A DNA stretch of 64,000 bases, taken from positions 100,603 through 164,602 of the forward strand of contig CAYYNN010000001.1 in the NCBI GenBank assembly GCA_964473175.1, read 5' to 3'. The stretch is from an uncultured Candidatus Saccharibacteria bacterium (lineage in GTDB: Bacteria; Patescibacteriota; Minisyncoccia; Phycocordibacterales; UBA9973). This document shows, one piece after another, positions 1 through 64,000 of this stretch (position 1 is the stretch's first letter; the number at the start of each line of letters is the position of its first letter). The translations under genes were made by a program, and so were the position numbers. The notes beneath the pieces were generated by a model. That model ran no database searches, was not told the origin of the DNA, and saw only the letters and a program-made list of their open reading frames with translations.

Positions 1-245
1 CTTTTTCTAAAAGTTTTATTTTCTCTTGAAGTTTTTTAATTTTTTGACTTACTTGTACTTCATCACCTTCTTCGGTGCTGTCAATAATATCAACATCATC
101 CATTAATATTTCAGGTTGATCATCTTCTTCGTCAGGCATAATACCCAGCTTCTCGAGTTCAGGGTTTTCATCTTCTTTCATATGGACACTATTATACTGA
201 AAATTGGGAATAAAAAAAGCTCCCGTTTTCGGAAGCTTTTTTGCT

Positions 246-659
246 TTATCGTTTTGACCACTGTGGCGCTTTGCGGGCCTTTTTGAGACCGAATTTTCGA
301 CGTTCTTTGGCTCGTGGATCACGCTTGAGGAATCCTTCTGCCTTGAGTTTGGTCTTGTCGCCTTCGTCTTCTTTGACCAAACCTCGAGAGATACCGTGTC
401 TCACTGCTTCGGCTTGTGAGTGGATACCAGAACCTTTGACGAGTACGGTCACTGCATATGCTTTCTCAGCAACTTTGAATGGATCGGTGACGATCTTTTG
501 GAGTTCTGCTGTAGGGAAATAGATTTCTAATGCAAGGTCGTTGATGACATAACTTGCCTTTGCTGTAGGTGTGATGCGTACACGAGCAGTTGCAGTCTTG
601 CGACGTCCAATCGTTTCGATGTATCTCTTTGATGTTGTGGTCTTTGGAGTAGTTGCCAT
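246..659 (-). CDS. rpsI: 30S ribosomal protein S9
   Basis: 137 aa; conserved S9 core (…GSGIHSQAEAVRHGISRGL…) and the basic C-terminus …KKARKAPQWSKR. Confidence 0.9.
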   Translation of the reverse strand: MATTPKTTTSKRYIETIGRRKTATARVRITPTAKASYVINDLALEIYFPTAELQKIVTDPFKVAEKAYAVTVLVKGSGIHSQAEAVRHGISRGLVKEDEGDKTKLKAEGFLKRDPRAKERRKFGLKKARKAPQWSKR

Positions 660-663
660 AAAT

Positions 664-1008
664 TTATTCGGTAATAGTTAAATGCTTCATTACGTCACTA
701 CGAAGTCTGTTGCTTGGAATCATCCCCTTGATCGCAACAGCAAGTACTTCTTTGAATCCTTTCTTGTCTGTAACGTGCCGCATAGTGTTCTGCTTGAGAC
801 CACCTGGATATCCTGAAAAAGAGTTGTATGTTTTTTCAAGCATTTTGCGTGGGTCAACTTTGAGCTTACTTGCGTTAGTGATAGTCACTGTGTTTGTAGA
901 AACGGTATTACGCGCAAAGGTAACTTCATTTTTGCCGAGCAAAATAGCAGCAGCTTCTGAAGCGAGACGACCGAGAGATTTGTTTGTAGCGTCGATTGTG
1001 TAGTTCAT
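664..1008 (-). CDS. rplM: 50S ribosomal protein L13 (short form, 114 aa)
   Basis: The track ORF 664..1191 carries a non-L13 N-terminal extension that overlaps rplQ in another frame. L13 homology starts at MNYTIDATNKSLGRLASEAA…AVKGMIPSN. The ATG (CAT on the + strand) is at 1006-1008, 7 nt after the rplQ stop. Confidence 0.8.
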   Translation of the reverse strand: MNYTIDATNKSLGRLASEAAAILLGKNEVTFARNTVSTNTVTITNASKLKVDPRKMLEKTYNSFSGYPGGLKQNTMRHVTDKKGFKEVLAVAIKGMIPSNRLRSDVMKHLTITE

Positions 1009-1015
1009 AAAAAGG

Positions 1016-1369
1016 TTATACAAATTCAATAACAGCCATTGGAGATCCGTCACTTTTGCGAGAAACAAGCTTGGTGATACGAGTGTATCCTCCAGGACGT
1101 TCTGCATATTTGGGTGCGAGATCATCGATGAGTCGAGTAACAACAAGTTCGTTGTTGTAGAGACCTGATAGGAGGAGGCGGCGATTTGCAAGAGTAGGAT
1201 TCTTGGCCTTGGTAACCATCTTTTCTACTGTTGGACGAATTTCTTTTGCTTTTGCCTCAGTTGTTAAAATACGACCGTGAGAAATAAGAGATGCAGCAAG
1301 ACCACGTATGAGCGCGATGCGTGCATTTTTCTCTCGACCAAATTTTCTTACATTATTTGCGTGTCGCAT
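1016..1369 (-). CDS. rplQ: 50S ribosomal protein L17
   Basis: 117 aa; typical L17 N-terminus MRHANNVRKFGREKNARIALIRGLA…; sits downstream of rpoA as in the canonical alpha operon. Confidence 0.9.
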   Translation of the reverse strand: MRHANNVRKFGREKNARIALIRGLAASLISHGRILTTEAKAKEIRPTVEKMVTKAKNPTLANRRLLLSGLYNNELVVTRLIDDLAPKYAERPGGYTRITKLVSRKSDGSPMAVIEFV

Positions 1370-1389
1370 AGGTACCTCTTTATACTCTA

Positions 1390-2397
1390 TTAATCCTTCA
1401 AAGACAAGTCAAAAGCAGAAAGCGCTTCCTTGATCTCAGTAATACCCTTGTCGCCGATACCATCGATTTCAAGAAGATCAGCAACGTGCTTGCGCGCAAT
1501 ACCTCCTACAGTACGGATATTTGCTGCTGAGAGCGCGTTGAGTGTTCGAGTTGATAGCCCAATAGAGTCGATGCGGTTTTTGAGCACATCAGTGACATCT
1601 ACGTCTGAATCATCACCTTCTGCTGCACCTGATCCACTTTCAGTTGATTCTGATATCATTGGAGTTTTGCTTGCCATACGTGACTGAACTTCTTCAATTA
1701 TGTCTTGTGAAGATACTGATACGATAGCTGCGAGTTGTTCGATCATTGTCTTTACAGATTGTTCAAGTGCTTCTCGTGGAGATACTGTACCGTCGGTTTC
1801 AATAGTCAAACGTAGACGGTTGAAGTTGGTCTTGTCGCCAACACGCATTTCTTCTACGTCATAACTAACACGTCGAATAGGTGAGAATATTGCATCAAGA
1901 AAAATAGTGCCAATATCAGCCTTTTGTTTATGGTGTTGATCACGAGGAACAAAACCAAGACCACGCTCAATAGTGATTTCGATATTCAAGGTTGTCTTGC
2001 CGGTAATTTCACAGATGTATTGCTCAGGGTTTGCAACTGAAACTGCGCCTTTTGCTGAAATATCTTCTGCGGTAACAACCTTTGGTCCTTTTACAGAAAG
2101 TGTTACTTTTTGTGGTTCGTCTGTAGTAAGTGCAAAACGAACATTCTTGAGGTTCAAAAGAATAGTTATGACGTCTTCTTTGACACCTTCCATAGTAGCG
2201 AATTCGTGACTAACTCCGTCAATTTTAACTGCGGTAATAGCAGCTCCTGTTAACGAGGAGAGGATAATACGTCGGAGAGAGTTACCAAGAGTGTACCCGT
2301 AACCTGGTACAAGACCGTCGATTTCGAAAACGCCTTTACTACCCTCTTCGAAGGTTGCCTTTGGCTTGGATGGGAGGATTATGTTTTGTTCACTCAT
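1390..2397 (-). CDS. rpoA: DNA-directed RNA polymerase subunit alpha
   Basis: N-terminal domain motif GYGYTLGNSLRRIILSS and a C-terminal alpha-CTD (…LSTRTLNALSAANIRTVGGI…). The ATG at 2397 (MSEQNIIL…) is preferred; the track ORF extends to a TTG at 2436. Confidence 0.9.
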   Translation of the reverse strand: MSEQNIILPSKPKATFEEGSKGVFEIDGLVPGYGYTLGNSLRRIILSSLTGAAITAVKIDGVSHEFATMEGVKEDVITILLNLKNVRFALTTDEPQKVTLSVKGPKVVTAEDISAKGAVSVANPEQYICEITGKTTLNIEITIERGLGFVPRDQHHKQKADIGTIFLDAIFSPIRRVSYDVEEMRVGDKTNFNRLRLTIETDGTVSPREALEQSVKTMIEQLAAIVSVSSQDIIEEVQSRMASKTPMISESTESGSGAAEGDDSDVDVTDVLKNRIDSIGLSTRTLNALSAANIRTVGGIARKHVADLLEIDGIGDKGITEIKEALSAFDLSLKD

Positions 2398-2457
2398 ATG
2401 AAAATCAATTGTACCATTAACTTGTAATTTCTCCAACTTTGTGTCCTAACGTCGGGA

Positions 2458-3063
2458 CTAACGACTGTAGAACTCAAGAACTGTTTCCAGTTGCAAGAAC
2501 TGTTCGTCATTTTTGGGCTTCGCCACAACTTCAGCTTGCATATTTTCAGGTGCAAACTTAAGCCATGTCGGCCATGCACTTGACTGAGCATTTTTGACCA
2601 CTTCTGCAAAAATAACACTTTTCTTTGATCCTTCTCGAACGGCGATCACATCCCCTATTTTCACTTCAAGTGAAGGGATAGTGACCTTGGTACCATTAAC
2701 CGTGAAGTGACCATGTGAGGCGAGTTGTCGAGCAAAACGACGAGTAGTCGTGAAGCCAAGGCGATAAATAACGTTATCGAGGCGAGTTTCAAGGAGTTCG
2801 TATAGCTTGTCAGTTACCGGCATACCCTTAACAGTACCTGCCTTTTCTACATAGTTTCCAAGTTGGCGCTCTGAAACACCATATGAAAAACGAACCTTTT
2901 GCTTTTCAATAAGCTGACGTCCGTAGTCAGAGAGTTGTTTTGGACGTTTTCCAGAAGTCTTACTCTTTTTCATTTCTGATTGAGTATATTTTTGAGTCTG
3001 GCATTTTTCAAAAACCCCAGATCCCAAACGACGACACATTTTGTATTTTGCTCTTGTTTCCAT
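2458..3063 (-). CDS. rpsD: 30S ribosomal protein S4
   Basis: S4 homology begins at METRAKYKMCRRLG… (compare MARYTGPxxKLSRRLG). CAT at 3061-3063. The longer track ORF runs into rpsK. Confidence 0.9.
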   Translation of the reverse strand: METRAKYKMCRRLGSGVFEKCQTQKYTQSEMKKSKTSGKRPKQLSDYGRQLIEKQKVRFSYGVSERQLGNYVEKAGTVKGMPVTDKLYELLETRLDNVIYRLGFTTTRRFARQLASHGHFTVNGTKVTIPSLEVKIGDVIAVREGSKKSVIFAEVVKNAQSSAWPTWLKFAPENMQAEVVAKPKNDEQFLQLETVLEFYSR

Positions 3064-3067
3064 ATGA

Positions 3068-3499
3068 TTATACTCTTCGTGGCTTCTTAGCCTTCGGTCC
3101 ATTATGTGGCACAGGTGTGCGATCCTTGATAGACAAAAGTTCAATACCACCTCCGATAAATGCTCTGATTAACGGTTCTCGTCCACTTCCAACACCTTTT
3201 ACGACAACAGTAGTTTCCTTGATACCTGCTGCCATTGCCTTTTCGGCAAGGGTTTCTCCTACTTTTGATGCAGCAAATGGGGTTCCCTTTTTTGCACCCT
3301 TGAAACCAAGAGATCCTGATGAAGACCAGAAAAGGACATTCCCTTTGAGATCACTGACGACTGCCTTTGTATTGTTAAATGTTGCCTCGATGGAAAGCAT
3401 AGACGTAAGGATCTTCTTCTTGGCTGCTCGTGTCGAAGGAGCGCGGCCTCGGCCGTCAACAATTTGTCCTTCTTGGTTTGTGATTCTTTTCTTTCCCAT
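3068..3499 (-). CDS. rpsK: 30S ribosomal protein S11
   Basis: 143 aa; …AKKKILTSMLSIEATFNNT…VVVKGVGSGRE… matches the S11 family. Confidence 0.9.
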   Translation of the reverse strand: MGKKRITNQEGQIVDGRGRAPSTRAAKKKILTSMLSIEATFNNTKAVVSDLKGNVLFWSSSGSLGFKGAKKGTPFAASKVGETLAEKAMAAGIKETTVVVKGVGSGREPLIRAFIGGGIELLSIKDRTPVPHNGPKAKKPRRV

Positions 3500-3520
3500 A
3501 GGTCTAATATTATTGGATGA

Positions 3521-3901
3521 TTATGTTTTACTTTCTTTACGTCGGCCACTTCCCATCGTATTTCGAACATTTCCGCGAACTGTACGAGAGTTGGTTTTAG
3601 TGCGCTGTCCGTTTACCGGAAGGCGTCTCATGTGGCGAATACCACGGTATGCCTTAATATCCTTGAGACGTTTTACGTTTCCAGCAATCTCACGCTTGAG
3701 GTTCCCTTCAATAGTTCGCTCTTCGATGAGCTTACGGATATCGTTTTCTTGGTCAATAGAAATAGCAGTAGGCTTTGTTTCTGGTGCAACGCCCACTTTT
3801 GCAAGTATTTTAGTTGCTGTAGCTGTACCAATACCAAAAAGAGTCGTAAGGCCGATATCGAGACGCTTTTCATTGGGGATGTTGATTCCGAGGATACGCA
3901 T
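3521..3901 (-). CDS. rpsM: 30S ribosomal protein S13
   Basis: 126 aa; MRILGINIPNEKRLDIGLTTLFGIGTATATKIL… is a classical S13 N-terminus. Confidence 0.9.
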   Translation of the reverse strand: MRILGINIPNEKRLDIGLTTLFGIGTATATKILAKVGVAPETKPTAISIDQENDIRKLIEERTIEGNLKREIAGNVKRLKDIKAYRGIRHMRRLPVNGQRTKTNSRTVRGNVRNTMGSGRRKESKT

Positions 3902-3903
3902 GA

Positions 3904-4014
3904 TTATTGTTTTTGTTTATGTTTTGGGTTATCACAAATCACATGCAAATGGCGATTGCGTTTTACAATCTTGCACTTGTCACACATTTTTTTGACTGTT
4001 GATCGGATTTTCAT
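3904..4014 (-). CDS. rpmJ: 50S ribosomal protein L36
   Basis: Not in the ORF track because it is under 60 aa. Manual translation of the minus strand gives [36 protein letters not shown], which has the L36 zinc-ribbon C-x2-C…C…H. The stop lies 2 nt before the rpsM start, and the gene sits between infA and rpsM as in other bacteria. Confidence 0.85.
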
Positions 4015-4074
4015 GTTTATAAAACTTTGATATACACTGCTCCCAAAATTTGTAGCTGGCAGAGTATACACTAT

Positions 4075-4284
4075 CTATGAACGTCTGACAATACGCCCTT
4101 TTCCACCGTAGGGGTCTATGACCACATCGACGGTATCACCAATCAAAACTTTGATGCGGTGAAGGCGCATTTTACCCGCCAAGTATGCAACAATAACATC
4201 CCCGCTTTCAAGCGTCACTCGAAACATTGTGTTCGGAAGTGCTTCTGATACGGTTGCTTTTACTGCTTCTTGAGGGGTTGCCAT
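4075..4284 (-). CDS. infA: translation initiation factor IF-1
   Basis: 69 aa; …ALPNTMFRVTLESGDVIVAYLAGKMRLHRIKVLIGDTVDVVIDPY… is an S1-like OB fold of IF-1. Confidence 0.9.
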   Translation of the reverse strand: MATPQEAVKATVSEALPNTMFRVTLESGDVIVAYLAGKMRLHRIKVLIGDTVDVVIDPYGGKGRIVRRS

Positions 4285-4341
4285 GTAATACGGAAGTTAA
4301 TAGTACTACGGTTTTTTGTGTGGGTCAAATACCACTCTTTC

Positions 4342-5598
4342 TTATTGCACTTCGACAGTAATCCTTTTGTCTGTATTGGGGAATAGTGGCGCCCAAAATG
4401 GGTAGAAATGGTAGTTTGCCTTATCAACTTCTGGAATACCGCCCAGAATTGAACTGAAGTTTTTCTTTGGTGAACCAACCAAGGATTCCTGTATCGAAAA
4501 TATTGAAGCTTTAGTAATAATGGTACCCGTTCCAGAAATCTTAACTCTAATGGTATCAGGTGCATTTGTAGTATCTGTAGAAAGGGCCGTAACAGGAGTC
4601 ACTGTCAATGCAGTGATATCAGGAATACTGACATCAGGGTATGAATGGTCACTAAGAACATGACTTGCAATAGCACTCTCGAGCATGTCTGTCTTGATCA
4701 GATATGTAACCATTGTACCTTTGATAGTAGCTGGAAACTTAATACCTTCCCCTCGTAATTTCATAGAACTACTATCGATCGTTGTGACTTGTAGGTCTGG
4801 AAACGTAATAAGATCTACTGGTATTTGCGCTCTTGTTTCTCTTTTGAGTCGCTCTATGAGTTGAGACTGCAAAGAAGCAATAACATCTGGTTGATCAACA
4901 AGGGCCACACTGTGCAAAAGACCGTCTTCACCTCCAGTTATAGCGCCAGCTGACTGTGCGTAGAACGTTTTACCAAATCCTGCAACAGTAAAACTTGTAC
5001 CATCTGTGTTATATGCAGGCCCTACCCCACTAGCTACCACAGGTACCGATGTTGAGGTGCCTGCTGTTTTGATTTTGTTTTTCAGGGTGTAGCCTGGAAC
5101 AGTAGCCGATGCTGTTGTGTGGTATTTCTTACCTTCTTTTGAGGTGATTGTTGTTTTTGCTTTTATTGTCTGCGTTTTTGTACTGTATTCATTAAAAAAA
5201 ACAACTTTGCCGGTAGCAGCGCTCGTACTTGGGTCGATCTGAGAACCATATACTTGTCGAGAAACTTCCGTAGGAACAACCATTGTTTGAAATGATAGTC
5301 GTCCAGCATTTTCTTGACCTTCATGAACAAGTTCGAACTCAGCTCCATCGAGCGTAAACGGGATACGTCGTTCGTTGACGATAACTTTTGCATAAACAAC
5401 CTTCATTCCAACAATATATAGCAGTGCAAAAAATGCTATTGCGCATGCGATAACAAAAATTTTACGCCAACTAATACGGGTATGCTGTTTAAAGCGTTTT
5501 GGTGGCTCTACCTTTGTGGGAACTTGAGGAGCAACAGGAGCCTCTTCAAGCTCTGTATCTTTTCTTCCTTCTTTTCGAATAACATCATAGAGCTTCAT
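4342..5598 (-). CDS. hypothetical single-pass membrane protein (N-terminal TM, large extracytoplasmic domain)
   Basis: 418 aa. A charged N-terminus is followed by a hydrophobic helix (IFVIACAIAFFALLYIVGM) and then a Thr/Ser-rich domain. No recognisable family motif. The stop lies 7 nt after the upstream actin-like gene, so the two may be co-transcribed. Confidence 0.55.
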   Translation of the reverse strand: MKLYDVIRKEGRKDTELEEAPVAPQVPTKVEPPKRFKQHTRISWRKIFVIACAIAFFALLYIVGMKVVYAKVIVNERRIPFTLDGAEFELVHEGQENAGRLSFQTMVVPTEVSRQVYGSQIDPSTSAATGKVVFFNEYSTKTQTIKAKTTITSKEGKKYHTTASATVPGYTLKNKIKTAGTSTSVPVVASGVGPAYNTDGTSFTVAGFGKTFYAQSAGAITGGEDGLLHSVALVDQPDVIASLQSQLIERLKRETRAQIPVDLITFPDLQVTTIDSSSMKLRGEGIKFPATIKGTMVTYLIKTDMLESAIASHVLSDHSYPDVSIPDITALTVTPVTALSTDTTNAPDTIRVKISGTGTIITKASIFSIQESLVGSPKKNFSSILGGIPEVDKANYHFYPFWAPLFPNTDKRITVEVQ

Positions 5599-5605
5599 AT
5601 CATGA

Positions 5606-6766
5606 TTATATCAAACGTTCCACAAAAAGCGCCCCTATTGCAAGCGGTATATCTAACTTTGCTTCATGCGAAATACCAATAGCATGCGCAACTATTGATT
5701 CTTCGACAAATGTTGCCTTTACCTGTCCTCTTGCACAACTATGCTCTATATATGGATCAGTGGTAACAATAGTTGTCAGTAGGGACTGAAACCGCTGATC
5801 AGCAACAATCAACACTCTCTCGGGCATACAAAACCCATACTTTCCATTCTCAAGTACGTGCCTAAACCCAGATTGCCATGTATCGGTATACGTAGTAATT
5901 GCTTTTCCAATCTGTGTGCCCGCTGCTTTTGATAATTTGCCCAGACGATACGATTCCAATAAGGCTATTGCTTCTGGTGCACTATGATTTCCTTGTTCAA
6001 TAAGTGCCCTGTAGAGTCCATATGTGCCTACAGGAAATGAATGTTGATATAACAATGTTCCACCTTTTACAAAAGAAACATCAGTTATTTCTTCTCCCAC
6101 ATCGACGACAACACACTCTTCGTTTACTGGAAGCGTGTCACGCATAGCAATGAATGTCGTGAATGGACTTGTTGTAAAACCGATTTTACGAGTTCCATAT
6201 GCTCGCTTGAGTGTATCAGAGAACACATCTAACACCTGTTTTGGTGCAATAGTAATAGTGAGTGCGAATTCTAATGAAAGAGTCTTTTTACCAAAAGGTG
6301 CATCGGTTACGTATCCATTTAGTTTGATAGCAGAGAGTTGTTTCTCGACGATTATTGATTCTTTTCCATATACCCCAAACGGTCCTGTCTGTTCGGTAAA
6401 AATATGTTTGATTTCAGTATCTATGAGCGTGTCCACCAGTTTTTGTGTGCAGGTAAACGGACTTGTCTTTTTATACACAATAGTCCTTGTTTGTGAGGTA
6501 TACCACGGAGATGCAAGTACTACTTGAATAAATGACGGCTGATGAACGTCCAGTGATCGTACCTTTGCAACAACTTCTTGTAAGTTTTTGGTCGTTGCTT
6601 CAACAAAACGTTTGATGTCGATATCCTCATGTAACCCGGAGTCCATACGAACTGACGCAAGAAAAAGTGACTTTGCTGCATGTTTTTTTAATACATGCGC
6701 GCCTGCGACTGAGCTTGAGGAGATATCATAAATTGCAAACACGTCATCGTGTGCTTTGTGCGACAT
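5606..6766 (-). CDS. actin-fold ATPase (FtsA/PilM/MreB superfamily, divergent)
   Basis: 386 aa. The phosphate-1-like N-terminus (AIYDISSSSVAGAHVL) and the phosphate-2/adenosine-like motif (VVVDVGEEITDVSFVKGGTLLYQHSFPVG) are typical of the sugar-kinase/actin/Hsp70 fold. A canonical ftsA is also present at 22741..23925. Confidence 0.55.
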   Translation of the reverse strand: MSHKAHDDVFAIYDISSSSVAGAHVLKKHAAKSLFLASVRMDSGLHEDIDIKRFVEATTKNLQEVVAKVRSLDVHQPSFIQVVLASPWYTSQTRTIVYKKTSPFTCTQKLVDTLIDTEIKHIFTEQTGPFGVYGKESIIVEKQLSAIKLNGYVTDAPFGKKTLSLEFALTITIAPKQVLDVFSDTLKRAYGTRKIGFTTSPFTTFIAMRDTLPVNEECVVVDVGEEITDVSFVKGGTLLYQHSFPVGTYGLYRALIEQGNHSAPEAIALLESYRLGKLSKAAGTQIGKAITTYTDTWQSGFRHVLENGKYGFCMPERVLIVADQRFQSLLTTIVTTDPYIEHSCARGQVKATFVEESIVAHAIGISHEAKLDIPLAIGALFVERLI

Positions 6767-6809
6767 ACATAAAGTATATCATGTATATACTCACATTGAT
6801 GTGTGAATA

Positions 6810-8546
6810 TTATGAAAGCGTTGCCTTGATACGTCTCACGCCCGCACTTGATGCTTCTTCTTTTTGTATTTTGAAATGACCAAGCTCTCCAGTATGAGTG
6901 ACATGCGGTCCACCGCAAAATTCTTGGGAGAATACTTTGTCAGCATTGTCGTGAATCATATACACAGACACAATGTCTGGATACTTGGTGCCAAATTCCA
7001 TCTCAGCACCGAGTGCTTCGGCGTCCGCTCTTGGCATTTCGCGGCGAGTGACTTGTAAGTCTTCTGCGATCTTTTCATTAACCAAGTCTTCTACTTTTTG
7101 CTTTTCTTCATCAGTGAGTTTGCGGTCAAAGTTGAAGTCAATACGCAGACGCTCTTCGGTGATGTTGCTTCCCTTTTGGTGAATGTCAGCAGAGACGACT
7201 TCTTGGAGCGCCTTGAGGAGCAAGTGATGAGCAGTATGCAGTTTGGTCGTTGTATCTGATGTGTTCGCAAGGCCGCCTTTGAACTTCTGTTCACTACCAG
7301 AGCGAGAAAGGTCTTGGTGTGCTTTCATTTCAGAATCAAATTTTGCACGGTCAATAGTCATGCCTTTTTCTTGAGCCAATTCTTGTGTGAGTTCTATCGG
7401 GAATCCGTAGGTAGTTGCGAGAACAAATGGATCAGCACCTTTTGCAAATTCCTTGAGACCGGATTCAAGAGTTTTTGAAAACTTGTCTATTTCCTTTATA
7501 AAAATAATTGGAATTTCTGTATGTTGTATTTCTGGATACTGTGTCCAATAGTGTTTCTGATACAAAACGGGAAGCGATTCAAATGTAGCAGCTCGCAAAC
7601 CAATCTTTTTGGACTGCATTACCGCACGACGAATCAAACGGCGTAAAATATATCCTTGATCTTTACTGCCTGGAAATACACCATCAGCAATAAGGAACAC
7701 AGCTGTTCGCACATGATCTGCAATAATACGCGCACTTCGTTCATTTGGAAGTGTCGAACCTTGTGCAATATCGCTCATAATAGACGCAAACATGTCTGAT
7801 TCATAGACAGTGGACTTCCCCTGCACTATCATAGCGATGCGCTCAAGACCTGAGCCGGTGTCTACATTCTTTTGTGACAGCTTACCAATGACTTTGTCAT
7901 CGCGCTTTTCATACTCCATGAACACATCGTTCCAAATCTCAACAACGTGCCCTGCATCGTCAGCTGCAACGTATTGGTCATGTGTCATGTCACCGAGCGT
8001 ACCGGTAACGTCGTAGAACATCTCGGTATCTGGCCCACACGGACCATTGTCTCCCGGACTCCACCAGTTGTTTGCTTTTGGGAGAAAGTATATTCGATTC
8101 TCTGGGATATATTGCTTCCATATCTCGACGGCTTCCATATCTCGTGGCGCATCATCGTCTCCTTCAAACACGGTGACGTAGAGACGGCTCGGATCAAGCC
8201 CAAGTCCTTCATCTTTGCTTGTGAGGAATTCAAAAGACCATTTGATTGCGTCTTCTTTGAAATAGTCTCCGAGCGACCAGTTCCCCAGCATTTCAAAAAA
8301 TGTGAGGTTTTTGTGGTTGCCCACTTCTTCGATATCTCCCGTACGCACACACTTCTGACAGCTCGCGAGACGTACTCCTTGCGGATGCTTTTCACCCATC
8401 AGATACGGTACGAGTGGTTGCATACCTGCGGTATTGAAAAGTACTGATGGGTCGTTCTGAGGCACGAGTGATGCGGACGGCAAAATAGCGTGTCCGCGTT
8501 TTGCGAAGAAATCGAGGAATCGTTGTCTGATTTGAGCTGAGGTCAT
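6810..8546 (-). CDS. alaS: alanine--tRNA ligase (short form lacking the C-terminal C-Ala domain)
   Basis: Class II AlaRS N-terminus (…FLDFFAKRGHAILPSASLVP…FNTAGMQP…) plus the editing-domain motifs HTAHHLL and CGGPHV. At 578 aa it is well short of the ~870 aa usual in bacteria. Confidence 0.85.
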   Translation of the reverse strand: MTSAQIRQRFLDFFAKRGHAILPSASLVPQNDPSVLFNTAGMQPLVPYLMGEKHPQGVRLASCQKCVRTGDIEEVGNHKNLTFFEMLGNWSLGDYFKEDAIKWSFEFLTSKDEGLGLDPSRLYVTVFEGDDDAPRDMEAVEIWKQYIPENRIYFLPKANNWWSPGDNGPCGPDTEMFYDVTGTLGDMTHDQYVAADDAGHVVEIWNDVFMEYEKRDDKVIGKLSQKNVDTGSGLERIAMIVQGKSTVYESDMFASIMSDIAQGSTLPNERSARIIADHVRTAVFLIADGVFPGSKDQGYILRRLIRRAVMQSKKIGLRAATFESLPVLYQKHYWTQYPEIQHTEIPIIFIKEIDKFSKTLESGLKEFAKGADPFVLATTYGFPIELTQELAQEKGMTIDRAKFDSEMKAHQDLSRSGSEQKFKGGLANTSDTTTKLHTAHHLLLKALQEVVSADIHQKGSNITEERLRIDFNFDRKLTDEEKQKVEDLVNEKIAEDLQVTRREMPRADAEALGAEMEFGTKYPDIVSVYMIHDNADKVFSQEFCGGPHVTHTGELGHFKIQKEEASSAGVRRIKATLS

Positions 8547-8555
8547 GTAATTACT

Positions 8556-10334
8556 TTATATGAGCTTTTGCTTTTTGGCGAGTTTTTCAAGCCGATCAAT
8601 ATCAGCTTCGATACCTTTTAATCCTGCTTCAAAGAATGCAGCATTTGTATTGATACCAATAGACTTAAAAATATCTTTTGGACTCATTGAGCGGCCAGCT
8701 CGTAAGAATTGTTCAATTTTCGGAGCGTAACTTGAATCTGCTTTCCATTTCTCAAACAACGCTCTACTGATAATCTGTCCATAGGCATATGAATACACAT
8801 AAAAGTATCGACGAATATGTGACCATGTAACATAGAAATATCCATCATCTTGAGTAACTTCCATTGATTTACCTGTATATGATTGAAGGTGTTTCTGTAA
8901 GAGTGTTGCCATATCGCCTTTATTAACCTGGCCTTCACTTCGAATCCTTTCGTGCAGTTCCTTTTCAAAATTAAAACACGCAATTTGTCTAAAAATAGTG
9001 CTAATATCTCCCATAGTTTTATTATGAAGAAGTACTATTTTTTCACTGTCAGAAAGTCCGGCCTCCAAATCTTCAATAGCAACTTGCTCGAAAAACGTAC
9101 TAGCTACTTCAGCTGTTGCCGTAGAATAGTGTCTATATCGTGGTGGCTGAAATTTACTTAATTCGGTGTGAATACCATGACCCATTTCGTGTGCGAGTGT
9201 TTCTACAGAACGCACATCGTCAGTATGGTTAAGTAATACAAAAGTAGGTAGAAGCGCAGTACCCCAACAATACGCACCGCTTTTCTTTCCTTTACGTGGA
9301 TATACATCCATTTGACCGTTTTCAATAAATGTATCTAGGTATGCAGCATATTTCTTATCAACTTTCGAAAACGCATTTTTTACCAAATCGACTGCATTTG
9401 GAAAATCAAATCTCTTTTTTATTTCTCCAATCTTTACTCCTCTGTCTGCCATAGTTATTTTCTTTTCACCGATCAATTTTGCGTGGAGTGTATAAAATCT
9501 CTGACTGAGAGGAAAATATTTTGTTACAACAGCTACAAGCTCTTGTATAGTCTTCTCATCGTTTTCATATCCTAATATAGTTTCACTATATGCTTTCTTG
9601 TACCCTCTGCGCTCATCCATTACTTTTTTAAAATTGTAGACTGCATTTATTTCTGCCTCAGCAAAAGATGCATTGCGTTTTAATGCTTCATTAATTTTAT
9701 TACTCAATGTATGCCGCGACTGCTTTGGTTGATCTGCAAGAATTGATGTAGCTTTTGCTAATGGAATGGTTTCATTATTATGTTCAATGGTTTCCTGCGA
9801 TAGAACTCGCTGTTGACCATCTACCCACATGTCATAACTAGTCTGAGAAAGTAAAGAGACTATCTGCTCTTCTTTTTCACTCAAATTATATTTTGCACGA
9901 TTAAATATTCTCTCAAGTGTGTATTGATATGGTTGCAAGAGTGGGCTCTGTATGAATTTTTGCTGATCCTGCTTTGCTATCTGGGCAACTTCCAGGAAAA
10001 AGAATTTTATCTTGTTCGTAGCTATATTTATTCTTTGATCCATCTTTGTTGCTAATGCTCCAGCTTTACTGTCATTACTATCCAGATCGGTGCGCAGTGC
10101 AAAATACCACCAACATTTATTGCCATTCATTACTTCTGATAGTTTTTCTCTTTCTGCGAGAGCTTGTTCAAGTTTCTTTGAAGTGCTTTTAAAATCCTTT
10201 CCTTTGTATTTTTTCTCAAAAGCCGAGCAAGCAGCCTCAATAGCCTTTATATCCTTCTCAATCTGAGGATCTCTATCATTTTTATAGAGAAGCCCGAGAT
10301 TCCATTCCGTCTTGTATTTCATATCCGCCATCAT
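8556..10334 (-). CDS. pepF: oligoendopeptidase F (M3 family metallopeptidase)
   Basis: 592 aa; HEMGHGIH zinc-binding HExxH motif within the expected M3B peptidase context. Confidence 0.8.
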   Translation of the reverse strand: MMADMKYKTEWNLGLLYKNDRDPQIEKDIKAIEAACSAFEKKYKGKDFKSTSKKLEQALAEREKLSEVMNGNKCWWYFALRTDLDSNDSKAGALATKMDQRINIATNKIKFFFLEVAQIAKQDQQKFIQSPLLQPYQYTLERIFNRAKYNLSEKEEQIVSLLSQTSYDMWVDGQQRVLSQETIEHNNETIPLAKATSILADQPKQSRHTLSNKINEALKRNASFAEAEINAVYNFKKVMDERRGYKKAYSETILGYENDEKTIQELVAVVTKYFPLSQRFYTLHAKLIGEKKITMADRGVKIGEIKKRFDFPNAVDLVKNAFSKVDKKYAAYLDTFIENGQMDVYPRKGKKSGAYCWGTALLPTFVLLNHTDDVRSVETLAHEMGHGIHTELSKFQPPRYRHYSTATAEVASTFFEQVAIEDLEAGLSDSEKIVLLHNKTMGDISTIFRQIACFNFEKELHERIRSEGQVNKGDMATLLQKHLQSYTGKSMEVTQDDGYFYVTWSHIRRYFYVYSYAYGQIISRALFEKWKADSSYAPKIEQFLRAGRSMSPKDIFKSIGINTNAAFFEAGLKGIEADIDRLEKLAKKQKLI

Positions 10335-10355
10335 ACCACAAACAAAAAACCGCTC

Positions 10356-10823
10356 TTAGAGCGGTGTATTTTCTTCATCCTTACCAAAACGGATTTTGCG
10401 AATTTGTGCTTCCAAAAACCACATAACAATGAACGTAAACAATGCGAGTACAGTGACCACAATCGCCAATTTGTAGAGACCAAACCCTGCAGCCATACCA
10501 ATACCAGCTGCGACCCACATACCGCTTGCTGTCGTTATGCCGCTTACCTTCTGATCGTTACGAAATATAGCGCCTACACCGAGAAATCCTGCTGCTGCAA
10601 CAACTTGTGCTGCCATACGAAGTGGATCAAACAACCCTGTCGTGTGTTGCTCTGCTACAAGCTGAGAAATGATAACAAACAGCGCTGAGCCCATAGAGAT
10701 GAGCGTATAGGTACGCATTCCCGCGGTTTTGTGGGCAAGAAAGCGCTCGATACCTAATGTCATACCAAGTAACATAGCGATGATAAGCGAGAGGACCATT
10801 GGATCGTTTATTATAGATTGCAT
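10356..10823 (-). CDS. MgtC/SapB family membrane protein
   Basis: 155 aa; four TM helices; …LGMTLGIERFLAHKTAGMRTYTLISMGSALF… matches the MgtC family. Confidence 0.7.
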   Translation of the reverse strand: MQSIINDPMVLSLIIAMLLGMTLGIERFLAHKTAGMRTYTLISMGSALFVIISQLVAEQHTTGLFDPLRMAAQVVAAAGFLGVGAIFRNDQKVSGITTASGMWVAAGIGMAAGFGLYKLAIVVTVLALFTFIVMWFLEAQIRKIRFGKDEENTPL

Positions 10824-10841
10824 AACAGTAGTATAGCGTTC

Positions 10842-11900
10842 TTAGTCCACACTATCAATTATTCCTCCCCCAATAACGATATCGTTATCATATACCACAA
10901 CGGATTGTCCTAAGGCGATAACACCTGTAAAGTCTAAAACGATTTCATTTTTATTTTTGATATGCGCGACAATATCTTCTCCGTGATATCGGATATGCGC
11001 GACATACGTTTTAGAAATATCATATTCGTTGATACCATTTGATTGCCGCAAAGTGAGTGTTGTTGTGCCGTTTGCAACGGAATCGTTCATAGCTTCTTTT
11101 GCTACAACAAGAATGTTGTGCTCTATATCTTTTTTAACAACATAATACGGTGTCTCATTTGTACCTTTTTCAGTTATATGAAATCCATGCCGCTCTCCTA
11201 ATGTGTAAAACCATACACCTTCATGGGTCCCTATTACCGATCCCTCTATGTTCACTACATCACCTTTTTTCTGTTCTATATAATGACTAAGAAATTCGCG
11301 CATATCGACATCGCCGAGGAAACAGATACCTTGACTATCTTTCTTTGTCGCAGTAAACAGACGTGCTCTCTCAGCGATACTTCGCACTTCTGATTTTAGT
11401 AAATGACCTATAGGAAATAGCACATGTGCAAGTTCTGCCTGCTGGAGCATCCAGAGAAAATACGATTGATCTTTTGCTATATCAATCCCTTTTTGTAATA
11501 CAGTGCCATCGGTGCGAGCATAATGTCCGGTTGCAATAGCGTCTGCCCCATGCGTGCGTGCATAGTCCCACATCACCCCAAACTTGATAACACGGTTGCA
11601 CAAGACATCAGGGTTGGGTGTACGTCCTGCGCGGTATTCAGCGATCATGTATTCTGCAACGCCTTTTTTGTAATCGTCTTCGGCATCCAAGAAGTGGAAC
11701 GGGATATCAAGTGCCGCACAGACGCGCATAGCATCACGTTTCTCATCTAGCCATGTGCACGGAAGCCATTCTGGTGACCATGTTTTCACAAATACTCCAT
11801 GCACATCATGACCTTGTTGTTTGAGCAGGTATGCGACAACAGACGAGTCTACCCCACCAGATACGCCAACGAATATTTTTTTAGTCGTAGAAGTTTTCAC
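10842..11900 (-). CDS. mnmA: tRNA-specific 2-thiouridylase
   Basis: 352 aa; the PP-loop VGVSGGVDSSVVAYLL and conserved Cys residues match MnmA/TrmU. Confidence 0.9.
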   Translation of the reverse strand: MKTSTTKKIFVGVSGGVDSSVVAYLLKQQGHDVHGVFVKTWSPEWLPCTWLDEKRDAMRVCAALDIPFHFLDAEDDYKKGVAEYMIAEYRAGRTPNPDVLCNRVIKFGVMWDYARTHGADAIATGHYARTDGTVLQKGIDIAKDQSYFLWMLQQAELAHVLFPIGHLLKSEVRSIAERARLFTATKKDSQGICFLGDVDMREFLSHYIEQKKGDVVNIEGSVIGTHEGVWFYTLGERHGFHITEKGTNETPYYVVKKDIEHNILVVAKEAMNDSVANGTTTLTLRQSNGINEYDISKTYVAHIRYHGEDIVAHIKNKNEIVLDFTGVIALGQSVVVYDNDIVIGGGIIDSVD

Positions 11901-11924
11901 AAAATGATACTAACACGAAAACCG

Positions 11925-12467
11925 TTATTTTAAATTGAGTAACTTCTTGAACACTTCGTACGTTGCATAGGCATCGGCAAAGGCACTATGCGCCTTTTTG
12001 TTTTCAATACCATATTTTTCACACAACGCGCGCAGTGAGAGTTTGCCAATATCATCGTTGTTGTGGAGTACCCCAAATGCGAGTGAGATAGTATCAAGTT
12101 TGTGATAGTGCATGTTATTTTCAACGCTGTACCGTTTAAGGTTTGTATCAATAAATCCATAATCAAACGTTACATTATGCGCAACAAATACAGCTCCCTT
12201 AGTTTTTTCACTAAAAATCTTTAATGCTTCTTCAATAGAAACCGCAAAGATCCAATCAGCGGGATCGTACCCGTTTACCCGTAGAGCCACAGGGTCTGCA
12301 GTTTCAATATGCTTTGGAGCTATTTTGAGATCCAGCTCATCAGTGACCGTAAGTACTCCATCTTTAAGTTTGGCAACGACAATACCGAGTTCGATAATTT
12401 CGCCGATCTCAGGATCAAGACCAGTTGTTTCAATATCTACAAATGCGAGTGGTTGCTGCAGGATCAT
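11925..12467 (-). CDS. DEDDh 3'-5' exonuclease (DnaQ/PolIII epsilon-like)
   Basis: 180 aa; the Exo I (FVDIETTGLDPE), Exo II (HNVTFDYGFI) and Exo III (HSAFADAYATYEVF) motifs are all present. Confidence 0.75.
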   Translation of the reverse strand: MILQQPLAFVDIETTGLDPEIGEIIELGIVVAKLKDGVLTVTDELDLKIAPKHIETADPVALRVNGYDPADWIFAVSIEEALKIFSEKTKGAVFVAHNVTFDYGFIDTNLKRYSVENNMHYHKLDTISLAFGVLHNNDDIGKLSLRALCEKYGIENKKAHSAFADAYATYEVFKKLLNLK

Positions 12468-12469
12468 AA

Positions 12470-13432
12470 TTATTTTAAATATGCTTTGATATTTTTCTTG
12501 TGTTCTGCATACGTAGTCGCGTAGTGTATCACACCACTAGTGTCGTGCAGATAAAAAAGGTATGGCGATTGCTCAGGATATATCGCAGCAATAATCGAAG
12601 CAATACCGGGGTTTGCAATAGGGCCTGGAGGTAACCCTTTGTTTCGATAGGTATTATATGGAGAAACAGTAGCAAGATCTTTTTGCGTCAGATCCTTACT
12701 CTCCTTGCCAAGGATATATAGAAATGGTGCATCAACCTGTAGTGGTAAGTCTGAATCTATTCGCTTCCATAAAATACCGGAGATGATAGCTCGATCATCG
12801 TTACCGTTGGCTTCTTTTTCAATAATCGATGCCATGGTAATAATAGATGCCTTAGTCCTCCCACTTTTTGCAATATCGTTTTCAAGTGGCTTAATTTTGT
12901 TCGTGAAATTTCTTTTGAGTGTCGCCAATATAAAATCAGGTGTTGCTGAAGGGAAAAATCCGTACGTATCGGGAAATAAATAACCCTCAGAATCTTTGGC
13001 AAGCGTCATAAACACCGTACTATCAAAATTATCGAGCGTCAGGTGTAGTCGTTCTGACATTTGTTTTACCGTAAACCCTTCGGGGAAGGTGACTTTTTTC
13101 TTGTCGATACCAAATTGTTTCCCAGAAATACGAAATGCGATTTCAATAATTGTCACCGGATGGTCAAAGTAATACTCGCCTTCACTCACATTCTTTTCAC
13201 TCCCAAGCGCAATCATAAGCATTTCAAAGATTCGGGGTGATCGAATCAAATGCGCCCATTGCAACTCATGGGAAATAGAGAACAGTGTTTGCCCACTTTT
13301 AATAGTGAACTGATATGGTACAGGAAAATCTAGTGGCGGAGCAATAGTCTTGCGAACAACGGAAACACATACGCCCACCAATAAAACAAATAGTACCGCT
13401 CGAAAAATGTTCTTTCCAATTGTAGTCATCAT
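12470..13432 (-). CDS. mltG: endolytic murein transglycosylase MltG (YceG-like)
   Basis: 320 aa; N-terminal TM helix and the signature …SPYNTYRNKGLPPGPIANPG… The start overlaps the stop of the upstream ORF by 1 nt (TAATG). Confidence 0.8.
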   Translation of the reverse strand: MMTTIGKNIFRAVLFVLLVGVCVSVVRKTIAPPLDFPVPYQFTIKSGQTLFSISHELQWAHLIRSPRIFEMLMIALGSEKNVSEGEYYFDHPVTIIEIAFRISGKQFGIDKKKVTFPEGFTVKQMSERLHLTLDNFDSTVFMTLAKDSEGYLFPDTYGFFPSATPDFILATLKRNFTNKIKPLENDIAKSGRTKASIITMASIIEKEANGNDDRAIISGILWKRIDSDLPLQVDAPFLYILGKESKDLTQKDLATVSPYNTYRNKGLPPGPIANPGIASIIAAIYPEQSPYLFYLHDTSGVIHYATTYAEHKKNIKAYLK

Positions 13433-14703
13433 TATATAGGTAAGTTAGCTGGTGGTTCCCCTTTTTTAGATTCGATACGAGTGAAGTTTGGTGTTTCAGC
13501 AACTCGACCTGGTAAATGAAACATTGTCGCAATTTCTTCAGTGGAAAGAATAAACGGGGTTCCTCCGCTTTTTTCTGGATGCGTAAAATATTTTGACGGT
13601 TTATCAAACTCGAATGATCCGTAGAAAAATCCTCGATGTTTATAATCTTGTAAAATATCTGATTTCTTCTTTATTATTTTATTCCCACCGAGATCTTGCC
13701 AGGGGAAATCAAACGATGTCGCACCTGATGGTTTTAGACCATTGTAGTCTGAGGCACCATATTGCCGAACCATCCCCGTAACACCTGCAATACGATTTGC
13801 GTCAAAGTTTTCACTTCGAGTGATATAGATTGCGCGAATAGCGGCATCAAATCCTATTTTGTTTGCATTTCGTTCAATAGCTTCGACAACTTGCTGTTCA
13901 CCTTTTGTTGCTCGTCTCGTTTCTACTATTTTGCCTTCTCCATCTTTAATTTTTAAATTTTCATTAAAATCTTTGATAACCTGTTTAACTCTGTCTGTCC
14001 ATGCTTTTCCGGGCTCTTCAACACCGTCTTTATTTTTCACCACAAAACGATTGGTTGCAGCACGGAGTATTATCTGAAACCACACATTTTCTCCAATACC
14101 GACAGAGCCCATAAACTCAAGCATGGGAGTAATAGGATCAATACGCTGCTCTTCATCCAAAGAACCTACTGCCCTATCAAGACCGTATTCTATATATGTT
14201 TTGATCGGATAGATTTCTTCTTTTTGTGTTAAGACAAAATCACAGCCCCAGAGTGCGATGGGTGCGTTTTTAGTAAAATCAGGCATTTCTGCGGCATAAT
14301 CTTTTGCTTCAAATACTTCTGCTTGAGGATATTGTGCGTACACCTGACTTTCTATTATTTTCCGGAATTTTTCAGCTGTTCTAATATAAAAATGAATTTT
14401 CCCTTCTAAAGAAGCTATTTCGACTGAGAAATAGTTGCGCAAATTGCCTTTCCAGTATTTATCAAACCAGGTTCCTGTTCCACCTGTTTGATATAAAGAG
14501 TTCAATACAAGCTCCATCGCTGCCGGAGACTTGAATACGTCCTTTGGTGGCTTGATTTCCAATAGCACCCATTTGATTGAGCGCAAGAAAGTCGTTTGCA
14601 CATACGATAACCACAGGTTCCATGCCATCACGGCAACGATAACTAAAACGATAAAGACGCCTGCATGGCGTAAAAGTAGTGTAACTGCAGTGGAAGAATC
14701 CAT
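13432..14703 (-). CDS. hypothetical membrane-anchored protein
   Basis: 423 aa; N-terminal TM helix (VFIVLVIVAVMAWNLWL) and a large soluble domain with no recognisable family motif. Translationally coupled to mltG. Confidence 0.5.
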   Translation of the reverse strand: MDSSTAVTLLLRHAGVFIVLVIVAVMAWNLWLSYVQTTFLRSIKWVLLEIKPPKDVFKSPAAMELVLNSLYQTGGTGTWFDKYWKGNLRNYFSVEIASLEGKIHFYIRTAEKFRKIIESQVYAQYPQAEVFEAKDYAAEMPDFTKNAPIALWGCDFVLTQKEEIYPIKTYIEYGLDRAVGSLDEEQRIDPITPMLEFMGSVGIGENVWFQIILRAATNRFVVKNKDGVEEPGKAWTDRVKQVIKDFNENLKIKDGEGKIVETRRATKGEQQVVEAIERNANKIGFDAAIRAIYITRSENFDANRIAGVTGMVRQYGASDYNGLKPSGATSFDFPWQDLGGNKIIKKKSDILQDYKHRGFFYGSFEFDKPSKYFTHPEKSGGTPFILSTEEIATMFHLPGRVAETPNFTRIESKKGEPPANLPI

Positions 14704-14739
14704 TGCGTAAGTATAGCACCCATCAATATTTTTTTAGTA

Positions 14740-15249
14740 TTAATATGCTGAAAATGTCAGCGGGATGCGTGCAGTAGTCGTTTGACCATTTTGCGGTACT
14801 GTTGCAGGTATTAGTATCAAATACCCAGTACCCTTTTTAGGAGCATTGATGAGCGGAACAGATGCAGAAAATGACAAGAGTAGGTTTTGTATATTCCCCG
14901 CAGGTATGGCTGTATATTCTGAAACAGGTTTACCTCCACTATCGACGACTTGTGCATAAAGCGCGATGGATTCTGTAGGTATCCAGTTACACCCACTTAC
15001 TGTTCCTGAAATAGTAACAAATGTAGAAACTTTTTCTAATGATCTTGGTCGCGACGTTGTGAGACCACATGCTTCGCGTGGTGTTGCTGTAGATATGGAA
15101 CTTGTATTTTTTACTGTTCCTGTAGTTGGTGTTGCAGGAGAGCGAGTTCCTCCATCAAGCTTCATCAGTACACCACCAATAAGAACTACGATAAGTAGTA
15201 TCTCAAAGGGTTCCCATTTACTTCCCCCGCTAGCTGGTGCATCTGCCAT
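14740..15249 (-). CDS. hypothetical membrane-anchored/secreted protein
   Basis: 169 aa; N-terminal TM or signal-anchor (FEILLIVVLIGGVLM) followed by a Thr/Ser/Pro-rich region. No family assignable. Confidence 0.4.
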   Translation of the reverse strand: MADAPASGGSKWEPFEILLIVVLIGGVLMKLDGGTRSPATPTTGTVKNTSSISTATPREACGLTTSRPRSLEKVSTFVTISGTVSGCNWIPTESIALYAQVVDSGGKPVSEYTAIPAGNIQNLLLSFSASVPLINAPKKGTGYLILIPATVPQNGQTTTARIPLTFSAY

Positions 15250-15268
15250 ATGCGCAATAGTATACCAA

Positions 15269-16300
15269 TTATTTGGCTACGGTGTATCGATTGTCAGGAA
15301 GTTTTTTGAAGTATTTGGCATTCTGTAAATTAACCAAAATTGTATTCTTTTTCAAAAATCGTTCTTTCAGTACGCGGTCAATGACATCTTCTTTACTTAG
15401 TGGACCTTCTTTTACGAGAATTTCTTTGATGACATCCCGAACGATACCCGGTTTGTATCCCCATTCTGCAAGAGCATAGTATCCGCGTCCGACGAGTACA
15501 AATCGAGAGTCTTTGATAAGCTCATTGTGTGTTGTTGCAACATGTGTCTTCTTACCAAAAGTATCAGCAATAGCTTTTGCAACTTCACGGAAATGCATTG
15601 GGGAACCGTGTTTTCGCATCATAAGGAATGCATAATCTTTGATACCCCGTGTCTTAATGTTTTGTGATGATGAAGGCCCCCATTCTCCGAGAGGGTTTTG
15701 TGCGATCTTTTTTGAAATGTTGAGCCATCGTCGCGCAACTTCTTCGCTTTTATATTGATCTGCAACATCCTTTACTTCTTTGAGGAAACGAGAAACGAGA
15801 TCTTCTTCTGAAAGAAGTTCTTTATCATCAAGAGTCCGGTATACACTATGAAGCGCTTCATGCACTACCTCTGAAAGACTTTCATCAACAGTCCATCGAG
15901 CATTGAAGTGTTCATCGTCTTTCATCATTTTAAACTCATCTCCAAGTACTAAGTAGAAGCGTACATGGTTTTGTATTGATTTGTCCTTAGATACAAATGA
16001 AAGAAAATCATCTTCATGTACCATCGCACCCGCTGTTTCAATAAGTGCCTTTAATTCAGAAAAAGTTTTATGTTCCGCTTTAAATGTTTCGCTCTTTCTA
16101 ATAGCAGCTAATGCAGCATTTTCAATCTGACGAACTCGTTCACGGGTGATACTATATTTCTTCCCAATGGCTTCAAGTGTCTTTGAATCAGCACTATCGG
16201 TGAGGCCGTAACGGTTGACGATGATGTCATATGCACGGTCTTGGAGGTTAGACAAAAGACGTTTTGTGACTTGTTTTGGTTTGAAGCTGATAACTGCCAT
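15269..16300 (-). CDS. DNA-binding protein: sigma-70 region-4-like HTH at the N-terminus, HARE-HTH-like winged helix at the C-terminus
   Basis: 343 aa. The N-terminus (…TLEAIGKKYSITRERVRQIENAALAAIRK) resembles sigma-70 region 4.2. The C-terminus (…HVATTHNELIKDSRFVLVGRGYYALAEWGY) has the HARE-HTH signature GRFxxLG…WGLxxW that is found in the RNAP delta subunit. Confidence 0.5.
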   Translation of the reverse strand: MAVISFKPKQVTKRLLSNLQDRAYDIIVNRYGLTDSADSKTLEAIGKKYSITRERVRQIENAALAAIRKSETFKAEHKTFSELKALIETAGAMVHEDDFLSFVSKDKSIQNHVRFYLVLGDEFKMMKDDEHFNARWTVDESLSEVVHEALHSVYRTLDDKELLSEEDLVSRFLKEVKDVADQYKSEEVARRWLNISKKIAQNPLGEWGPSSSQNIKTRGIKDYAFLMMRKHGSPMHFREVAKAIADTFGKKTHVATTHNELIKDSRFVLVGRGYYALAEWGYKPGIVRDVIKEILVKEGPLSKEDVIDRVLKERFLKKNTILVNLQNAKYFKKLPDNRYTVAK

Positions 16301-16413
16301 AAGATATTGGAAAATAAATATAAATTACTATAGATACACTTTATCATGGATATAAAAAAAGTCAAACTCTCGACAGGTGTCAAACAAGCCTTATCGAATA
16401 AGGGTTTTCTGTT

Positions 16414-17466
16414 TTAGAGCACTTTACGGATATCCCCAATTGTCAAAAACACCATAAGTCCGATTAAAAGCAAGAAGCCTACTCCGTGAATAATTCCAAC
16501 GACTGTTGATGAAAATTTGCGTCGAGTGATTGCTTCTCCCCACACAACAACGAGCCTTCCTCCGTCCAATGCGGGGAATGGTAGTACATTGAGCACTGCT
16601 AAGTTGAGCGAGATAGTAGCAACAAAAGCAAGTAGGTATGTTAGGCCAAATGTAGCAGCGTTCCCGACTTCTTTTGCAAGTCCAACAGGACCTACCAACC
16701 CTTCAGTCGTACCGTTCCCGGTGAACAACCCTCCAACTAATGTACCTATAGCAAGAAAAATGTTTTTGGTTAAAACAATCGTTTGATGCCACGCTAATGC
16801 GATAGATTGAAAAAATGGCTGTTTAATAACCCCAATAGATTCAATAGCGATGCCTACCATGCGATTTCCATCAGATTCGGTAGGAGTTATTGTTGCAGTT
16901 TCAGCCCCACCTTTGTGTACATAGGCAATCATTACATCTTTTGTCCCCAACTGTATTGCCGTGTGGATTTTTTCAGTATCAATAGTGCTCACCAACTCGC
17001 CGTCTACGGTAATAGCTGTAACAATATCTCCCACAGCAATGCCTGCTTTTTCAGTGGGACTTCCTTGCACGACCGATATAACTGTTGGTGTTCCTGTTTC
17101 TGTTATTCCTGGCAACCCAATGATATAGGCTATAGAAAAGAGTACTAGCGCCAAAACGAAGTTCATAATAACCCCAGCGAGTAATACGATACTTTTGATA
17201 TACCACGGCTTTGATTCAAATTGTCTTTCTCTTGGAATGCCCTGGTCTTCACCGTTCTCCCCCGCTATTTTCACAAACCCTCCAATAGGTAGCGCGTTGA
17301 CGGAGTATACAGTCTCTCCTTTTTTAAATGAAGCAAGACGTGGTGGAATACCAAAACCAAATTCTTCGACTAACATGCCACTTTTTTTTGCAGCAATAAA
17401 ATGTCCAAATTCATGAACGATAACACAGACAAGCAATACTCCGATGAATAAAATAACAGTCATCAT
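16414..17466 (-). CDS. rseP: RIP site-2 metalloprotease RseP
   Basis: 350 aa; an HEFGHF zinc motif in TM1, a PDZ domain in the middle, and C-terminal TM helices. Confidence 0.85.
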   Translation of the reverse strand: MMTVILFIGVLLVCVIVHEFGHFIAAKKSGMLVEEFGFGIPPRLASFKKGETVYSVNALPIGGFVKIAGENGEDQGIPRERQFESKPWYIKSIVLLAGVIMNFVLALVLFSIAYIIGLPGITETGTPTVISVVQGSPTEKAGIAVGDIVTAITVDGELVSTIDTEKIHTAIQLGTKDVMIAYVHKGGAETATITPTESDGNRMVGIAIESIGVIKQPFFQSIALAWHQTIVLTKNIFLAIGTLVGGLFTGNGTTEGLVGPVGLAKEVGNAATFGLTYLLAFVATISLNLAVLNVLPFPALDGGRLVVVWGEAITRRKFSSTVVGIIHGVGFLLLIGLMVFLTIGDIRKVL

Positions 17467-17467
17467 G

Positions 17468-18004
17468 CTAACTCAAAATGTCTCCTTCCTTCCTTGCCAA
17501 AAGTGCTTCAAGTGTTGTATTGGCACCATCAACAAGTTTCTGAAGATCATCTTTTGCACCACGAAAAGTGTCTTCTGGGAGATCTTGTTCTTTGAGAGTA
17601 TTGAGCATAAGTTCACGCGCCTTGCGCACAGTAATACGAGCGTCTTCAAGTCTCTCTTTTGCAATCTTGACGAGCTGATTGCGAGTCTCGGTAGTCAATG
17701 CAGGAATAATAACTCGTGCACCCATATCATCTGCTGCGATAGAAAATCCGAGGTTGGCGCCATGGAGAGCACGCTCGATATCTTTGATTTGTGATTTATC
17801 CCACGGAGAAACACGCAATGTTTTTGCGTCTTCGATAGATATACTGGCGATGTTTTTTAGTGGCTGAAATGCACCATAGCTTTCTACCTGAACACCATCA
17901 AGAAGTGCCGGTGACGCGCGGCCTGTGTGGATCTGTGAGTATTCTTTTGTGAGCCATTCTTCTGCTTGTTTTGCTTCTGCCTTAAAGGGTTCTAACGTAT
18001 GCAT
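17468..18004 (-). CDS. frr: ribosome recycling factor
   Basis: 178 aa; conserved across the whole length (…LDGVQVESYGAFQPLKNIASISIEDAKTLRVSPWDKS…). Confidence 0.9.
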   Translation of the reverse strand: MHTLEPFKAEAKQAEEWLTKEYSQIHTGRASPALLDGVQVESYGAFQPLKNIASISIEDAKTLRVSPWDKSQIKDIERALHGANLGFSIAADDMGARVIIPALTTETRNQLVKIAKERLEDARITVRKARELMLNTLKEQDLPEDTFRGAKDDLQKLVDGANTTLEALLARKEGDILS

Positions 18005-18042
18005 ACGTGCGATTATATCACATCCTACACGCGCAAAAAAAC

Positions 18043-18420
18043 CTATTCGTTATGAATAGGTTTTTTAGTAATTATAATTTTCTCAATATTTTTATCTTGA
18101 TCTGATGACAAGATTTCGGAATATGAGCCCGGCTGCATTTTATACTGGGAAAGGAGTACAACGCGTATTGTTGTCATAATATCATCTATGTTTGGGATAT
18201 ATACAATGCGTGTATTTTTATCCGAAATACTAAATGATTCTAAGGCTCGAATACTCATTGTTGCATTACTAATGTTTTCAACTTGTATTGCTATAAAAAC
18301 TTTCTTTCCTGCTATCATCTGAGGATATATATAGGAATGTTTGTTTTTATCATTAACCTGAGCACTACTTGTGGTAGTAAAAGCGATCGCAATCACTAAC
18401 GAAAGGACTATTTTTTTCAT
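18043..18420 (-). CDS. hypothetical secreted protein
   Basis: 125 aa; N-terminal signal peptide MKKIVLSLVIAIAFTTTSSAQ. No family assignable. Confidence 0.4.
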   Translation of the reverse strand: MKKIVLSLVIAIAFTTTSSAQVNDKNKHSYIYPQMIAGKKVFIAIQVENISNATMSIRALESFSISDKNTRIVYIPNIDDIMTTIRVVLLSQYKMQPGSYSEILSSDQDKNIEKIIITKKPIHNE

Positions 18421-18476
18421 ACTGTTTTTTTTGATACTGTACTCTTTTTTAGAAAAAAGTCAAATACCCCACTGGA

Positions 18477-19088
18477 TTAAAGAACGACACTAGCTACATA
18501 TTCCATCACAACTTTTGTGGGCATGTTTGCTTTGAATAACATACGCTTTGCATCATAGATTATCGCTGATTTTTTTGCGTCAGTTTTAAACTGTGCCTCA
18601 AATTGATCTAGTAGTGCAACAGCAGACGCCCGACGTGTTGCCGCATCGTCATCACTGTCACTTGAAAGTTCTTTTTTTACATACTCTAGCGCTTGAGCTT
18701 TATCCATTGTTTGAACTGCTACCATCGCTCGTTGTGTTTGGAGTAGTGCAACACGTGATCGTATCGTTAAAGGTACTATGTACGGATATGGTGTAACAAA
18801 AACAATAGTGGTGCGTTGATCTGGTTCTTCTAATGATTTCAAAAGTAGTTGCGCGGCATCAGAAGAAAATACTGAAAAATACACAATGATCGCTCTTTCG
18901 GTATCGTCACCTTCAACAGCAAACGATGCAACAGTGCGTGCATTATCCTTTGTAAATCTCGCAACGTTGAGCATATGCACTATCGCAAAAGTGTCTTCCA
19001 TCTCATGAGCGAGTGTATAAAACTGTTCTACATTTCCCTGTACAAGAAATATCCGCTGTGGTTTGTATTGTTCAAAAATAATCGCCAT
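18477..19088 (-). CDS. DNA polymerase III delta' subunit (HolB)-like AAA+ protein
   Basis: 203 aa; the clamp-loader sensor region (…AAQLLLKSLEEPDQRTTIVFVTPYPYIVPLTIRSRVALL) matches LLKTLEEPP…SRC. The Walker A site is degenerate, as expected for delta'. Confidence 0.55.
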   Translation of the reverse strand: MAIIFEQYKPQRIFLVQGNVEQFYTLAHEMEDTFAIVHMLNVARFTKDNARTVASFAVEGDDTERAIIVYFSVFSSDAAQLLLKSLEEPDQRTTIVFVTPYPYIVPLTIRSRVALLQTQRAMVAVQTMDKAQALEYVKKELSSDSDDDAATRRASAVALLDQFEAQFKTDAKKSAIIYDAKRMLFKANMPTKVVMEYVASVVL

Positions 19089-19089
19089 A

Positions 19090-20103
19090 TTATTTTTTTA
19101 CTAAAATCGAACGTTTGTATTCATCCATATGCTCTAAAAGAATTCCTGTGCCGTTTACAACTGCATGGAGCACATCATCGGCAAGTCTCACTTTTATACC
19201 TGTTTGTTGTTCGATAAGTGTCGGTAGGTGCGCCAATGCAGCGGTCCCTCCTGTCATAACGATACCGTTATCAATAATATCACTCGCGAGTTCTGGGGGT
19301 GTTTGCTCCAACACACTCTTAATAGCTTTGATGATAAGTTTAAGTTCATAATCAATTGCCTTAACCAACTCATTGGTTGTGATATCAAGTGTTACCGGAA
19401 GTCCCGATACACTATCACGTCCTTTTACACTACCGTGAACATCTGGAGTAACGGTTAACGCAGAAGCTAATGTTTTCTTTACTTCTTCTGCTGTTTGATC
19501 CCCAATATACACATTATAGGTACGTTTGATGTAATCGATAATTGCTTGATCAAGTTTATTACCGCCGCATTTCACTGACGTTGATGCCACAATGCCGCCC
19601 AGAGAGATAACGGCGATATCAGTTGTCCCGCCACCTGAGTCGATAATCATACAGCCTTTTGCATCATTAATAGACACACCTGCACCGAGTGCAGCAAGTA
19701 CTGCTTCTTTTACTATTATCGCGCTTTTTGCTCCTGCTTTCATCGTCGCTTCAATCACTGCGCGTCGTTCGGTTGAAGTAATACCTGCGGGCACTGATAC
19801 GAGAACATCTGGTTTAAATAAAGAACTGCGACCAAGTGATTTGGTTAAAAAGTATCGCAACATCGCATATGTTATGTTGTAGTCAGCAATAGCACCGTCC
19901 TGCATGGGTCGATACACAGATATCGTATCAGGAGTTTTCCCAATCATGTCTTTCGCTTCAAGTCCGATTGCAACAATCGTTTTGGTCGTTCGATCTACGG
20001 CAACAACGGTGGGCTCATTGAGTACGATACCTTTCCCCGAAACATACACCAACGTATTGGTTGTACCGAGGTCTATGCCGATTTTTTTATTAGCTTTCCA
20101 CAT
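19090..20103 (-). CDS. mreB: rod shape-determining protein MreB
   Basis: 337 aa; IGIDLGTTNTLVYVSGKGIVLNEPTVVAV… and the actin-fold motifs throughout. Confidence 0.9.
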   Translation of the reverse strand: MWKANKKIGIDLGTTNTLVYVSGKGIVLNEPTVVAVDRTTKTIVAIGLEAKDMIGKTPDTISVYRPMQDGAIADYNITYAMLRYFLTKSLGRSSLFKPDVLVSVPAGITSTERRAVIEATMKAGAKSAIIVKEAVLAALGAGVSINDAKGCMIIDSGGGTTDIAVISLGGIVASTSVKCGGNKLDQAIIDYIKRTYNVYIGDQTAEEVKKTLASALTVTPDVHGSVKGRDSVSGLPVTLDITTNELVKAIDYELKLIIKAIKSVLEQTPPELASDIIDNGIVMTGGTAALAHLPTLIEQQTGIKVRLADDVLHAVVNGTGILLEHMDEYKRSILVKK

Positions 20104-20127
20104 ATACCTTACAGATAGTATAGTGCA

Positions 20128-22002
20128 TTGATGTATGTAGCAACCATTATTCCTATTGCGCGAGGTATTCCATTTGATATGTTGACGTATTTTAGCCCAG
20201 AAATACTTGCTACAGGAACACTCGTTTCTGTGCCTTTTGGTAGACAGGTAATCATTGGGATTATTATAGAAAGTACGCCTCTTGCGGAAGCAAAGTCAAT
20301 GATCAAGCAGGCAGCATTTTCTTTAAAGAAAATTAAACAGGTTCTCGGTCATCTCCCTTATTTTGAAAAAATGATTGTTGCTCTTCAAGCAACCGCCACA
20401 CAAACACTTGCACCTGTTGGCGCCATTGCAGGTGCAGTCATGCCGCATTTTTTATTTGAATATATGCAAGGAGAAAAACTTTCTGACGTATTAGGCGACC
20501 AGATACTGCCAGAAAGTGCTCCCCAAGAACATGTCTATGCAGCAACACTTACCGATAGAGCTGATCAATATAAACGACTGATACGTTCTGCATTTGCTGA
20601 GAAGAAAAGTGTATTCTTTGTCGCACCAACAATCAAAGCACTCGAGCAGTGGAAAACACGTCTTGAGAAAGGAATCCAAAAACACGTGGTGATTCTCCAT
20701 AGTAAAACAACGAAAAAAAACTTGCGTGTATATTTTTCATTAATTAAAAGCAGTGATCGACCACTACTCGTGTTCGTCACACCAGGATTTTTCGTTATCC
20801 CGCGCTCAGATCTCGGATACGTTATCGCAGAGAACGAGAGCTCCAACCTTTACAAAACATCCGATAGATTTGCTATTGATGTCCGGATCTTTATTAAAGC
20901 ATTTTGTGAACATGCCCATATTGATCTTACATGGGGCGACGCAATACCTCGTCTTGAAACACTTGCGCGACTCGAATCTGATCATCTACCTCGTATATAT
21001 GTGCCTGACAAACTCCATATTGTAGCAGTAGAGCATTATCGTACCGTACTACCTAGTGAGGTAATGGATCTCATACGACATGCGGAGAAGAAAAAATATC
21101 GACTTTTTATTTATACAAACCGCAAAGGTATTGCTCCGCTTTCACGATGTGTTGATTGTGGCACTATTGTGACCTGTCCGACATGTACATTACCCGTCGT
21201 CCTGCGTAACCGAATACTCGTTGATGGTACACGCGAGCGATACTTTGTTTGTACGCATTGCGGTGACGGACTACCCACAACTCATTTGTGTACCTTCTGC
21301 AGCAGTTGGAACATTTCACCATTAGCAATAGGAACCGAAAGTCTACACGAAGAAATAGCATCACTGATTGGCCCAGAAAATGTATTTACGGTAGACGATG
21401 ATGCTACACCAGACAGCGTTGCTGTTGAGAAATTGATTACTGAAATTCAAACAAAAAAGTTTGCAGTCGTTGTTGGTACAGTCAAAATACTGCCGTACAT
21501 GAAAGGCATTCATTACACTATTTTTCCTTTCTTTGACCGACTGTTATCAACACCCGCATTGTCGACTACTGAGAACTTGTTACGACTCGTTATGGAATGT
21601 AACGAACTTTCAACCGAAGGAGTCATCGTGTGCACGCGTACACCAGACTTCCCGCTTATTAAACAACTCGAAACACAGAAAATAAATGCGATCATCTCTG
21701 ATGAGCTCGCCACCCGTCGCGAACTTGGCTATCCACCATACGGACTCTTGATCAAAATTTCTCTTACCGTCCCAGAAGGGTACCGACAAAAGATCAAAGA
21801 AGCGGTTGATTTCTATTTCACTGATACTGAAAGTTCGGCTCTCCCCGCTCGTCGGATTTCTCCTGGATCAATGAAGGTGCTCCTTGTATGGATTATTAAA
21901 GCCGCTACTACGTATATAGAAGACGAAGGGAGTAGTATTACCAGGTTTCTCGACAGCCTACGCTTTCCATACAAAATAGAGCAAAATCCGGACAGGTTTT
22001 AA
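20128..22002 (+). CDS. primosomal protein N' (PriA)-like, with degenerate helicase motifs
   Basis: 624 aa. The N-terminal 3'-DNA-binding region (…TGTLVSVPFGRQVIIGIIIES…) and the Cys-rich zinc module (CVDCGTIVTCPTC…CTHCG…CTFCSS) match PriA. The Walker A position reads TLTDRADQ and the Walker B position reads AENE. Confidence 0.65.
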   Translation: MMYVATIIPIARGIPFDMLTYFSPEILATGTLVSVPFGRQVIIGIIIESTPLAEAKSMIKQAAFSLKKIKQVLGHLPYFEKMIVALQATATQTLAPVGAIAGAVMPHFLFEYMQGEKLSDVLGDQILPESAPQEHVYAATLTDRADQYKRLIRSAFAEKKSVFFVAPTIKALEQWKTRLEKGIQKHVVILHSKTTKKNLRVYFSLIKSSDRPLLVFVTPGFFVIPRSDLGYVIAENESSNLYKTSDRFAIDVRIFIKAFCEHAHIDLTWGDAIPRLETLARLESDHLPRIYVPDKLHIVAVEHYRTVLPSEVMDLIRHAEKKKYRLFIYTNRKGIAPLSRCVDCGTIVTCPTCTLPVVLRNRILVDGTRERYFVCTHCGDGLPTTHLCTFCSSWNISPLAIGTESLHEEIASLIGPENVFTVDDDATPDSVAVEKLITEIQTKKFAVVVGTVKILPYMKGIHYTIFPFFDRLLSTPALSTTENLLRLVMECNELSTEGVIVCTRTPDFPLIKQLETQKINAIISDELATRRELGYPPYGLLIKISLTVPEGYRQKIKEAVDFYFTDTESSALPARRISPGSMKVLLVWIIKAATTYIEDEGSSITRFLDSLRFPYKIEQNPDRF

Positions 22003-22014
22003 TCATAGCTAACC

Positions 22015-22043
22015 TTGCGTGGACATTGCTCATATGGTACGAT
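22015..22043 (+). promoter_or_regulatory. putative sigma-70-type promoter for rpsU (ttgcgt-N17-tacgat), implying a near-leaderless transcript
   Basis: ttgcgt at 22015-22020, a 17-nt spacer, tacgat at 22038-22043, then the ATG at 22051. There is no SD sequence. Confidence 0.3.
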
Positions 22044-22050
22044 ATCGCCC

Positions 22051-22275
22051 ATGCCGACAATTAATATTGATCTCAAAAGAAATGCGAACGAAAACGGAAT
22101 CAGCCTCGTGCGCCGTTTCTCACGCAAGATGCAGGAAGCTGGCATCATTCCACAGGTAAAGAACAACCGCTATGCAACTCGCGCAACATCAAAACTTGCT
22201 CAAAAGAACATGCGTCTCAGGTCTCTTGCCCGACGTGTAGAAGTAGAACGCCTCAAAAAATTGGGCAAAATGTAA
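22051..22275 (+). CDS. rpsU: 30S ribosomal protein S21
   Basis: 74 aa starting MPTINIDLKRNANENGISLVRRFSRKMQEAGII…; the basic C-terminus follows the S21 pattern (LRRF.R……YEKP…R). The track ORF starts 12 codons earlier. Confidence 0.7.
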   Translation: MPTINIDLKRNANENGISLVRRFSRKMQEAGIIPQVKNNRYATRATSKLAQKNMRLRSLARRVEVERLKKLGKM

Positions 22276-22340
22276 GGGAGCGCAGCGAACACTTACGTCG
22301 AGCTTGCGAGACGCAAGGTAAGCGAGCGAAGCGAACACTT

Positions 22341-22769
22341 ATGCAGAACCTCGAACACCACAATATATCAATTACATCCAATGGCACTTTACCCAAAGTG
22401 CCATTTTTGGCTATAAAAGAGAAAGTCCTAGGGAAAAGATACGAAATCTCAATCGCATTTGTATCCCCTGCAAAAGCACACGCACTTAACATTGAGCACC
22501 GCAACAAAGACTACGTGCCAAATACCCTTTCATTTTCATTAACCAAAACAAGTGGTGAAATAATCATGTGCATCAGTGCAATCAAAAAACAATACAAGGA
22601 TTTTAATATGAATCTCGAAACATATATCATATTTTTACTCATCCACAGCATGCTGCATTTGAAAGGAATGGAACATGGGAGTACAATGGAACACAAGGAA
22701 AAACAATTGCTAACGTTTTTTACTTCTCCTATTATTCAAAATGAAACAATCCATCGCAGTCGGCATTGA
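22341..22769 (+). CDS. ybeY: rRNA maturation endoribonuclease YbeY
   Basis: 142 aa; metal-binding motif …FLLIHSMLHLKGMEHG… (HxxxHxxGxxH) and an upstream …NTLSFSL… segment. Confidence 0.8.
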   Translation: MQNLEHHNISITSNGTLPKVPFLAIKEKVLGKRYEISIAFVSPAKAHALNIEHRNKDYVPNTLSFSLTKTSGEIIMCISAIKKQYKDFNMNLETYIIFLLIHSMLHLKGMEHGSTMEHKEKQLLTFFTSPIIQNETIHRSRH

Positions 22770-23925
22770 TATCGGAACATCCCTTACACGTGTTGTTGTG
22801 TGTGAGCACGAATCAACAGCTGCGAATATGCCAAGAGTTCTCGCTGCTGGTGTCCGCCCAAGCAAAGGCTTGCGTCACGGATATGTTGTCAACAGAGAAG
22901 AAGCAGTTATGAGCCTCAAGAGCGCCATCAGTGATGCAGAAAACGAATACGGTTCCCGTATTCGTTCAGCAAGTCTAGCGATTGGAGGTGTCGGTCTCGC
23001 TTCAGAGTACGCTTTGGGTACTGCAATGGTCACTCGCGCAGACTCTATTATCAGTAAACTCGATATCGAAAAAGCGATTGCAGATGCCGAAGCAAAAGTA
23101 GAACTCAAAAACAAAATTATTCTTCACGCATTCCCTATTGCATTTAAAGTTGATGGAGTGGAACTTCCAACGAGACCCGAAGGGATCACTGGATTTAAAC
23201 TTGAAGTGAAAGTTTTATTTATAACCTGTTTACAACAGCACCTCGATGATTTACTCGGTGTTGTTACGGATGCGGGAGTCAAGGTTACCAGCTTCACTGC
23301 TACTCCTATTGCAACCGAGCAAATATTACTCACCGACCTACAGCGTAATTTTGGTTGTGCACTTATTGATATTGGCGCAGAAACAGTATCAGTATCAGTG
23401 TTTGAAAATGGTTCTCTGGTCTCCCTGCACGTGTTTGGCATTGGTTCGCAAGACATCACCAAAGATATCGCGCTTGGACTACGTGTTACCCCTGATGAAG
23501 CAGAAAATATTAAACAAGGAGTGGTTGGATTTAATAGTATTTCTAAAAAGAAGTTGGATGAAATTGTCGAGGCGAGACTTTCGGATATTTTTGAACTCGT
23601 TGATAAATATTTCAAAAAAATAGGACGATCTGGATTACTTCCTGCTGGAGCTATTATTATTGGCGGTGGTTCACACACTGCGATGCTCGAAAGTGTCGCA
23701 CGTCACATGCTTCGCATTCCTATCAAAACAGGATTTCTGGAGTTCCCGGCTCAACCAACGCAGTCAGGCATCAAGACCTCAAAAGACCAGCGACTTCTTG
23801 TTGGATATGGAGTTGCGACAAGTATTATCGACAGAGCTTCGATTGGTGGCAAGTCTTCTCGTTCAGGAGAACATGATGGATTCTTGGCAACCATCAAAAA
23901 CTTTTTCAAACAGTTGATGCCTTAA
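22741..23925 (+). CDS. ftsA: cell division protein FtsA
   Basis: 394 aa; IAVGIDIGTSLTRVVV… and the second phosphate motif IIIGGGSHTAMLE. Lies immediately upstream of ftsZ. Confidence 0.85.
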   Translation: MKQSIAVGIDIGTSLTRVVVCEHESTAANMPRVLAAGVRPSKGLRHGYVVNREEAVMSLKSAISDAENEYGSRIRSASLAIGGVGLASEYALGTAMVTRADSIISKLDIEKAIADAEAKVELKNKIILHAFPIAFKVDGVELPTRPEGITGFKLEVKVLFITCLQQHLDDLLGVVTDAGVKVTSFTATPIATEQILLTDLQRNFGCALIDIGAETVSVSVFENGSLVSLHVFGIGSQDITKDIALGLRVTPDEAENIKQGVVGFNSISKKKLDEIVEARLSDIFELVDKYFKKIGRSGLLPAGAIIIGGGSHTAMLESVARHMLRIPIKTGFLEFPAQPTQSGIKTSKDQRLLVGYGVATSIIDRASIGGKSSRSGEHDGFLATIKNFFKQLMP

Positions 23926-24062
23926 TCTGAAAAATCATACTCCATGATAATGAAATGCATTATCATCTTGTCAATACATCATTGCCCTTTTCTTCTATTC
24001 TGATACTATATCTGCTGTAGCAACACCTCCTCGGAAAGGGAGAAAAACGAGTAGAAAAATCT

Positions 24063-25253
24063 ATGGCAAAAATGACCCCCGAAATTGAAACAGCAGCACG
24101 TATTAAAGTCATCGGCATTGGTGGTTCTGGTAAAAATGCGCTCAACCACATGATGGAAAACAAGGTTCGCGCGGTGGAATTCGTGGCTATGAACACCGAT
24201 GTTCAAGATCTCCACAACTCTCTCGCAGAAAAGAAAATTCACCTTGGCAAAAACCTCACCAAAGGACTCGGTGCTGGTATGAACCCAGAAGTGGGTGCTC
24301 GTGCCGCAGAAGAAACAAAAGCTGAAATCCAAGATGCCGTCAAAGGTGCCGACATGGTATTTATTGCCTGTGGAATGGGCGGTGGAACTGGAACAGGTGC
24401 AGCAGCAGTCGTCGCTCGCGCTTCCAAAGAGCAAGGCATCCTCACCGTTGCCGTCGTTACCAAGCCATTCTTCTTTGAAGGCAACCAGCGTATGCGTATC
24501 GCGGAACAAGGTATCGCAGAGCTTGAACGCGAAGTAGATGCGATCATCGTCATCCCCAACGACCGACTCCTCGCTATCGCGGGCAAAGATACAACATTTA
24601 AAGATGCATTTGCAAAATGTGATGAAGTACTCCGACAAGCAGTTGAGGGTATTTCAGAGCTCATTGCCTCACCCGGTATCATCAACGTCGACTTTGCCGA
24701 TATGAAATCTGTACTCACTGACGCCGGAACTGCGCTCATGGGTGTTGGATTTGCTTCTGGTGATGGACGTGCAGAAAAAGCCGCTATCCAGGCTATCAAC
24801 TCCCCGCTCTTGGATATTTCTATCAATGGAGCAAAAGGCGTACTGTTTGCAATCTCTAGTAACGACGACCTGACTATGGCTGAATTCCAAGACGCAGCAA
24901 AAGTTATCACCGAAAGTATCGATAAAGATGCGCGAGTTATTATCGGTACTATTTTGGATGAACGAATAAAGAAGGGTGAGATTAAAATTACGGTTATCGC
25001 AACTGGTTTTCCAAGTGATTCTGGAAAGAAAGGAACCCTCTTTAGCCCAAGCGGTCGAGAACTGTTCAATAGACAAGATACTTCAACAGCTTCAACCGAT
25101 CGAAGTGCCGCGCACCAAGAAGAAGAGCGTCCAATGATCCAAAAAATAGATCTCAAACCTTCAGAATCTGAACTCGCAGATACAGATACTGTTGATGAGG
25201 ACCTTGATAACTTTGGTGCAATACCTGCATTTTTACGAAGAAATAAAAAATAA
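24063..25253 (+). CDS. ftsZ: cell division protein FtsZ
   Basis: 396 aa; GTP-binding signature GGGTGTGAAAVVA; the T7 loop and C-terminal tail are present. Confidence 0.95.
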   Translation: MAKMTPEIETAARIKVIGIGGSGKNALNHMMENKVRAVEFVAMNTDVQDLHNSLAEKKIHLGKNLTKGLGAGMNPEVGARAAEETKAEIQDAVKGADMVFIACGMGGGTGTGAAAVVARASKEQGILTVAVVTKPFFFEGNQRMRIAEQGIAELEREVDAIIVIPNDRLLAIAGKDTTFKDAFAKCDEVLRQAVEGISELIASPGIINVDFADMKSVLTDAGTALMGVGFASGDGRAEKAAIQAINSPLLDISINGAKGVLFAISSNDDLTMAEFQDAAKVITESIDKDARVIIGTILDERIKKGEIKITVIATGFPSDSGKKGTLFSPSGRELFNRQDTSTASTDRSAAHQEEERPMIQKIDLKPSESELADTDTVDEDLDNFGAIPAFLRRNKK

Positions 25254-25260
25254 ATTAAAT

Positions 25261-25326
25261 AAAAAATACACAAATTTTGAGTGTCTGGTGAACTAACCCG
25301 AGGACCGAAAAATTTGTGTATTTTTT
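25261..25326 (+). terminator. long A/T-only hairpin downstream of ftsZ (18-bp stem, about 30-nt loop), a probable terminator or RNA structure
   Basis: aaaaaatacacaaatttt (25261-25278) is the exact reverse complement of aaaatttgtgtatttttt (25309-25326); a T-run follows. Confidence 0.4.
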
Positions 25327-25359
25327 ATTTTAATTACTCTCCTGTATACTTGACCTCGT

Positions 25360-26298
25360 ATGAACTACGAACTTATCATCATTGGTGGAGGTCCAGCGGC
25401 GTGTGCGGCAGCAGTATACGCGGCACGTAAGCGAATAGTGACACTACTCATTGCCGAAGAAGTCGGTGGGCAGTCTTCTGTATCAGATACTATCTTTAAC
25501 TGGATAGGTACACCCACCATCAGTGGAGGTGACCTGGCAAAAAGTTTCAAAACACATATCGAAGAGTACGCAAAACCTGAACATACACTCACGCTCAAGA
25601 TCGGCAGTAGAGTGAGCACTATCACTAAGTCTGGTGATATATTTGCAGTCACTATCGAAGGCGACACAGTCTCTATTGAGACCAAAAGCATACTAATCGC
25701 TACCGGTTCAAGTCACCGCAAACTCGAAGTCACTGGCGCCAAAGAGTTCGATCACAAAGGCATCATGTACTGTGCGACATGTGACGGCCCATTGTTCTCT
25801 GGTCAACCAGTCGCAGTCGCTGGTGGAGGTAACGCTGCACTCGAAGCAGTGCTCCAACTTGCCCAATATGCGTCCCACGTGACACTCTTGCACCGTTCTG
25901 ACAGCTATCGCGCAGATCAGATCACGGTCGACAATGTCGCAAAGCTCACTAACGTCACCTTGCTCAAAAATACTGACCTCCTAGAGATCAAAGGTGATAA
26001 GTTTGTATCAGAGGTCGTGTTCAAGCAAAAAGACGCGGTAGCGCCCACAGAGCTCGCTGTGAACGCTCTATTTGTGGAGATCGGACAGATCCCAAACACT
26101 ACATTTGCAAAGGATGTTGTCGCGCTCGACACTATGGGCAAAATCATTGTTGATCCTATGAACCAACGTACTGAGACCCTCGGTATATGGTCTGCTGGTG
26201 ACTGCACTACCGGCCTGTATCATCAGAACAATATCGCCGCAGGTGACGCTGTCAAAGCTATCGAGGACTTGTACGTCTGGCTCAAAACAGGGAAATAA
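25360..26298 (+). CDS. trxB: thioredoxin-disulfide reductase
   Basis: 312 aa; FAD site IIIGGGPAACAAAVYAAR, redox-active CATC (…MYCATCDGPLF…) and the NADPH site AVAGGGNAALE. Confidence 0.85.
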   Translation: MNYELIIIGGGPAACAAAVYAARKRIVTLLIAEEVGGQSSVSDTIFNWIGTPTISGGDLAKSFKTHIEEYAKPEHTLTLKIGSRVSTITKSGDIFAVTIEGDTVSIETKSILIATGSSHRKLEVTGAKEFDHKGIMYCATCDGPLFSGQPVAVAGGGNAALEAVLQLAQYASHVTLLHRSDSYRADQITVDNVAKLTNVTLLKNTDLLEIKGDKFVSEVVFKQKDAVAPTELAVNALFVEIGQIPNTTFAKDVVALDTMGKIIVDPMNQRTETLGIWSAGDCTTGLYHQNNIAAGDAVKAIEDLYVWLKTGK

Positions 26299-26525
26299 TA
26301 GTTGACAGCTATATAAATAGGTGCTACTATAGAAACAGAATTTAATGGGTTAAGTAAAAAAAGGAGCTAGTAGTTGATTGATAGTACATATACGATTGAT
26401 ATTATTTTTTCAATTACTACCCCTTTTTCTTAAAAATGTTTTTTGTACCGATTTTCATATGGTTGATGTTGCAGGACAAGCTACAAACCACAAGACCTTC
26501 ATTTTTTGAAGGTTTTTTTATTTGG

Positions 26526-26568
26526 TGCACGGTAGAGGGATCGCCTCTCCCTTCGGTCGAAATGCACT
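26526..26568 (-). pseudogene. degenerate duplicate of the tRNA-Val 3' half (T-arm, acceptor 3' strand and encoded CCA)
   Basis: The minus strand reads …GACCGAAGGGAGAGGCGATCCCTCTACCGTGCACCA. It shares 19 nt exactly (gtgcacggtagagggatcg) with the 3' end of the tRNA-Val gene and shows weaker similarity beyond that. The T-loop is 2 nt short and no 5' half is present. Confidence 0.5.
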
Positions 26569-26647
26569 ATTTTTATAGTCGCTCTCGCTCCTTAAAAATA
26601 GGCACCTACGGTTCTATCCCTGACCTGCCTTTTCACTTCGTTCAAAG

Positions 26648-26721
26648 TGCACGGTAGAGGGATCGAACCTCTCACCTCAGCAATGTCAATGCTGCGCTCT
26701 AACCATATGAGCTAACCGCGC
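26648..26721 (-). tRNA. tRNA-Val (anticodon GAC), with an apparent G3:U70 pair
   Basis: Manual fold of 74 nt: acceptor GCGCGGT/ACCGTGC, D-arm GCTC-ATATGGTTA-GAGC, anticodon stem CAGCA/TGCTG with loop TTGACAT, variable loop AGGTG, T-arm AGAGG-TTCGATC-CCTCT, discriminator A. CCA is not encoded. Confidence 0.8.
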
Positions 26722-26834
26722 GGGTTGTGTTGCAAAATATAACATACTTGCCCTTCATTCGCGAGAATGTTTGCTTTTTAATATAAATGTGTTATTATAA
26801 TATAAACCTCATTTTAAAACTTAAAAAACAATCT

Positions 26835-27356
26835 ATGCGCAATCAATGCAGATCCTCTGCCCTAAGTCTTTGTTCTCACAAAGAAGCAGAGATGTCATTT
26901 TTTCCCATTATTCATTCCTCGGACAAGAGATATGTTATGCCGGAAACAGCGAGAAAAGAAACTTTTGTGGGAATAGCGATGCTATTGCCTATAGTTCCCC
27001 ATCGCATGATCTTAAATGCAGTAAACGGTAGGACAGAATTTACTGACAAAATCCCCCTTGGATTTACAACATTTTCACCTTGTGAAAACCGTTCAATGGA
27101 AAACATCGACATGTACTGGGAACAACTCCTGGATACTAAAAAGAAATTTGGTCACATAACTTTATGGAATATCGTTCCACCAGATGTGTACCGGATCATT
27201 TTTGATAGGCATATCAAAGGAAAAGGTCGTATCTATTACCATGATCCGGCAGTTCAAACTGAACAGCATTTGTTTGCGGTGACTGTAACTACTAGGATAA
27301 AAACCTACCGTGTTGAAGACCCCAAGACAATTGTTATATCAGGTAGAACGAATTAA
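26835..27356 (+). CDS. hypothetical protein
   Basis: About 173 aa from the ATG at 26835 (alternative ATG at 26892, MSFFPII…). No recognisable motif. Sits between tRNA-Val and tRNA-Glu in an AT-rich stretch. Confidence 0.35.
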   Translation: MRNQCRSSALSLCSHKEAEMSFFPIIHSSDKRYVMPETARKETFVGIAMLLPIVPHRMILNAVNGRTEFTDKIPLGFTTFSPCENRSMENIDMYWEQLLDTKKKFGHITLWNIVPPDVYRIIFDRHIKGKGRIYYHDPAVQTEQHLFAVTVTTRIKTYRVEDPKTIVISGRTN

Positions 27357-27456
27357 TCCTACAGACAACACTGAGCCAGCTTTATAAGCTGGCTCATTTG
27401 ATTTTTTAGCAAAAATTTGTACAATAGTACGCACATGGCTATCCGCCACTGTAATT

Positions 27457-27531
27457 GGCCCCATCGTCTAACGGTTAGGACAGAAGCTTTTCAAGCTTTA
27501 AATCGGAGTTCGATTCTCCGTGGGGTCACCA
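27457..27531 (+). tRNA. tRNA-Glu (anticodon TTC), CCA encoded
   Basis: Manual fold of 75 nt: acceptor GGCCCCA/TGGGGTC, D-arm GTCT-AACGGTTA-GGAC, anticodon stem GAAGC/GCTTT with loop TTTTCAA, T-arm CGGAG-TTCGATT-CTCCG, discriminator A, then CCA. A perfect 16-nt palindrome follows at 27533-27548. Confidence 0.85.
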
Positions 27532-27835
27532 ACTCGTGCTAGCACGAGAAGCTTCAATTTAAAGGGTTTTTTACGTTGCCATTTTTAGCACCCTTTTGAG
27601 AATCGAACCTGGCTTAAGCCGCTTTTTTCATTAGATACCGTGCGATAGAATTTCGAGAAAGTTCTTCTAATGAATTAGGATATCTTTCCGGCACATCGGC
27701 ATCAATAGTGCCTTCATCGGTATCTACGTTGTATTTTCTATACTTCAAGCTGCTTCTATGACGTCTGTTTAAATAGTATTTGTTTAAAATCCTTTATACT
27801 TTTGAATATTAAGTTCCACCTGTATACCCATTGGT

Positions 27836-28915
27836 TCACAGGTTTATCTTTTTTGTTTTCTTAAATTTTACATCTTGGACGACACGGTGGTAAACACTGT
27901 CGTAGTGGTTTAGCATTTTCTTTAGACTAAAAAATTGCTCCGCTCTATTTCGTACTTGCTTACGATCAATACTGCTGATGCGGCGTATTGCCTCAGTCAT
28001 TTCTTCTTGGTTTTCAACTAAAAATCCTGTTACTCCGTTTTTTACTATTTCTGGAACCGATCCATTAGGAAATGCTATGACTGGGGTGCCGCATGACATT
28101 GCTTCTATTAATACATACCCAAATGCTTCATTATAATACGTAGGAAAGACAACGGCTTTTGCCTTTTGAATCAGAGAAATTTTATCATGTAATGAAACTT
28201 CGCCCACATATCGCACATCTTTGCCATTGATATGCGGTTCAATTCTTTGATGCCAATAGTCCTCAGATCCATAACTTCGCCCAGCAATGCGAAGCATCAC
28301 CCCGGCATCTTTTGCGGCTGCAATAGCAACATGGGCACCTTTGTCATGAGTAATACGTCCTATAAATAACACATAGTCGTCAGGGTTCTCTTCGTATGCA
28401 AAAAGGTCTGTGTCGACACCGTGATATATATTGGCGTACCAGTTGAGCTCTGGCATTTGTTTGCGCTGCGCTAATGAAAACGAAATGTACTTTTCATCGC
28501 GATGCTTCAAAAGAATAGGCTTCATCCATTCTTCAATCGGTGAGTGAATAGAGATAAGCGTAGGAATTTCTTTTTCTAGACGAGAGAAAAATCCGGTCAT
28601 AACATTCATATGACTGTGTATGACATCGTATGAGCCCTTTTGAGCTTCGAGATAACAGTCTGATAGGAGTCCCCATTGTTCATATCGTGCCACAGTAGCC
28701 TTGTTTGCTTCATCATCGTGAAATACGCAGCTTTTTACAGCACCGCTCACTTTAGAGACTGGATCACCGTACAAAGTTACCTCGTTCTTCTTTGCAATAA
28801 AGCCATCGACGAGATGGCCGATATGCGAATAAATAGCCTTGTTCTGGTTGGCAGAGATAGGATGATTTACCGGAGCAATCTGTGCAATATGCAGTTTTTT
28901 GTGTCGAGTGGGCAT
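27836..28915 (-). CDS. glycosyltransferase, family 4 (GT-B fold)
   Basis: 359 aa; C-terminal GT1/GT4 signature …NEAFGYVLIEAMSCGTPVIAF…. Confidence 0.8.
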   Translation of the reverse strand: MPTRHKKLHIAQIAPVNHPISANQNKAIYSHIGHLVDGFIAKKNEVTLYGDPVSKVSGAVKSCVFHDDEANKATVARYEQWGLLSDCYLEAQKGSYDVIHSHMNVMTGFFSRLEKEIPTLISIHSPIEEWMKPILLKHRDEKYISFSLAQRKQMPELNWYANIYHGVDTDLFAYEENPDDYVLFIGRITHDKGAHVAIAAAKDAGVMLRIAGRSYGSEDYWHQRIEPHINGKDVRYVGEVSLHDKISLIQKAKAVVFPTYYNEAFGYVLIEAMSCGTPVIAFPNGSVPEIVKNGVTGFLVENQEEMTEAIRRISSIDRKQVRNRAEQFFSLKKMLNHYDSVYHRVVQDVKFKKTKKINL

Positions 28916-28916
28916 A

Positions 28917-30161
28917 TTATTTCATGTGTTTGAAAATCTGATAATAGAGTGGGAATACATTTTTAGGATTGTGGTCCTTGTGTATCTTTTGCTGAAGCTT
29001 TTGAAAACGAGGGATATAGATAGTTTTGTCTTGTATTAACTTCTCTATTGTTTCAACTATTTTCTGACCACTAGCAGTTGGTGGGATAATCATATCACTT
29101 AAACCAAAAGCGTGATAATCAGAAACCCATCCTACCTTGTTTGAAATGACTGCAGGAGTACCAGCAAGCAAGGATTCCATCAGTACTGTGGGCGAAACAT
29201 CAAAGTTCGACGGAATGACTGTGACGTCTTGTTTTTCAAAAAAATGGTGCAACTTGTCGGGCAGCATCTGTGGAACTACTGTGACGATCTTTTCATACCT
29301 GTCCCTAAAATTAGAGACTACATCTGCTCTCCATTTTGTGACAACTTCTAGTATGAGCGGTAGTTTTTTATTTTTTATAAAGGTAGCAAGTCTGAGGATT
29401 GCGCGGTGATTTTTGATACTATCCCAACGAGCAACCATACCGATATTGTATTCGAACTTACTTGCAAGATTCATAGGTACTATGTGCTTAATATCAATGG
29501 GTAACGGGACAATAGATATTTTTTTCTGTATATGAACATCTATAGGCGTCTTGTGAATATCGAAAAATACATCTCGACTGTATTCATTGAGAAATATCTG
29601 ATGCGCGGATTTTTTAATAATTTCTTTTTCAAATCCTATAAGTATTCTTCGCATCGATGGTGAAAAGTGCCGTTGCGACACTATGAGTTCTTTTTTTGCA
29701 ATACCTGCGTGCTGAATACACACAGGCACACCGCGACGATACGCTGTCTCAAGGATAAACCAACTTGAAATATTGAACCCGTTCAAAAATACAATATCAG
29801 GCTTTGCATGTTCAAATACAGTATCAACTTGCTCAAGCCATGGTTGTAGAAGTTTTAAAAAAGCTACTTTAGTAAAGCTTTTTATATAGTTTTCATGGAG
29901 CTTTTGTTTTGGAAAGACTACTTCATAAAAGTCATGTGAACTAGTAGTTTTTCTAATATATATGTCTTCTTTTTTTTCATTATCAGAAAATAGAATAGAT
30001 ACAAGTTCGATATCAGGAGTATTGTGCTCAAAAAAGGTAGTGAAGTTTTGCGCAAATCGTTCTGGACCACCCTGGGCAATAATGGCACTTCCAGGTAGAT
30101 TTACATGGTAGTCATTGCATAGTATTTTGAGTGTTTTCTTATGATGCATAGTAGATTTCAT
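28917..30161 (-). CDS. glycosyltransferase, family 4-like
   Basis: 414 aa; C-terminal motif …VIPSNFDVSPTVLMESLLAGTPAVIS… (E-x7-E-type GT-B signature). The stop lies 1 nt before the start of the downstream GT. Confidence 0.7.
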   Translation of the reverse strand: MKSTMHHKKTLKILCNDYHVNLPGSAIIAQGGPERFAQNFTTFFEHNTPDIELVSILFSDNEKKEDIYIRKTTSSHDFYEVVFPKQKLHENYIKSFTKVAFLKLLQPWLEQVDTVFEHAKPDIVFLNGFNISSWFILETAYRRGVPVCIQHAGIAKKELIVSQRHFSPSMRRILIGFEKEIIKKSAHQIFLNEYSRDVFFDIHKTPIDVHIQKKISIVPLPIDIKHIVPMNLASKFEYNIGMVARWDSIKNHRAILRLATFIKNKKLPLILEVVTKWRADVVSNFRDRYEKIVTVVPQMLPDKLHHFFEKQDVTVIPSNFDVSPTVLMESLLAGTPAVISNKVGWVSDYHAFGLSDMIIPPTASGQKIVETIEKLIQDKTIYIPRFQKLQQKIHKDHNPKNVFPLYYQIFKHMK

Positions 30162-30220
30162 TATACATATTTTTATAAAAATGTAAATACCTTATCCTAT
30201 ACAGCACATACCTACCTACC

Positions 30221-30817
30221 CTACCTCTCCCGTGGTCGCTGCTTGCGCACAATAATGAATACTCCAACACACAGGAGGATAAGTATTAGCAACGTGCGCC
30301 CAATAATAGAGCTCAGTGCCTGCCAGTTACTCCCAAAAATGTACCCAATCGTGCCGTAGACCCCTACCTGGAACACTTCACCGAGGATTTCGTAGAACAA
30401 AAATGTGCGGTATCGCACCTTGCCGAGCCCGGCTATGAGGTTGACGGCGAGGTTAGTGAACACTTCAAAACGACTAATAAATATAATAAATCCCGGGCGC
30501 CGTACAATACGTGCTTCAATCCTTTTGTAACGATCTGATGCGAGTACTTTGCGAAAACCGATCTTGTTCAAGATAGGTCTGCCATAGTATCGAGCCAACC
30601 AATACCCTGTATTGTCTCCTGCGATGTTGCCAAGTGTTGCAACCACAAGCACGAGCCATATATTGAAATACCCTTGATATGCAAATGCAGCGGAGGCCAT
30701 AATAAGTGTACCTGGAGGAATAGGTAGAAAAAATGCCGCAATAAATGTAATACCGAACAGTGCCCAGTATTTATACAGGAGGAGAAACGGCAGAATTGCT
30801 TGAATGACAGAGTTCAT
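30221..30817 (-). CDS. DedA/SNARE-associated family membrane protein
   Basis: 198 aa; multi-TM with the DedA motif …GDNTGYWLARYYGRP…. Confidence 0.75.
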   Translation of the reverse strand: MNSVIQAILPFLLLYKYWALFGITFIAAFFLPIPPGTLIMASAAFAYQGYFNIWLVLVVATLGNIAGDNTGYWLARYYGRPILNKIGFRKVLASDRYKRIEARIVRRPGFIIFISRFEVFTNLAVNLIAGLGKVRYRTFLFYEILGEVFQVGVYGTIGYIFGSNWQALSSIIGRTLLILILLCVGVFIIVRKQRPRER

Positions 30818-30822
30818 AAGTA

Positions 30823-31185
30823 TTATTCTCCGTACTCAGCGATACGTAGTGTGATGTTTTCAATCAACGCTTCCTGGTCTATGGATATTTCTTTTGCATA
30901 ACGTCTGATCTCAAGGTTGGGATAGCGTTCACTATCGATAGCAAGCGAGTCCCGTAGATACTCAGACGGCAGGTTAAACAATATGTTGATATAGTTAAAT
31001 GTCATCCATGGTTCGATGTGGCGCTCTGCTATGTCATGCGGCCGATGCGTGCGTGATACATAGAAGTCTTTGATCAATACCGATGATTCACCAATGATCA
31101 GTAGTACAAGTGCAAGTACGACCAGTGTACGGATGACCGCATCCTTCTTGATATACGCGTGTACTTTGTGTGGAATGTCAGTCAT
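30823..31185 (-). CDS. hypothetical single-TM protein
   Basis: 120 aa; one TM helix (LVVLALVLLIIGESSVLI). Overlaps the PCD gene by 4 nt. Confidence 0.4.
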   Translation of the reverse strand: MTDIPHKVHAYIKKDAVIRTLVVLALVLLIIGESSVLIKDFYVSRTHRPHDIAERHIEPWMTFNYINILFNLPSEYLRDSLAIDSERYPNLEIRRYAKEISIDQEALIENITLRIAEYGE

Positions 31186-31454
31186 ATTAGTTTGTCTATT
31201 TCAGTTGCGAGCTCTCGATCGCGATCAGTAACCATGTCACCCGCATCGTGAGTTGAAAGGGTCAGACGTACTTGGTCGTAGCTGTTCCAAATCTCAGGAT
31301 GATGGTGCATACCATCAGCGATGGCCGCGACTCGGTCGATGAAGTCTATCGCGTCCATAAAGGTCGCAAACCCGAACTCCCGCACGAGCTTGTTGTCCAC
31401 AGTTTTCCAAAATGACGGGATAGGCATAGGGGTAGTATAGCAAAAAAATGCCAC
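31182..31454 (-). CDS. pterin-4a-carbinolamine dehydratase (PCD/DCoH)
   Basis: 90 aa; …GFATFMDAIDFIDRVAAIADGMHHHPEIWNSYDQVRLTLSTHDAG… carries the conserved His triad context of PhhB/DCoH. Confidence 0.8.
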   Translation of the reverse strand: MAFFCYTTPMPIPSFWKTVDNKLVREFGFATFMDAIDFIDRVAAIADGMHHHPEIWNSYDQVRLTLSTHDAGDMVTDRDRELATEIDKLI

Positions 31455-31475
31455 TGAATTACAGTGGCATTAGTT

Positions 31476-31976
31476 TTACTTTTTTAGTGTAACGATTTTG
31501 TTGATAATCAACTCAGTAACAATTTGTCGTGCAATATCTTCTTTGGTACTTGTATCCACCGAAGGAGTGAACTGAAATAAATTGCGGCTATTTTCAAATA
31601 AACTTATTTGTTTTATAGCATCATGTATATCTTCAGTAAGCTCAGGCTCTAGTACACCTTTTGATATCAGTCTTTTTTCGATAGTACTTTTATTGGCATT
31701 AAGAAATATACTAAAAATAGTAAAGTCTGAATTTTCTACGAGATCTATGAGGTCAGACACGTATGGATTCATTATTAATATTTGTTTACTTTCTTGTGCT
31801 TTTAAAATATCTGAAATGAAAGACTGGACGTTTTCTTTGGAGGGATATTGTTTTAATGCAACAGATTTTGATGACATTATTGAATATGGCTCAAAGTATT
31901 TAAAGAGTTCTTTTGTTACTGAAGTCTTTCCTACGCCGTAGGGACTACAAATAGCTACTCCGTCATATTTCTTCAT
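31476..31976 (-). CDS. P-loop NTPase/kinase-like protein
   Basis: 166 aa; Walker A motif AICSPYGVGKTSVT near the N-terminus. No closer family assignment possible by eye. Confidence 0.5.
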   Translation of the reverse strand: MKKYDGVAICSPYGVGKTSVTKELFKYFEPYSIMSSKSVALKQYPSKENVQSFISDILKAQESKQILIMNPYVSDLIDLVENSDFTIFSIFLNANKSTIEKRLISKGVLEPELTEDIHDAIKQISLFENSRNLFQFTPSVDTSTKEDIARQIVTELIINKIVTLKK

Positions 31977-32039
31977 AGTTAATTTTTTACTACCTTACCA
32001 CACCTGTCCCCAAACGCAATCATTTGGTATAGTGTCGGG

Positions 32040-33224
32040 ATGAAAATTCTCGCTATAGAGACCAGCTGCGACGAGACCGGGATATCTATCCTGGAACATT
32101 CCCACGGAAGCATGGTGATGCTCCTCGGCAATGCATTGGCGTCGCAAATAGAACTTCATGCGCAATACGGTGGAGTATTCCCGAGCTTGGCAAAGCGCGC
32201 GCATGCAGAAAAAATAGTTCCACTACTCCAAGAAGCACTTGATGAAGCATTTCTCCTTGATGCGACAGATGCACCAGATACTTCTATCGCCGAGAGGCTT
32301 TCATTTTTGGATGAAAAAGAATCAACACTCAAAGAGCAGTTACTACCTTTCTTGACCTACTATGCAAAGCCTGACATCGACTATATCGCCGTCACTGTCG
32401 GCCCTGGCCTCGAACCAGCACTGTGGGTTGGAGTCAACGCCGCTCGAGCGCTCTCTGTCGCATGGAACATCCCGGTGATACCTATCAACCATATGGAAGG
32501 TCATGTCGTCACGGCAGCATTTACAGAAGTAGAAAAAAAAGAATTTACATTCATGGATCTCAGTTTTCCGGTACTTGCACTACTCGTGTCTGGAGGTCAT
32601 TCAGAGCTCGTACTCGCCGATTCATTTGGTACATACTCCAAACTGGGACAAACTCGTGACGACGCAGTCGGCGAAGCCTTTGACAAAGTTGCGCGCATGC
32701 TCGGTCTCCCATACCCTGGCGGCCCAGCCGTGTCAAAAATGGCGGCAGAATTTCGAAAACAAGATGTACTCAACATGTTTGTACTACCCCGTCCGATGCT
32801 TCATTCACCTGACTATGACTTCTCTTTTTCTGGTATAAAAACGGCAACACTCTATGCTATCAGAGACCTCACCGACAACAATACTCGCGAACTCACTGAT
32901 CAAGAAAAAATGGCGCTTGCAGCAGCATTTGAGGATGCAGTAGTAGAAGTATTAGTTAAAAAGACGACTGCTGCCGCAACTGAGTTCAACGCACAGACTA
33001 TCATCGTTGGTGGTGGTGTCGCTGGTAACACGTATCTCAAAGCTCAACTCAGCAAAGCTGTTGCCAAAAAGCTTCCTGATACAACACTCCTTTTCCCTGA
33101 ACAATGGCTTGCAACAGATAATGCAATCATGATCGGGTTGGCGGCAATGACGCAAGTAATGAGCGGACAAATAAAAACCGCCCCCAGTGATGAACTGAGA
33201 GCGGATGGGAATTTGAGTTTGTAA
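32040..33224 (+). CDS. tsaD: tRNA N6-adenosine threonylcarbamoyltransferase TsaD (Kae1/YgjD)
   Basis: 394 aa; MKILAIETSCDETGISILE N-terminus, the HMEGH metal site, and the …VSGGHSEL… and GGVAGN motifs. Confidence 0.9.
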   Translation: MKILAIETSCDETGISILEHSHGSMVMLLGNALASQIELHAQYGGVFPSLAKRAHAEKIVPLLQEALDEAFLLDATDAPDTSIAERLSFLDEKESTLKEQLLPFLTYYAKPDIDYIAVTVGPGLEPALWVGVNAARALSVAWNIPVIPINHMEGHVVTAAFTEVEKKEFTFMDLSFPVLALLVSGGHSELVLADSFGTYSKLGQTRDDAVGEAFDKVARMLGLPYPGGPAVSKMAAEFRKQDVLNMFVLPRPMLHSPDYDFSFSGIKTATLYAIRDLTDNNTRELTDQEKMALAAAFEDAVVEVLVKKTTAAATEFNAQTIIVGGGVAGNTYLKAQLSKAVAKKLPDTTLLFPEQWLATDNAIMIGLAAMTQVMSGQIKTAPSDELRADGNLSL

Positions 33225-33469
33225 AATTAATCCCTTATATAGCAATCAATATTTACTTTAAAGTTTTTACTACTAGAAATACCTCTAAGTTTTTGATTGA
33301 TTTTAAATACTCTGTGATGCTTTTTTTGTTTTAGTGCTTGTTTCAAAAAAATCTCTCTTTGTTTTCTTGAACCTTTTTTTATCTTTGACATAATCATTTT
33401 TTTCATAATGTATACTATTTTTATATTTTGTCAATCCCTCTCCCCAAAACGCCTTAAAATTGCTATCAT

Positions 33470-35611
33470 TTGTCCATGGAAACCTCCTCTATTCCCTCTT
33501 TGCCTGAGAAACTTCTCAAACCATACAATCCAGTCGACGAAGAATCTCGTTTATATAAAAAATGGGAAGACTCTGGATACTTCACTCCCGAGAACATGAT
33601 CAAGGATGGTCTGACCGCTGCTGATGCAAAACCATTCACCATCATACTCCCTCCACCCAACGTCACCGGACAACTGCACATGGGTCACGCAATGATGCTC
33701 ACCATCCAAGACATACTCATCCGCTACAAACGCATGCAAGGGTTCCGTACACTCTGGCTTCCTGGCACCGACCACGCAGCTATTGCAACACAGTCCAAAG
33801 TAGAAAAAGAAATACAGAAAGCTGAGGGCAAATCTCGTCACGACCTTGGACGTGAAGAAATGCTTAAGCGCATCGAAAGCTTTGCGCAAGACTCGCACGA
33901 TACGATCGTCAACCAAATGAAAGTTATGGGTGCAAGTTGCGACTGGACACGCGAAGCATTCACACTCGATGAAAAGCGAACGCTTGCAGTTCGTACCGTG
34001 TTCAAGTCTATGTATGACGATGGACTGATCTATCGCGGACACCGCATCATCAACTGGGATCCCAAAGGTCAGACAACGATCAGTGATGACGAGATCGTAC
34101 ACGAAGCGCGCAAAGCAACGATGTATACGTTCAAGTATTCCAAAGACTTCCCTATTGCGATCTCTACCACTCGTCCTGAGACCAAAGTTGGTGACGTAGC
34201 AGTTGCAGTTCATCCTGATGATGCGCGATACACACAGTACGTAGGAAAAGAATACGATGTAGTATTTTGCGGTGTACCAATCCATATCAAAGTGATCGCT
34301 GACAAAGAAGTAGACCCTGCGTTTGGAACTGGTGCACTTGGGGTTACGCCAGCACACTCTATGACTGACTGGGAAATTGCGGACAGACATGATTTGCCTC
34401 GCCCACAAGTGATCAATGAATACGCCAAGATGACTGTTGGCGCCGAGCGTCTCATGGGCAAGAAAGTATCAGAGGCACGCGAAACCATCGTGTCCTGGCT
34501 TCGCGACGAAGTACTCTTAGAAAAAGAAGAAGTGATCGACCAAAACGTTGCGACTGCAGAACGCACAGGCGGCATCATCGAGCCATTGCCCAAGCTTCAG
34601 TGGTTTATCGATGTGAACAAACCAATCCCCGCACGTGGCAACAAATCTCTCAAAGACCTCACGCGAGAACCAGTTGCAGACGGGCGCATCGGCATCATTC
34701 CCGAATACTTCGACAAGACATATTTCCACTGGATCGACAACCTCCGCGACTGGTGTATTTCTCGGCAGATTTGGTACGGACATCGCATCCCGGTCTGGTA
34801 CAAAGGAGATGAAATTTATACTGGCGTAGAAGCACCTGTTGGAAATGATTGGGAACAAGATGCTGACACGCTTGATACATGGTTCTCGTCTGCTATGTGG
34901 ACATTCTCAACATTGGGATGGCCTGAGCAAACTGCTGATTTAAAAACCTATCACCCAACAACAGTTCTAGAGACAGGTCCTGATATTTTATTCTTTTGGG
35001 TGGCACGTATGGTACTTATGACAGGCTACGTTTTAGACACTATTCCTTTTGAGAAAATATATTTGCACGGGCTCGTCCGGGACGCAAAGGGTCAGAAAAT
35101 GTCAAAGTCTCTCGGTAACGCCATGGACCCACTCGACATCGCCGCAAAATACGGCGCAGACGCTGGACGTATGGCATTGATATTCGGCACGGCTCCCGGC
35201 ACCGACTCCAAGATTTCTGAAGACAAGATCAAGGGCCAGAAACACTTTGCAAATAAAATATGGAATATCACACGGTTTGTACTTGGACAACAAAACACTG
35301 GTGAAATAAAACAAGAACTCAAACATGAGTTTGATGCTCTTGCACAATCCATCAGTACTGACCTTGATGCATTTCGACTCCACACCGCTGCAGAGACGCT
35401 CTACAACTACATTTGGACACGCTTTGCTGACGAGATACTTGAAGCTAGTAAAAAAGAAACTGGTTATGGCGCAACGCTTCACTATATTCTCGAAGGTTCA
35501 TTGAAACTCCTTCACCCATTCATGCCATTTGTTACCGAATCCATCTGGGAGCTTCTTCCGCAAAAAGATAGTACACTATTGATGACACAGCAATGGCCAA
35601 CCTCAGCATAA
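33470..35611 (+). CDS. valS: valine--tRNA ligase (short form)
   Basis: 713 aa; class I HIGH (PPPNVTGQLHMGHA) and KMSKS (KMSKSLGN) motifs; the editing domain is present but the long C-terminal coiled coil is absent. Confidence 0.9.
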   Translation: MSMETSSIPSLPEKLLKPYNPVDEESRLYKKWEDSGYFTPENMIKDGLTAADAKPFTIILPPPNVTGQLHMGHAMMLTIQDILIRYKRMQGFRTLWLPGTDHAAIATQSKVEKEIQKAEGKSRHDLGREEMLKRIESFAQDSHDTIVNQMKVMGASCDWTREAFTLDEKRTLAVRTVFKSMYDDGLIYRGHRIINWDPKGQTTISDDEIVHEARKATMYTFKYSKDFPIAISTTRPETKVGDVAVAVHPDDARYTQYVGKEYDVVFCGVPIHIKVIADKEVDPAFGTGALGVTPAHSMTDWEIADRHDLPRPQVINEYAKMTVGAERLMGKKVSEARETIVSWLRDEVLLEKEEVIDQNVATAERTGGIIEPLPKLQWFIDVNKPIPARGNKSLKDLTREPVADGRIGIIPEYFDKTYFHWIDNLRDWCISRQIWYGHRIPVWYKGDEIYTGVEAPVGNDWEQDADTLDTWFSSAMWTFSTLGWPEQTADLKTYHPTTVLETGPDILFFWVARMVLMTGYVLDTIPFEKIYLHGLVRDAKGQKMSKSLGNAMDPLDIAAKYGADAGRMALIFGTAPGTDSKISEDKIKGQKHFANKIWNITRFVLGQQNTGEIKQELKHEFDALAQSISTDLDAFRLHTAAETLYNYIWTRFADEILEASKKETGYGATLHYILEGSLKLLHPFMPFVTESIWELLPQKDSTLLMTQQWPTSA

Positions 35612-36285
35612 GTCCGACTACGATGGCAGTGCTCATCGGAATACTGCCATCACTTATATGGCTCATTTTTTGGCAACGACTCACTCGCGACCGCAAAGAA
35701 CCTGCGCTCATCATTATTATCTGTTTTCTTTTGGGAGGAGCGAGTGTTTTCCTTGCAACGTTCCTCCAAAATATCTTCAAAGATGCAGTCGCTGACCCAC
35801 AAACACGTATTGTAGTATGGGCAGGCATTGAGGAAGCACTGAAGTTTGGGGTGTTTTATATTGTTGCGTGGAAAAGCTCCTATGATAAAGAAGCGCTTGA
35901 TCCTGCGATGTATCTCATTGCTGTTGCTTTAGGCTTTGCTGCGCTTGAGAATATCTTTTATGTATTAGAACCTGCAGCAAGTTTTAATATCACCGCAAGT
36001 TTACTTACCGGAGGACTTCGGTTTTTTGGTTCAACACTACTTCACACAATTGCATCGTGTTTTGTCGGTATTACTATCACACTTTCCCCGAAAATCATCC
36101 GCGGATTTGGTATGATACTGGGACTTCTAGGTGCAATCTTCTTGCATAGTACGTTTAACTTTTTTATACTTAAGAACGACACTGCAAGCTTCCTTCAAAT
36201 TTATGGATACTTGTGGATCGTTGCCATTATTAGTCACGTCATTCTCGAGAAATTCCGCCGATACCCTCCGAGAGCATTGGCATAA
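35593..36285 (+). CDS. PrsW-family intramembrane metalloprotease
   Basis: 230 aa; motifs EEALKFGV (EExxK), FAALENIFY (FxxxE) and HTIASCF (HxxxxxxG-like) across about 6 TM helices. Overlaps the end of valS by 19 nt; an alternative ATG is at 35623. Confidence 0.65.
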   Translation: MANLSISPTTMAVLIGILPSLIWLIFWQRLTRDRKEPALIIIICFLLGGASVFLATFLQNIFKDAVADPQTRIVVWAGIEEALKFGVFYIVAWKSSYDKEALDPAMYLIAVALGFAALENIFYVLEPAASFNITASLLTGGLRFFGSTLLHTIASCFVGITITLSPKIIRGFGMILGLLGAIFLHSTFNFFILKNDTASFLQIYGYLWIVAIISHVILEKFRRYPPRALA

Positions 36286-36303
36286 CATCCCCATTACCAC
36301 ACT

Positions 36304-36804
36304 ATGAAAAAGCCATCATTTTTTGAACGACTCGCCGGCAACCTTCGTTTCGACGACACTGACGAGATAGAAGTAACAGTAGAGTCTAAAAAAGAGACCC
36401 CTCATACTGAAAAACGCGAACTTCATATTCATGAAGAATTTCCTAATACCAAAAAACATGCGTCCACCGAAGAAGTTGGCGAGCTTCCCGTTGATGTATA
36501 CGAAACAACAAACGAAATCATTATTCAAACACTCATCGCTGGAGTACTTCCTGATAACCTCACTATTGATATCACCCGAGACGTCGTTTCAATACGAGGG
36601 AAACGAGAGGAAAGCAAAGGTGTGCCAAATGAGTCATATCACGTACGCGAACTCTACTGGGGCGCATTTGAACGCATTGTAGACCTACCTGAAGAGGTGG
36701 AAATCGACAACGCCGAAGCCATCGAACGCCACGGCATGCTCATCATCAAAATGCCAAAAGTTGATAAGCGACGCCGAAGTGTTCTCAAGATCAAATCGAT
36801 ATAA
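36304..36804 (+). CDS. small heat shock protein (Hsp20/alpha-crystallin family)
   Basis: 166 aa; alpha-crystallin domain (…ELPVDVYETTNEIIIQTLIAGVLPDNLTIDITRDVVSIRGKRE…) and a C-terminal I-x-I-like tail (LKIKSI). Confidence 0.85.
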   Translation: MKKPSFFERLAGNLRFDDTDEIEVTVESKKETPHTEKRELHIHEEFPNTKKHASTEEVGELPVDVYETTNEIIIQTLIAGVLPDNLTIDITRDVVSIRGKREESKGVPNESYHVRELYWGAFERIVDLPEEVEIDNAEAIERHGMLIIKMPKVDKRRRSVLKIKSI

Positions 36805-36805
36805 C

Positions 36806-36834
36806 AAAAACCCCCGATCGGGGGTTTTTGTTAT
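36806..36834 (+). terminator. rho-independent terminator (bidirectional): aaaaa-cccccgatcggggg-ttttt
   Basis: A perfect 5-bp G/C stem with a 4-nt loop, flanked by an A-run and a T-run, sits between the hsp20 stop and the tRNA-Phe 3' end. Confidence 0.65.
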
Positions 36835-36837
36835 TTG

Positions 36838-36910
36838 TGCTCAAGACCAGACTTGAACTGGTGACATCTCCCTCTTCAGGGGAGCGCTCTACCAACTGAG
36901 CTACTTGAGC
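36838..36910 (-). tRNA. tRNA-Phe (anticodon GAA)
   Basis: Manual fold of 73 nt: acceptor GCTCAAG/CTTGAGC, D-arm GCTC-AGTTGGTA-GAGC, anticodon stem CTCCC/GGGAG with loop CTGAAGA, variable loop ATGTC, T-arm ACCAG-TTCAAGT-CTGGT, discriminator A. Confidence 0.85.
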
Positions 36911-36966
36911 AATTTTTGCTTTATTTGGTACACATTTTATACACGAAAAACACCCAAAAAGCAACG

Positions 36967-37245
36967 TTACTCTGTGAGTGTTTTGATCAAATCCGAGTAA
37001 TCTGTCGTAGATGATGACGTACGTTCGTCAGCGCTGTTATTGAGACCATATGACGCACCAAGTTGTGAGATATATGGCTTAATGAGCGCGATTGATATGA
37101 ATCCTAGCGCAATGAGAACAATCCAGTACACAATCTTTGTCGCTTGCGCAAGCTTTTGGCCACGACGAAGTTTGCGTAACATCGCGTTGTTTTCTGTGAG
37201 GGTTTTTTCGATTGCACGAAGTCGTTGCTCGAGTTCTATGTCCAT
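36967..37245 (-). CDS. hypothetical small membrane protein
   Basis: 92 aa; an N-terminal coiled-coil-like segment followed by one TM helix (IVYWIVLIALGFISIALI). Confidence 0.35.
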   Translation of the reverse strand: MDIELEQRLRAIEKTLTENNAMLRKLRRGQKLAQATKIVYWIVLIALGFISIALIKPYISQLGASYGLNNSADERTSSSTTDYSDLIKTLTE

Positions 37246-37267
37246 AAAAATAGTATACCAAATACTG

Positions 37268-37339
37268 TGCCCTCAGCACGAATCGAACGCACATTAATCC
37301 CTTAGGACGGGATTGTTCTATCCATTAAACTATGAAGGC
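37268..37339 (-). tRNA. tRNA-Arg (anticodon CCT)
   Basis: Manual fold of 72 nt: acceptor GCCTTCA/TGAGGGC (one G:U pair), D-arm GTTT-AATGGATA-GAAC, anticodon stem ATCCC/GGGAT with loop GTCCTAA, T-arm GTGCG-TTCGATT-CGTGC (two wobble pairs), discriminator A. Confidence 0.65.
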
Positions 37340-37354
37340 TCGATACATGGTAGC

Positions 37355-37591
37355 TTAGACCATGCCCAGGAGTTTCCTGATATGAGACTCCTGAAATCCT
37401 ACTGACACGTCGTCTCCTACTCGAATAACTGGTACACCGAGTTGTCCAGTGAGTTCCATCATTTCACTTCGTTTTGCAGCATCTGCCGCCACATCATACT
37501 CAGTATATGCAATATTATGTGCCTTGAAAAAGTCCTTTGCAAGATGGCAATAGTGACAAACAGGGGTGCTGTATATGGTGATTGGTTTCAT
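37355..37591 (-). CDS. glutaredoxin/NrdH-like redoxin
   Basis: 78 aa; the CHYC active site after a beta-strand (ITIYSTPVCHYCHLAKDFF) and the …GVPVIRVGDDVSVGF… motif of the thioredoxin fold. Confidence 0.75.
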   Translation of the reverse strand: MKPITIYSTPVCHYCHLAKDFFKAHNIAYTEYDVAADAAKRSEMMELTGQLGVPVIRVGDDVSVGFQESHIRKLLGMV

Positions 37592-37627
37592 ATAACTGAG
37601 TATATCACACCGCTATAGATCACGCAG

Positions 37628-38020
37628 TTAGTCTTTTTTGAACCCCACTCCAGCCAAAATCGCATTCCACCACCGGTGCACCCTGGAAACAGGCTGTATT
37701 GGTACTGTCGGTTCTGTATCAGCAACAACAATGACACCTTCTCCTGGTTTGATAACATTGTATTTCTGACGAAGTATTTGTTCTGTCCCAGCAGGAGTAG
37801 CAACATAGTCGTTCATTTTTTTGAGCGTAGCTTCTTTTGCTTGGAGTGTTTGTTTTTCTTGCGTGAGTTCATCAATATGATTTCGACTGGTCATATACTT
37901 TCCAATAACACTTACCACTGATGTCATGAGTAGGAACACGACAATCAACGCTACGAGTGCTCCCAAAAGGCTTTTTGGGGAAATGGATTGTTTCTTGTGT
38001 GTAAATTGCGTTTTTGCCAT
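37628..38020 (-). CDS. septum formation initiator (FtsB/DivIC-like) protein
   Basis: About 130 aa from the ATG at 38020: one TM helix, a coiled coil (…IDELTQEKQTLQAKEATLKKMND…), then …YNVIKPGEGVIVV…. Confidence 0.55.
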   Translation of the reverse strand: MAKTQFTHKKQSISPKSLLGALVALIVVFLLMTSVVSVIGKYMTSRNHIDELTQEKQTLQAKEATLKKMNDYVATPAGTEQILRQKYNVIKPGEGVIVVADTEPTVPIQPVSRVHRWWNAILAGVGFKKD

Positions 38021-38147
38021 GGTTTGGTACGATACGTTAATGCTATTCAATCATAACAGAAAAAAGGCTGGAATATTTCTAAAGGTGTTCGGAGTACTCG
38101 TTATTGCTAGTATGCTCCTCTTCATGATCGCGCCGATTATGAAGTAG

Positions 38148-39941
38148 TTATTCTTGCTTCATTACCTTTATAAAGACATCGTGCGGTATATTTACCGTTG
38201 CATGTTCTCGCATCTTTTTCTTTCCTTTCTTTTGTTTATCCAGAAGTTTATTTTTACGGGATACATCTCCCCCGTACAAATGCCCCGTCACATCTTTTCG
38301 AAATGCTTTCATCGTGCGACTCGCGATGATACGACCGAACGCCTTTGCTTGAATCTTCATCACTACTTGTTGTCGTGGCATCAACTTTTCAAGCTTATCA
38401 ACAAACTCAATTGCGTCTTCTTCTACACGGCGACGAGAAATAATCCGTGTGAATGCTGGCTGCACTTCATCCCCAATAATCATATCCATACGCGTCACAT
38501 CAGCTTGGCGTGTTTCAACTATTTCGTATGACACTGAACCGTATCCGCTCGTGAGACTTTTTAATTCATCAAAAAAGTTTCGCATCATCTCTCGTAGTGG
38601 CAATAGTGCGATGACAGTTGATCGGTCGTGTGCAAAATTTGCAACGTCTATTACTTCTGCCTCATGTTCATAGAGAAATGGCATCAGTATGCCAACTTGT
38701 TCAAGTGGAACGATAACCGCAGCGCGTACCCATGGCTCCTGTACTGCATCTATAGTTCCATCATCAGGAAATAAATGTGGAGAATACACAGTCACTGTTT
38801 TACCACCACGAACAGTGACCATATATGTCGTTGATGGCATTGTGACGATAAGTTCAAGATTAAATTCTCGACGAAGTCGTTCCGTGATAATTTCAAGGTG
38901 CAACATACCCAAGAACCCGCATCGATATCCTCGCCCTAATGCACCAGATACTTCTTCTTCATATGAAAATGATGAGTCAGAAAGGCGGAGTTTGCCGAGC
39001 GCAAGTTTGAGTTCATCAAACATGTCCTGACTTTCTGGATAAATAGATGCCCACACGACAGGTCTCGGTTGCTCATACCCACCAAGAGCAGGCAGCGGAT
39101 TTTTGAAACTCGTAATTGTATCTCCCACAGCCGCAATACCTGGTTGCTTGATTCCGGTCACAATATATCCAATACTTCCAGCGCCGAGTGATTCAGTTGC
39201 CGTAGCTTCTGGGGTAAATACTCCAACTTCCAGTACGTTAAACTTTTGTTTTGATGCCGCAAATATTAGTTCATCTCCCTTTTTAACAATACCCTGATAT
39301 AGTCGGGTGAAAATAATAACACCTTTGTGATTTGAATATGAAAAATCAAAGATTAGTCCTTGTGGTACAGAATCTGTCGTTTCAATGACTGGTGGCGGTA
39401 TACGCTCAATAATTGCACTCAAAAGTTCAGCAACACCTTCTCCTGTACGACCAGAGACCGCCAGGACCTCACTCGTATCACATCCGAGAAGCTCTGCAAT
39501 TTCAAGCTTGATATCGTCCGGACGAGCTAGCGCACTATCTACCTTGGTAATGACAGGAATAATCACGAGTCCACTTTCTCGTGCCATTTCAAGTGTAGTG
39601 AGAGTCTGTGCCTGCACACCTTGTGTCGCATCGACAAGAAGGAGTGATCCTTCGACTGCTTTGAGCGCGCGCGATACTTCATATGAAAAGTCGATGTGGC
39701 CAGGGGTGTCAATAAGGTTTAGTAAATAATCTGCCCCGTCGTGTTTGTACTGCATTCTAACTGGCTGCATTTTGATGGTGATACCACGTTCTCGTTCGAG
39801 TTCCATACTATCGAGCACTTGATCGCGCATTTTACGCGCTTCGATAGTACCCGTGACTTCGAGCATACGATCAGCGAGTGTTGACTTGCCGTGGTCGATA
39901 TGAGCAATAATACTAAAATTGCGTATGTGTTTTGATTCCAT
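38148..39941 (-). CDS. lepA: elongation factor 4 (LepA)
   Basis: 597 aa from MESKHIRNFSIIAHIDHGKSTLADRMLE… (G1 motif), with the LepA-specific C-terminal domain. The track ORF carries a 60-aa non-homologous N-terminal extension. Confidence 0.9.
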   Translation of the reverse strand: MESKHIRNFSIIAHIDHGKSTLADRMLEVTGTIEARKMRDQVLDSMELERERGITIKMQPVRMQYKHDGADYLLNLIDTPGHIDFSYEVSRALKAVEGSLLLVDATQGVQAQTLTTLEMARESGLVIIPVITKVDSALARPDDIKLEIAELLGCDTSEVLAVSGRTGEGVAELLSAIIERIPPPVIETTDSVPQGLIFDFSYSNHKGVIIFTRLYQGIVKKGDELIFAASKQKFNVLEVGVFTPEATATESLGAGSIGYIVTGIKQPGIAAVGDTITSFKNPLPALGGYEQPRPVVWASIYPESQDMFDELKLALGKLRLSDSSFSYEEEVSGALGRGYRCGFLGMLHLEIITERLRREFNLELIVTMPSTTYMVTVRGGKTVTVYSPHLFPDDGTIDAVQEPWVRAAVIVPLEQVGILMPFLYEHEAEVIDVANFAHDRSTVIALLPLREMMRNFFDELKSLTSGYGSVSYEIVETRQADVTRMDMIIGDEVQPAFTRIISRRRVEEDAIEFVDKLEKLMPRQQVVMKIQAKAFGRIIASRTMKAFRKDVTGHLYGGDVSRKNKLLDKQKKGKKKMREHATVNIPHDVFIKVMKQE

Positions 39942-39996
39942 AAATGTGGGCAAACTATAGCAGAAAAAGCAGTTTTTGGGAAAAATCAAATCAAAC

Positions 39997-41655
39997 CTAG
40001 AGGTCTGGCTGCTGTGGCACAACCGCAGGACGTTGCTTCCAGAACTTGGAACGAAGGGTTGCAATGAAAAGGTTAATATCTTCATTATTGAGTGCCTTAA
40101 GCACAATCGCATATACAGCAAGTCCTATCCCCCCAGCGATTACGGCTTGGATAAACACCCCGATGAACCGCGTTTGATCGACACCAGTTCCAGACAGATG
40201 GAGGGTGGCATACATTGCTGCTGCGCTAATAATACCCGCCGCAAGCATGTGAGAGATAGTGCGCATTAATACTGAATGTTCGGTATGTGTCCCATGGAGA
40301 CGCTTTGAGAAAGCCTTCCAAAGCAATAGAGCATTAATGATTTGTCCTATGGAAAATCCAAGTGGCAACATTATGACTGCGCCATTTTCAACTCCATCAA
40401 TACGCATAAGGCTGTCCATAAAATAATGGAACATAGCGACGTCTCTATATAAGAGCAAAAATCCTCCTGTTGCTACTGTGGTAACCAATAAACCTAATGC
40501 ATTAATTCGGAGCGGTATTTTTGTTTCACCTATAGCGTAGAATGCTCGCACCATAAGTAACACAATACATTGCGCAACGATAGATAAAGAAAAGAGTCCT
40601 ACGGCTGCCGCGACAAGTCGTGTATCGTTCCATGAAAATGCACCGGCACCGAGAAGCACTCGCACTAAATGCGCACGTAAGACAATAAACGTTAGTGATG
40701 CGGGTATCGCAAGAAAACATATATTACGAATTGCACTTTCAAGTACCCGTAGCAATTCTTTTTTATTACCTTCAGAAAAAAGTCTACTCATGGTTGGAAA
40801 TGCTGCGACCGCATAAGAAATACCAATAATGAGCAATGGCGTGTTTTCAATATTATATGAAAGCTGAAATATAGATATAGACCCAACAGCAAGTAGCGAT
40901 GCGATCGCACCCATAGCAATAAACGTAAGGTTTGTTAATGAGCTCCCCAATGTCCGTGGCAAGGAAAGCGACATGACTCGTTTGATAATACTCCAATCGA
41001 TAGTGCTCGTAAGCCTCGGAATTTTCCCCAAGGATACCACTGTTGGAATTTGTACCAAGAAGTACATAAGTGCTCCAAGCACTACTCCGATCACAACTCC
41101 CATCATTCCCCACCACTGACGAAATACAATAACTCCAACCAAAATACCGACATTATAAAAAAGTGGCGCTATCGCAAATGAAAAGAATTTTTTCTGTACC
41201 TGCGCAAAAGATGAAAGAAGACTTGATAGACCAAAGAAAAATGGTGACAATAACATAATACGAGAATACATCACCAATGTTTCTCTTGCTGCGGCATCAA
41301 ATCCTGGCGCAGTAATATGCGTCAACCACGGCATGAGTGCATATACTATTATCGATAGTATGATCATTCCGAGAGAAAATACCGTGAATACTGTGTTAAG
41401 GAAATGTTTAAGCGCAGATGACTTACCGGTAGATTTTTCTTCTTCTAAGTACTGTGTAATAAAAGGAATCAACACGGTGAGAGAAAATAATATTCCCACT
41501 GAGTTATACAGAAAGTCAGGGATACGAAATGCTGCATAATAAATATCTAGTGATGCTGAAGGACCTACTGTTGAAGCCAATAGTCTATCGCGAAGAAGGC
41601 CGAACAATTGTGACGCCAACGAAAACACTGCCAGCACGAGTGCCGCAGCATTCAT
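39997..41655 (-). CDS. murJ: lipid II flippase MurJ (MviN)
   Basis: About 552 aa from MNAAALVLAVFSLASQLFGLLRDRLLA…; 14 predicted TM helices. An upstream in-frame ATG at 41700 is an alternative start. Confidence 0.8.
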   Translation of the reverse strand: MNAAALVLAVFSLASQLFGLLRDRLLASTVGPSASLDIYYAAFRIPDFLYNSVGILFSLTVLIPFITQYLEEEKSTGKSSALKHFLNTVFTVFSLGMIILSIIVYALMPWLTHITAPGFDAAARETLVMYSRIMLLSPFFFGLSSLLSSFAQVQKKFFSFAIAPLFYNVGILVGVIVFRQWWGMMGVVIGVVLGALMYFLVQIPTVVSLGKIPRLTSTIDWSIIKRVMSLSLPRTLGSSLTNLTFIAMGAIASLLAVGSISIFQLSYNIENTPLLIIGISYAVAAFPTMSRLFSEGNKKELLRVLESAIRNICFLAIPASLTFIVLRAHLVRVLLGAGAFSWNDTRLVAAAVGLFSLSIVAQCIVLLMVRAFYAIGETKIPLRINALGLLVTTVATGGFLLLYRDVAMFHYFMDSLMRIDGVENGAVIMLPLGFSIGQIINALLLWKAFSKRLHGTHTEHSVLMRTISHMLAAGIISAAAMYATLHLSGTGVDQTRFIGVFIQAVIAGGIGLAVYAIVLKALNNEDINLFIATLRSKFWKQRPAVVPQQPDL

Positions 41656-41702
41656 GGTGCTGACATCTTTATTAAGAAATTTGAAGAATCGAGGAACCAT
41701 TA

Positions 41703-44015
41703 TTATTTTTTAATTGGTTTTGTTTCCACAGTAGATGGAGTTTCGACACCTTCGAGCTGTGCTCGCTTTTCTGCAATACCACCAATATTTGGGAAAGAGG
41801 TTGCAAATGTATCAAGCGCAGCAAGTGCTTGTTCTTTTTGGTTGGACGCAGAAAGTGCATCAATAATACCGAGCAGCGCATTAGGATTATTGGGGTTAAT
41901 TTTCTCTGCTTTTGTATACGCATCAAGCGCAAGGTCGTATTGTTTTGCAGCAGCAAATGCTTGTCCAATCAATACATATCCTTGTTCATCATATGGCGCA
42001 ACAGAAATGTATGTACGTAGTTCATCGATAATAGCATTTGTGTCGCCTGCTGCTCTATGTATCTGTGCTCGTAATACATATGCATCCAAATAATCAGCCT
42101 TAAGTGCGAGTGATTGTGCAATATAATCTTTTGCTCCAGCAGTATCATTTTTGAGTAGTGCGACCTTTGCTTCATTAAATGTATACAGCGGGTTATACGG
42201 ACTTCGTGCCATTGCTTCATCTGCGGCACTTTTTGCTGCAGTATATGCATCAGGTGCATCTTTGGATGCAACGAGTTGATATACCTGACTTAACGCAAGC
42301 CAGTTACTTGCATCAGTATTATCCCAGGCAACAGCTGCTCGAGCATTTTGTTCTGCCTGACTAAAGTTTGATTGCAAGGCAGTTTTATCAGCATTTTCTG
42401 TACGCGCAAGTGTGGTGAACTGCTGGACATATACTGCAGATCGCGTTCGGAAATAGATATCATTTTGAGACAATGCAATAGCGTGATTGAGTCGAGTAAT
42501 ACCTGTAGGAAAATCAGCGGCAGTCAAAGCGCGGTTGTACGCCACAAGACTAGCAAATCGGTTTGCACTAAAGTATGTTGCAGCAAATCCTGCCATACTT
42601 GCAATAACAAGAAGAAGGATTGCAAAAAAACTTGTTCGAGGATCTTTGAGATAGTGTACCGATACAATAGGTATTCGACCTACTACTGATGATACTCCAA
42701 GAAGAAGTCCAAGGTATAAAAATCCCCATATAACCAAGACCATTCCAGGAGATGATAATAGAAATAAAACAACAAATGCTACAAACATTATCAATGACGA
42801 TACTGCAATAAATCGGCTAAATCGATCAGGAAAAGAATGATTGAATAATTTAAATCCAAGCATAAGTGACCAAACAATCACCACGAGAAGTGCGAGACTT
42901 ACCAATACACCATTAGTCGCCAGTGTCGTCAGGCCAGTACTATAGCCACTTTCAAATGTTGTATTCCAAAATTGTGTTTGATTAATAGCAGCGGGATGAT
43001 ATGCATTCCATGCTACACCAAATCTACCAGCACCATTCCCTAAAACAGGATCTCTATAAAGTGCAGAACGCACTACATGCATCGTTGTACTGATAGATGG
43101 TCGTATATCAGTAAAGTTCACTCCGATACGTCCTGCAATACTGACACCAACAGAACCAGAACTAAGGAAGAAGAAAAGACTTATGAGCAGTGTTGCAAAT
43201 GATACTACTGGGAAACGAGAATCTTCTCCTGGGGCATTTTCTACTGTTTGCTGTGGGAAGAATTTAGCTACCGATCGTTCTACTGATGATTTGTAGACAA
43301 ATACTAAAAGGGCGGAGATCATTGTTATAAGCCATGCTGCCTTGAAATTGAGACAGATCAAAACAACAATAGACACTATCATTGCACCCAATGAAAGCCA
43401 TTTGAAAAACCCTTTTGGCTTTAGTACTTCAAACATTAAGAGTGCGAGTAAAAGTGTGAATGTTACAAAATATGCAAAATCTACCCAACTTCCTATTAAC
43501 GTTCCCTGTGTAGCAATATGGCTAAAATATTTTGTGACAAATGCAGTATTTTTTGAAACAAATAGGAGTACTTGTAAGAGCACTGTTGCAACGGAACCAG
43601 TAAATGCTGCAAGGAATAGTGTCACGAGTCGTTTTTGATCTCTTGCATATGTTGCAACGAGAAACGTAAACATCCCCAACACGAGTACTGTGGCAAATGA
43701 ATCTAATGCAAACCCTCTCCCCCAAAGAGATACCGTTCTATTCGCAGAAAAAAGCGCACTTATAAATGCGAGTGCAATCCATACCAGTATCATCGTAAAT
43801 ATTTTGTGCTTTGGAATACGAATAGATCCCCCGACGAATTGGGCGAGTAGCCAAAACGATGAAGCAAGAAATACACCGATGTACAACATAAGCCCTTTTA
43901 TAGAGGTCGTACTGCCTCCTGTGCTTGTGAGAAACGCTACAGGTATAAGCGCACAGATACCGACGATAATGCGAAACGAGAGGGTGCTGAAACGCTTAAT
44001 AAGTGTCTGATACAT
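41703..44015 (-). CDS. O-antigen ligase/polymerase-like (Wzy_C-type) polytopic membrane protein with C-terminal TPR repeats
   Basis: 770 aa; about 12 TM helices in the first ~480 aa, then TPR-like repeats (…AYTKAEKINPNNPNALLGIIDALSASNQKEQAL…). Confidence 0.6.
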   Translation of the reverse strand: MYQTLIKRFSTLSFRIIVGICALIPVAFLTSTGGSTTSIKGLMLYIGVFLASSFWLLAQFVGGSIRIPKHKIFTMILVWIALAFISALFSANRTVSLWGRGFALDSFATVLVLGMFTFLVATYARDQKRLVTLFLAAFTGSVATVLLQVLLFVSKNTAFVTKYFSHIATQGTLIGSWVDFAYFVTFTLLLALLMFEVLKPKGFFKWLSLGAMIVSIVVLICLNFKAAWLITMISALLVFVYKSSVERSVAKFFPQQTVENAPGEDSRFPVVSFATLLISLFFFLSSGSVGVSIAGRIGVNFTDIRPSISTTMHVVRSALYRDPVLGNGAGRFGVAWNAYHPAAINQTQFWNTTFESGYSTGLTTLATNGVLVSLALLVVIVWSLMLGFKLFNHSFPDRFSRFIAVSSLIMFVAFVVLFLLSSPGMVLVIWGFLYLGLLLGVSSVVGRIPIVSVHYLKDPRTSFFAILLLVIASMAGFAATYFSANRFASLVAYNRALTAADFPTGITRLNHAIALSQNDIYFRTRSAVYVQQFTTLARTENADKTALQSNFSQAEQNARAAVAWDNTDASNWLALSQVYQLVASKDAPDAYTAAKSAADEAMARSPYNPLYTFNEAKVALLKNDTAGAKDYIAQSLALKADYLDAYVLRAQIHRAAGDTNAIIDELRTYISVAPYDEQGYVLIGQAFAAAKQYDLALDAYTKAEKINPNNPNALLGIIDALSASNQKEQALAALDTFATSFPNIGGIAEKRAQLEGVETPSTVETKPIKK

Positions 44016-44052
44016 ATCAGTATATCATAGCGCATATTTGATACCTTTCAAA

Positions 44053-46377
44053 TTACTCCGTAACAATGTTTACAATTCGTCCTGGAACAACGATAACCTT
44101 CAGTACGTTTTTTCCATCCAATAATTCTATTATTCGCGGAAGTGCGAGTGCAGCATGCTGTAGTTGTTCTTTGGTTGAATCTGTCGCGATAGTGATGTCA
44201 GCACGAAGCTTACCGTTTACTTGTACTCCAATAGTTCGAGTTTCATCGATGAGCATTGTCGGGTTCCACACAGGCCATTGTGCTGTATGAATACTTGGTT
44301 TGGGTGAACCATAGTGAGCATCAGGGCGCGTATCAGGAATAGTGTTCCATAACTCTTCTGTCATGTGGGGCGCAAACGGGGCAAGGAGCGTGAGTAACAC
44401 TTTATATTCTGCTTCCAATAATGCTGGAGCTTTCTCCCATTCGTTAACCAATATCATCATCGCTGAAATAGCTGTATTGAATTTATATTCTTCAATATCA
44501 TCGGTCATTTTCTTGATAGTTTTGTGTAGCTGCGCAGTTATAACACCCTCACCAATTTTGTCTTTGAGTTTCCATACACGCTCCAAGAATCTGCGCACAC
44601 CCACGACTCCATTCGGGTCCCATGGATAGTTTGCCGTAACTCCAAATGGACCCATAAATGCCAAATACATTCGGACGGTGTCTGCGCCCAACCGCTCTAC
44701 CAGTTCGTCGGGGTTTATAGCCTTGCCGTCGCGCTTAGACATTTTATTGCCATCTGAACCTACGATAAGTCCCCGGTTTCGACGTTTTTTATATGGTTCA
44801 TTTTCTTGAACAATTCCGAGTTGGTGCAAGGCCTTAGTCCAAAATCGCGAATATAATACGTGCATTGTCGTATGTTCTGCCCCTCCCATATATAGATCTA
44901 CTGGCATCCATGCATTACGTTTATCAAGCGTTGCAAAATTAAATTCATTTTTATTATCCAAATATCTATAGAAATACCATGTTGAATCAACAAACGCATC
45001 CATTGTTTCTACTTCTGGTTTCCACCCGGGACCAAATAGTTTCTCTGTTCTTTCTCTGAGCTCCTTACTTCGAGCGAGTGGTGCAGTGCCGTCTGGTGTA
45101 TGATCGACATCAGTTGGAAGTACCCACGGCAGATATTTTTCTGGGACAGGATGTGCGTTACCTTGTGGGTCATACACAATAGGAATAGGTGTCCCCCAGT
45201 ATCGTTGACGGCTGATCCCCCAATCTCGCAACCGATACGTCTTGGTCAACTTGCCACCGACTTTTTTTGTAATTTCAATTTTATCAACAAGCGGCTGATC
45301 GATACTACGAATGTTGTGTATTGTCGCAAATTCTCTATCACGTTCGTCGTGCATTGGTACTGCCATCACCGCCCCAGTGCCGTAGCCCGCAAGAACATAG
45401 TCAGCAACATAAACAGGTACTTCTTCATTGTTGGCAGGATTTACCGCGAGTACTCCATCGAGCATGACGCCTGTTTTTTCTTTGGATTGCTGACGGTCAA
45501 GTTCAGATTTCTTTTTAGCACTGTCAATATATGCCGTAACAGCTTCTACGTTTTTTGCTTGCTCAAGTACTACTTTTACCAAAGGGTGTTCTGGTGCAAG
45601 GACAACATATGTAACACCAAGTATCGTGTCAGCACGTGTCGTAAATATCTTTATCTTTTTATCAGAATCCACAATGCGGAAATCTATTTCACTTCCCTCA
45701 CTACGAGAAATCCAGTTACGTTGTGATTCTTTGATAGCATGAGGCCAATCAAGATCATTGAGATCATCCACCAGTGCATCCGCAAATTTAGTAATCCGAA
45801 GCATCCACTGTGGCTGTTCACGTTGAACAACATCTGTTCCGCATCGCTCGCATTTTCCATCAACGACTTGTTCATTTGCGAGTATTGTCTGATCATTAGG
45901 GCACCAGTTCACTGTGGTAACATCGCGATACACAAGATCGTGTGCCAAGAACTGAGTGAACATCCATTGTGTCCATTTGTAGTATGCAGGATCACAAGTG
46001 ACTACCTCACGAGACCAATCAAACATTGCGCCCATACTCCGCAACTGAACACGCATACGGTCCATTTGTTCATATGTCCACACTTTCGGATCGGCACCCA
46101 GCTTGATCGCGGCGTTTTCTGCAGGCAAACCAAAGGCATCAAATCCCATAGGATAGAGTACATTATAGCCTTGCATTCTTTTGTATCGAGCAAATATATC
46201 AGGTACTGCAAATGCGTACCAATGCCCCGTATGCAGATTGCCTGATGGATAGCTAAACTCTACGAGACTATAGAAGTTTTCTTTCCCTACTACTGTATCA
46301 GTTACCGTATACAGTCCAGTATCATGCCACTCTTTCTGCCATTTCTTTTCAATATCAAGATGGTTATAGGGATTCAT
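44053..46377 (-). CDS. leuS: leucine--tRNA ligase
   Basis: 774 aa from MNPYNHLDIEKKWQKEW…; HIGH-type motif (PSGNLHTGHWYAF) and KMSKS (KMSKRDGK). Confidence 0.9.
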   Translation of the reverse strand: MNPYNHLDIEKKWQKEWHDTGLYTVTDTVVGKENFYSLVEFSYPSGNLHTGHWYAFAVPDIFARYKRMQGYNVLYPMGFDAFGLPAENAAIKLGADPKVWTYEQMDRMRVQLRSMGAMFDWSREVVTCDPAYYKWTQWMFTQFLAHDLVYRDVTTVNWCPNDQTILANEQVVDGKCERCGTDVVQREQPQWMLRITKFADALVDDLNDLDWPHAIKESQRNWISRSEGSEIDFRIVDSDKKIKIFTTRADTILGVTYVVLAPEHPLVKVVLEQAKNVEAVTAYIDSAKKKSELDRQQSKEKTGVMLDGVLAVNPANNEEVPVYVADYVLAGYGTGAVMAVPMHDERDREFATIHNIRSIDQPLVDKIEITKKVGGKLTKTYRLRDWGISRQRYWGTPIPIVYDPQGNAHPVPEKYLPWVLPTDVDHTPDGTAPLARSKELRERTEKLFGPGWKPEVETMDAFVDSTWYFYRYLDNKNEFNFATLDKRNAWMPVDLYMGGAEHTTMHVLYSRFWTKALHQLGIVQENEPYKKRRNRGLIVGSDGNKMSKRDGKAINPDELVERLGADTVRMYLAFMGPFGVTANYPWDPNGVVGVRRFLERVWKLKDKIGEGVITAQLHKTIKKMTDDIEEYKFNTAISAMMILVNEWEKAPALLEAEYKVLLTLLAPFAPHMTEELWNTIPDTRPDAHYGSPKPSIHTAQWPVWNPTMLIDETRTIGVQVNGKLRADITIATDSTKEQLQHAALALPRIIELLDGKNVLKVIVVPGRIVNIVTE

Positions 46378-46547
46378 AGGTCTATGGATTTTTCCACAAA
46401 ACAGCGTATTTAGCAAATAAAAAAGCCACTCAGACTGCTGAATGACTTTTTATTGGTTTTTCACCTTTTCCACCAATAGCCGAGAAAATTTGCTTGTGCG
46501 TACATACAATTAATTTACCATTAAAAATATTTTCTAGTACTAGTATA

Positions 46548-47561
46548 CTACCCCTTTACTGCTTTTGGATATGGTGGATATACATCTGGATCAATCGTTC
46601 TCATAAAACAAGTGTCTCCTGCTTGATGGTCCCAACTATCAGTAGTGTTTGTTACGTATGGGTATGACGAAACACTGGTATCCATAACTCCAGGATATGC
46701 TTGACCATTTGCGTCTGGTACCCAACCTTTTGCTAGTGGTAAATCAAATGAAGCACACAGTTGGAATTCTTTATCAGAAATTTTGGTGTAGAGATATTGT
46801 TTACCTTTCTCAAATTCTGGATCAGTAGGAACCATATAACTGGATAACGGATTGTTGAGCTGTGCAATCGTTACTGGTAACATTTCTTTTTGTTGCCAAT
46901 AATTTATCACTTGATATTGTATCGATTGCAAATCATCGATACGCTTTTGATCAATACGAAGCTTACGCTGATGTACCGGAGAGCCGATCACCGAGAAACT
47001 CCACACAATAAGTGCGAGCACTGCGATGCTCCCTGTTACCACATGCGCAACGATGAATACACGTTTTTCTTGTAACGTTCGAGTGTAGTACAGCCCTATT
47101 TTGATCGCGACGAGAAGTGTTAGGAGGACCTTGAAAATAAACCGTGTTGTTATTTCTCCAGATACAAAATACCGAACCAATACAACAAGATCAGTAATGA
47201 TCGTAATACTCACAAGGAAAAGAATTACGTATAATGCCCATCGTCGAAGTACGTCATTCCAGTGCGACAATCTTGATACCGTTGATTGCTTAGACCAAAA
47301 GTACTGAATAACAAGATATGTTGGGAAAATAATAATCAATAACGCTAAGGCGCTTCTCATTCCTTCGTAACTATAGTTTGCATATCCGTATGTATAGCTG
47401 TCTGTTAAAACATCCCGAAATACATGATTGAGTGTTTCAAATGCAAGAGTCAGAAATGCAGACACGGTAACAATAAGGGTAACAACCGTTCCGAGTGACA
47501 AAAAGAAGAAAAGTGGTGTCAGTTTTTTGTGTTCCATATCAGAAGTATATACTATATACAT
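46548..47561 (-). CDS. hypothetical polytopic membrane protein
   Basis: 337 aa; about 5 TM helices in the N-terminal 200 aa, then an aromatic-rich extracytoplasmic domain. No family assignable. Confidence 0.45.
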   Translation of the reverse strand: MYIVYTSDMEHKKLTPLFFFLSLGTVVTLIVTVSAFLTLAFETLNHVFRDVLTDSYTYGYANYSYEGMRSALALLIIIFPTYLVIQYFWSKQSTVSRLSHWNDVLRRWALYVILFLVSITIITDLVVLVRYFVSGEITTRFIFKVLLTLLVAIKIGLYYTRTLQEKRVFIVAHVVTGSIAVLALIVWSFSVIGSPVHQRKLRIDQKRIDDLQSIQYQVINYWQQKEMLPVTIAQLNNPLSSYMVPTDPEFEKGKQYLYTKISDKEFQLCASFDLPLAKGWVPDANGQAYPGVMDTSVSSYPYVTNTTDSWDHQAGDTCFMRTIDPDVYPPYPKAVKG

Positions 47562-47591
47562 AGCAACGATAAGAACCCACTGTCTTGATGA

Positions 47592-48545
47592 TTACTTTCT
47601 TCCAATGACTGATTTTACAAACTCTCCAAGTGTACTGCCGACATGTTTGAGTGCTTTTACAAAGGGGTGATGATCTCCCAGATGTGGAATACTATCCGTT
47701 TCGATATACCAAATCTTGCCATATTTATCGACGATGAACTCCGACTGGGAATAATCAGTCGTGCCCAATCGTGTATGTAAATTCTTTGCGAGAGTACTCA
47801 ACTGCTCTCGTTCATCATTTCTGAATGCTCCACCAACAACCGCATGCGAATCTGTCTTTCGTTCTTCATTAGTCAGTACTCCTCGGTGAGGACTTTTGAT
47901 TTCAACAACTGGCAGCACATATTTTTCTTGCCCCCTAAAATCATCAATGACACATACCGCAGCTTCTCTTCCATAGATGTATTGCTCAACAATAAAGTTC
48001 TGCCCATTCATAACGCTTTCTTCGACAAATTGAGCGAGTTCTAGTGGCGTAAATGCAAAATACGTACTCATAGATGCTCCTCCAACAAGTGGTTTCAACA
48101 CCCATGGCGGGGACATACGTCTATAGATATTTTGCGTTATCGCGGATACTGATTCTGTACCGTCTGGCATAACAAGCACGGCATCGGGAGTTTTGATACC
48201 GAGTTCGCGAGCACAATCTTTGGCAGAAAGCTTGTTTGATGTAAGCCGAGATGCATCCACTCCTGAACCACTGTACGGGATATCAAGTTCATCGAGAAGT
48301 TCTTGAATTTTCCCATATTCGCCGACTTCTCCATGAAGCGTATTCCACACCATATCAACGTGATCTTTCATTTGTTCGAGTGTCGCAGGAATACCTTTGA
48401 TATGCAGTATACCTTCTTTGTCGACAAGCATATCTAACACCTCATAGCCTTCTTTTTGAAGTGCCTTCATAATACGCGCACCGCTTTCTAGTGAGAGAAA
48501 ATATTCATCTCCTGGTCCACCGCGAAGTATTCCAATCTTTTGCAT
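47592..48545 (-). CDS. ddl: D-alanine--D-alanine ligase
   Basis: 317 aa; N-terminal IGILRGGPGDEYFLSLESGARIMKAL and ATP-grasp motifs. Confidence 0.85.
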   Translation of the reverse strand: MQKIGILRGGPGDEYFLSLESGARIMKALQKEGYEVLDMLVDKEGILHIKGIPATLEQMKDHVDMVWNTLHGEVGEYGKIQELLDELDIPYSGSGVDASRLTSNKLSAKDCARELGIKTPDAVLVMPDGTESVSAITQNIYRRMSPPWVLKPLVGGASMSTYFAFTPLELAQFVEESVMNGQNFIVEQYIYGREAAVCVIDDFRGQEKYVLPVVEIKSPHRGVLTNEERKTDSHAVVGGAFRNDEREQLSTLAKNLHTRLGTTDYSQSEFIVDKYGKIWYIETDSIPHLGDHHPFVKALKHVGSTLGEFVKSVIGRK

Positions 48546-48551
48546 ACCGTA

Positions 48552-49799
48552 TTATAGCATTGCTTTTCGTCGTCTGTCTTTATGAAATGTAATCGCAAAG
48601 CGATGTGCTTCACTGTTTGCGAGAAGTATGGCGAACTTGTTGTCCTCGACAAGCTTTGTGGGACCATGAATCGCTTTTGCTTTGTGATGTTCGTCTTTGG
48701 TGACCGCAATGACCGGTATATCAAGCCCAAGTTCTTGTAAAACTTTTTTTGCGGCATTAGCTTGTATCGCATTACCATCCACGACGATTGCTGTCGGATA
48801 CGTCCACTCAGTGTGCGCGAGTCTGCGTACCAGCACTTCGCGAAGTGCACCTGCATCGTTTGCTGTCCTAAACCCTCTGATGATGAACTTGCGGTAGTCA
48901 TTCTTTTGCGCAGTTGCATTTTCGATGACGGTCATGACGCCCACCATTTGTGTACCCGAGAGATGCGCGATGTCATATGCTTCAAACCGGATAACGTTGT
49001 CAGTGTGTGCAGTCACCAGGTCGCGTTTGATTAATGACACATCTTGTATATGCGTAAGCGCAAATACCTTGTGTTTGAGATCATTGGCTTCTTCAAAACG
49101 TTCTTTCTTGGCAAAGATGTTCATCTCTGTGGTTAGTTCTTTGATCAAACCTTGGAGTTTGCCTTGAAAAATCTTTTTGATATGTCCAATATTTTTGCGA
49201 TAGATCTTTGTTGCTTCGGCAGTTGTCACATCTGGTGAGAGCTCGATCTGTCGATAAAATGCTTCTTTGTCTTTCATGGCACTCACGCGATCTCGGTATG
49301 GAAATATACGCCTGATGATCGCAAGTGCTTCGCGCAATGATGCACTACTTGGGTACGGACCAAACACTGCATCGTATTTCACCTTGATTCCTTTTTGTTT
49401 GGGTAGCGTGAGAAGTGTCTCGGCAACGATAACGTCCTTCTGACGAGCAAGAAGTATGCGCGGGAAGTCTTCACGAGTAATCACAACGCAGTTGAAACTC
49501 TTGTCATCTTTTTCTTTGGTATTGTAGTACGGCTGGTTTTTCTTGATGAGGTTGGCTTCGAGGATCAATGCTTCGAGTACACTTGGTGTTTCTTGCCATG
49601 TCACTACCGATGATTTGAACACCATATCGACGATATGTGCGCCCCGTGTCTTGATGAGGTCGGGTGCAAAATATGAACGTGTACGATCGCGCAGATTGGT
49701 CGCCTTGCCGATATACAAGATTTTGCCAGCACTATCACGCCAAAAATACACCCCTGGTGTCTGTGGCAATGCGAGATTGTCTAAATCTTGACGAATCAT
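48552..49799 (-). CDS. uvrC: excinuclease ABC subunit C (short form)
   Basis: 415 aa; N-terminal GIY-YIG (PGVYFWRDSAGKILYIGKATNLRDRTRSYF) and an RNase H-like endonuclease domain (…EAYDIAHLSGTQMVGVMTV…). The C-terminal (HhH)2 region is absent. Confidence 0.8.
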   Translation of the reverse strand: MIRQDLDNLALPQTPGVYFWRDSAGKILYIGKATNLRDRTRSYFAPDLIKTRGAHIVDMVFKSSVVTWQETPSVLEALILEANLIKKNQPYYNTKEKDDKSFNCVVITREDFPRILLARQKDVIVAETLLTLPKQKGIKVKYDAVFGPYPSSASLREALAIIRRIFPYRDRVSAMKDKEAFYRQIELSPDVTTAEATKIYRKNIGHIKKIFQGKLQGLIKELTTEMNIFAKKERFEEANDLKHKVFALTHIQDVSLIKRDLVTAHTDNVIRFEAYDIAHLSGTQMVGVMTVIENATAQKNDYRKFIIRGFRTANDAGALREVLVRRLAHTEWTYPTAIVVDGNAIQANAAKKVLQELGLDIPVIAVTKDEHHKAKAIHGPTKLVEDNKFAILLANSEAHRFAITFHKDRRRKAML

Positions 49800-49833
49800 A
49801 AATATACGGTAGTATATCAGAAAACTACGTTTT

Positions 49834-50058
49834 ATGAAAAAAATAATTTTTGCTTTTTTCTTACTTCTTTTTTTAGGACTTACAATTTTAAAAATTCGCT
49901 GGTATTACGCACTCCCCATAGTATTCATTACTTCTATTGGGTTGCATCGATGGACAACACTTACATCATTGAACTATATCGGAATATCATGTGGTGTAAC
50001 GTATTGTATATTCTTTATATACGGAATTATTATATTCATTCCTGAAATAAAGAAATAA
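49834..50058 (+). CDS. hypothetical small membrane protein
   Basis: 74 aa; two hydrophobic helices. The 3' end runs into a tandem octamer repeat (gaaataaa, about 3.5 copies, 50044-50071). Confidence 0.3.
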   Translation: MKKIIFAFFLLLFLGLTILKIRWYYALPIVFITSIGLHRWTTLTSLNYIGISCGVTYCIFFIYGIIIFIPEIKK

Positions 50059-50080
50059 AGAAATAAAGAAATACCATAGT

Positions 50081-50116
50081 AATAACCTTTCACTTTAACA
50101 TGAAAGGTTATTTTTT
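50081..50116 (+). terminator. bidirectional rho-independent terminator (12-bp stem aataacctttca/tgaaaggttatt with a T-run)
   Basis: A perfect 12-bp inverted repeat with an 8-nt loop, followed by tttttt on the + strand. It overlaps the stop codon of the minus-strand nth-like gene. Confidence 0.55.
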
Positions 50117-50755
50117 AAGTACCTGCATCAACGGATCTATCTCCTCTTTATATCCTCTCGCCTTCCCTTCCTTTCTGCCATATTCTTTGATCGCGTAGCC
50201 GGCACGTTTCCAGTCTTTTTGAGGAATGATTTGCAGGAGGTCTTGTTCAATTTTTGATGGGTCAGTTACTCGCGTGAGTTTAAATCTTTTTACAAACCGT
50301 ATCACGTGCGTATCAACCGGTATACCAATGTTGGCATATTTGGGATATGCATTTGAGATCACTGCAATAGACCCCTTTCGGCCGATGCCGGGGAGTTTTT
50401 GCAACTCTTCAGGAACATGCGGTATGACACCCTTGAATTCTGATACAACAATAGCAGCTGCTGCCTTTATATATTTTGCTTTAGATCGATAAAATCCGAG
50501 ACTTCCGATAATTTTCTCTATCTTTTCTAATGGTGCTTTTGCGAGAGATTCTGGTGTTGGGAATGTTTTGAAAAGGAGTGGTGTAACTTTGTTTACTCCA
50601 TCATCAGTTGTCTGTGCAGAGAGCGTCACCGCAACGGTCAGTTGCCATGGGTTTGTGTAGTCGAGGAATGTTGGATCACGACGATACTGCGTAAGTAATG
50701 TTGGACCAATCTTGTGCCAAATAGCTTTTGCTTTGGTGAGATGTTGACTAATCAT
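50108..50755 (-). CDS. HhH-GPD DNA glycosylase (endonuclease III-like, lacking the [4Fe-4S] cluster loop)
   Basis: About 215 aa from MISQHLTKAKAI…; helix-hairpin-helix GPD motif LPGIGRKGSIAVISNAY…VDTHVIRF. There is no C-terminal C-x6-C-x2-C-x5-C cluster. Confidence 0.7.
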   Translation of the reverse strand: MISQHLTKAKAIWHKIGPTLLTQYRRDPTFLDYTNPWQLTVAVTLSAQTTDDGVNKVTPLLFKTFPTPESLAKAPLEKIEKIIGSLGFYRSKAKYIKAAAAIVVSEFKGVIPHVPEELQKLPGIGRKGSIAVISNAYPKYANIGIPVDTHVIRFVKRFKLTRVTDPSKIEQDLLQIIPQKDWKRAGYAIKEYGRKEGKARGYKEEIDPLMQVLKK

Positions 50756-50763
50756 AAAATAAT

Positions 50764-50982
50764 GTGTATTATACATTAAAACCATCAATTATGAAAAAAG
50801 CATCTTTCATCCTAATGATGTTCGGATACGGCATCGTTACCAATGGTGCATCCAAAAATGCACATTACATTAACACATACAGTTTTAAGAAAATACCGCT
50901 TCCTATTACGCTGTATTTTAAAACACCCACTGGTACTGTTGTTCAGACAACATTCAGCGCCAAAGAAATTGTGCAGTTGTAA
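50764..50982 (+). CDS. hypothetical small protein (possible signal peptide from MKKASFILMMFGYG…)
   Basis: 72 aa ORF; low-complexity sequence. Followed by an 11-bp-stem hairpin (atcccccatca/tgatgggggat) at 51008-51032. Confidence 0.25.
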   Translation: MYYTLKPSIMKKASFILMMFGYGIVTNGASKNAHYINTYSFKKIPLPITLYFKTPTGTVVQTTFSAKEIVQL

Positions 50983-51103
50983 TACCTATACACCCTGATC
51001 CCCCATCATTTGATGGGGGATTTCATTACCGGCAAAATATTGACATTTTTTAAATTATAAGTACTATATAAGAAAAATTCGTAAATCTTTAAAAAAAATA
51101 CTT

Positions 51104-52117
51104 ATGGAAGACGTAAAAATCGTACTGTTCATTTACTGCGACAACCCCGAATTAAAAGAAACAATTGTGAAAAAAATGTCACAAAAAGTACCGACATTAC
51201 ATATCACGACTGAATACATCCCTGATGATTTCGATACCGAAGACACCATCAAACGGATTGCGGAACTTCCTGACAACGATCGAATAGGTAAGATAAATTC
51301 TTCGTATCAACGAGCATTTACCAATACCGGTGTAAAGGAAAAGAAACAACTCTTTATCATTGATCTGGAAAATATCCCAGTAGAACGCATCCCCAAAATC
51401 TCTTTTTCGGCTCAGTATTCTAACTGCCGCTTGATTACAATGTACATTACCGAAATATCCTATCGCGATGGCAAACAATTCATCTTTTTAAAAAGCCCTG
51501 AGTTTGCATTATTTGCGAAATTTTTTCAGGCAAGCACCGATAATGCAACGATTATTGATTCGACTGAAAAGGTGGACCGCCACAAAGGCATCGTTAAAGC
51601 ATGGAATGATTCGTATTCAGAGCTTATCCTTGTTGACCTTTCTGCTGTTTCAGAAAGTGAGCGCACCATGTATGAAGAATTTGCACCGTCATTTGACTTC
51701 AGTGTGCTTAAAATCCAGACGGGTACCGCAAACGTTAAGGATCCGACAATGGATATGGACGGGAAACCGTTTAATACTAAGTCAGTTACAAAGCAACGCA
51801 CAGCCGACAAACACACAGTGGTATCCAAAAATGATACACCTGACGATCTTGTTAAAAAAGAAGTTTCTGAAGTAACACTCACAGAGTTCTGGAAGAAATC
51901 AACGTTGAGGAAATTATTACTAACCATTACATCAAAATTTAATAACAAAACAATCGTTTCTTCCGACAAGGATACTGTGCCTACAGTTAAAAAAGATAAG
52001 TATGTTAGAAGTCAGGAAGATATTGAAACTGCAGCTCAACACATTAAAAATTTGATAGCAGAAAGTTCTTTATCTGCCACAGCTCCAACAGAGGTATCAC
52101 AAGAAATACAGCACTAG
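51104..52117 (+). CDS. hypothetical protein (orphan)
   Basis: 337 aa; no recognisable motif. The N-terminal ~200 aa look globular and the C-terminal third is Lys/Thr/Ser-rich. Preceded by ttgaca at 51044-51049 and followed by a strong terminator. Confidence 0.5.
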   Translation: MEDVKIVLFIYCDNPELKETIVKKMSQKVPTLHITTEYIPDDFDTEDTIKRIAELPDNDRIGKINSSYQRAFTNTGVKEKKQLFIIDLENIPVERIPKISFSAQYSNCRLITMYITEISYRDGKQFIFLKSPEFALFAKFFQASTDNATIIDSTEKVDRHKGIVKAWNDSYSELILVDLSAVSESERTMYEEFAPSFDFSVLKIQTGTANVKDPTMDMDGKPFNTKSVTKQRTADKHTVVSKNDTPDDLVKKEVSEVTLTEFWKKSTLRKLLLTITSKFNNKTIVSSDKDTVPTVKKDKYVRSQEDIETAAQHIKNLIAESSLSATAPTEVSQEIQH

Positions 52118-52121
52118 GTTT

Positions 52122-52153
52122 AAGGCCGCAACACATATTGCGGCCTTTTTTTA
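52122..52153 (+). terminator. bidirectional rho-independent terminator (aggccgcaa-cacata-ttgcggcct-ttttttt)
   Basis: A 9-bp GC-rich stem, a 6-nt loop and a T7 run, between the convergent genes 51104..52117 (+) and uvrA (-). Confidence 0.6.
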
Positions 52154-52162
52154 TTTACTGCT

Positions 52163-54796
52163 TTACAATATCTTCTTGAGGTACTCCCCAGTAAACGATT
52201 TCTTATTATTTGCTACGTCCTCAGGTGTTCCTTTCGCAACGATATGACCTCCGTTAACACCTCCTTCTGGACCAAAGTCGATAATATAATCGGCGCATTT
52301 GATAAGGTCGAGGTTGTGTTCAATCACGACCACCGTGTTCCCTTTTGCCACAAGTCTGTTCAAGACACCGACGAGATTTTTCACATCATCATAGTGTAGT
52401 CCAACGGTTGGTTCGTCCAACAAATAAATCGTTTTTTCAAGAAATGGACGATAGAGTTCTGACGCTATTTTGACGCGCTGCGCTTCTCCACCAGAAAGTG
52501 TGGTCGCAGATTGCCCTAGTTTGACATAGCCAAGTCCAACATCGTTGAGTGTGTTGAGACGATCAGAGACCGCAGGAATATCTTGGAAAAATTCAAGCGC
52601 TTCTTCGACTGACAACTGCAATACATCATAGATACTCTTGCGCTTGTATTTCACAGTGAGCGTTTCTTTGTCAAAGCGTTTGCCGTTACACACATCACAG
52701 GTCACATAGACTGTTGGCAAGAAGTGCATTTCGACTGCAATCTCACCGTTACCTTCACATGCTTCACATCGCCCGCCTTTGACGTTAAATGAAAAGCGAT
52801 TGAGCTTCCACCCACGCAAGCGCGCTTCTTCGGTGGCAGCAAATATCTCGCGGATATGAGTAAATGCCCCAGTATACGTGGCGATGTTACTTCTCGGCGT
52901 ACGCCCGATGGGAGATTGGTCAATCATGATAGCGCGCGCCAAATATTCGCTACCTGTAAATGAAGCAGCATTATACACTTGGGCACTACGTAACTTGCGG
53001 TCAAACCGAGCTTGTAAGTTTTTGTACAAAATGTCATAGAGGAACGTACTCTTGCCTGACCCTGACACTCCCGTGATGGCAACCATACGGCCAAGTGGCA
53101 AATCAATATTTTGGTTATGCAAATTGTGCAGGTTTGCACCGACGACCTTGATCATTCCTTTGTCAGTGTCGCGACGCTTTTCTGGTATTTCTATAGATTC
53201 ATCCTTACGCAAGTATGCAAGCGTCCGAGAACCGCTATCGTTTTTCTTGGCATTAAGCAGTGTCTGTAGTTTGTCCGCAACGATAACGTTGCCGCCATGT
53301 ATGCCGGCCTTGGGTCCGATCTCCACCATATAGTCTGAAGCAAGGATAGTGTCTTCATCATGTTCAACAACGATGATGGTGTTGCCCAGATCACGAAGGT
53401 CTTCGAGTGTCTTGATCAAGCGTTCATTGTCGCGTTGATGGAGTCCAATGGTTGGTTCGTCCAATACATAGAGTGCACCGACGAGACGTGATCCCAGCTG
53501 TGACGCAAGTCGTATACGCTGCGCTTCTCCACCAGAAAGTGTGTTGGCGGTTCGAGCAAGTGCGAGATATTCAAGTCCGACATTGAGTAGGAACGTGAGA
53601 CGGTCTTCTATTTCTTTCAAAATAACTTTTCCGATTTCACGGTCTTTGACCGAAAGCTTCAGTCCTGCAAAAAATTCAAACGCTTGTTCCACAGAGAACG
53701 ATGTCAGGTCGACAATATTGGTTTTTGATTTCGGAGACTCCAAGAAAACACTCAATGCTTCAGAGCGAAGTCGCTTACCTTCACATACCGGACATGGTTC
53801 AGTGCCCCCAAAGAATTTGGATCCGATACCGTTACACTCCGGACATGCCCCGTATGGTGAGTTAAAAGAAAACAAACGCGGCTCTATTTCAGGGAAACTG
53901 TATCCATCATTTGGACATGAAAACTTCGATGATAACAAGAACTCCTGAAGTGGTTCTGTCTCTACTTCAAAATCAGCAGATGTACCAATCACTACTTGTA
54001 CGAGACCATCAGCTTCGAGCAGTGCGCGTTCAACGCCTTCAAAAAGGCGAAGCTCCGCATCGCGAGGATTATCTTTGAATTCATGTACAGCAAGTTCATC
54101 CACCAATACTTCAATGGTATGTTTGTCATTTTTCTTGAGTTCGATACGTTCACGAAGTTGCTTGATAACACCATCAACACGTATGGTTGAAAATCCTTTC
54201 CCGAGCAAATCATAGAGCAACTGATAGTATTCTCCTTTTCGTCCACGAACAATCGGTGCGTATAGTTGTATACGAGTATCATTGAACCCGACATCCATCA
54301 CCTTGCGTGTATCTTTTTTGGACACTTCTTTTATCTTGGCAAGAATAAACGTATTAATCTCTTCAGGAGAAAGCTTGGTGATGAGTGTGCCACACACCGG
54401 ACAATACGCCTTACCGATACGTGCGTAGAGTACACGCAAGTAGTCATAGATTTCAGTGATGGTTGCTACCGTCGAACGAGGGTTGTTGGAACGAGATTTT
54501 TGGTCAATGGATATTGCCGGCGACAGGCCAGTGATCTCGTCGACATCAGGCTTGGGCATTTGGTTCAAGAACTGTCTCGCATAACTCGATAGACTTTCGA
54601 CATAGCGGCGTTGACCCTCGGCAAATATCGTATCAAATGCGAGTGAACTTTTGCCCGATCCTGATAGTCCAGTGATTGCAGTCATCTTGCCACGAGGAAT
54701 TTCCACATCAATGTTCTTGAGGTTATGAGTTCTCGCGCCACGGACAATGATGTGTCCTTCATCTCTCTTTTCTATCTTGTCTGTTTTTTTATTCAT
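52163..54796 (-). CDS. uvrA: excinuclease ABC subunit A
   Basis: 877 aa from [54 protein letters not shown]…; two ABC ATPase modules, Zn-finger Cys pairs and LSGGE signatures. Confidence 0.9.
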
Positions 54797-54852
54797 ACGC
54801 GTAAATCCCCTCGCAATGGCGTATAGGGGTATGTGAAGCCATTTTAGCACAG

Positions 54853-55365
54853 TTGGCTCGTCCTTCAAAGATATCTCTTTTCACGTCTCTCTTGCTATAC
54901 TCTATAGGTATGGAAATCTCAAAAACAGATACTTCGATTATTCACTTCTTTAGACGCATATCTCTCCCTGTCGGTCGCATATCACTTTTCATTGTGTTCT
55001 TTTGGTTCGGACTTTTGAAAGTGCTCGGTCTCTCTCCTGCTAGTTCACTGGTACACCAACTCTTTGATCAGACACTCTCTGGTATTGTTGCGTTCAATGC
55101 ATTTTATGTCGGATTTGCAGTATTCGAATGCGTGATCGGCATGTTGTTTCTCGTACGAGGACTTGAACGTATTGTGATACCGTTATTGTTCTTGCATATG
55201 ATCACGACATTTCTACCGCTCGTAATGCTTCCTCACGAAACATTCTCATCGCCATTTGTTCCTACCCTCGTCGGTCAGTACATTATCAAAAACCTCGTCA
55301 TCATTGCCACAGCAATTGGTATTGCCGCACATATACATCCCTTGCCACGAAAAGTTTCTAACTAG
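54853..55365 (+). CDS. hypothetical 4-TM membrane protein (DoxX/DUF417-like)
   Basis: 170 aa (alternative ATG at 54910, MEISKTD…); four hydrophobic helices including …LFIVFFWFGLLKVLG…. Confidence 0.4.
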   Translation: MARPSKISLFTSLLLYSIGMEISKTDTSIIHFFRRISLPVGRISLFIVFFWFGLLKVLGLSPASSLVHQLFDQTLSGIVAFNAFYVGFAVFECVIGMLFLVRGLERIVIPLLFLHMITTFLPLVMLPHETFSSPFVPTLVGQYIIKNLVIIATAIGIAAHIHPLPRKVSN

Positions 55366-55366
55366 A

Positions 55367-55765
55367 TTATTCAGTCGTTACTCCATCAAACTCTTCGTCT
55401 TGATCCAAAGCATCTTGTTTTGTTGCTCGTACGATACCATCTTTGTGATGCGCCGGAGAATAAATCGTATACATCTTTAGTGCATCAGTTCCTGTATTGA
55501 TCACATTGTGTGCTGCTCCAGCGGGGACAATGACCGCATCGCCATCACTAACAACATATGCTGTTTCATTGATCACTACCGTACCTGTTCCCGCCTCAAA
55601 TCGGAAAAATTGGTCATTCTCAGGATGTGTCTCAAGCCCTATGTCTTCTCCTGCGACGAGCGTCATCAGCACCAGCTGTGAGTGTGCTCCTGTATAGAGT
55701 ACTTTACGAAAGTTTGTATTAGTAACTGTTTCTTGTTCTATGTTTGTGTGGAATCTTTTTTTCAT
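55367..55765 (-). CDS. cupin-domain protein
   Basis: 132 aa; cupin_2-like core …LVAGEDIGLETHPENDQFFRFEAGTGTVVINETAYVVSDGDAVIVPAGAAHNVINTG…. Confidence 0.7.
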   Translation of the reverse strand: MKKRFHTNIEQETVTNTNFRKVLYTGAHSQLVLMTLVAGEDIGLETHPENDQFFRFEAGTGTVVINETAYVVSDGDAVIVPAGAAHNVINTGTDALKMYTIYSPAHHKDGIVRATKQDALDQDEEFDGVTTE

Positions 55766-55853
55766 AAATCAAAGTATACACTATATCCTGCACCATACCG
55801 GTGGGAGATTTTATTTATTTAAAATGGATTCACGATATCGCTACTGCACTTCG

Positions 55854-55881
55854 TTGACATTTCTTTATTTTGTCCTATACT
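55854..55881 (+). promoter_or_regulatory. near-consensus sigma-70 promoter ttgaca-N16-tatact driving 55893 (+); leaderless or with a very short leader
   Basis: ttgaca at 55854-55859 and tatact at 55876-55881, with the ATG at 55893 about 5 nt after the predicted +1. Confidence 0.4.
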
Positions 55882-55892
55882 AAATAAAACTC

Positions 55893-56213
55893 ATGTATAT
55901 GAAAAAACTCCATGCTATTACTCGCTGTATGAGTGCATTTTTCAAAAGCTGTTCTTCCTTATTTTATGGTATCACGCACGGTCGAATATTATTTGTATCC
56001 GAAGAAGTAAACAAAATATTCGTATGCGAATCATCTGCAGAAGGTTTTGCATTCCTCTATCGGGAAGATGATATCCATAAAATAACCCTTGAGTACCTAC
56101 TCCCCGAAGAAGAACAACAACTAGAAAAAGGCTCTTCCTATCTACTCAAAGAACCTCAACCCGGAAAGTTTGTCCTTATAAAACAAACGCCCGTGGTAAA
56201 AATGGTTGCCTAG
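55893..56213 (+). CDS. hypothetical protein
   Basis: 106 aa; no recognisable motif. Its own promoter and terminator flank it. Confidence 0.4.
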   Translation: MYMKKLHAITRCMSAFFKSCSSLFYGITHGRILFVSEEVNKIFVCESSAEGFAFLYREDDIHKITLEYLLPEEEQQLEKGSSYLLKEPQPGKFVLIKQTPVVKMVA

Positions 56214-56221
56214 CAACCACG

Positions 56222-56258
56222 GAGCCTCTATATATCATATGTAGAGGCTCTTTTATTT
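56222..56258 (+). terminator. bidirectional rho-independent terminator (gagcctcta…tagaggctc + tttt)
   Basis: A 9-bp stem with a 9-11-nt loop and a T-run, between 55893..56213 (+) and the MFS gene (-). Confidence 0.55.
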
Positions 56259-56259
56259 A

Positions 56260-57534
56260 TTATGCGTGCTTGGACTTTTTGACGAGTGCGATAAATACAA
56301 TTCCTGATATCACAATAAGTATTGCCGAGACTATGATCGGTGCGCTAAACACGGTAGAGGCTGCAAGATATCCGGCAAGTATCGGTGGTATCGATTGCGC
56401 CAATGCTTGCACTGATGCATTGATACCCAATATCTCGCCTTGTTTGTCAGGTCCTGCAGAACGACTGATGAGACCATTGAGGTTGGCCATGACAAGGCCG
56501 TTTGCAATAGCAAAGAACGGCACGATGACATAGAGCCATCCGACTTTGTGTGGCACTACTTGGAGTAAGATAAAGACACCAGTAGCAGCAAGCGCAACCC
56601 GTAGTATCGATATCTCTCCAAAACGTTTGCCTATCGCGCGCGTTACGAGTGCCTGCGCGATCGCAATCCAAATACCAACATAGGCAAAGTAGTTGCCGAC
56701 ACCTCCCGTACTAAACTCAAACTTCTGAACCAGAAACACCGCAAAGAATGTCGTAAAGAATGTAAAGCCAGATATAAACAGAAACGATGTGGTAAACAGT
56801 CCGCGAAGTTTGGGGATGCGAAATGCTTTGCCGATGTTTTGGATCGAGCGAGTAATATGAAATACGACATGGCGCTTTTGCAGGTTGGTCTCAGGCAATG
56901 TCCACCATACGAGTCCAGCGTTCACGAGTGCAAGGATAGCCGCAAACCAAAACGGTGTTGCAGCACCAAATGCATGATATACATTCGGATCTGCGAGCTT
57001 GCCGCCGATGAACGGCCCGAGGATGAACCCAATACCAAACACTGCCCCCATTAGCCCAAAGGTCTTTGCACGATCTGCCGGTGCAGTGATGTCAGCAAGG
57101 GTAGCTTGTGCCACCGCAATGTTACCACCAGTGACGCCATCAAATGCTCTCGCAATAAAAAGGAGTGGTAAGTTGTGCGTGATGATACCAACAGCAAAGA
57201 GTACATACGATATACTCGTCCCCAGGAGCGATATCGCAAGCACTGGCTTGCGCCCAAACCTGTCAGAGAGCTCACCGAGAATAGGTGTAGCAATGAACTG
57301 CATGAGTGGAAATATCGCCGTGAGGAATCCGAGCAATATATACCCCTGTTGTACCGTCCATCCGACTGGCAAGAGATACGCCGGCGACATCGGGTTCGTC
57401 AGGAGCTGTGGAATGACAGGTATGAGGATACCGATACCGAGCATGTCGATGAGGATCGTAAAGAGTACCGCGCGGAGGACTGAGCTTTTTTTGGACACGG
57501 GAGAGAGTATAGCAAAATACACATACGTATGCAT
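56260..57534 (-). CDS. MFS transporter (drug:H+ antiporter-like)
   Basis: 424 aa; 12 TM helices and the MFS motif …GELSDRFGRKPVLAISLLG…; visibly more GC-rich than its neighbours. Confidence 0.8.
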   Translation of the reverse strand: MHTYVYFAILSPVSKKSSVLRAVLFTILIDMLGIGILIPVIPQLLTNPMSPAYLLPVGWTVQQGYILLGFLTAIFPLMQFIATPILGELSDRFGRKPVLAISLLGTSISYVLFAVGIITHNLPLLFIARAFDGVTGGNIAVAQATLADITAPADRAKTFGLMGAVFGIGFILGPFIGGKLADPNVYHAFGAATPFWFAAILALVNAGLVWWTLPETNLQKRHVVFHITRSIQNIGKAFRIPKLRGLFTTSFLFISGFTFFTTFFAVFLVQKFEFSTGGVGNYFAYVGIWIAIAQALVTRAIGKRFGEISILRVALAATGVFILLQVVPHKVGWLYVIVPFFAIANGLVMANLNGLISRSAGPDKQGEILGINASVQALAQSIPPILAGYLAASTVFSAPIIVSAILIVISGIVFIALVKKSKHA

Positions 57535-57571
57535 GTATACCCTACTATCAATGGCGCACTATGTATGTAGA

Positions 57572-57754
57572 TTAATAATCAGTGTATCGTTCGGGATCCT
57601 TTTTATTTAGCTCATCCCATACATCATCCGGAAGCTCTTCCGAAATTGATTTGGGTCGTGCCACTACGTCTTGCGGCTGATCGGGTTCAATCACTGGGTG
57701 GTCAGGGCCAAATAATTCTCCTTGTGACATTTGTTCCATATACAAAGTATACAC
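57572..57754 (-). CDS. hypothetical small acidic protein
   Basis: 60 aa; Asp/Glu/Pro-rich. The start abuts the DUF167 stop. Confidence 0.25.
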   Translation of the reverse strand: MYTLYMEQMSQGELFGPDHPVIEPDQPQDVVARPKSISEELPDDVWDELNKKDPERYTDY

Positions 57755-57964
57755 CTATCCAATCCGAAACACCTTGTGCGTCCGCACCCCACCAGTCACC
57801 ATTCGCGCACTTGTACCAAAATGCTTCGCGAGAAGATAGCTCACAACTTTGTTGGCATGCCCATTCTGCGCACTCGCCCGCACGTATACCTCGTACGCAT
57901 CAGGCGCTTTTTCTACAATGCGATCTTCGTGACTATCGGGATAGACGGTGACTTTGATGAGCAT
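57755..57964 (-). CDS. DUF167 (YggU/UPF0235) family protein
   Basis: About 69 aa from MLIKVTVYPDSHEDRIV…; matches the YggU pattern (…IKV.V.P.S…A.…G.AN..L…LAK.FG…V.G). Confidence 0.55.
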   Translation of the reverse strand: MLIKVTVYPDSHEDRIVEKAPDAYEVYVRASAQNGHANKVVSYLLAKHFGTSARMVTGGVRTHKVFRIG

Positions 57965-57965
57965 G

Positions 57966-58718
57966 TTATTTTTGAAATACAAACAAATGTTCGTGCATGA
58001 TAAGTAAGAAATTTGCCTCTTTTGATTTGTTTACCCAAAAACCCGTAGCCTTACAGTTGAATTGTCGCTTGATAATGTCTTCTTTGAGTAAGAACCCAGC
58101 TTTCAAAAACCTCTCCATCACTTTGAAAGCGAGTGGTTGGTACATTTTATTTCTTCTTGTATCTCCCATCAGTATCGCGCAATATTTCCCTGGTTTGAGT
58201 ACTCGATACAGTTCATGGGCCACCTTTTCCATTTCATCTGAAAATGCATCAATACTATGAATCCCTGATATATCTTCCGGGATTTTCCCTTCACTATATT
58301 TAATAATATCTGCATATGGCGGGTGGGTAAGGACAAAATCTATTTCATTATCCTTAATAAATTGTAAATCTCGAGCATCACCTTTGACTATTCTTTGCTT
58401 AGCTTTGTTATCTACTTCAAAGCCGACGGATTTTTTTGTTCGTTCAAGCGCCTCATTGTTTACATCTACACAAGTAATATGGCGATTGAGAATCTTGGCT
58501 TCTATAGCAGTAGTACCACCACCTATCATACAGTCGAGCAAATGATCGCCTTCTTTTGAATATCTCAATATTAGATTGCGCACTACTTCAGGTGCCCAGT
58601 TCCCTCGCCAATCTGATGCGTGTGTCGCCCAGTTCCCCCTCCGCGGAAAAGCCCAGACTGTAGTGCACTCCATTTCAAAATTTTCCGGATGAAGTTTTAG
58701 TTCTTTAGGCAAATTCAT
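57966..58718 (-). CDS. DNA methyltransferase, N4/N6 (pfam01555-like) family
   Basis: 250 aa. The SAM-binding region (…DHLLDCMIGGGTTAIEAK…) is preceded by …HASDWRGNWAPEVVRNLI… (compare HPTQKP…LI). The catalytic motif THPPY sits about 70 aa downstream, followed by …LKPGKYCAILMGD…. Confidence 0.7.
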   Translation of the reverse strand: MNLPKELKLHPENFEMECTTVWAFPRRGNWATHASDWRGNWAPEVVRNLILRYSKEGDHLLDCMIGGGTTAIEAKILNRHITCVDVNNEALERTKKSVGFEVDNKAKQRIVKGDARDLQFIKDNEIDFVLTHPPYADIIKYSEGKIPEDISGIHSIDAFSDEMEKVAHELYRVLKPGKYCAILMGDTRRNKMYQPLAFKVMERFLKAGFLLKEDIIKRQFNCKATGFWVNKSKEANFLLIMHEHLFVFQK

Positions 58719-58734
58719 TTTTATTTATTATCAT

Positions 58735-59538
58735 CTAAATTTTTATTATATATTTTTTTGCCTTTATAATTTTCATCCCTAAACTAGATATTGTAGTATC
58801 TTGATCAAAATCATATGCCCAATATTCAATACAATCTCCTTTTGTTTCAGCTAACAAAACTAGAGAATAAACTTTTTTAGTCTTAAGAAGATTTTGCCAT
58901 TTGAGTAATGGAATAAGTACCTGGTTTATATCAAAGTCAGACTGTTTGAAGGAACTTTTCATTTCAACAATAACAACATCTTTAGCCCATTCGAAACCGC
59001 CATCTATTTCTATTTGAGCTTTTTTTACATCAACCATAACGCCATTAATAAGAATGTGAGTGTTTGCTCTCTGTCTTCCTCCTGTAAATAAAACTCCAGG
59101 ATCTTTTAGGTTATAGAAATCTGATATTAATCCTATATGATTTGCAATTGCAAGAAGTGTGGTTTCTCCTGGGTTTGACTTAGTTTTTAATGTATCCTTA
59201 ATCCCAATAAACATCCCCTCTGTCAGCGCATTTTTTGGTGGGAAAATACCACCGTTTTTTGGTTCTGAAAAATTAATACTTGGAGGACGAGCAGTTATTT
59301 TCCATGAATTTCTAGTTAATGGAAGCTTTGAAATTCCTCTTTTCTTAATTGCTAACAACTTCTCATGCTCATAGTGAAATATACGAATTTCTCCTTGTCC
59401 TGATTTTTTATATTTTGATAAAATAGGAATGAGATCTTCTTTTGTGTAAACAACAGAATCAACGCCTTTTATTCTATTATCCCAAATTTTCTCTAAAAGC
59501 TCTTCCCACGCTTTTTCTTTCCAAGAATCCTTTTTCAT
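58735..59538 (-). CDS. putative type II restriction endonuclease
   Basis: 267 aa. No family motif recognised by eye; a possible PD-(D/E)xK-like element lies at …EIDGGFEWAKDVVIVEMK…. The call rests on its position between the two MTases (M-R-M order as in MboI) and its REase-like size. Confidence 0.4.
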   Translation of the reverse strand: MKKDSWKEKAWEELLEKIWDNRIKGVDSVVYTKEDLIPILSKYKKSGQGEIRIFHYEHEKLLAIKKRGISKLPLTRNSWKITARPPSINFSEPKNGGIFPPKNALTEGMFIGIKDTLKTKSNPGETTLLAIANHIGLISDFYNLKDPGVLFTGGRQRANTHILINGVMVDVKKAQIEIDGGFEWAKDVVIVEMKSSFKQSDFDINQVLIPLLKWQNLLKTKKVYSLVLLAETKGDCIEYWAYDFDQDTTISSLGMKIIKAKKYIIKI

Positions 59539-59542
59539 ATAT

Positions 59543-60499
59543 TTAATAATTAGTTACCAAAACCTCAGTTATTTTCCCTCTCCCAGAGGCTTTTGAATTT
59601 ATAGCTCTTCCTGCAGAAACTTTGTTTATACGAATACCTTTAAGATTTGAATAGATTTTATTAATAAATGGTGTATCAGAATTTGAAAGCATCACAAAAC
59701 AACCCTTATTGCTTAACTCGACAAAAGTATCGCGGAGCTCTAGCTGTTCTTTATCCAAGAAAGATTCTTTGGTATACGACGTAAATGATGCAGTTTTACT
59801 TACTGGATAGTATGGTGGATCAAAATAGACGAAGTCACCCTTTTTTGCCTTTTTTAGTATAGCTTTATAATCTTGATGTTTAATTTCAATATTTTGCAAT
59901 GCGTTGGATACTCGTCGCAAATTTTCTGCATCACAAATCTTGGGATTAGTATATTTTCCAAATGGTACATTAAATCCCCCCTTACTATTTACTCGGTACA
60001 TACCATTAAAACAAGTACGGTTCAAAAAGATAAATCTCGAAGCAATAGCAAGATCTGTGAGTTTATTTGTATCTTGTGCACGAATCTTTAAAAAGTATTC
60101 TTTATCAGTTTTATGTTTTTTAAGCGAAATGATAAGTTTTTCTACATCATTTTTAATAGTGTTATATGTAACAACAAGCTCTTTGTTTAAATCTGATAGA
60201 AAACCATTTTGTGGAAGAAGATCAAAAAACACTGCGCCACCTCCAACAAACGGTTCAAAATATCTTCCTTTAGTGATATCAAATTTCTCTGGTGGGTATA
60301 GATTTAGTTTTCTAAACTGTTCTAGAAGTTGTCTCTTGCCTCCAACCCATTTTACAAAAGGTTTTGGCTTTTCGTTCAGAAATTGAGTCGCATATGCAAT
60401 AGGATCTTTATTCCCTGCTTGCAACAAAATATGCTGCGCCAAAATCGCATTTATATTAAAAGTCTCTTGTATAGCTCGAATATCCACCTTATTCGTCAT
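59543..60499 (-). CDS. Dam-family N6-adenine DNA methyltransferase (alpha class)
   Basis: 318 aa; Dam signature …KPFVKWVGGKRQLL…, motif I FEPFVGGGAVFF and motif IV FVYFDPPYYP at the C-terminus. Confidence 0.85.
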   Translation of the reverse strand: MTNKVDIRAIQETFNINAILAQHILLQAGNKDPIAYATQFLNEKPKPFVKWVGGKRQLLEQFRKLNLYPPEKFDITKGRYFEPFVGGGAVFFDLLPQNGFLSDLNKELVVTYNTIKNDVEKLIISLKKHKTDKEYFLKIRAQDTNKLTDLAIASRFIFLNRTCFNGMYRVNSKGGFNVPFGKYTNPKICDAENLRRVSNALQNIEIKHQDYKAILKKAKKGDFVYFDPPYYPVSKTASFTSYTKESFLDKEQLELRDTFVELSNKGCFVMLSNSDTPFINKIYSNLKGIRINKVSAGRAINSKASGRGKITEVLVTNY

Positions 60500-60537
60500 T
60501 AGTAGTATTTTACCACCATTTAACTGTTTTCCTATAT

Positions 60538-60933
60538 CTACCTATTCAACCACGTCACACTTAACTGCAACACCGTCGCAAAACTCACCCACGCTAGATA
60601 CGGAATATTGATCAAGGCAACCCACTTGATATGGGGATAGATCGCAACCATTGCCCAGACGAGCGTGATGAGGACAAGGAGGATGTCGATCGCGGCGAGG
60701 AAGTTGTTCTTGAGGCCGAACTGGAAGTAGGTAAAGGAGAAGTTGAAAATAAGGTTGAGGACAAATGGGAACGCGAGTATGCGTGGAAGCTCGCTGCGTA
60801 TCACCTTGAGAAATACGGTGCCAAAGCTCACCGTGATGAGTATATAGAGTACGGTCCATACCGGACCAAAGAGCCATGACGGTGGCGCCCATGAAGGACG
60901 GATGAGAGTCGAGTACCATGAGGACGAATTCAT
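60538..60933 (-). CDS. tspO: TspO/MBR (tryptophan-rich sensory protein) family membrane protein
   Basis: About 131 aa from MNSSSWYSTLIRPSWAPPSWLFGPVWTVLY…; 5 TM helices. GC content (~50%) is well above that of the adjacent R-M genes (~30%). Confidence 0.8.
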   Translation of the reverse strand: MNSSSWYSTLIRPSWAPPSWLFGPVWTVLYILITVSFGTVFLKVIRSELPRILAFPFVLNLIFNFSFTYFQFGLKNNFLAAIDILLVLITLVWAMVAIYPHIKWVALINIPYLAWVSFATVLQLSVTWLNR

Positions 60934-60983
60934 ACCTTTATAGTCCCACAAAATCAGTCTTTTTCATACTGTTTTTAATATAT

Positions 60984-61011
60984 TTGACATTTTATAATTA
61001 TTATGTAAAAT
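60984..61011 (+). promoter_or_regulatory. putative promoter ttgaca-N16-(tgt)taaaat with an extended -10, driving 61028 (+)
   Basis: ttgaca at 60984-60989; the TGn element plus taaaat at 61003-61011; ATG at 61028; no SD. Confidence 0.4.
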
Positions 61012-61027
61012 ATAAAAAAACTTAACT

Positions 61028-61471
61028 ATGACACAAAAAGGATCATTACCCACCAAAGGTAAGATAGAGTTTGAGTTAAAAACAGAGCAATTAATGCTTT
61101 TCCAAAAAGGACTCCTCTCTAAGGTTGAAATTGAAGCAATCATATCTTTCCCTGAAAAACCTGAAATTTCAAGCAAAAGAATTCGATTCGAAGTTTTAAA
61201 CGTCTGGAGTCCAGAAGATAGTTCTCAAAAAACTACTTCTACTGCTACAGATGGGAATATGGGGAAAGCTACGCTTAATGGAATGCACCAGGCTCAAATT
61301 TACCTTGTCGACCACATACTTAGTAAGTCATGTTGGTCATTCACTGGAACACTGGTTGGCTCAAAGCAGATACCTATTGTTATCCAATACTATCAGTGCT
61401 TAAATTATGGAACCTACTGTTTTAAACCTGATAATATGGAGCTCAGTGAATTCAATTTCCGATTAAATTAA
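61028..61471 (+). CDS. hypothetical protein (orphan)
   Basis: 147 aa; no recognisable motif. Its own promoter and terminator flank it. Confidence 0.45.
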   Translation: MTQKGSLPTKGKIEFELKTEQLMLFQKGLLSKVEIEAIISFPEKPEISSKRIRFEVLNVWSPEDSSQKTTSTATDGNMGKATLNGMHQAQIYLVDHILSKSCWSFTGTLVGSKQIPIVIQYYQCLNYGTYCFKPDNMELSEFNFRLN

Positions 61472-61482
61472 TTACTCCAATA

Positions 61483-61510
61483 TCCGCCATTTTGGCGGAT
61501 ATTTTTTATG
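61483..61510 (+). terminator. bidirectional rho-independent terminator (atccgcca-tttt-tggcggat + T-run)
   Basis: An 8-bp stem, a 4-nt loop and attttttat. It overlaps the uvrB stop codon and follows the 61028..61471 (+) ORF. Confidence 0.55.
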
Positions 61511-63635
61511 GATTAACATACGTCTTCTCTCGCAACACCCCAATCTCATCGCGGAGTATGGCTGCAGTCTCAAAGTCGAGCAACTTCACTGCTTCTTTCA
61601 TTTCTTCTTCTTTTATTTTTATAAGCTTCTCTATTGGATTCTTGCCTTTGGTCTTGCGCCCCTTCTGATCCTTTTCGATCTGTGCAAAGAGTTCGAGGTC
61701 GAGTGCGAGCTCGGCATTCACCGCCTTACTATGTTCGGTCTCCATGCCTTCGGTGATATCACGAATGACTTTGGAAATAGTTTTGGGAGTGATGCCGTGC
61801 TTTTTGTTATAGGCAAGCTGAATGTTGCGACGTCGAGTTGTTTCCTTGATCGCGCGTTCCATCGAGCCAGTCATGTTGTCCGCATAGAGGATGACGCGAC
61901 CGTTGGCATTGCGGGCTGCGCGACCTATCGTCTGGATAAGTGAGACTTCACTACGGAGGAATCCTTCTTTGTCTGCATCAAGTATCCCGATCAATGACAC
62001 TTCGGGCATATCGAGCCCTTCTCGCAGCAAGTTCACACCCACCAATATATCAAACTCGCCTTTGCGGAACTTGGTGATGATCTGGATGCGTTCGATCGTT
62101 TTGATATCGGAGTGCAGGTATTCGGCTTTTATTTTCTTGTCTTTGAGATAGGCGCTGAGGTCTTCGGCCATGCGTTTGGTCAATGTCGTTGCGAGCACGC
62201 GTCCACCACTTGCAATTTCTTTTTCTGCTTCAGCTATGAAGTCCTGGACTTGGCCTTTGTAGTCAGTCTTTGCTTGTGCTTCATCAGTATCAAGTATGCG
62301 TTCTGTCTCATCAGGACGAAATGCGATCGCACTGCCTTCGAGAATCGGCCGTACTTCGACCAGCGGGTCTACAAGCCCCGTCGGTCTGATGATCTGCTCC
62401 ACGACTTGCTCTGAGTGTTCTGCTTCGTATTTGCCTGGCGTTGCTGAGACAAATATGGTTTGACCAATGCGTTCCTTGAACTCTTCAAACTTGAGCGGTC
62501 GGTTGTCCTTGGCACTCGGCAAACGAAAACCAAACTCTACGAGCGTTTGTTTGCGTGATGCATCGCCTGCATACATGCCGCCGAGTTGTGGGATCGTCAC
62601 GTGACTTTCATCAATGAACAACATAAAGTCTGGCGAACCATCAGCCTTGTGCGGGAAATATGAAAGGAGTGTCTCTGGTGGTTCACCGACTGCTTTGCCT
62701 GATAGGTGGCGTGAGTAGTTCTCAATACCCGAGCAATATCCCATCTCGCGGATCATCGCGAGGTCATACGTAGTGCGACGCTTGATACGTTCACCTTCGA
62801 GCAACTTGCCTTCGAGTTCAAAATGTTTGAGCTGTTGGGCGAGCTCATGTGATATGTCTGCGACGGCGCGATCTTTTTCTTCTGAGTTGGTGATGAAGTG
62901 TTTTGCCGGGAATATGTATACAAAAGGCTCATCGTCTACCAATATCTTGGACGATACTGGATCAATCTTGATGATGGAGTTGACGACATTGCCCGTGAAG
63001 TCAATCTGATACATGATCGTGTCAGATATCGGCATGATGTCGATCTTGTTGCCGAGCGCTCTAAACGTCCCGCTCTCGAGATCTGCGGTGGTACGCGAGA
63101 ACTGTATCGAGATCAGTCGCTCCATGGCTTGCGTGCGCGAGAGCTTCATTCCTTTTTCTATTTTAAAATTTGTTTTTTCATACTCTACCGGAGATCCGAG
63201 ACCGTAGATGCACGATACTGACGCAACAATGATCACGTCTTTGCGTGTGAGCAGAGCTTGGGTGGTGGCATGACGTAGACGATCGATTTCTTTGTTGATC
63301 TGCGCGTCTTTTTCGATGAAGGTATCGGTGATCGGCATGTATGCCTCGGGTTGGTAGTAGTCGTAGTATGAGACGAAGTAGTGCACGACGTTGTCGGGGA
63401 AATAACTCTTGAACTCTTGGGCAAGTTGTGCGGCGAGTGTCTTGTTGTGTGCGATCACCAGTGTCGGCTTTTGCACTTCTTCGATAATGTTCGCCATCGT
63501 GAACGTCTTACCAGTCGCAGTTGCGCCGAGCAATGTCTGTAATTGCTTGCCGTCTTTGAGACCTTTCACGAGCTTTTTGATAGCTTCGGGCTGGTCCCCC
63601 GCTGGTTGGTATTCACCTGAGAGTTTGAATTGCAT
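61506..63635 (-). CDS. uvrB: excinuclease ABC subunit B
   Basis: 709 aa from MQFKLSGEYQPAGDQPEAIKKLV…; Walker A LLGATATGKTF, helicase motifs, the beta-hairpin region and the C-terminal UVR domain. The track ORF has a 75-aa non-homologous extension. Confidence 0.9.
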   Translation of the reverse strand: MQFKLSGEYQPAGDQPEAIKKLVKGLKDGKQLQTLLGATATGKTFTMANIIEEVQKPTLVIAHNKTLAAQLAQEFKSYFPDNVVHYFVSYYDYYQPEAYMPITDTFIEKDAQINKEIDRLRHATTQALLTRKDVIIVASVSCIYGLGSPVEYEKTNFKIEKGMKLSRTQAMERLISIQFSRTTADLESGTFRALGNKIDIMPISDTIMYQIDFTGNVVNSIIKIDPVSSKILVDDEPFVYIFPAKHFITNSEEKDRAVADISHELAQQLKHFELEGKLLEGERIKRRTTYDLAMIREMGYCSGIENYSRHLSGKAVGEPPETLLSYFPHKADGSPDFMLFIDESHVTIPQLGGMYAGDASRKQTLVEFGFRLPSAKDNRPLKFEEFKERIGQTIFVSATPGKYEAEHSEQVVEQIIRPTGLVDPLVEVRPILEGSAIAFRPDETERILDTDEAQAKTDYKGQVQDFIAEAEKEIASGGRVLATTLTKRMAEDLSAYLKDKKIKAEYLHSDIKTIERIQIITKFRKGEFDILVGVNLLREGLDMPEVSLIGILDADKEGFLRSEVSLIQTIGRAARNANGRVILYADNMTGSMERAIKETTRRRNIQLAYNKKHGITPKTISKVIRDITEGMETEHSKAVNAELALDLELFAQIEKDQKGRKTKGKNPIEKLIKIKEEEMKEAVKLLDFETAAILRDEIGVLREKTYVNP

Positions 63636-63717
63636 ATGTGCATTATATAGAAGTAGGAACTTATTGACAAATAGATTTTTTAATATATAGTAATAGAAAT
63701 TTAAAAAAATAATAGTT

Positions 63718-63921
63718 ATGAAAAAAAAGAAAAATAAGGTTGTAGTTTCAAAAGACAATTTGAAACTACCCGAGGAAACAACAAATTCTAAAATGATACA
63801 AGATGGAGGAATTGAATTTTTTATCCCAGAAACAGAACACTCAGAAGTTTTTCTTTTCAATGACCATTTAAACGAGGGCTTAACAAATGGAATTGCTGCT
63901 TTACGTATTCCTAATGACTAA
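63718..63921 (+). CDS. hypothetical small protein
   Basis: 67 aa ORF with a Lys-rich N-terminus. It lies upstream of and divergent from uvrB. Weak call. Confidence 0.2.
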   Translation: MKKKKNKVVVSKDNLKLPEETTNSKMIQDGGIEFFIPETEHSEVFLFNDHLNEGLTNGIAALRIPND

Positions 63922-64000
63922 ATTATTATCCATTAGTAACAAACGCTACTTTTATAAGGTGGCTTTTTTTATTTCTTATAATACCTCTCCACAAACTCCT

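What the first reader, a model, noticed from the sequence alone, without database searches (positions are those of the whole stretch)
26521..26721. tRNA-Val(GAC) with an apparent G3:U70 acceptor pair, plus a nearby degraded copy of its 3' half that retains CCA
The manual fold of the minus-strand tRNA gives acceptor GCGCGGT/ACCGTGC, which makes 3:70 a G:U pair, with anticodon GAC. G3:U70 is the classical major identity element for AlaRS (established knowledge). Seeing it in a Val-anticodon tRNA, in a genome whose AlaRS lacks the C-Ala domain, is unusual. It could mean alanine mischarging, or simply a lineage-specific AlaRS/ValRS discrimination solution. About 120 bp away, at 26526-26568 on the same strand, lies a diverged duplicate of the tRNA 3' half. 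It shares 19 nt exactly and shows weaker similarity for about 45 nt, its T-loop is 2 nt short, and it ends in ACCGTGC-A-CCA, whereas the intact gene does not encode CCA. That pattern is what an old integrase-mediated attB/attP exchange at the tRNA 3' end would leave. No integrase is present, so any element has since been lost.
Basis: seen in the sequence. Interest (0 to 1): 0.55.

Follow-up and report, generated by a model that had tools for sequence, protein, structure and literature searches.

The report
tRNA-Val with conserved tRNA-mimicking trailer
A valine tRNA gene of an uncultivated CPR bacterium carries the G3:U70 pair that normally marks alanine tRNAs, and the "broken copy" of its 3' end next door is not an integration scar but the end of a strongly conserved non-coding trailer related to a previously uncatalogued family of structured RNAs that sit behind tRNA genes.

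Summary
A tRNA-Val(GAC) lies at 26648-26721 (-) with G3:U70, A73 and no encoded CCA. A 19-nt exact copy of its 3' end lies 104 nt downstream and ends in CCA.

G3:U70 is not an error. It is fixed in 12 related Patescibacteria loci, while sister lineages have G3:C70. GUY codons still behave as valine. This genome's short AlaRS has Ser and Thr where E. coli AlaRS has its two G:U-reading residues, Asn303 and Asp400.

The fragment is the 3' end of a ~98-nt trailer (26525-26622) that is 91-93% identical in relatives whose trxB fourfold sites are saturated (36-37% identity). It has no conserved ORF and keeps its hairpin through compensatory and G:U-compatible changes.

Nearby relatives carry fuller 130-160-nt units behind tRNA-Val, tRNA-Glu and tRNA-Ser. 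Those units show strong covariation (26 of 33 pairs), a tRNA-like topology, ends that track the upstream tRNA, and no Rfam match. My models of them do not detect the window's trailer, so I link it to them only by shared motifs.

Function is inferred: a co-transcribed trailer RNA that mimics a tRNA 3' end, analogous to E. coli RtT.

The parts
26736..26744 (-). Probable extended -10 promoter (TGtTATATT) of the tRNA-Val transcription unit, ending 15 nt upstream of tRNA position 1
   Evidence: Read directly from the sequence. The same TGnTATAnT lies at the same distance in L002, L003, L004, L005, L007, L259 and L263. The consensus scan did not flag it, because there is no -35. Inferred.
26648..26721 (-). 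tRNA-Val(GAC), positions 1-73. G3 = 26719 and U70 = 26651. A73 = 26648. C74 = 26647, followed by UU, so there is no encoded CCA.
   Evidence: ARAGORN. Rfam RF00005, 60.5 bits. CM alignment of the identical L002 gene.
26632..26646 (-). Linker motif UUUGAACGAAGUGAA directly after C74. It contains an ACGAAGU mini-hairpin with a GAA loop.
   Evidence: Conserved after the tRNA in L003, L007, L267 and L268. It recurs after a tRNA-like 3' end in L075. L042 and L109 have GCGAAGC in the same place. It is absent in L259.
26525..26622 (-). Conserved trailer element ('window-type unit', 98 nt), from CAGGGAUAGAAC to ACCGUGCAC
   Evidence: 89/98 identical to L267 and 90/97 to L259, against 0.36-0.37 identity at trxB fourfold sites. 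Alignment A4. No conserved ORF.
26611..26622 (-). 5' box CAGGGAUAGAAC. It is the antisense of the tRNA T-loop and T-stem 3' strand, and a possible partner (AGGGA:UCCCU) of the distal copy.
   Evidence: It corresponds to the conserved GAGGGAnCGAAC box of the full units. The pairing is inferred.
26558..26610 (-). Central long hairpin (GUGC-CUAUUUUUA ... UAAAAAUAG-u-GCAU) with an apical GGAGCGAG
   Evidence: RNAalifold: 1 compensatory pair (A:U to G:C in L267) and G:U-compatible changes at C:G and G:C pairs. MFE fold, z = -2.5.
26523..26548 (-). The 19-nt exact copy of tRNA positions 56-74 is 26525-26543.
   Evidence: Zero mismatches to each genome's own tRNA in the window, L002, L075, L259, L267 and L268. 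One mismatch in L003 and L007.
26495..26513 (-). Terminator-like hairpin that closes the tRNA-Val plus trailer unit. It is bidirectional and also ends a convergent plus-strand transcript.
   Evidence: Consensus scan.

Best explanation
Two linked things are here. (1) A working tRNA-Val(GAC) whose C70 became U70 in the ancestor of a Paceibacteria/Nomurabacteria-like sub-clade. The G3:U70 wobble pair is inherited and tolerated, and the tRNA still means valine. The likely reason is that this lineage's truncated AlaRS, which has no C-Ala domain and Thr at the Asp400 position (plus Ser at Asn303 in this genome), does not accept a tRNA on G3:U70 and A73 alone. (2) The tRNA is transcribed from an extended -10 promoter together with a ~125-nt trailer that ends at a terminator. 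The trailer holds a 98-nt element under strong purifying selection, and its last 18-19 nt repeat tRNA positions 56/57-74. It shares sequence modules with a family of 130-160-nt structured RNAs that follow tRNA-Val, tRNA-Glu and tRNA-Ser genes in related genomes, and I read it as a reduced relative of them. Those full units have tRNA topology: a 5' acceptor-like strand, one hairpin, a T-stem-like 5' strand, a large structured insertion where the T-loop would be, then the T-stem and acceptor 3' strand. Proposed mechanism, which is inferred: RNase P and RNase Z release the tRNA. The trailer, marked by a tRNA-like 3' end, is handled by the same maturation machinery and persists as a small RNA, like RtT RNA from the E. 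coli tyrT operon. Shown here: conservation, covariation in the full units, concerted change of the copy with its tRNA, co-orientation, and the shared terminator. Not shown: transcription, processing, and any cellular role.
For: The G3:U70 tRNA is confirmed. U70 is present in 12 distinct loci and C70 in L005, L011, L040, L042 and L109. GUY codons align to V 0.72, I 0.13, A 0.03, the same as GUR codons. The AlaRS is the short form. Its N303 and D400 equivalents are Ser and Thr. Thr at the D400 position is seen in all 114 relatives where the motif could be read, and Ser at N303 in 13 of 95. The role of these residues is taken from PMC6055181. Trailer: 91-93% identity to L267 and L259 against 0.36-0.37 at trxB fourfold sites. 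The short form in L007 and L268 differs at 1 of 49 nt, with trxB fourfold identity 0.50. One compensatory and three G:U-compatible changes fall in the predicted stems. There is no conserved ORF, and substitutions are almost all non-synonymous in the only open frame. Family: 20 of 33 pairs are compensatory among 5 units. Among 10 units, 97.1% of cells are paired against 65% when shuffled and ~37% when slid, and 26 of 33 pairs change on both sides. Model hits lie behind tRNA-Val, tRNA-Glu and tRNA-Ser. The 5' box follows the upstream tRNA: GAGGGAUCGAAC behind Val, GGGGAAUCGUAC behind Glu. There is no Rfam hit even at E <= 10. The copy changes together with its tRNA, CCUCU versus CCUGU.
Against: The covariance models built from the full units do not detect the window's trailer (R1: 7.8 bits, E 4.7; R2: no hit). 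Its link to that family rests on shared modules read by eye: the GAGGGAnGAAC-like box, GGAG/CGAG, CCGAA..GAGAGGCGA, and the terminal 18-mer. The window-type structure rests on only three sequences and one compensatory pair. Several lineages lack the trailer altogether (L263, L132, L005), so it is dispensable. In some loci a strong terminator-like hairpin sits between the tRNA and the unit (L002, L004, L075, L120), which fits simple co-transcription poorly. No expression or processing data exist. No tRNA-Ala gene from this clade could be examined, and the AlaRS argument is an inference from two E. coli residues. The loci were found through trxB or through the tRNA-Val 3' end, so the family's association with tRNA-Val is partly due to how I sampled.
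Confidence: 0.6

Rival explanations
1. The distal copy is the displaced original tRNA 3' end (attR/attB half), left by an integrase-mediated insertion whose element has since been deleted. The DNA between the repeats is a decaying leftover.
For: There is a direct repeat of the tRNA 3' end starting in the T-loop, the classic position of tRNA att sites. The distal copy carries CCA plus an AAUAAAAA-terminator, as the intact genes of L263 and L005 do. L003's distal copy keeps C70 plus CCA while its tRNA has U70. A true att-like repeat exists in an unrelated lineage, L127.
Against: The DNA between the repeats is conserved at 90% outside the 18-mer, where neutral sites are saturated. Even the 49-nt minimal form is 48/49 identical between L007 and L268. 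The related units show RNA-type covariation. The same architecture occurs behind tRNA-Glu and tRNA-Ser, with arms matched to those tRNAs. There is no viral-contig match to the 18-mer. No integrase was found among the annotated neighbours. CCA is not conserved.
Confidence: 0.06
2. Cis-acting alternative 3' half. In the primary transcript the distal 18-mer competes with the tRNA's own 3' strand for the tRNA's 5' acceptor and T-stem strands. The rest is looped out as a giant T-loop insertion. This would gate or delay tRNA-Val maturation, or offer an alternative CCA-bearing 3' end.
For: The distal copy stays perfectly complementary to the tRNA's own 5' strands even when it no longer pairs with its own upstream AGAGG. 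In L259 and L267 the tRNA has ACAGG/CCUGU, and the copy has AGAGG...CCUGU. Reduced forms lack any 5' acceptor-like partner of their own. The full units have exactly the 'giant T-loop insertion' topology.
Against: In L042 the unit's 3' end has drifted from its tRNA (5 mismatches) yet still pairs with the unit's own 5' arm. The local tRNA fold is always kinetically and entropically favoured. No bacterial enzyme is known that would excise such an insertion. Other tRNAs of the window lack CCA, so a CCA-adding enzyme must exist anyway.
Confidence: 0.15
3. A DNA-level element. The sense and antisense copies of the tRNA 3' end are recombination or single-strand-DNA hairpin sites (MITE-like, or IS200/IS110-type relics). 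They mediate rearrangements such as inversion of the tRNA-Val / ORF / tRNA-Glu module.
For: Full units end in 10-18-bp inverted repeats. The Val-linked and Glu-linked units lie in inverted orientation around the module. The module is inverted in L002 relative to the window. Unit subtypes have moved between Val and Glu loci.
Against: There is no transposase or recombinase in any neighbourhood I looked at. The units are single-copy and found only in tRNA trailers, not dispersed. The internal helices covary across species, which mobile copies do not need. G:U pairs occur on the tRNA strand only, and terminators frame the units as transcription units.
Confidence: 0.07
4. G3:U70 makes this tRNA a dual-identity or alanine-accepting tRNA, so that GUC/GUU codons are partly or wholly read as alanine (adaptive mistranslation or reassignment).
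For: G3:U70 placed in other tRNAs is enough for alanylation in several systems (PMC9976931, PMC7954030). A73 is shared with tRNA-Ala. A G:U at 3:70 impairs E. coli ValRS. This ValRS lacks the C-terminal ~160 residues.
Against: GUY codons in trxB and alaS sit at V/I/L positions (0.89 in total) with Ala at 0.03, indistinguishable from GUR codons. G2:C71, G4:C69 and G20 are all absent. The AlaRS lacks the Asp400 equivalent. The pair has been stable over deep divergence in 12 lineages.
Confidence: 0.1

Closest known systems
RtT RNA and the distal repeats of the E. coli tyrT operon (Rfam RtT family; Bosl & Kersten 1991, as cited in PMC4986893)
   Same: It is a non-coding RNA encoded in the 3' trailer of a tRNA operon and released from the tRNA primary transcript during processing. 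From my own memory, not checked here: each tyrT repeat ends with a copy of the last ~19 nt of the tRNA.
   Different: There is no sequence or structure similarity: no Rfam match of any kind in the window's trailer or in the full L002 unit at E <= 10. The phylum is different. There is one unit, or two in L075, rather than a 178-bp tandem array. The full CPR units fold into a tRNA-like multi-helix structure with strong covariation. The copy evolves in concert with its tRNA.
tRNA-gene att sites of integrases (attL/attR direct repeats of a tRNA 3' end)
   Same: A direct repeat of the tRNA 3' portion starts inside the T-loop and runs to the end of the gene. The proximal copy completes a functional tRNA.
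   Different: The repeats are only 104 nt apart. The intervening DNA is under purifying selection. There is no integrase, no element, and no viral attP match.
tRNA-like RNAs built on an acceptor/T-arm minihelix with a large insertion (tmRNA, bacterial YrlA/Y RNA, viral tRNA-like structures)
   Same: In the full units the paired 5' and 3' ends form an acceptor-like helix stacked on a T-stem-like helix, with a 3' tail beginning A73-C74. Such a shape is the kind that RNase P, RNase Z and the CCA-adding enzyme recognise (established knowledge of those enzymes).
   Different: ARAGORN finds no tmRNA and Rfam finds no tmRNA or Y RNA. The insertion sits in the T-loop position rather than between the D and T regions. 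There is no reading frame. The window's reduced form lacks the 5' acceptor strand altogether.
Non-alanine tRNAs carrying the alanine G:U mark (engineered G3:U70 tRNAs; vertebrate G4:U69 tRNA-Thr/Cys mischarged by AlaRS)
   Same: A G:U wobble pair at the AlaRS-read position of the acceptor stem in a tRNA with a non-Ala anticodon, plus A73.
   Different: Here it is a natural pair, fixed across a clade, in what appears to be the GUY-decoding tRNA-Val. There is no codon-level sign of alanine. The AlaRS differs at the residues that read G:U in E. coli.
Short AlaRS (NCBIfam NF002436) and the viral mini-AlaRS (PMC10036535)
   Same: AlaRS without the C-Ala domain. The window protein matches the 595-position NF002436 model end to end.
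   Different: It keeps an editing-domain remnant (tRNA_SAD), unlike the viral mini-AlaRS as described in that paper's abstract. The Asp400-to-Thr change was read from alignments here and has not been characterised.

Membership tests
tRNA (Rfam RF00005), valine isoacceptor | Cloverleaf that scores above the Rfam gathering threshold and is called by ARAGORN | tested here: met
   60.5 bits against a threshold of 29. ARAGORN calls tRNA-Val.
tRNA (Rfam RF00005), valine isoacceptor | Valine identity elements A35, C36 and A73 (review PMC9976931) | tested here: met
   The anticodon is GAC and the discriminator is A73. The minor element G20 is U here, by my reading of the D-loop.
tRNA (Rfam RF00005), valine isoacceptor | Its codons are used as valine | tested here: met
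   30 GUY codons of trxB and alaS align to V 0.72, I 0.13, L 0.04 and A 0.03, the same as GUR codons. The test is partly circular for homologues inside the U70 clade.
tRNA-Ala identity set (bacterial: A73, G2-C71, G3.U70, G4-C69, G20; PMC9976931) | G3.U70 wobble pair | tested here: met
   GCGCGGU/ACCGUGC.
tRNA-Ala identity set (bacterial: A73, G2-C71, G3.U70, G4-C69, G20; PMC9976931) | A73 | tested here: met
tRNA-Ala identity set (bacterial: A73, G2-C71, G3.U70, G4-C69, G20; PMC9976931) | G2-C71, G4-C69 and G20 | tested here: not met
   The tRNA has C2-G71 and C4-G69, and the D-loop AUAUGGUUA gives U20.
tRNA-Ala identity set (bacterial: A73, G2-C71, G3.U70, G4-C69, G20; PMC9976931) | Charged by the cognate AlaRS | not testable with these tools
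   This needs in vitro aminoacylation. An isotype-specific tRNAscan-SE model was not available.
Integrase att-site remnant at a tRNA gene | Direct repeat of the tRNA 3' end | tested here: met
   19-nt exact repeat, 0 expected by chance.
Integrase att-site remnant at a tRNA gene | Integrase, element genes, or a matching attP in mobile elements | tested here: not met
   The neighbours are trxB, ftsZ, ftsA, glycosyltransferases and an unknown ORF. The window was not screened in full. There are 0 matches to the 18-mer in viral contigs.
Integrase att-site remnant at a tRNA gene | DNA between the repeats is a non-functional leftover that evolves neutrally | tested here: not met
   91-93% identity against 0.36-0.37 at fourfold sites.
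RtT RNA (Rfam) | Match to the Rfam covariance model | tested here: not met
   No RtT hit at E <= 10 in window 26300-26800 or in L002 7900-8500.
RtT RNA (Rfam) | Lies in a tRNA operon trailer and repeats the tRNA 3' end | tested here: met
   This is an analogy of layout only.
tmRNA, or a group I intron in a tRNA (Patescibacteria, PMC13011429) | ARAGORN or Rfam detection; an interrupted tRNA gene | tested here: not met
   No tmRNA and no intron hits. The tRNA gene is uninterrupted.
Structured tRNA-trailer units defined here (models R1 and R2) | Significant covariance-model match | tested here: not met
   The window scores 7.8 bits, E 4.7, with R1 at 26524-26653. R2 gives no hit at E <= 10.
Structured tRNA-trailer units defined here (models R1 and R2) | Position right after a tRNA on the same strand, a terminal copy of tRNA positions 57-74, a box antisense to the T-arm, and GGAG/CGAG and CCGAA..GAGAGGCGA modules | tested here: inconclusive
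   All the modules are present when read by eye. Their order differs in part, however, and the 5' acceptor strand and the first hairpin are missing.

The most novel reading that the evidence does not exclude
Patescibacteria, and at least one GC-rich lineage outside this clade (L122), encode a previously uncatalogued class of tRNA-derived structured RNAs in the trailers of tRNA-Val, tRNA-Glu and tRNA-Ser genes. They keep the acceptor/T-stem frame of the upstream tRNA, replace the T-loop with a large conserved multi-helix insertion, and co-evolve with that tRNA. This implies a function tied to the identity or maturation of the specific tRNA. The window holds a reduced but still selected version. 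In the same clade, a natural G3:U70 tRNA-Val coexists with an AlaRS that has lost the canonical Asp400 read-out, which points to a rewired alanine identity rule.
Probability: 0.45. Interest if true: 0.78.

Novelty: new variant of a known kind. Interest (0 to 1): 0.62.

Why it matters
G3:U70 is the textbook case of a single base pair that decides which amino acid a tRNA receives. A valine tRNA that carries it stably across a whole clade, next to a truncated AlaRS altered at the G:U-reading residues, is a natural experiment on how that rule can be rewired. It can be tested directly with two recombinant enzymes and one transcript. Separately, the 'broken copy' led to a set of strongly covarying RNAs behind tRNA genes with no Rfam counterpart, whose ends track the upstream tRNA. 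If these are expressed, they add a new class of tRNA-mimicking small RNAs in organisms with minimal genomes, where retained non-coding sequence is unlikely to be idle. The result also warns annotators that duplicated tRNA 3' ends are not always integration scars.

Tried and rejected
1. Known RNA families. Rfam at the gathering threshold on the window, and at E <= 10 on window 26300-26800 and L002 7900-8500, gave only the tRNAs plus noise.

2. Phage or attP origin. The 18-mer has 0 hits in viral contigs. A 17-mer from the units gave one hit inside coding DNA of L258, with no tRNA there. A 14-mer gave 117 loci, and profile search showed none was a real unit.

3. The one metagenome scan, with GATCCCTNTACCGYGCAC, was too generic. 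Most of the 120 loci were hemB-like coding sequence or tRNA-Val genes of other phyla. Only L040, L042, L075, L109, L120, L122, L127 and L132 were useful.

4. Protein-coding reading of the trailer. No frame is open in all three relatives, and the substitutions are non-synonymous in the only open frame.

5. Group I intron or split-tRNA idea, prompted by PMC13011429. Those introns sit at position 35/36, and this gene is intact.

6. A second AACGAAGTGA motif at window 37473 lies inside a coding sequence, so it is chance.

7. Correlation between AlaRS Ser303 and tRNA-Val U70. None: by contig-length matching, L002 and L007 have Asn303 with U70.

8. A kissing interaction between the first hairpin loop (CUGC/CUAC) and the GCAG loop of the second hairpin. 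I considered this by eye and rejected it, because the two do not covary.

9. The ORF between tRNA-Val and tRNA-Glu as a partner protein. It has no Pfam or NCBIfam hit, only 14 homologues, and a confident AlphaFold model with no PDB match. It is also present in genomes without units, so no link could be made.

10. Several trxB-based look-ups (L261, L262, L264-L266) gave contigs with different synteny or that were too short.
Full report
**Organism and setting.** The window is about 42% G+C. It encodes priA, ftsA, ftsZ and trxB upstream of the feature and glycosyltransferases downstream. trxB relatives in GTDB genomes are all Patescibacteria MAGs labelled Saccharibacteria, Paceibacterota or Nomurabacteria. 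The exact AlaRS of the window is on an NCBI contig of 219 kb.

**The observation.** ARAGORN and Rfam both find tRNA-Val(GAC) at 26647/8-26721 on the minus strand. The Rfam alignment of the identical L002 gene pairs positions 1-7 with 66-72. That gives G1:C72, C2:G71, G3:U70, C4:G69, G5:C68, G6:C67, U7:A66 and A73, followed by C-U-U, so CCA is not encoded.
- The 18-mer GATCCCTCTACCGTGCAC occurs exactly twice in 64 kb, against 0 expected. With the preceding C the identity is 19 nt.
- The distal copy reads AGAGG-CGAUC-CCUCU-ACCGUGC-A-CCA and is followed by a terminator-like hairpin.
- The AlaRS (6810-8546, minus strand, 578 aa) has no C-Ala domain and matches the short AlaRS model NF002436 end to end.

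**G3:U70.** Among the loci I collected, U70 occurs in twelve distinct genomes: the window, L002, L003, L004, L007, L075, L120, L132, L259/L260, L263, L267 and L268/L269. L005, L011, L040, L042 and L109, and the more distant L017, L019 and L020, have C70. trxB fourfold sites are saturated between these genomes. U70 is therefore an old, fixed character of a sub-clade and not an error.
- The review PMC9976931 lists the bacterial alanine identity set as A73, G2-C71, G3.U70, G4-C69 and G20. It also states that a G.U at 3:70 impairs E. coli tRNA-Val. PMC7954030 states that G3:U70 in other tRNAs suffices for alanylation. The pair is therefore genuinely unusual in a tRNA-Val.
- This tRNA has only two of the five alanine elements.
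- The 30 GUC/GUU codons of trxB and alaS sit at positions that are V/I/L in homologues (0.72/0.13/0.04, with Ala 0.03), the same as GUA/GUG codons. I see no reassignment. This test is partly circular for close relatives.
- In E. coli AlaRS, Asp400 contacts the 2-amino group of G3 and Asn303 contacts O4 of U70. The pair is more than 95% conserved among over 2,500 AlaRS sequences (PMC6055181).
- Aligned to E. coli AlaRS (PDB 3hxu), the window enzyme has PGSKDQGY for PSNENRGY and LATTYGFP for LYDTYGFP. That is Ser for Asn303 and Thr for Asp400.
- Thr at the Asp400 position is present in all 114 close relatives where the motif could be read. Asn303 is kept in most, and Ser occurs in 13 of 95, including the window's nearest relatives.
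- Matching contigs by length, L002 and L007 combine Asn303 with U70. Ser303 therefore does not explain U70, but the loss of Asp400 across the whole family may.

My inference is that this AlaRS family reads tRNA-Ala differently, so G3:U70 plus A73 alone is not enough. No tRNA-Ala from the clade was available to check this.

**The 'degraded copy'.** The decisive step was to look at relatives.
- Behind the tRNA, L003, L007 and L268/L269 carry a 49-55-nt trailer. It starts UUUGAACGAAGU and ends GAGAGGCGAUCCCUnUACCGYGCAC.
- L259/L260 and L267 carry the same ~98-nt element as the window: 90/97 and 89/98 identical.
- Against the window, fourfold degenerate sites of the adjacent trxB are only 0.36-0.37 identical in L259 and L267, and 0.34-0.42 across all eight relatives compared. 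Outside the 18-mer the element is still 90% identical by my count on alignment A4.
- L007 and L268 (trxB fourfold identity 0.50) differ at one of 49 trailer positions.
- The flanking spacers and terminators cannot be aligned.
- No reading frame is open in all three long versions, and changes in the one open frame are almost all non-synonymous.
- RNAalifold predicts a long central hairpin with one compensatory A:U-to-G:C change and three G:U-compatible changes, all consistent with RNA on the tRNA strand.

The fragment is therefore the terminus of a functional non-coding element.

**A larger family.** L002, L004, L042, L075, L109 and L120 carry 130-160-nt units behind tRNA-Val.
- They fold as follows. 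The paired ends GCACGGUA/UACCGUGC form an acceptor-like helix. Next comes a hairpin with the conserved loop AAACURCUUU, then the box GUGAGGGAnCGAAC, whose GAGGG pairs with the 3' CCCUC. Then follow a hairpin with a GGAG/CGAG internal loop, GGUGnnnAGAC plus a variable hairpin, and finally the tRNA-like 3' end.
- The topology is that of a tRNA whose T-loop is replaced by a large insertion and whose D and anticodon arms are replaced by one hairpin.
- Covariation is strong. Among five units, 20 of 33 pairs are compensatory. Among ten units, 97.1% of cells are paired against 65% in shuffles and about 37% with slid partners, and 26 of 33 pairs change on both sides. That alignment is fitted to the model.
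- Profile and covariance searches find further units behind tRNA-Glu (L075, L019, L020, L002, L120), between tRNA-Ser and tRNA-Val (L019), and in a GC-rich lineage (L122).
- The box follows the upstream tRNA: GAGGGAUCGAAC behind Val and GGGGAAUCGUAC behind Glu. Each is the complement of that tRNA's T-arm.
- Two subtypes exist, and each is found at both Val and Glu loci.
- Nothing in Rfam 15 matches, even at E <= 10.

**Where the window's trailer fits.** The models do not detect it (R1: E 4.7; R2: nothing). By eye it keeps several modules: the box CAGGGAUAGAAC, an apical GGAGCGAG, CCGAAGGGAGAGGCGA (compare L004, CCGAA-hairpin-UGAGAGGCGA), and the terminal 18-mer. I therefore call it a reduced relative, with moderate confidence.
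- L267 has the long form and L007 the short form, and the two share their 3' flank. The short form therefore arose by internal deletion.
- L263, L132 and L005 have no trailer. In L263 and L005 the tRNA runs straight into CCA-AAUA(A/C)AAAA-terminator, the same context as the window's distal copy. The distal copy thus probably descends from the original gene end, but the duplication is ancient.

**Concerted change.** The copy matches its own tRNA with 0 mismatches in six genomes and 1 mismatch in two. This holds although the T-stem differs between genomes (CCUCU or CCUGU). In L259 and L267 it holds although the copy's own upstream AGAGG no longer pairs with it. Either selection or very short-tract gene conversion keeps the two alike. 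This is the main support for the rival in which the copy acts as an alternative 3' half.

**Mechanism.** Shown: the co-orientation of tRNA and trailer, a shared terminator, a conserved extended -10 motif upstream, conservation, and structure in the full units. Inferred: co-transcription, release of the tRNA by RNase P and RNase Z, and persistence of the trailer as a small RNA carrying a mimic of a tRNA 3' end. The closest precedent is E. coli RtT RNA from the tyrT operon. It is an analogue of layout, not a relative. I rate the claim 'conserved functional trailer, not a scar' at about 0.85, and the specific processing model at about 0.3.

**Limits.**
- The loci were sampled through trxB or through the tRNA-Val 3' end.
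- The window-type structure rests on three sequences.
- There are no expression data.
- tRNAscan-SE isotype scoring was not available.
- The window was not fully screened for integrases.

Noticed in passing
window 26302-26516 (+): A probable unannotated small RNA gene convergent with the tRNA-Val unit. It has a sigma-70-like promoter TTGACA-17-TACTAT (26302-26330), a conserved 5' box AGAAUUUAAUGGGUUAAG, a long hairpin, and a terminator at 26492-26516. The promoter, the AAUGGGUUA box and the hairpin recur in L003, L004, L005, L007, L259, L267 and L268, and behind tRNA-Glu in L040. There is no Rfam hit.
   Followed up: partly
window 27597-27608 (+), downstream of tRNA-Glu(UUC) at 27457-27531: TGAGAATCGAAC matches the reverse complement of this tRNA-Glu's own T-arm (GGAGAATCGAAC) at 11 of 12 positions and lies 66 nt after the gene. 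The same box and flank are present in L004. It may be a remnant of a Glu-linked trailer unit like those in L075, L002, L019, L020 and L120.
   Followed up: partly
window 6810-8546 (-): The short AlaRS (578 aa, NF002436 type) has Ser and Thr at the positions of E. coli Asn303 and Asp400, the residues that read G3:U70. Thr at the Asp400 position is shared by all 114 close relatives where it could be read. Ser at 303 occurs in a minority.
   Followed up: partly
window 33470-35611 (+): The ValRS is only 713 aa and covers positions 2-697 of the 860-position valS model. The C-terminal ~160 residues (the coiled-coil region in other bacteria, from my own knowledge) are therefore missing.
   Followed up: no
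window 26299-26646, compared with L003, L004, L005, L006, L010 and L263: Those relatives have a tRNA-Ser(CGA) gene on the plus strand directly after trxB. It is absent from the window, L007, L259, L267 and L268.
   Followed up: no
L002 7159-8312, compared with window 26525-27608: The whole block (trailer unit, tRNA-Val, ORF, tRNA-Glu, trailer unit) is inverted relative to trxB in L002. The Val-linked and Glu-linked units form inverted repeats at its ends, so they may mediate the inversion.
   Followed up: no
window 26892-27356 (+) (the ORF as listed is 26787-27356): A conserved ORF lies between the divergent tRNA-Val and tRNA-Glu genes. It has only 14 homologues among 1.84 billion representative proteins and no Pfam or NCBIfam hit. 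The AlphaFold model is a confident alpha/beta fold (pLDDT 84.6) with no significant PDB match (best E 0.056). It is also present in genomes without trailer units.
   Followed up: partly
L127 4169-4270 (+): In an unrelated GC-rich lineage, a tRNA-Val is followed after ~70 nt by a repeat of CCCTGTACCGCG(C/T)ACCATTTTC that extends past CCA into the flank. This looks like a genuine att-type scar and is a useful contrast to the window.
   Followed up: no
L019 11020-11190 (+): Behind tRNA-Glu, the segment AGTAACTTGTGACCTCCAGTGACCCTAA occurs twice about 80 nt apart. It contains GTGACCCTA, the complement of the tRNA-Glu acceptor 3' strand.
   Followed up: no
window 27457-27531 (+), and L005/L011 tRNA-Val: Wobble pairs in acceptor stems are common in this clade: tRNA-Glu has G2:U71, and the C70-type tRNA-Val of L005 and L011 has G6:U67. 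G3:U70 may be one outcome of a general C-to-U drift on 3' strands.
   Followed up: no

Follow-up and report, generated by a model that had tools for sequence, protein, structure and literature searches.

A probable GATC-type restriction-modification cassette with a predicted DUF6997-family nuclease in a Patescibacteria/CPR genome

Organization of the Locus

The locus described here lies in a 64,000-nucleotide stretch of DNA (the window) from an uncultured Candidatus Saccharibacteria bacterium and consists of three minus-strand genes, which we refer to as M1, R and M2. M1 (60499..59543, 318 aa) encodes a Dam-family methyltransferase (MTase), R (59538..58735, 267 aa) the middle protein, and M2 (58718..57966, 250 aa) a second MTase. 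All three open reading frames are intact, with spacers of 4 nt between M1 and R and 16 nt between R and M2, in agreement with the co-oriented, tightly spaced genes of the initial annotation, whose coordinates were recovered unchanged on the minus strand.

Directly upstream of the cassette, 38 nt from the M1 start, is a minus-strand gene (60538..60951) that had been named tspO, an identity borne out by its match to the TspO/MBR family (PF03073, 1.5e-30). The true start of tspO is likely the ATG at 60933, giving a 131-aa protein, and an identical Logan contig has it called as a 131-aa gene; tspO is not part of the restriction-modification (R-M) system. The downstream flank is a minus-strand gene of the DUF167/YggU family (57755..57964; PF02594, 2.2e-10; TIGR00251, 47 bits) with host-like composition (GC 0.49). 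Reading of the sequence places its ATG (57964) 1 nt past the TAA stop of M2, so that co-transcription with M2 is probable. The 1-nt distance noted earlier holds for this ATG; the longest ORF, which begins with TTG, would overlap M2 by 17 nt.

The intergenic region upstream of tspO (60952..61027, no strand assigned), which is AT-rich and divergent, was scanned for promoters and terminators. Promoter-like sites at 61016..60989 (minus) and 60984..61011 (plus) are the sole good ones near the locus, and the terminator scan found no minus-strand terminator-like site between tspO and the MFS gene. A tspO-M1-R-M2-DUF167 transcript may start from a promoter in this region, but the promoter and terminator counts do not exceed the shuffled-sequence expectation, so we take the promoter evidence as weak and infer the operon structure. 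The M-R-M order, the short spacers and the lack of internal terminators suggest that the cassette is a single transcript in which methylase would be produced ahead of nuclease.

The Dam-Family Methylase

M1 is a Dam/D12-class alpha N6-adenine DNA MTase by sequence, as originally proposed, matching PF02086 with an E-value of 1.2e-62 (212 bits, cutoff 22) and TIGR00571 with 290 bits (cutoff 115). Its motifs are in the alpha-class order, with FxGxG (EPFVGGGAVF) followed by DPPY (YFDPPYYP) and a KWxGGK loop at the N-terminal side. An N-terminal extension of about 45 aa is conserved in CPR homologues. M1 scores 249 bits against DpnM (2dpm) and 121 bits against E. coli Dam, and shares 47% identity over 281 aa with M.LlaDCHIA, encoded on pSRQ700; this similarity to DpnM and M.LlaDCHIA is far above that to any other solved D12 enzyme. 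K50, N165, R169, P179 and Y183 of M1 align with K9, N120, R124, P134 and Y138 of E. coli Dam, which we take from the EcoDam-DNA structure literature to be DNA-contact residues. Based on the identity to M.LlaDCHIA and the score against DpnM, M1 is predicted to make G(m6A)TC. LlaDCHIA makes GmATC, and the LlaDCHI system is related to DpnII (PMC4132740).

The Middle Protein

The initial annotation saw no recognisable family in the 267-aa middle protein, a view that no longer holds. R matches Pfam DUF6997 (PF22518) over residues 116-264 (3.9e-20, 73.2 bits, cutoff 27) and the PADLOC model REase_II (PDLC03513), which is derived from REBASE restriction endonucleases (REases), at 4.3e-10. The structure model (pLDDT 92) has a winged-helix-like N-terminal region and a C-terminal PD-(D/E)XK nuclease core with the alpha-beta-beta-beta-alpha-beta arrangement, in which one strand bears an acidic residue and the following one (D/E)-x-K. 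Candidate catalytic residues are the invariant E125, E177-x-D179 and E192-x-K194. The initial annotation had allowed that the middle ORF might belong to a non-nuclease family; fold, invariant residues, REase model and linkage to Dam genes in about 40 loci all point to a nuclease.

Distant relatives of R are longer (426-448 aa) and carry DUF6996 at residues 9-75 and DUF7226 (PF23871), a domain of about 140 aa, at about residues 285-430. R has no Pfam match to DUF6996 (PF22515), though hhalign aligns it from residue 8 onward to the N-terminus of the long forms, and their homology spans the first ~250 residues (hhalign 99.2%); they share the AQIEIDGG...E-x-K motif and are only 23-39% identical. 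The C-terminal DUF7226 is absent from R, which stops at the end of DUF6997 and is thus a short-form variant. A scan of R and two long-form relatives against NCBIfam matched no family, and tblastn of R against plasmids gave no match. We conclude that R is a predicted Type II restriction endonuclease, the short form of a DUF6996-DUF6997(-DUF7226) family. Our literature searches found no mention of DUF6996, DUF6997, DUF7226 or their Pfam accessions, no DUF6997-family enzyme with a documented specificity, and nothing for CPR together with DpnII.

Three other identities for R were considered and rejected. R has no match to the DpnII/MboI family (PF04556) at E <= 0.01, and hhalign against three DpnII-family proteins returned a probability of 0.4%; the comparison with the 204-aa protein in the nuclease slot of another locus, L062, returned 0.8%. 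A methyl-dependent (DpnI-like) nuclease was discarded because the DNA that M1 and M2 modify would then be its target.

The Second Methylase

M2 was described at the outset as an MTase of the pfam01555 type with the SAM-binding block ahead of HPPY, and both parts of this description were upheld. It matches PF01555 with 81.6 bits (cutoff 26.7) in two separate stretches. Beta-class MTases align through their C-terminal part (YhdJ 177-249, CcrM 195-247, LlaDCHIB 205-261) with residues 19-98 of M2 and through their N-terminal part with residues 109-250 (NCBIfam partial matches), and this swapped two-stretch alignment indicates that the motif order is real: motif I (DCMIGGGTT) precedes motif IV (THPPYA), opposite to what is usual in beta-class enzymes. 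Both motifs are invariant, with HPPY (H132-P-P-Y135) kept in 21 homologues. M2 also matches the PADLOC model MTase_II (PDLC03376) over its full length at 6e-92. Judged by these alignments, M2 is a small N6/N4-type DNA MTase with a circular permutation in comparison with the beta-class enzymes of PF01555. Assignment to the beta-class DpnA/M.MboIC/LlaDCHIB type was rejected given the permuted motif order and a BLASTP alignment to M.LlaDCHIB confined to the SAM-binding block (43-98 to 205-261).

M2 has homologues that are 82-92% identical to it; identity stays above 80% across CPR phyla, and M2 also occurs in an archaeal MAG. The AF2 model of M2 was unusable (pLDDT 43.6), probably because an alignment of sequences at 80-90% identity is too shallow.

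Related Loci and Comparison with Known Systems

Genes of the R family have a Dam gene upstream in about 40 of 52 loci and a beta-class MTase upstream in five others. At least nine distinct CPR loci, with differing neighbours, carry the Dam-DUF6997-M2 triad, and in most CPR loci, as in the window, no nuclease besides R stands between the two methylases. Five CPR homologues of R (57-65% identical) have as their sole partner a beta-class MTase sharing 54.5% identity with M.LlaDCHIB. About 30 of the long-form relatives, from Bacillota, Bacteroidota, Actinomycetota, Proteobacteria and Spirochaetes, are encoded immediately behind a Dam gene, with examples in Streptococcus oralis/mitis, Oceanobacillus and Methylophilus methylotrophus DSM 46235. 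The MmeII system of the last-named strain recognises GATC (PMC2582602). The long forms share with R the position after Dam but are without an M2 partner.

Most closely related to the window locus are Dam-DpnII(PF04556)-M2 cassettes (L064, L060 and L093) from CPR, a Nitrosarchaeum MAG and Fusobacterium vincentii. They have the same Dam, the same M2 family (59-87% identity; 82-87%, with 59% in Fusobacterium) and the same gene order, with a DpnII-family enzyme in the nuclease slot, sometimes together with GmrSD or Mrr, where the window has a DUF6997 enzyme. One locus, L013, carries both nucleases in the order Dam-DpnII-DUF6997-M2. The presence of close M2 homologues in Dam-DpnII-MTase cassettes shows the nuclease slot to be interchangeable; the position between Dam and M2 takes either DpnII-family or DUF6997-family enzymes. 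Among the partners of R are methylases of all three types linked to GATC systems, namely the DpnM-like, the DpnA/LlaDCHIB-like and the M2 of DpnII cassettes.

The MboI R-M system consists of M.MboIA, R.MboI and M.MboIB/C and is specific for GATC. The initial annotation matched the window locus to MboI/DpnII-type systems by gene order and size. The likeness to MboI stands for the three co-oriented M-R-M genes, the Dam-like first methylase and protein sizes of about 250-320 aa, and GATC is also the probable target here. It fails for the families of the other two genes: the nuclease is of the DUF6997 and not the PF04556 type, and M2, with motif I before HPPY, has only the SAM-binding block in common with the DpnA/M.MboIC type. 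The locus shares the architecture of MboI, but its homology to that system is confined to the first gene. DpnII (dpnM-dpnA-dpnB) and LlaDCHI (pSRQ700) each have two methylases and one nuclease, with first methylases close to M1, but their gene order is M-M-R rather than M-R-M and both the REase and second-methylase families differ from those found here. DpnA serves to protect single-stranded DNA (PMC3812788). By analogy, M2 may play a DpnA-like role.

The specificity of the cassette is most probably GATC, judging by sequence relationships in line with the reading first put forward: M1 is close to M.LlaDCHIA and DpnM, M2 homologues flank DpnII-family REases, R homologues pair with LlaDCHIB/DpnA-like MTases, and the long-form relatives of R follow Dam genes in many phyla. 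The under-representation of GATC that had been suggested as a check was not seen. The window has 258 GATC sites against 280 expected under a Markov model or 236 under a zero-order model (ratios 0.92 and 1.09), with eight of the sites inside the cassette, so the count provides no separate genomic sign of a GATC nuclease. Depletion of GATC is not required for a GATC nuclease.

Composition and Origin

The initial annotation put the locus at about 30% GC against about 45% in its flanks. The contrast stands for M1 (0.33, z -2.06) and R (0.315, z -2.41), which also have the two lowest GC3 values among the 58 ORFs (0.24 for M1) and adjoin each other, but not for M2 (0.39, z -0.67), which is not a compositional outlier. 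The cassette overall is at about 0.34, the flanking genes at 0.455-0.50 and the window at 0.42. The strongest outlier in the window is tspO, with a GC3 of 0.68 (z +3.7). R is matched in AT-richness by two further small ORFs of the window (GC 0.315).

The cassette has a GC no higher than that of its flanks in each of the eight loci compared; in three of them it is far lower. It is found in unrelated neighbourhoods. The search for an empty site, made through relatives of the MFS gene next to the locus (<=62% identity), covered 27 metagenome loci, none of which was syntenic. The search for flanking direct or inverted repeats gave short, imperfect, chance-level matches only, and no integrase or transposase was seen near the cassette. 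The proposed horizontal origin is in keeping with the outlying composition of two of the three genes and with the unrelated neighbourhoods, and on this basis the cassette was likely acquired horizontally; the direction and time of transfer are inferred.

Interpretation

Taken together, we consider it rather probable that the three genes form a compact Type II R-M cassette, most probably GATC-specific, that was horizontally acquired by a Patescibacteria/CPR genome. M1, the DpnM/Dam-like methylase, would produce G(m6A)TC on double-stranded DNA, and R, a PD-(D/E)XK endonuclease of the short DUF6996/DUF6997 form without the DUF7226 tail, would cut unmethylated sites. M2, a small and highly conserved HPPY methylase whose motifs stand in canonical order, would place a second modification on the same site, possibly on single-stranded or hemimethylated DNA like DpnA in the DpnII system. 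Several observations are counted against this explanation: R is without the DUF7226 of the long forms, and in L013 a DpnII-family REase lies beside the R homologue, which could mean that R is an accessory nuclease. The undepleted GATC count, the ordinary composition of M2, the negative searches for repeats, mobility genes and an empty site, and the failure of the literature searches to turn up a documented specificity for the family also weigh against it. A bolder version seems unlikely to us, in which the short-form DUF6997 proteins are a distinct GATC REase family that has repeatedly displaced the DpnII-family enzyme in the Dam...M2 frame, L013 being an intermediate with both nucleases, and in which M2, analogous but not homologous to DpnA, methylates GATC specifically on single strands and so guards incoming DNA in CPR natural transformation.

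Overall, this is an ordinary three-gene defence cassette, unusual solely in that R and M2 come from little-studied families, and the general understanding of restriction-modification is unchanged by it. For annotation, a Patescibacteria "hypothetical protein / DUF6997" becomes a testable restriction endonuclease, and three Pfam DUFs (6996, 6997 and 7226) gain a functional lead. The locus also offers an example of modular R-M evolution, where one Dam...M2 frame holds a nuclease from one or the other of two unrelated families, or one from each. CPR bacteria are genetically very hard to manipulate and a predicted GATC restriction barrier is useful to know of; DNA from dam+ E. coli should be able to pass it.

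Some Dam-family (D12) methylases act on other sites, e.g. GATATC and CATG, and a functional cassette with a recognition site other than GATC, which R and M2 could share, would fit with GATC being neither depleted nor enriched in the window and with the R family having no documented specificity in the literature searched. We regard this as distinctly unlikely, since M1 is far closer to DpnM and M.LlaDCHIA than to other solved D12 enzymes, R partners with all three GATC-associated methylase types, and a long-form relative adjoins a Dam gene in the strain producing MmeII. It is more doubtful still that R is an accessory Dam-associated nuclease, acting for example in methyl-directed nicking or repair in a role like that of MutH or as helper of a separate REase, with the methylases of the window being orphans. 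This would account for the L013 homologue adjoining a complete DpnII-family REase in the same cassette and for the missing DUF7226, but R is the sole nuclease between the methylases in the window and most CPR loci, five loci are plain MTase-nuclease pairs, and R matches an REase model derived from REBASE. The patchy, context-independent distribution is also that of R-M systems and unlike that of repair genes, and two isoschizomeric REases in one GATC cassette reportedly have a precedent in SsuDAT1I.

The preferred reading of an acquired, functional cassette can finally be set against that of an old resident, with low GC due to gene-specific constraints, or of an inactive remnant. The ordinary composition of M2, the two equally AT-rich small ORFs elsewhere in the window, the negative searches for repeats, integrase and empty site, and the tight packing of the genes into an apparent host operon from tspO to DUF167 are all compatible with this alternative, which we nevertheless hold to be highly improbable. 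Long residence is at odds with the adjacency of M1 and R as the two lowest GC3 values, and with the unrelated positions of the cassette in other CPR genomes, where its GC lags behind the flanks in higher-GC hosts, while the three full-length ORFs with intact catalytic motifs argue against decay.

Gene organization and the first methylase

Five consecutive genes lie on the minus strand: tspO (60951/60933..60538), a 318-aa ORF for the first methylase, Dam (60499..59543), a 267-aa ORF for the predicted middle nuclease (59538..58735), a 250-aa ORF for the second methylase, M2 (58718..57966), and a DUF167 gene. The spacers along this row, from tspO to DUF167, are 38, 4, 16 and 1 nt, and reading the sequence bore out the initial annotation that DUF167 starts (ATG at 57964) 1 nt past the TAA of M2. 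An identical contig occurs in SRR12712864, a public Logan assembly, and in an NCBI contig of 219 kb. Judging from the names of homologues, the host belongs to the Patescibacteria/CPR bacteria. Promoter and terminator scans of the locus gave counts at background level. Good promoter-like sites occur only ahead of tspO, and the stretch from tspO to the MFS gene has no terminator on the minus strand, a pattern compatible with, though no proof of, a single tspO-M-R-M-DUF167 transcript.

Judged by its sequence matches, the first methylase is unambiguously assigned to the Dam family (PF02086, E 1.2e-62; TIGR00571, 290 bits, cutoff 115). The closest relative with a solved structure is DpnM (249 bits), which methylates double-stranded GATC in the DpnII system. 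E. coli Dam comes next (121 bits), and the window enzyme keeps the residues aligning with K9, N120, R124, P134 and Y138 of E. coli Dam, which we take to be the GATC contacts. Across 281 residues it also shares 47% identity with M.LlaDCHIA, encoded on the Lactococcus plasmid pSRQ700; that enzyme produces GmATC, and its LlaDCHI system is related to DpnII (PMC4132740). An N-terminal extension of about 45 aa (residues 1-45; window 60365-60499), containing FNINAILAQH, is kept in CPR cassette homologues, and neither DpnM nor E. coli Dam has it; it may act as a small module for DNA binding or regulation.

The middle protein, a predicted nuclease

The middle protein had been described as lacking a recognisable family, which no longer holds: it matches Pfam DUF6997 at 73 bits (cutoff 27) and also REase_II PDLC03513, a PADLOC model derived from REBASE. 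The 114 homologues found in a 5.8-billion-protein set are all annotated as hypothetical, and nearly all come from CPR bacteria, are about 267-272 aa long and share 49-70% identity with it. Residues E125, E177, D179, E192, K194 and Q206 are invariant in 27 aligned homologues. In a confident AlphaFold model (pLDDT 92, pTM 0.89), E177/D179 and E192/K194 sit on neighbouring strands with E125 at a helix start, a predicted layout that is the classical PD-(D/E)XK arrangement. A search for close PDB relatives found none with phmmer, and Foldseek reached an E-value of 2e-3 at best.

The locus had been likened to MboI/DpnII-type systems, and a diverged MboI/DpnII enzyme was considered for the middle protein. 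It has no match to the DpnII-family model PF04556, and its profile-profile probability against three DpnII-family sequences is 0.4%, so this candidate was rejected. The likeness to MboI lies in the M-R-M order and in the GATC working predicted here; the locus belongs to the MboI/DpnII family through its first gene only, with both the nuclease and the second methylase falling outside it. From its sequence, the middle protein fits best as a short form within the putative REase family DUF6996/DUF6997.

Our scan of one genome per species gave 52 DUF6997-nuclease loci. Beyond the CPR clade, relatives of 23-39% identity occur in Bacillota (Metabacillus, Oceanobacillus, Streptococcus mitis/oralis), Bacteroidota, Actinomycetota, Methylophilus, Oligella and Treponema. 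Full-length distant relatives have 426-448 aa in a DUF6996-DUF6997-DUF7226 architecture, and since the CPR profile aligns with their first ~250 residues (hhalign, probability 99.2%), the window protein corresponds to a short form without DUF7226. Among 1.84 billion representatives, a profile search recovered 318 clusters at E <= 1e-3, which fall into two size groups of ~250-270 and ~420-450 aa. A Dam gene (37-54% identity to the window Dam) lies directly upstream of the nuclease in about 30 distant loci. One such Dam and long-form nuclease pair belongs to Methylophilus methylotrophus DSM 46235, a strain with the GATC-recognising MmeII system (PMC2582602); this pair points to GATC in a suggestive way only.

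A permuted second methylase

The match of M2 to PF01555 is split into two stretches. Its N-terminal third resembles the C-terminal SAM-binding block of the beta-class enzymes YhdJ, CcrM and M.LlaDCHIB (205-261) and residues 109-250 resemble their N-terminal catalytic half; because these stretches align in swapped order, the permutation proposed in the initial annotation is real. With motif I ahead of motif IV, M2 follows the order canonical for Rossmann folds. Its motif IV reads THPPYA, with HPPY in place of D/N/SPPY; H132 is invariant in 21 homologues and also occurs in a Fusobacterium homologue of 59% identity. Among 8000 candidates scored, at least 7974 matched at E <= 1e-10, a number that may include other PF01555 methylases besides the M2 type. 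The best 120 of these 7974 are 81-92% identical and span a Nitrosarchaeum MAG as well as several CPR phyla, while Dam and the nuclease reach only 60-70% identity in cassettes sharing this highly conserved M2. The M2 family, as predicted from these matches, is large and strikingly conserved.

An interchangeable nuclease slot

The Dam-DUF6997-M2 triad recurs amid unrelated neighbours at our numbered loci L003, L006, L009, L012, L013, L014 and L020, in some cases with small genes inserted. In a Falkowbacteria lineage (L003 4540-5999; also L004, L005 and L008), two genes lie between Dam and the nuclease, encoding a membrane protein of 137 aa and a DndB-like (PF14072) protein of 346 aa. At five CPR loci the nuclease is instead paired with a lone beta-class methylase, 54.5% identical to M.LlaDCHIB of pSRQ700.

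The Dam...M2 frame around the window nuclease is home to DpnII-type enzymes elsewhere. Close M2 homologues lie inside Dam-DpnII(PF04556)-M2 cassettes (L064), and variants include a Nitrosarchaeum MAG (L060), where GmrSD and Mrr are added, and cultured Fusobacterium vincentii SB055 (L093, NZ_CP084075.1), with Dam-DpnII-Mrr-M2. The PLSDB record of the latter is labelled plasmid pSB055A, has a length of 2.1 Mb with one annotated feature, and appears to be a mislabelled chromosome. At L062 (2653-4985) the slot holds a GmrSD-type (type IV) nuclease and a 204-aa protein that has no Pfam match and is unrelated to DUF6997 (hhalign 0.8%). In Parcubacteria GW2011_GWC1_36_108 (L013 4105-7553, LBRD01000001.1) the cassette is Dam-DpnII-DUF6997-M2, with two unrelated nucleases side by side, a DpnII-family REase of 288 aa and a DUF6997 protein of 269 aa. 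This may be a nuclease-replacement intermediate or a two-REase system, for which SsuDAT1I, reportedly a GATC cassette with two isoschizomeric nucleases, is a precedent.

This context shows that the slot between Dam and M2 is interchangeable. Our main argument for a restriction role and GATC specificity is that the DUF6997 nuclease family is found beside each of the three methylase types linked to GATC systems and holds the slot taken by a bona fide GATC REase in sister cassettes. We consider it likely that the locus is an R-M system with gene 2 as its nuclease, and GATC is, by a slightly smaller measure, its probable recognition site; for both together our confidence is more modest, though still favourable. 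The locus is useful for annotation and neatly illustrates non-orthologous nuclease replacement.

In the mechanism we propose, the Dam-like enzyme would methylate both strands at GATC, and the nuclease, probably dimeric as orthodox Type II enzymes are, would cleave unmethylated GATC DNA using E177/D179/E192/K194 and metal ions. M2 could provide redundant modification or modify single-stranded DNA, by analogy with the DpnII system, where DpnA guards single strands during transformation (PMC3812788). The methylase-first order and tight coupling would place modification ahead of restriction after transfer.

Composition and probable horizontal acquisition

The 58 non-overlapping window ORFs have a mean GC of 0.422 (sd 0.044) and a mean GC3 of 0.376 (sd 0.082). 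The adjoining Dam (GC 0.330, GC3 0.239) and nuclease (0.315, 0.210) genes have the two lowest GC3 values, and M2 is ordinary (0.392, 0.352). Taken whole, the locus has about 34% GC and not the 30% of the initial annotation. Small ORFs at 18043-18420 (-) and 31476-31976 (-), both of GC 0.315, are as AT-rich as the nuclease gene.

In eight loci compared, cassette GC is never clearly above that of the flanks; it is within about 0.01 of the flank in the lowest-GC hosts and far below it in higher-GC hosts (window, 0.32-0.39 against 0.454; L003, 0.33-0.35 against 0.507; L014, 0.42-0.49 against 0.54). This lag, together with the differing neighbourhoods, supports horizontal transfer of the cassette. 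Searches around it found no flanking repeats and no mobility genes nearby, and none of 27 loci carrying relatives of the neighbouring MFS gene was syntenic with the window.

Separate origins for tspO and the R-M genes, as first proposed, are a reasonable idea since tspO is the strongest compositional outlier in the window (highest GC3, 0.68; z +3.7). A tspO gene of 33-37% identity lies no more than a few kb from the cassette at two other CPR loci (L014 7906-8379 and L016 2181-2654), which could reflect chance, an insertion hot spot or co-travel. Between M2 and tspO at L014, a 90-aa ORF (7512-7784) resembles by eye the N-terminal domain of the competence regulator TfoX, of interest given the idea of M2 guarding transforming DNA. 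In the window, a 147-aa ORF adjoining tspO (61028-61471, +; GC 0.365, no family match) may belong to the same foreign patch.

The suggested check for GATC under-representation revealed no depletion, with 258 sites observed in the window against 280 (Markov) or 236 (zero-order) expected, a result that speaks neither for nor against a GATC system. CTAG falls far below expectation in the window (52 observed; expected 97 by Markov and 236 by zero-order counts). Counts of AATT, GGCC and CATG are slightly low, and those of TGCA and GCGC exceed expectation.
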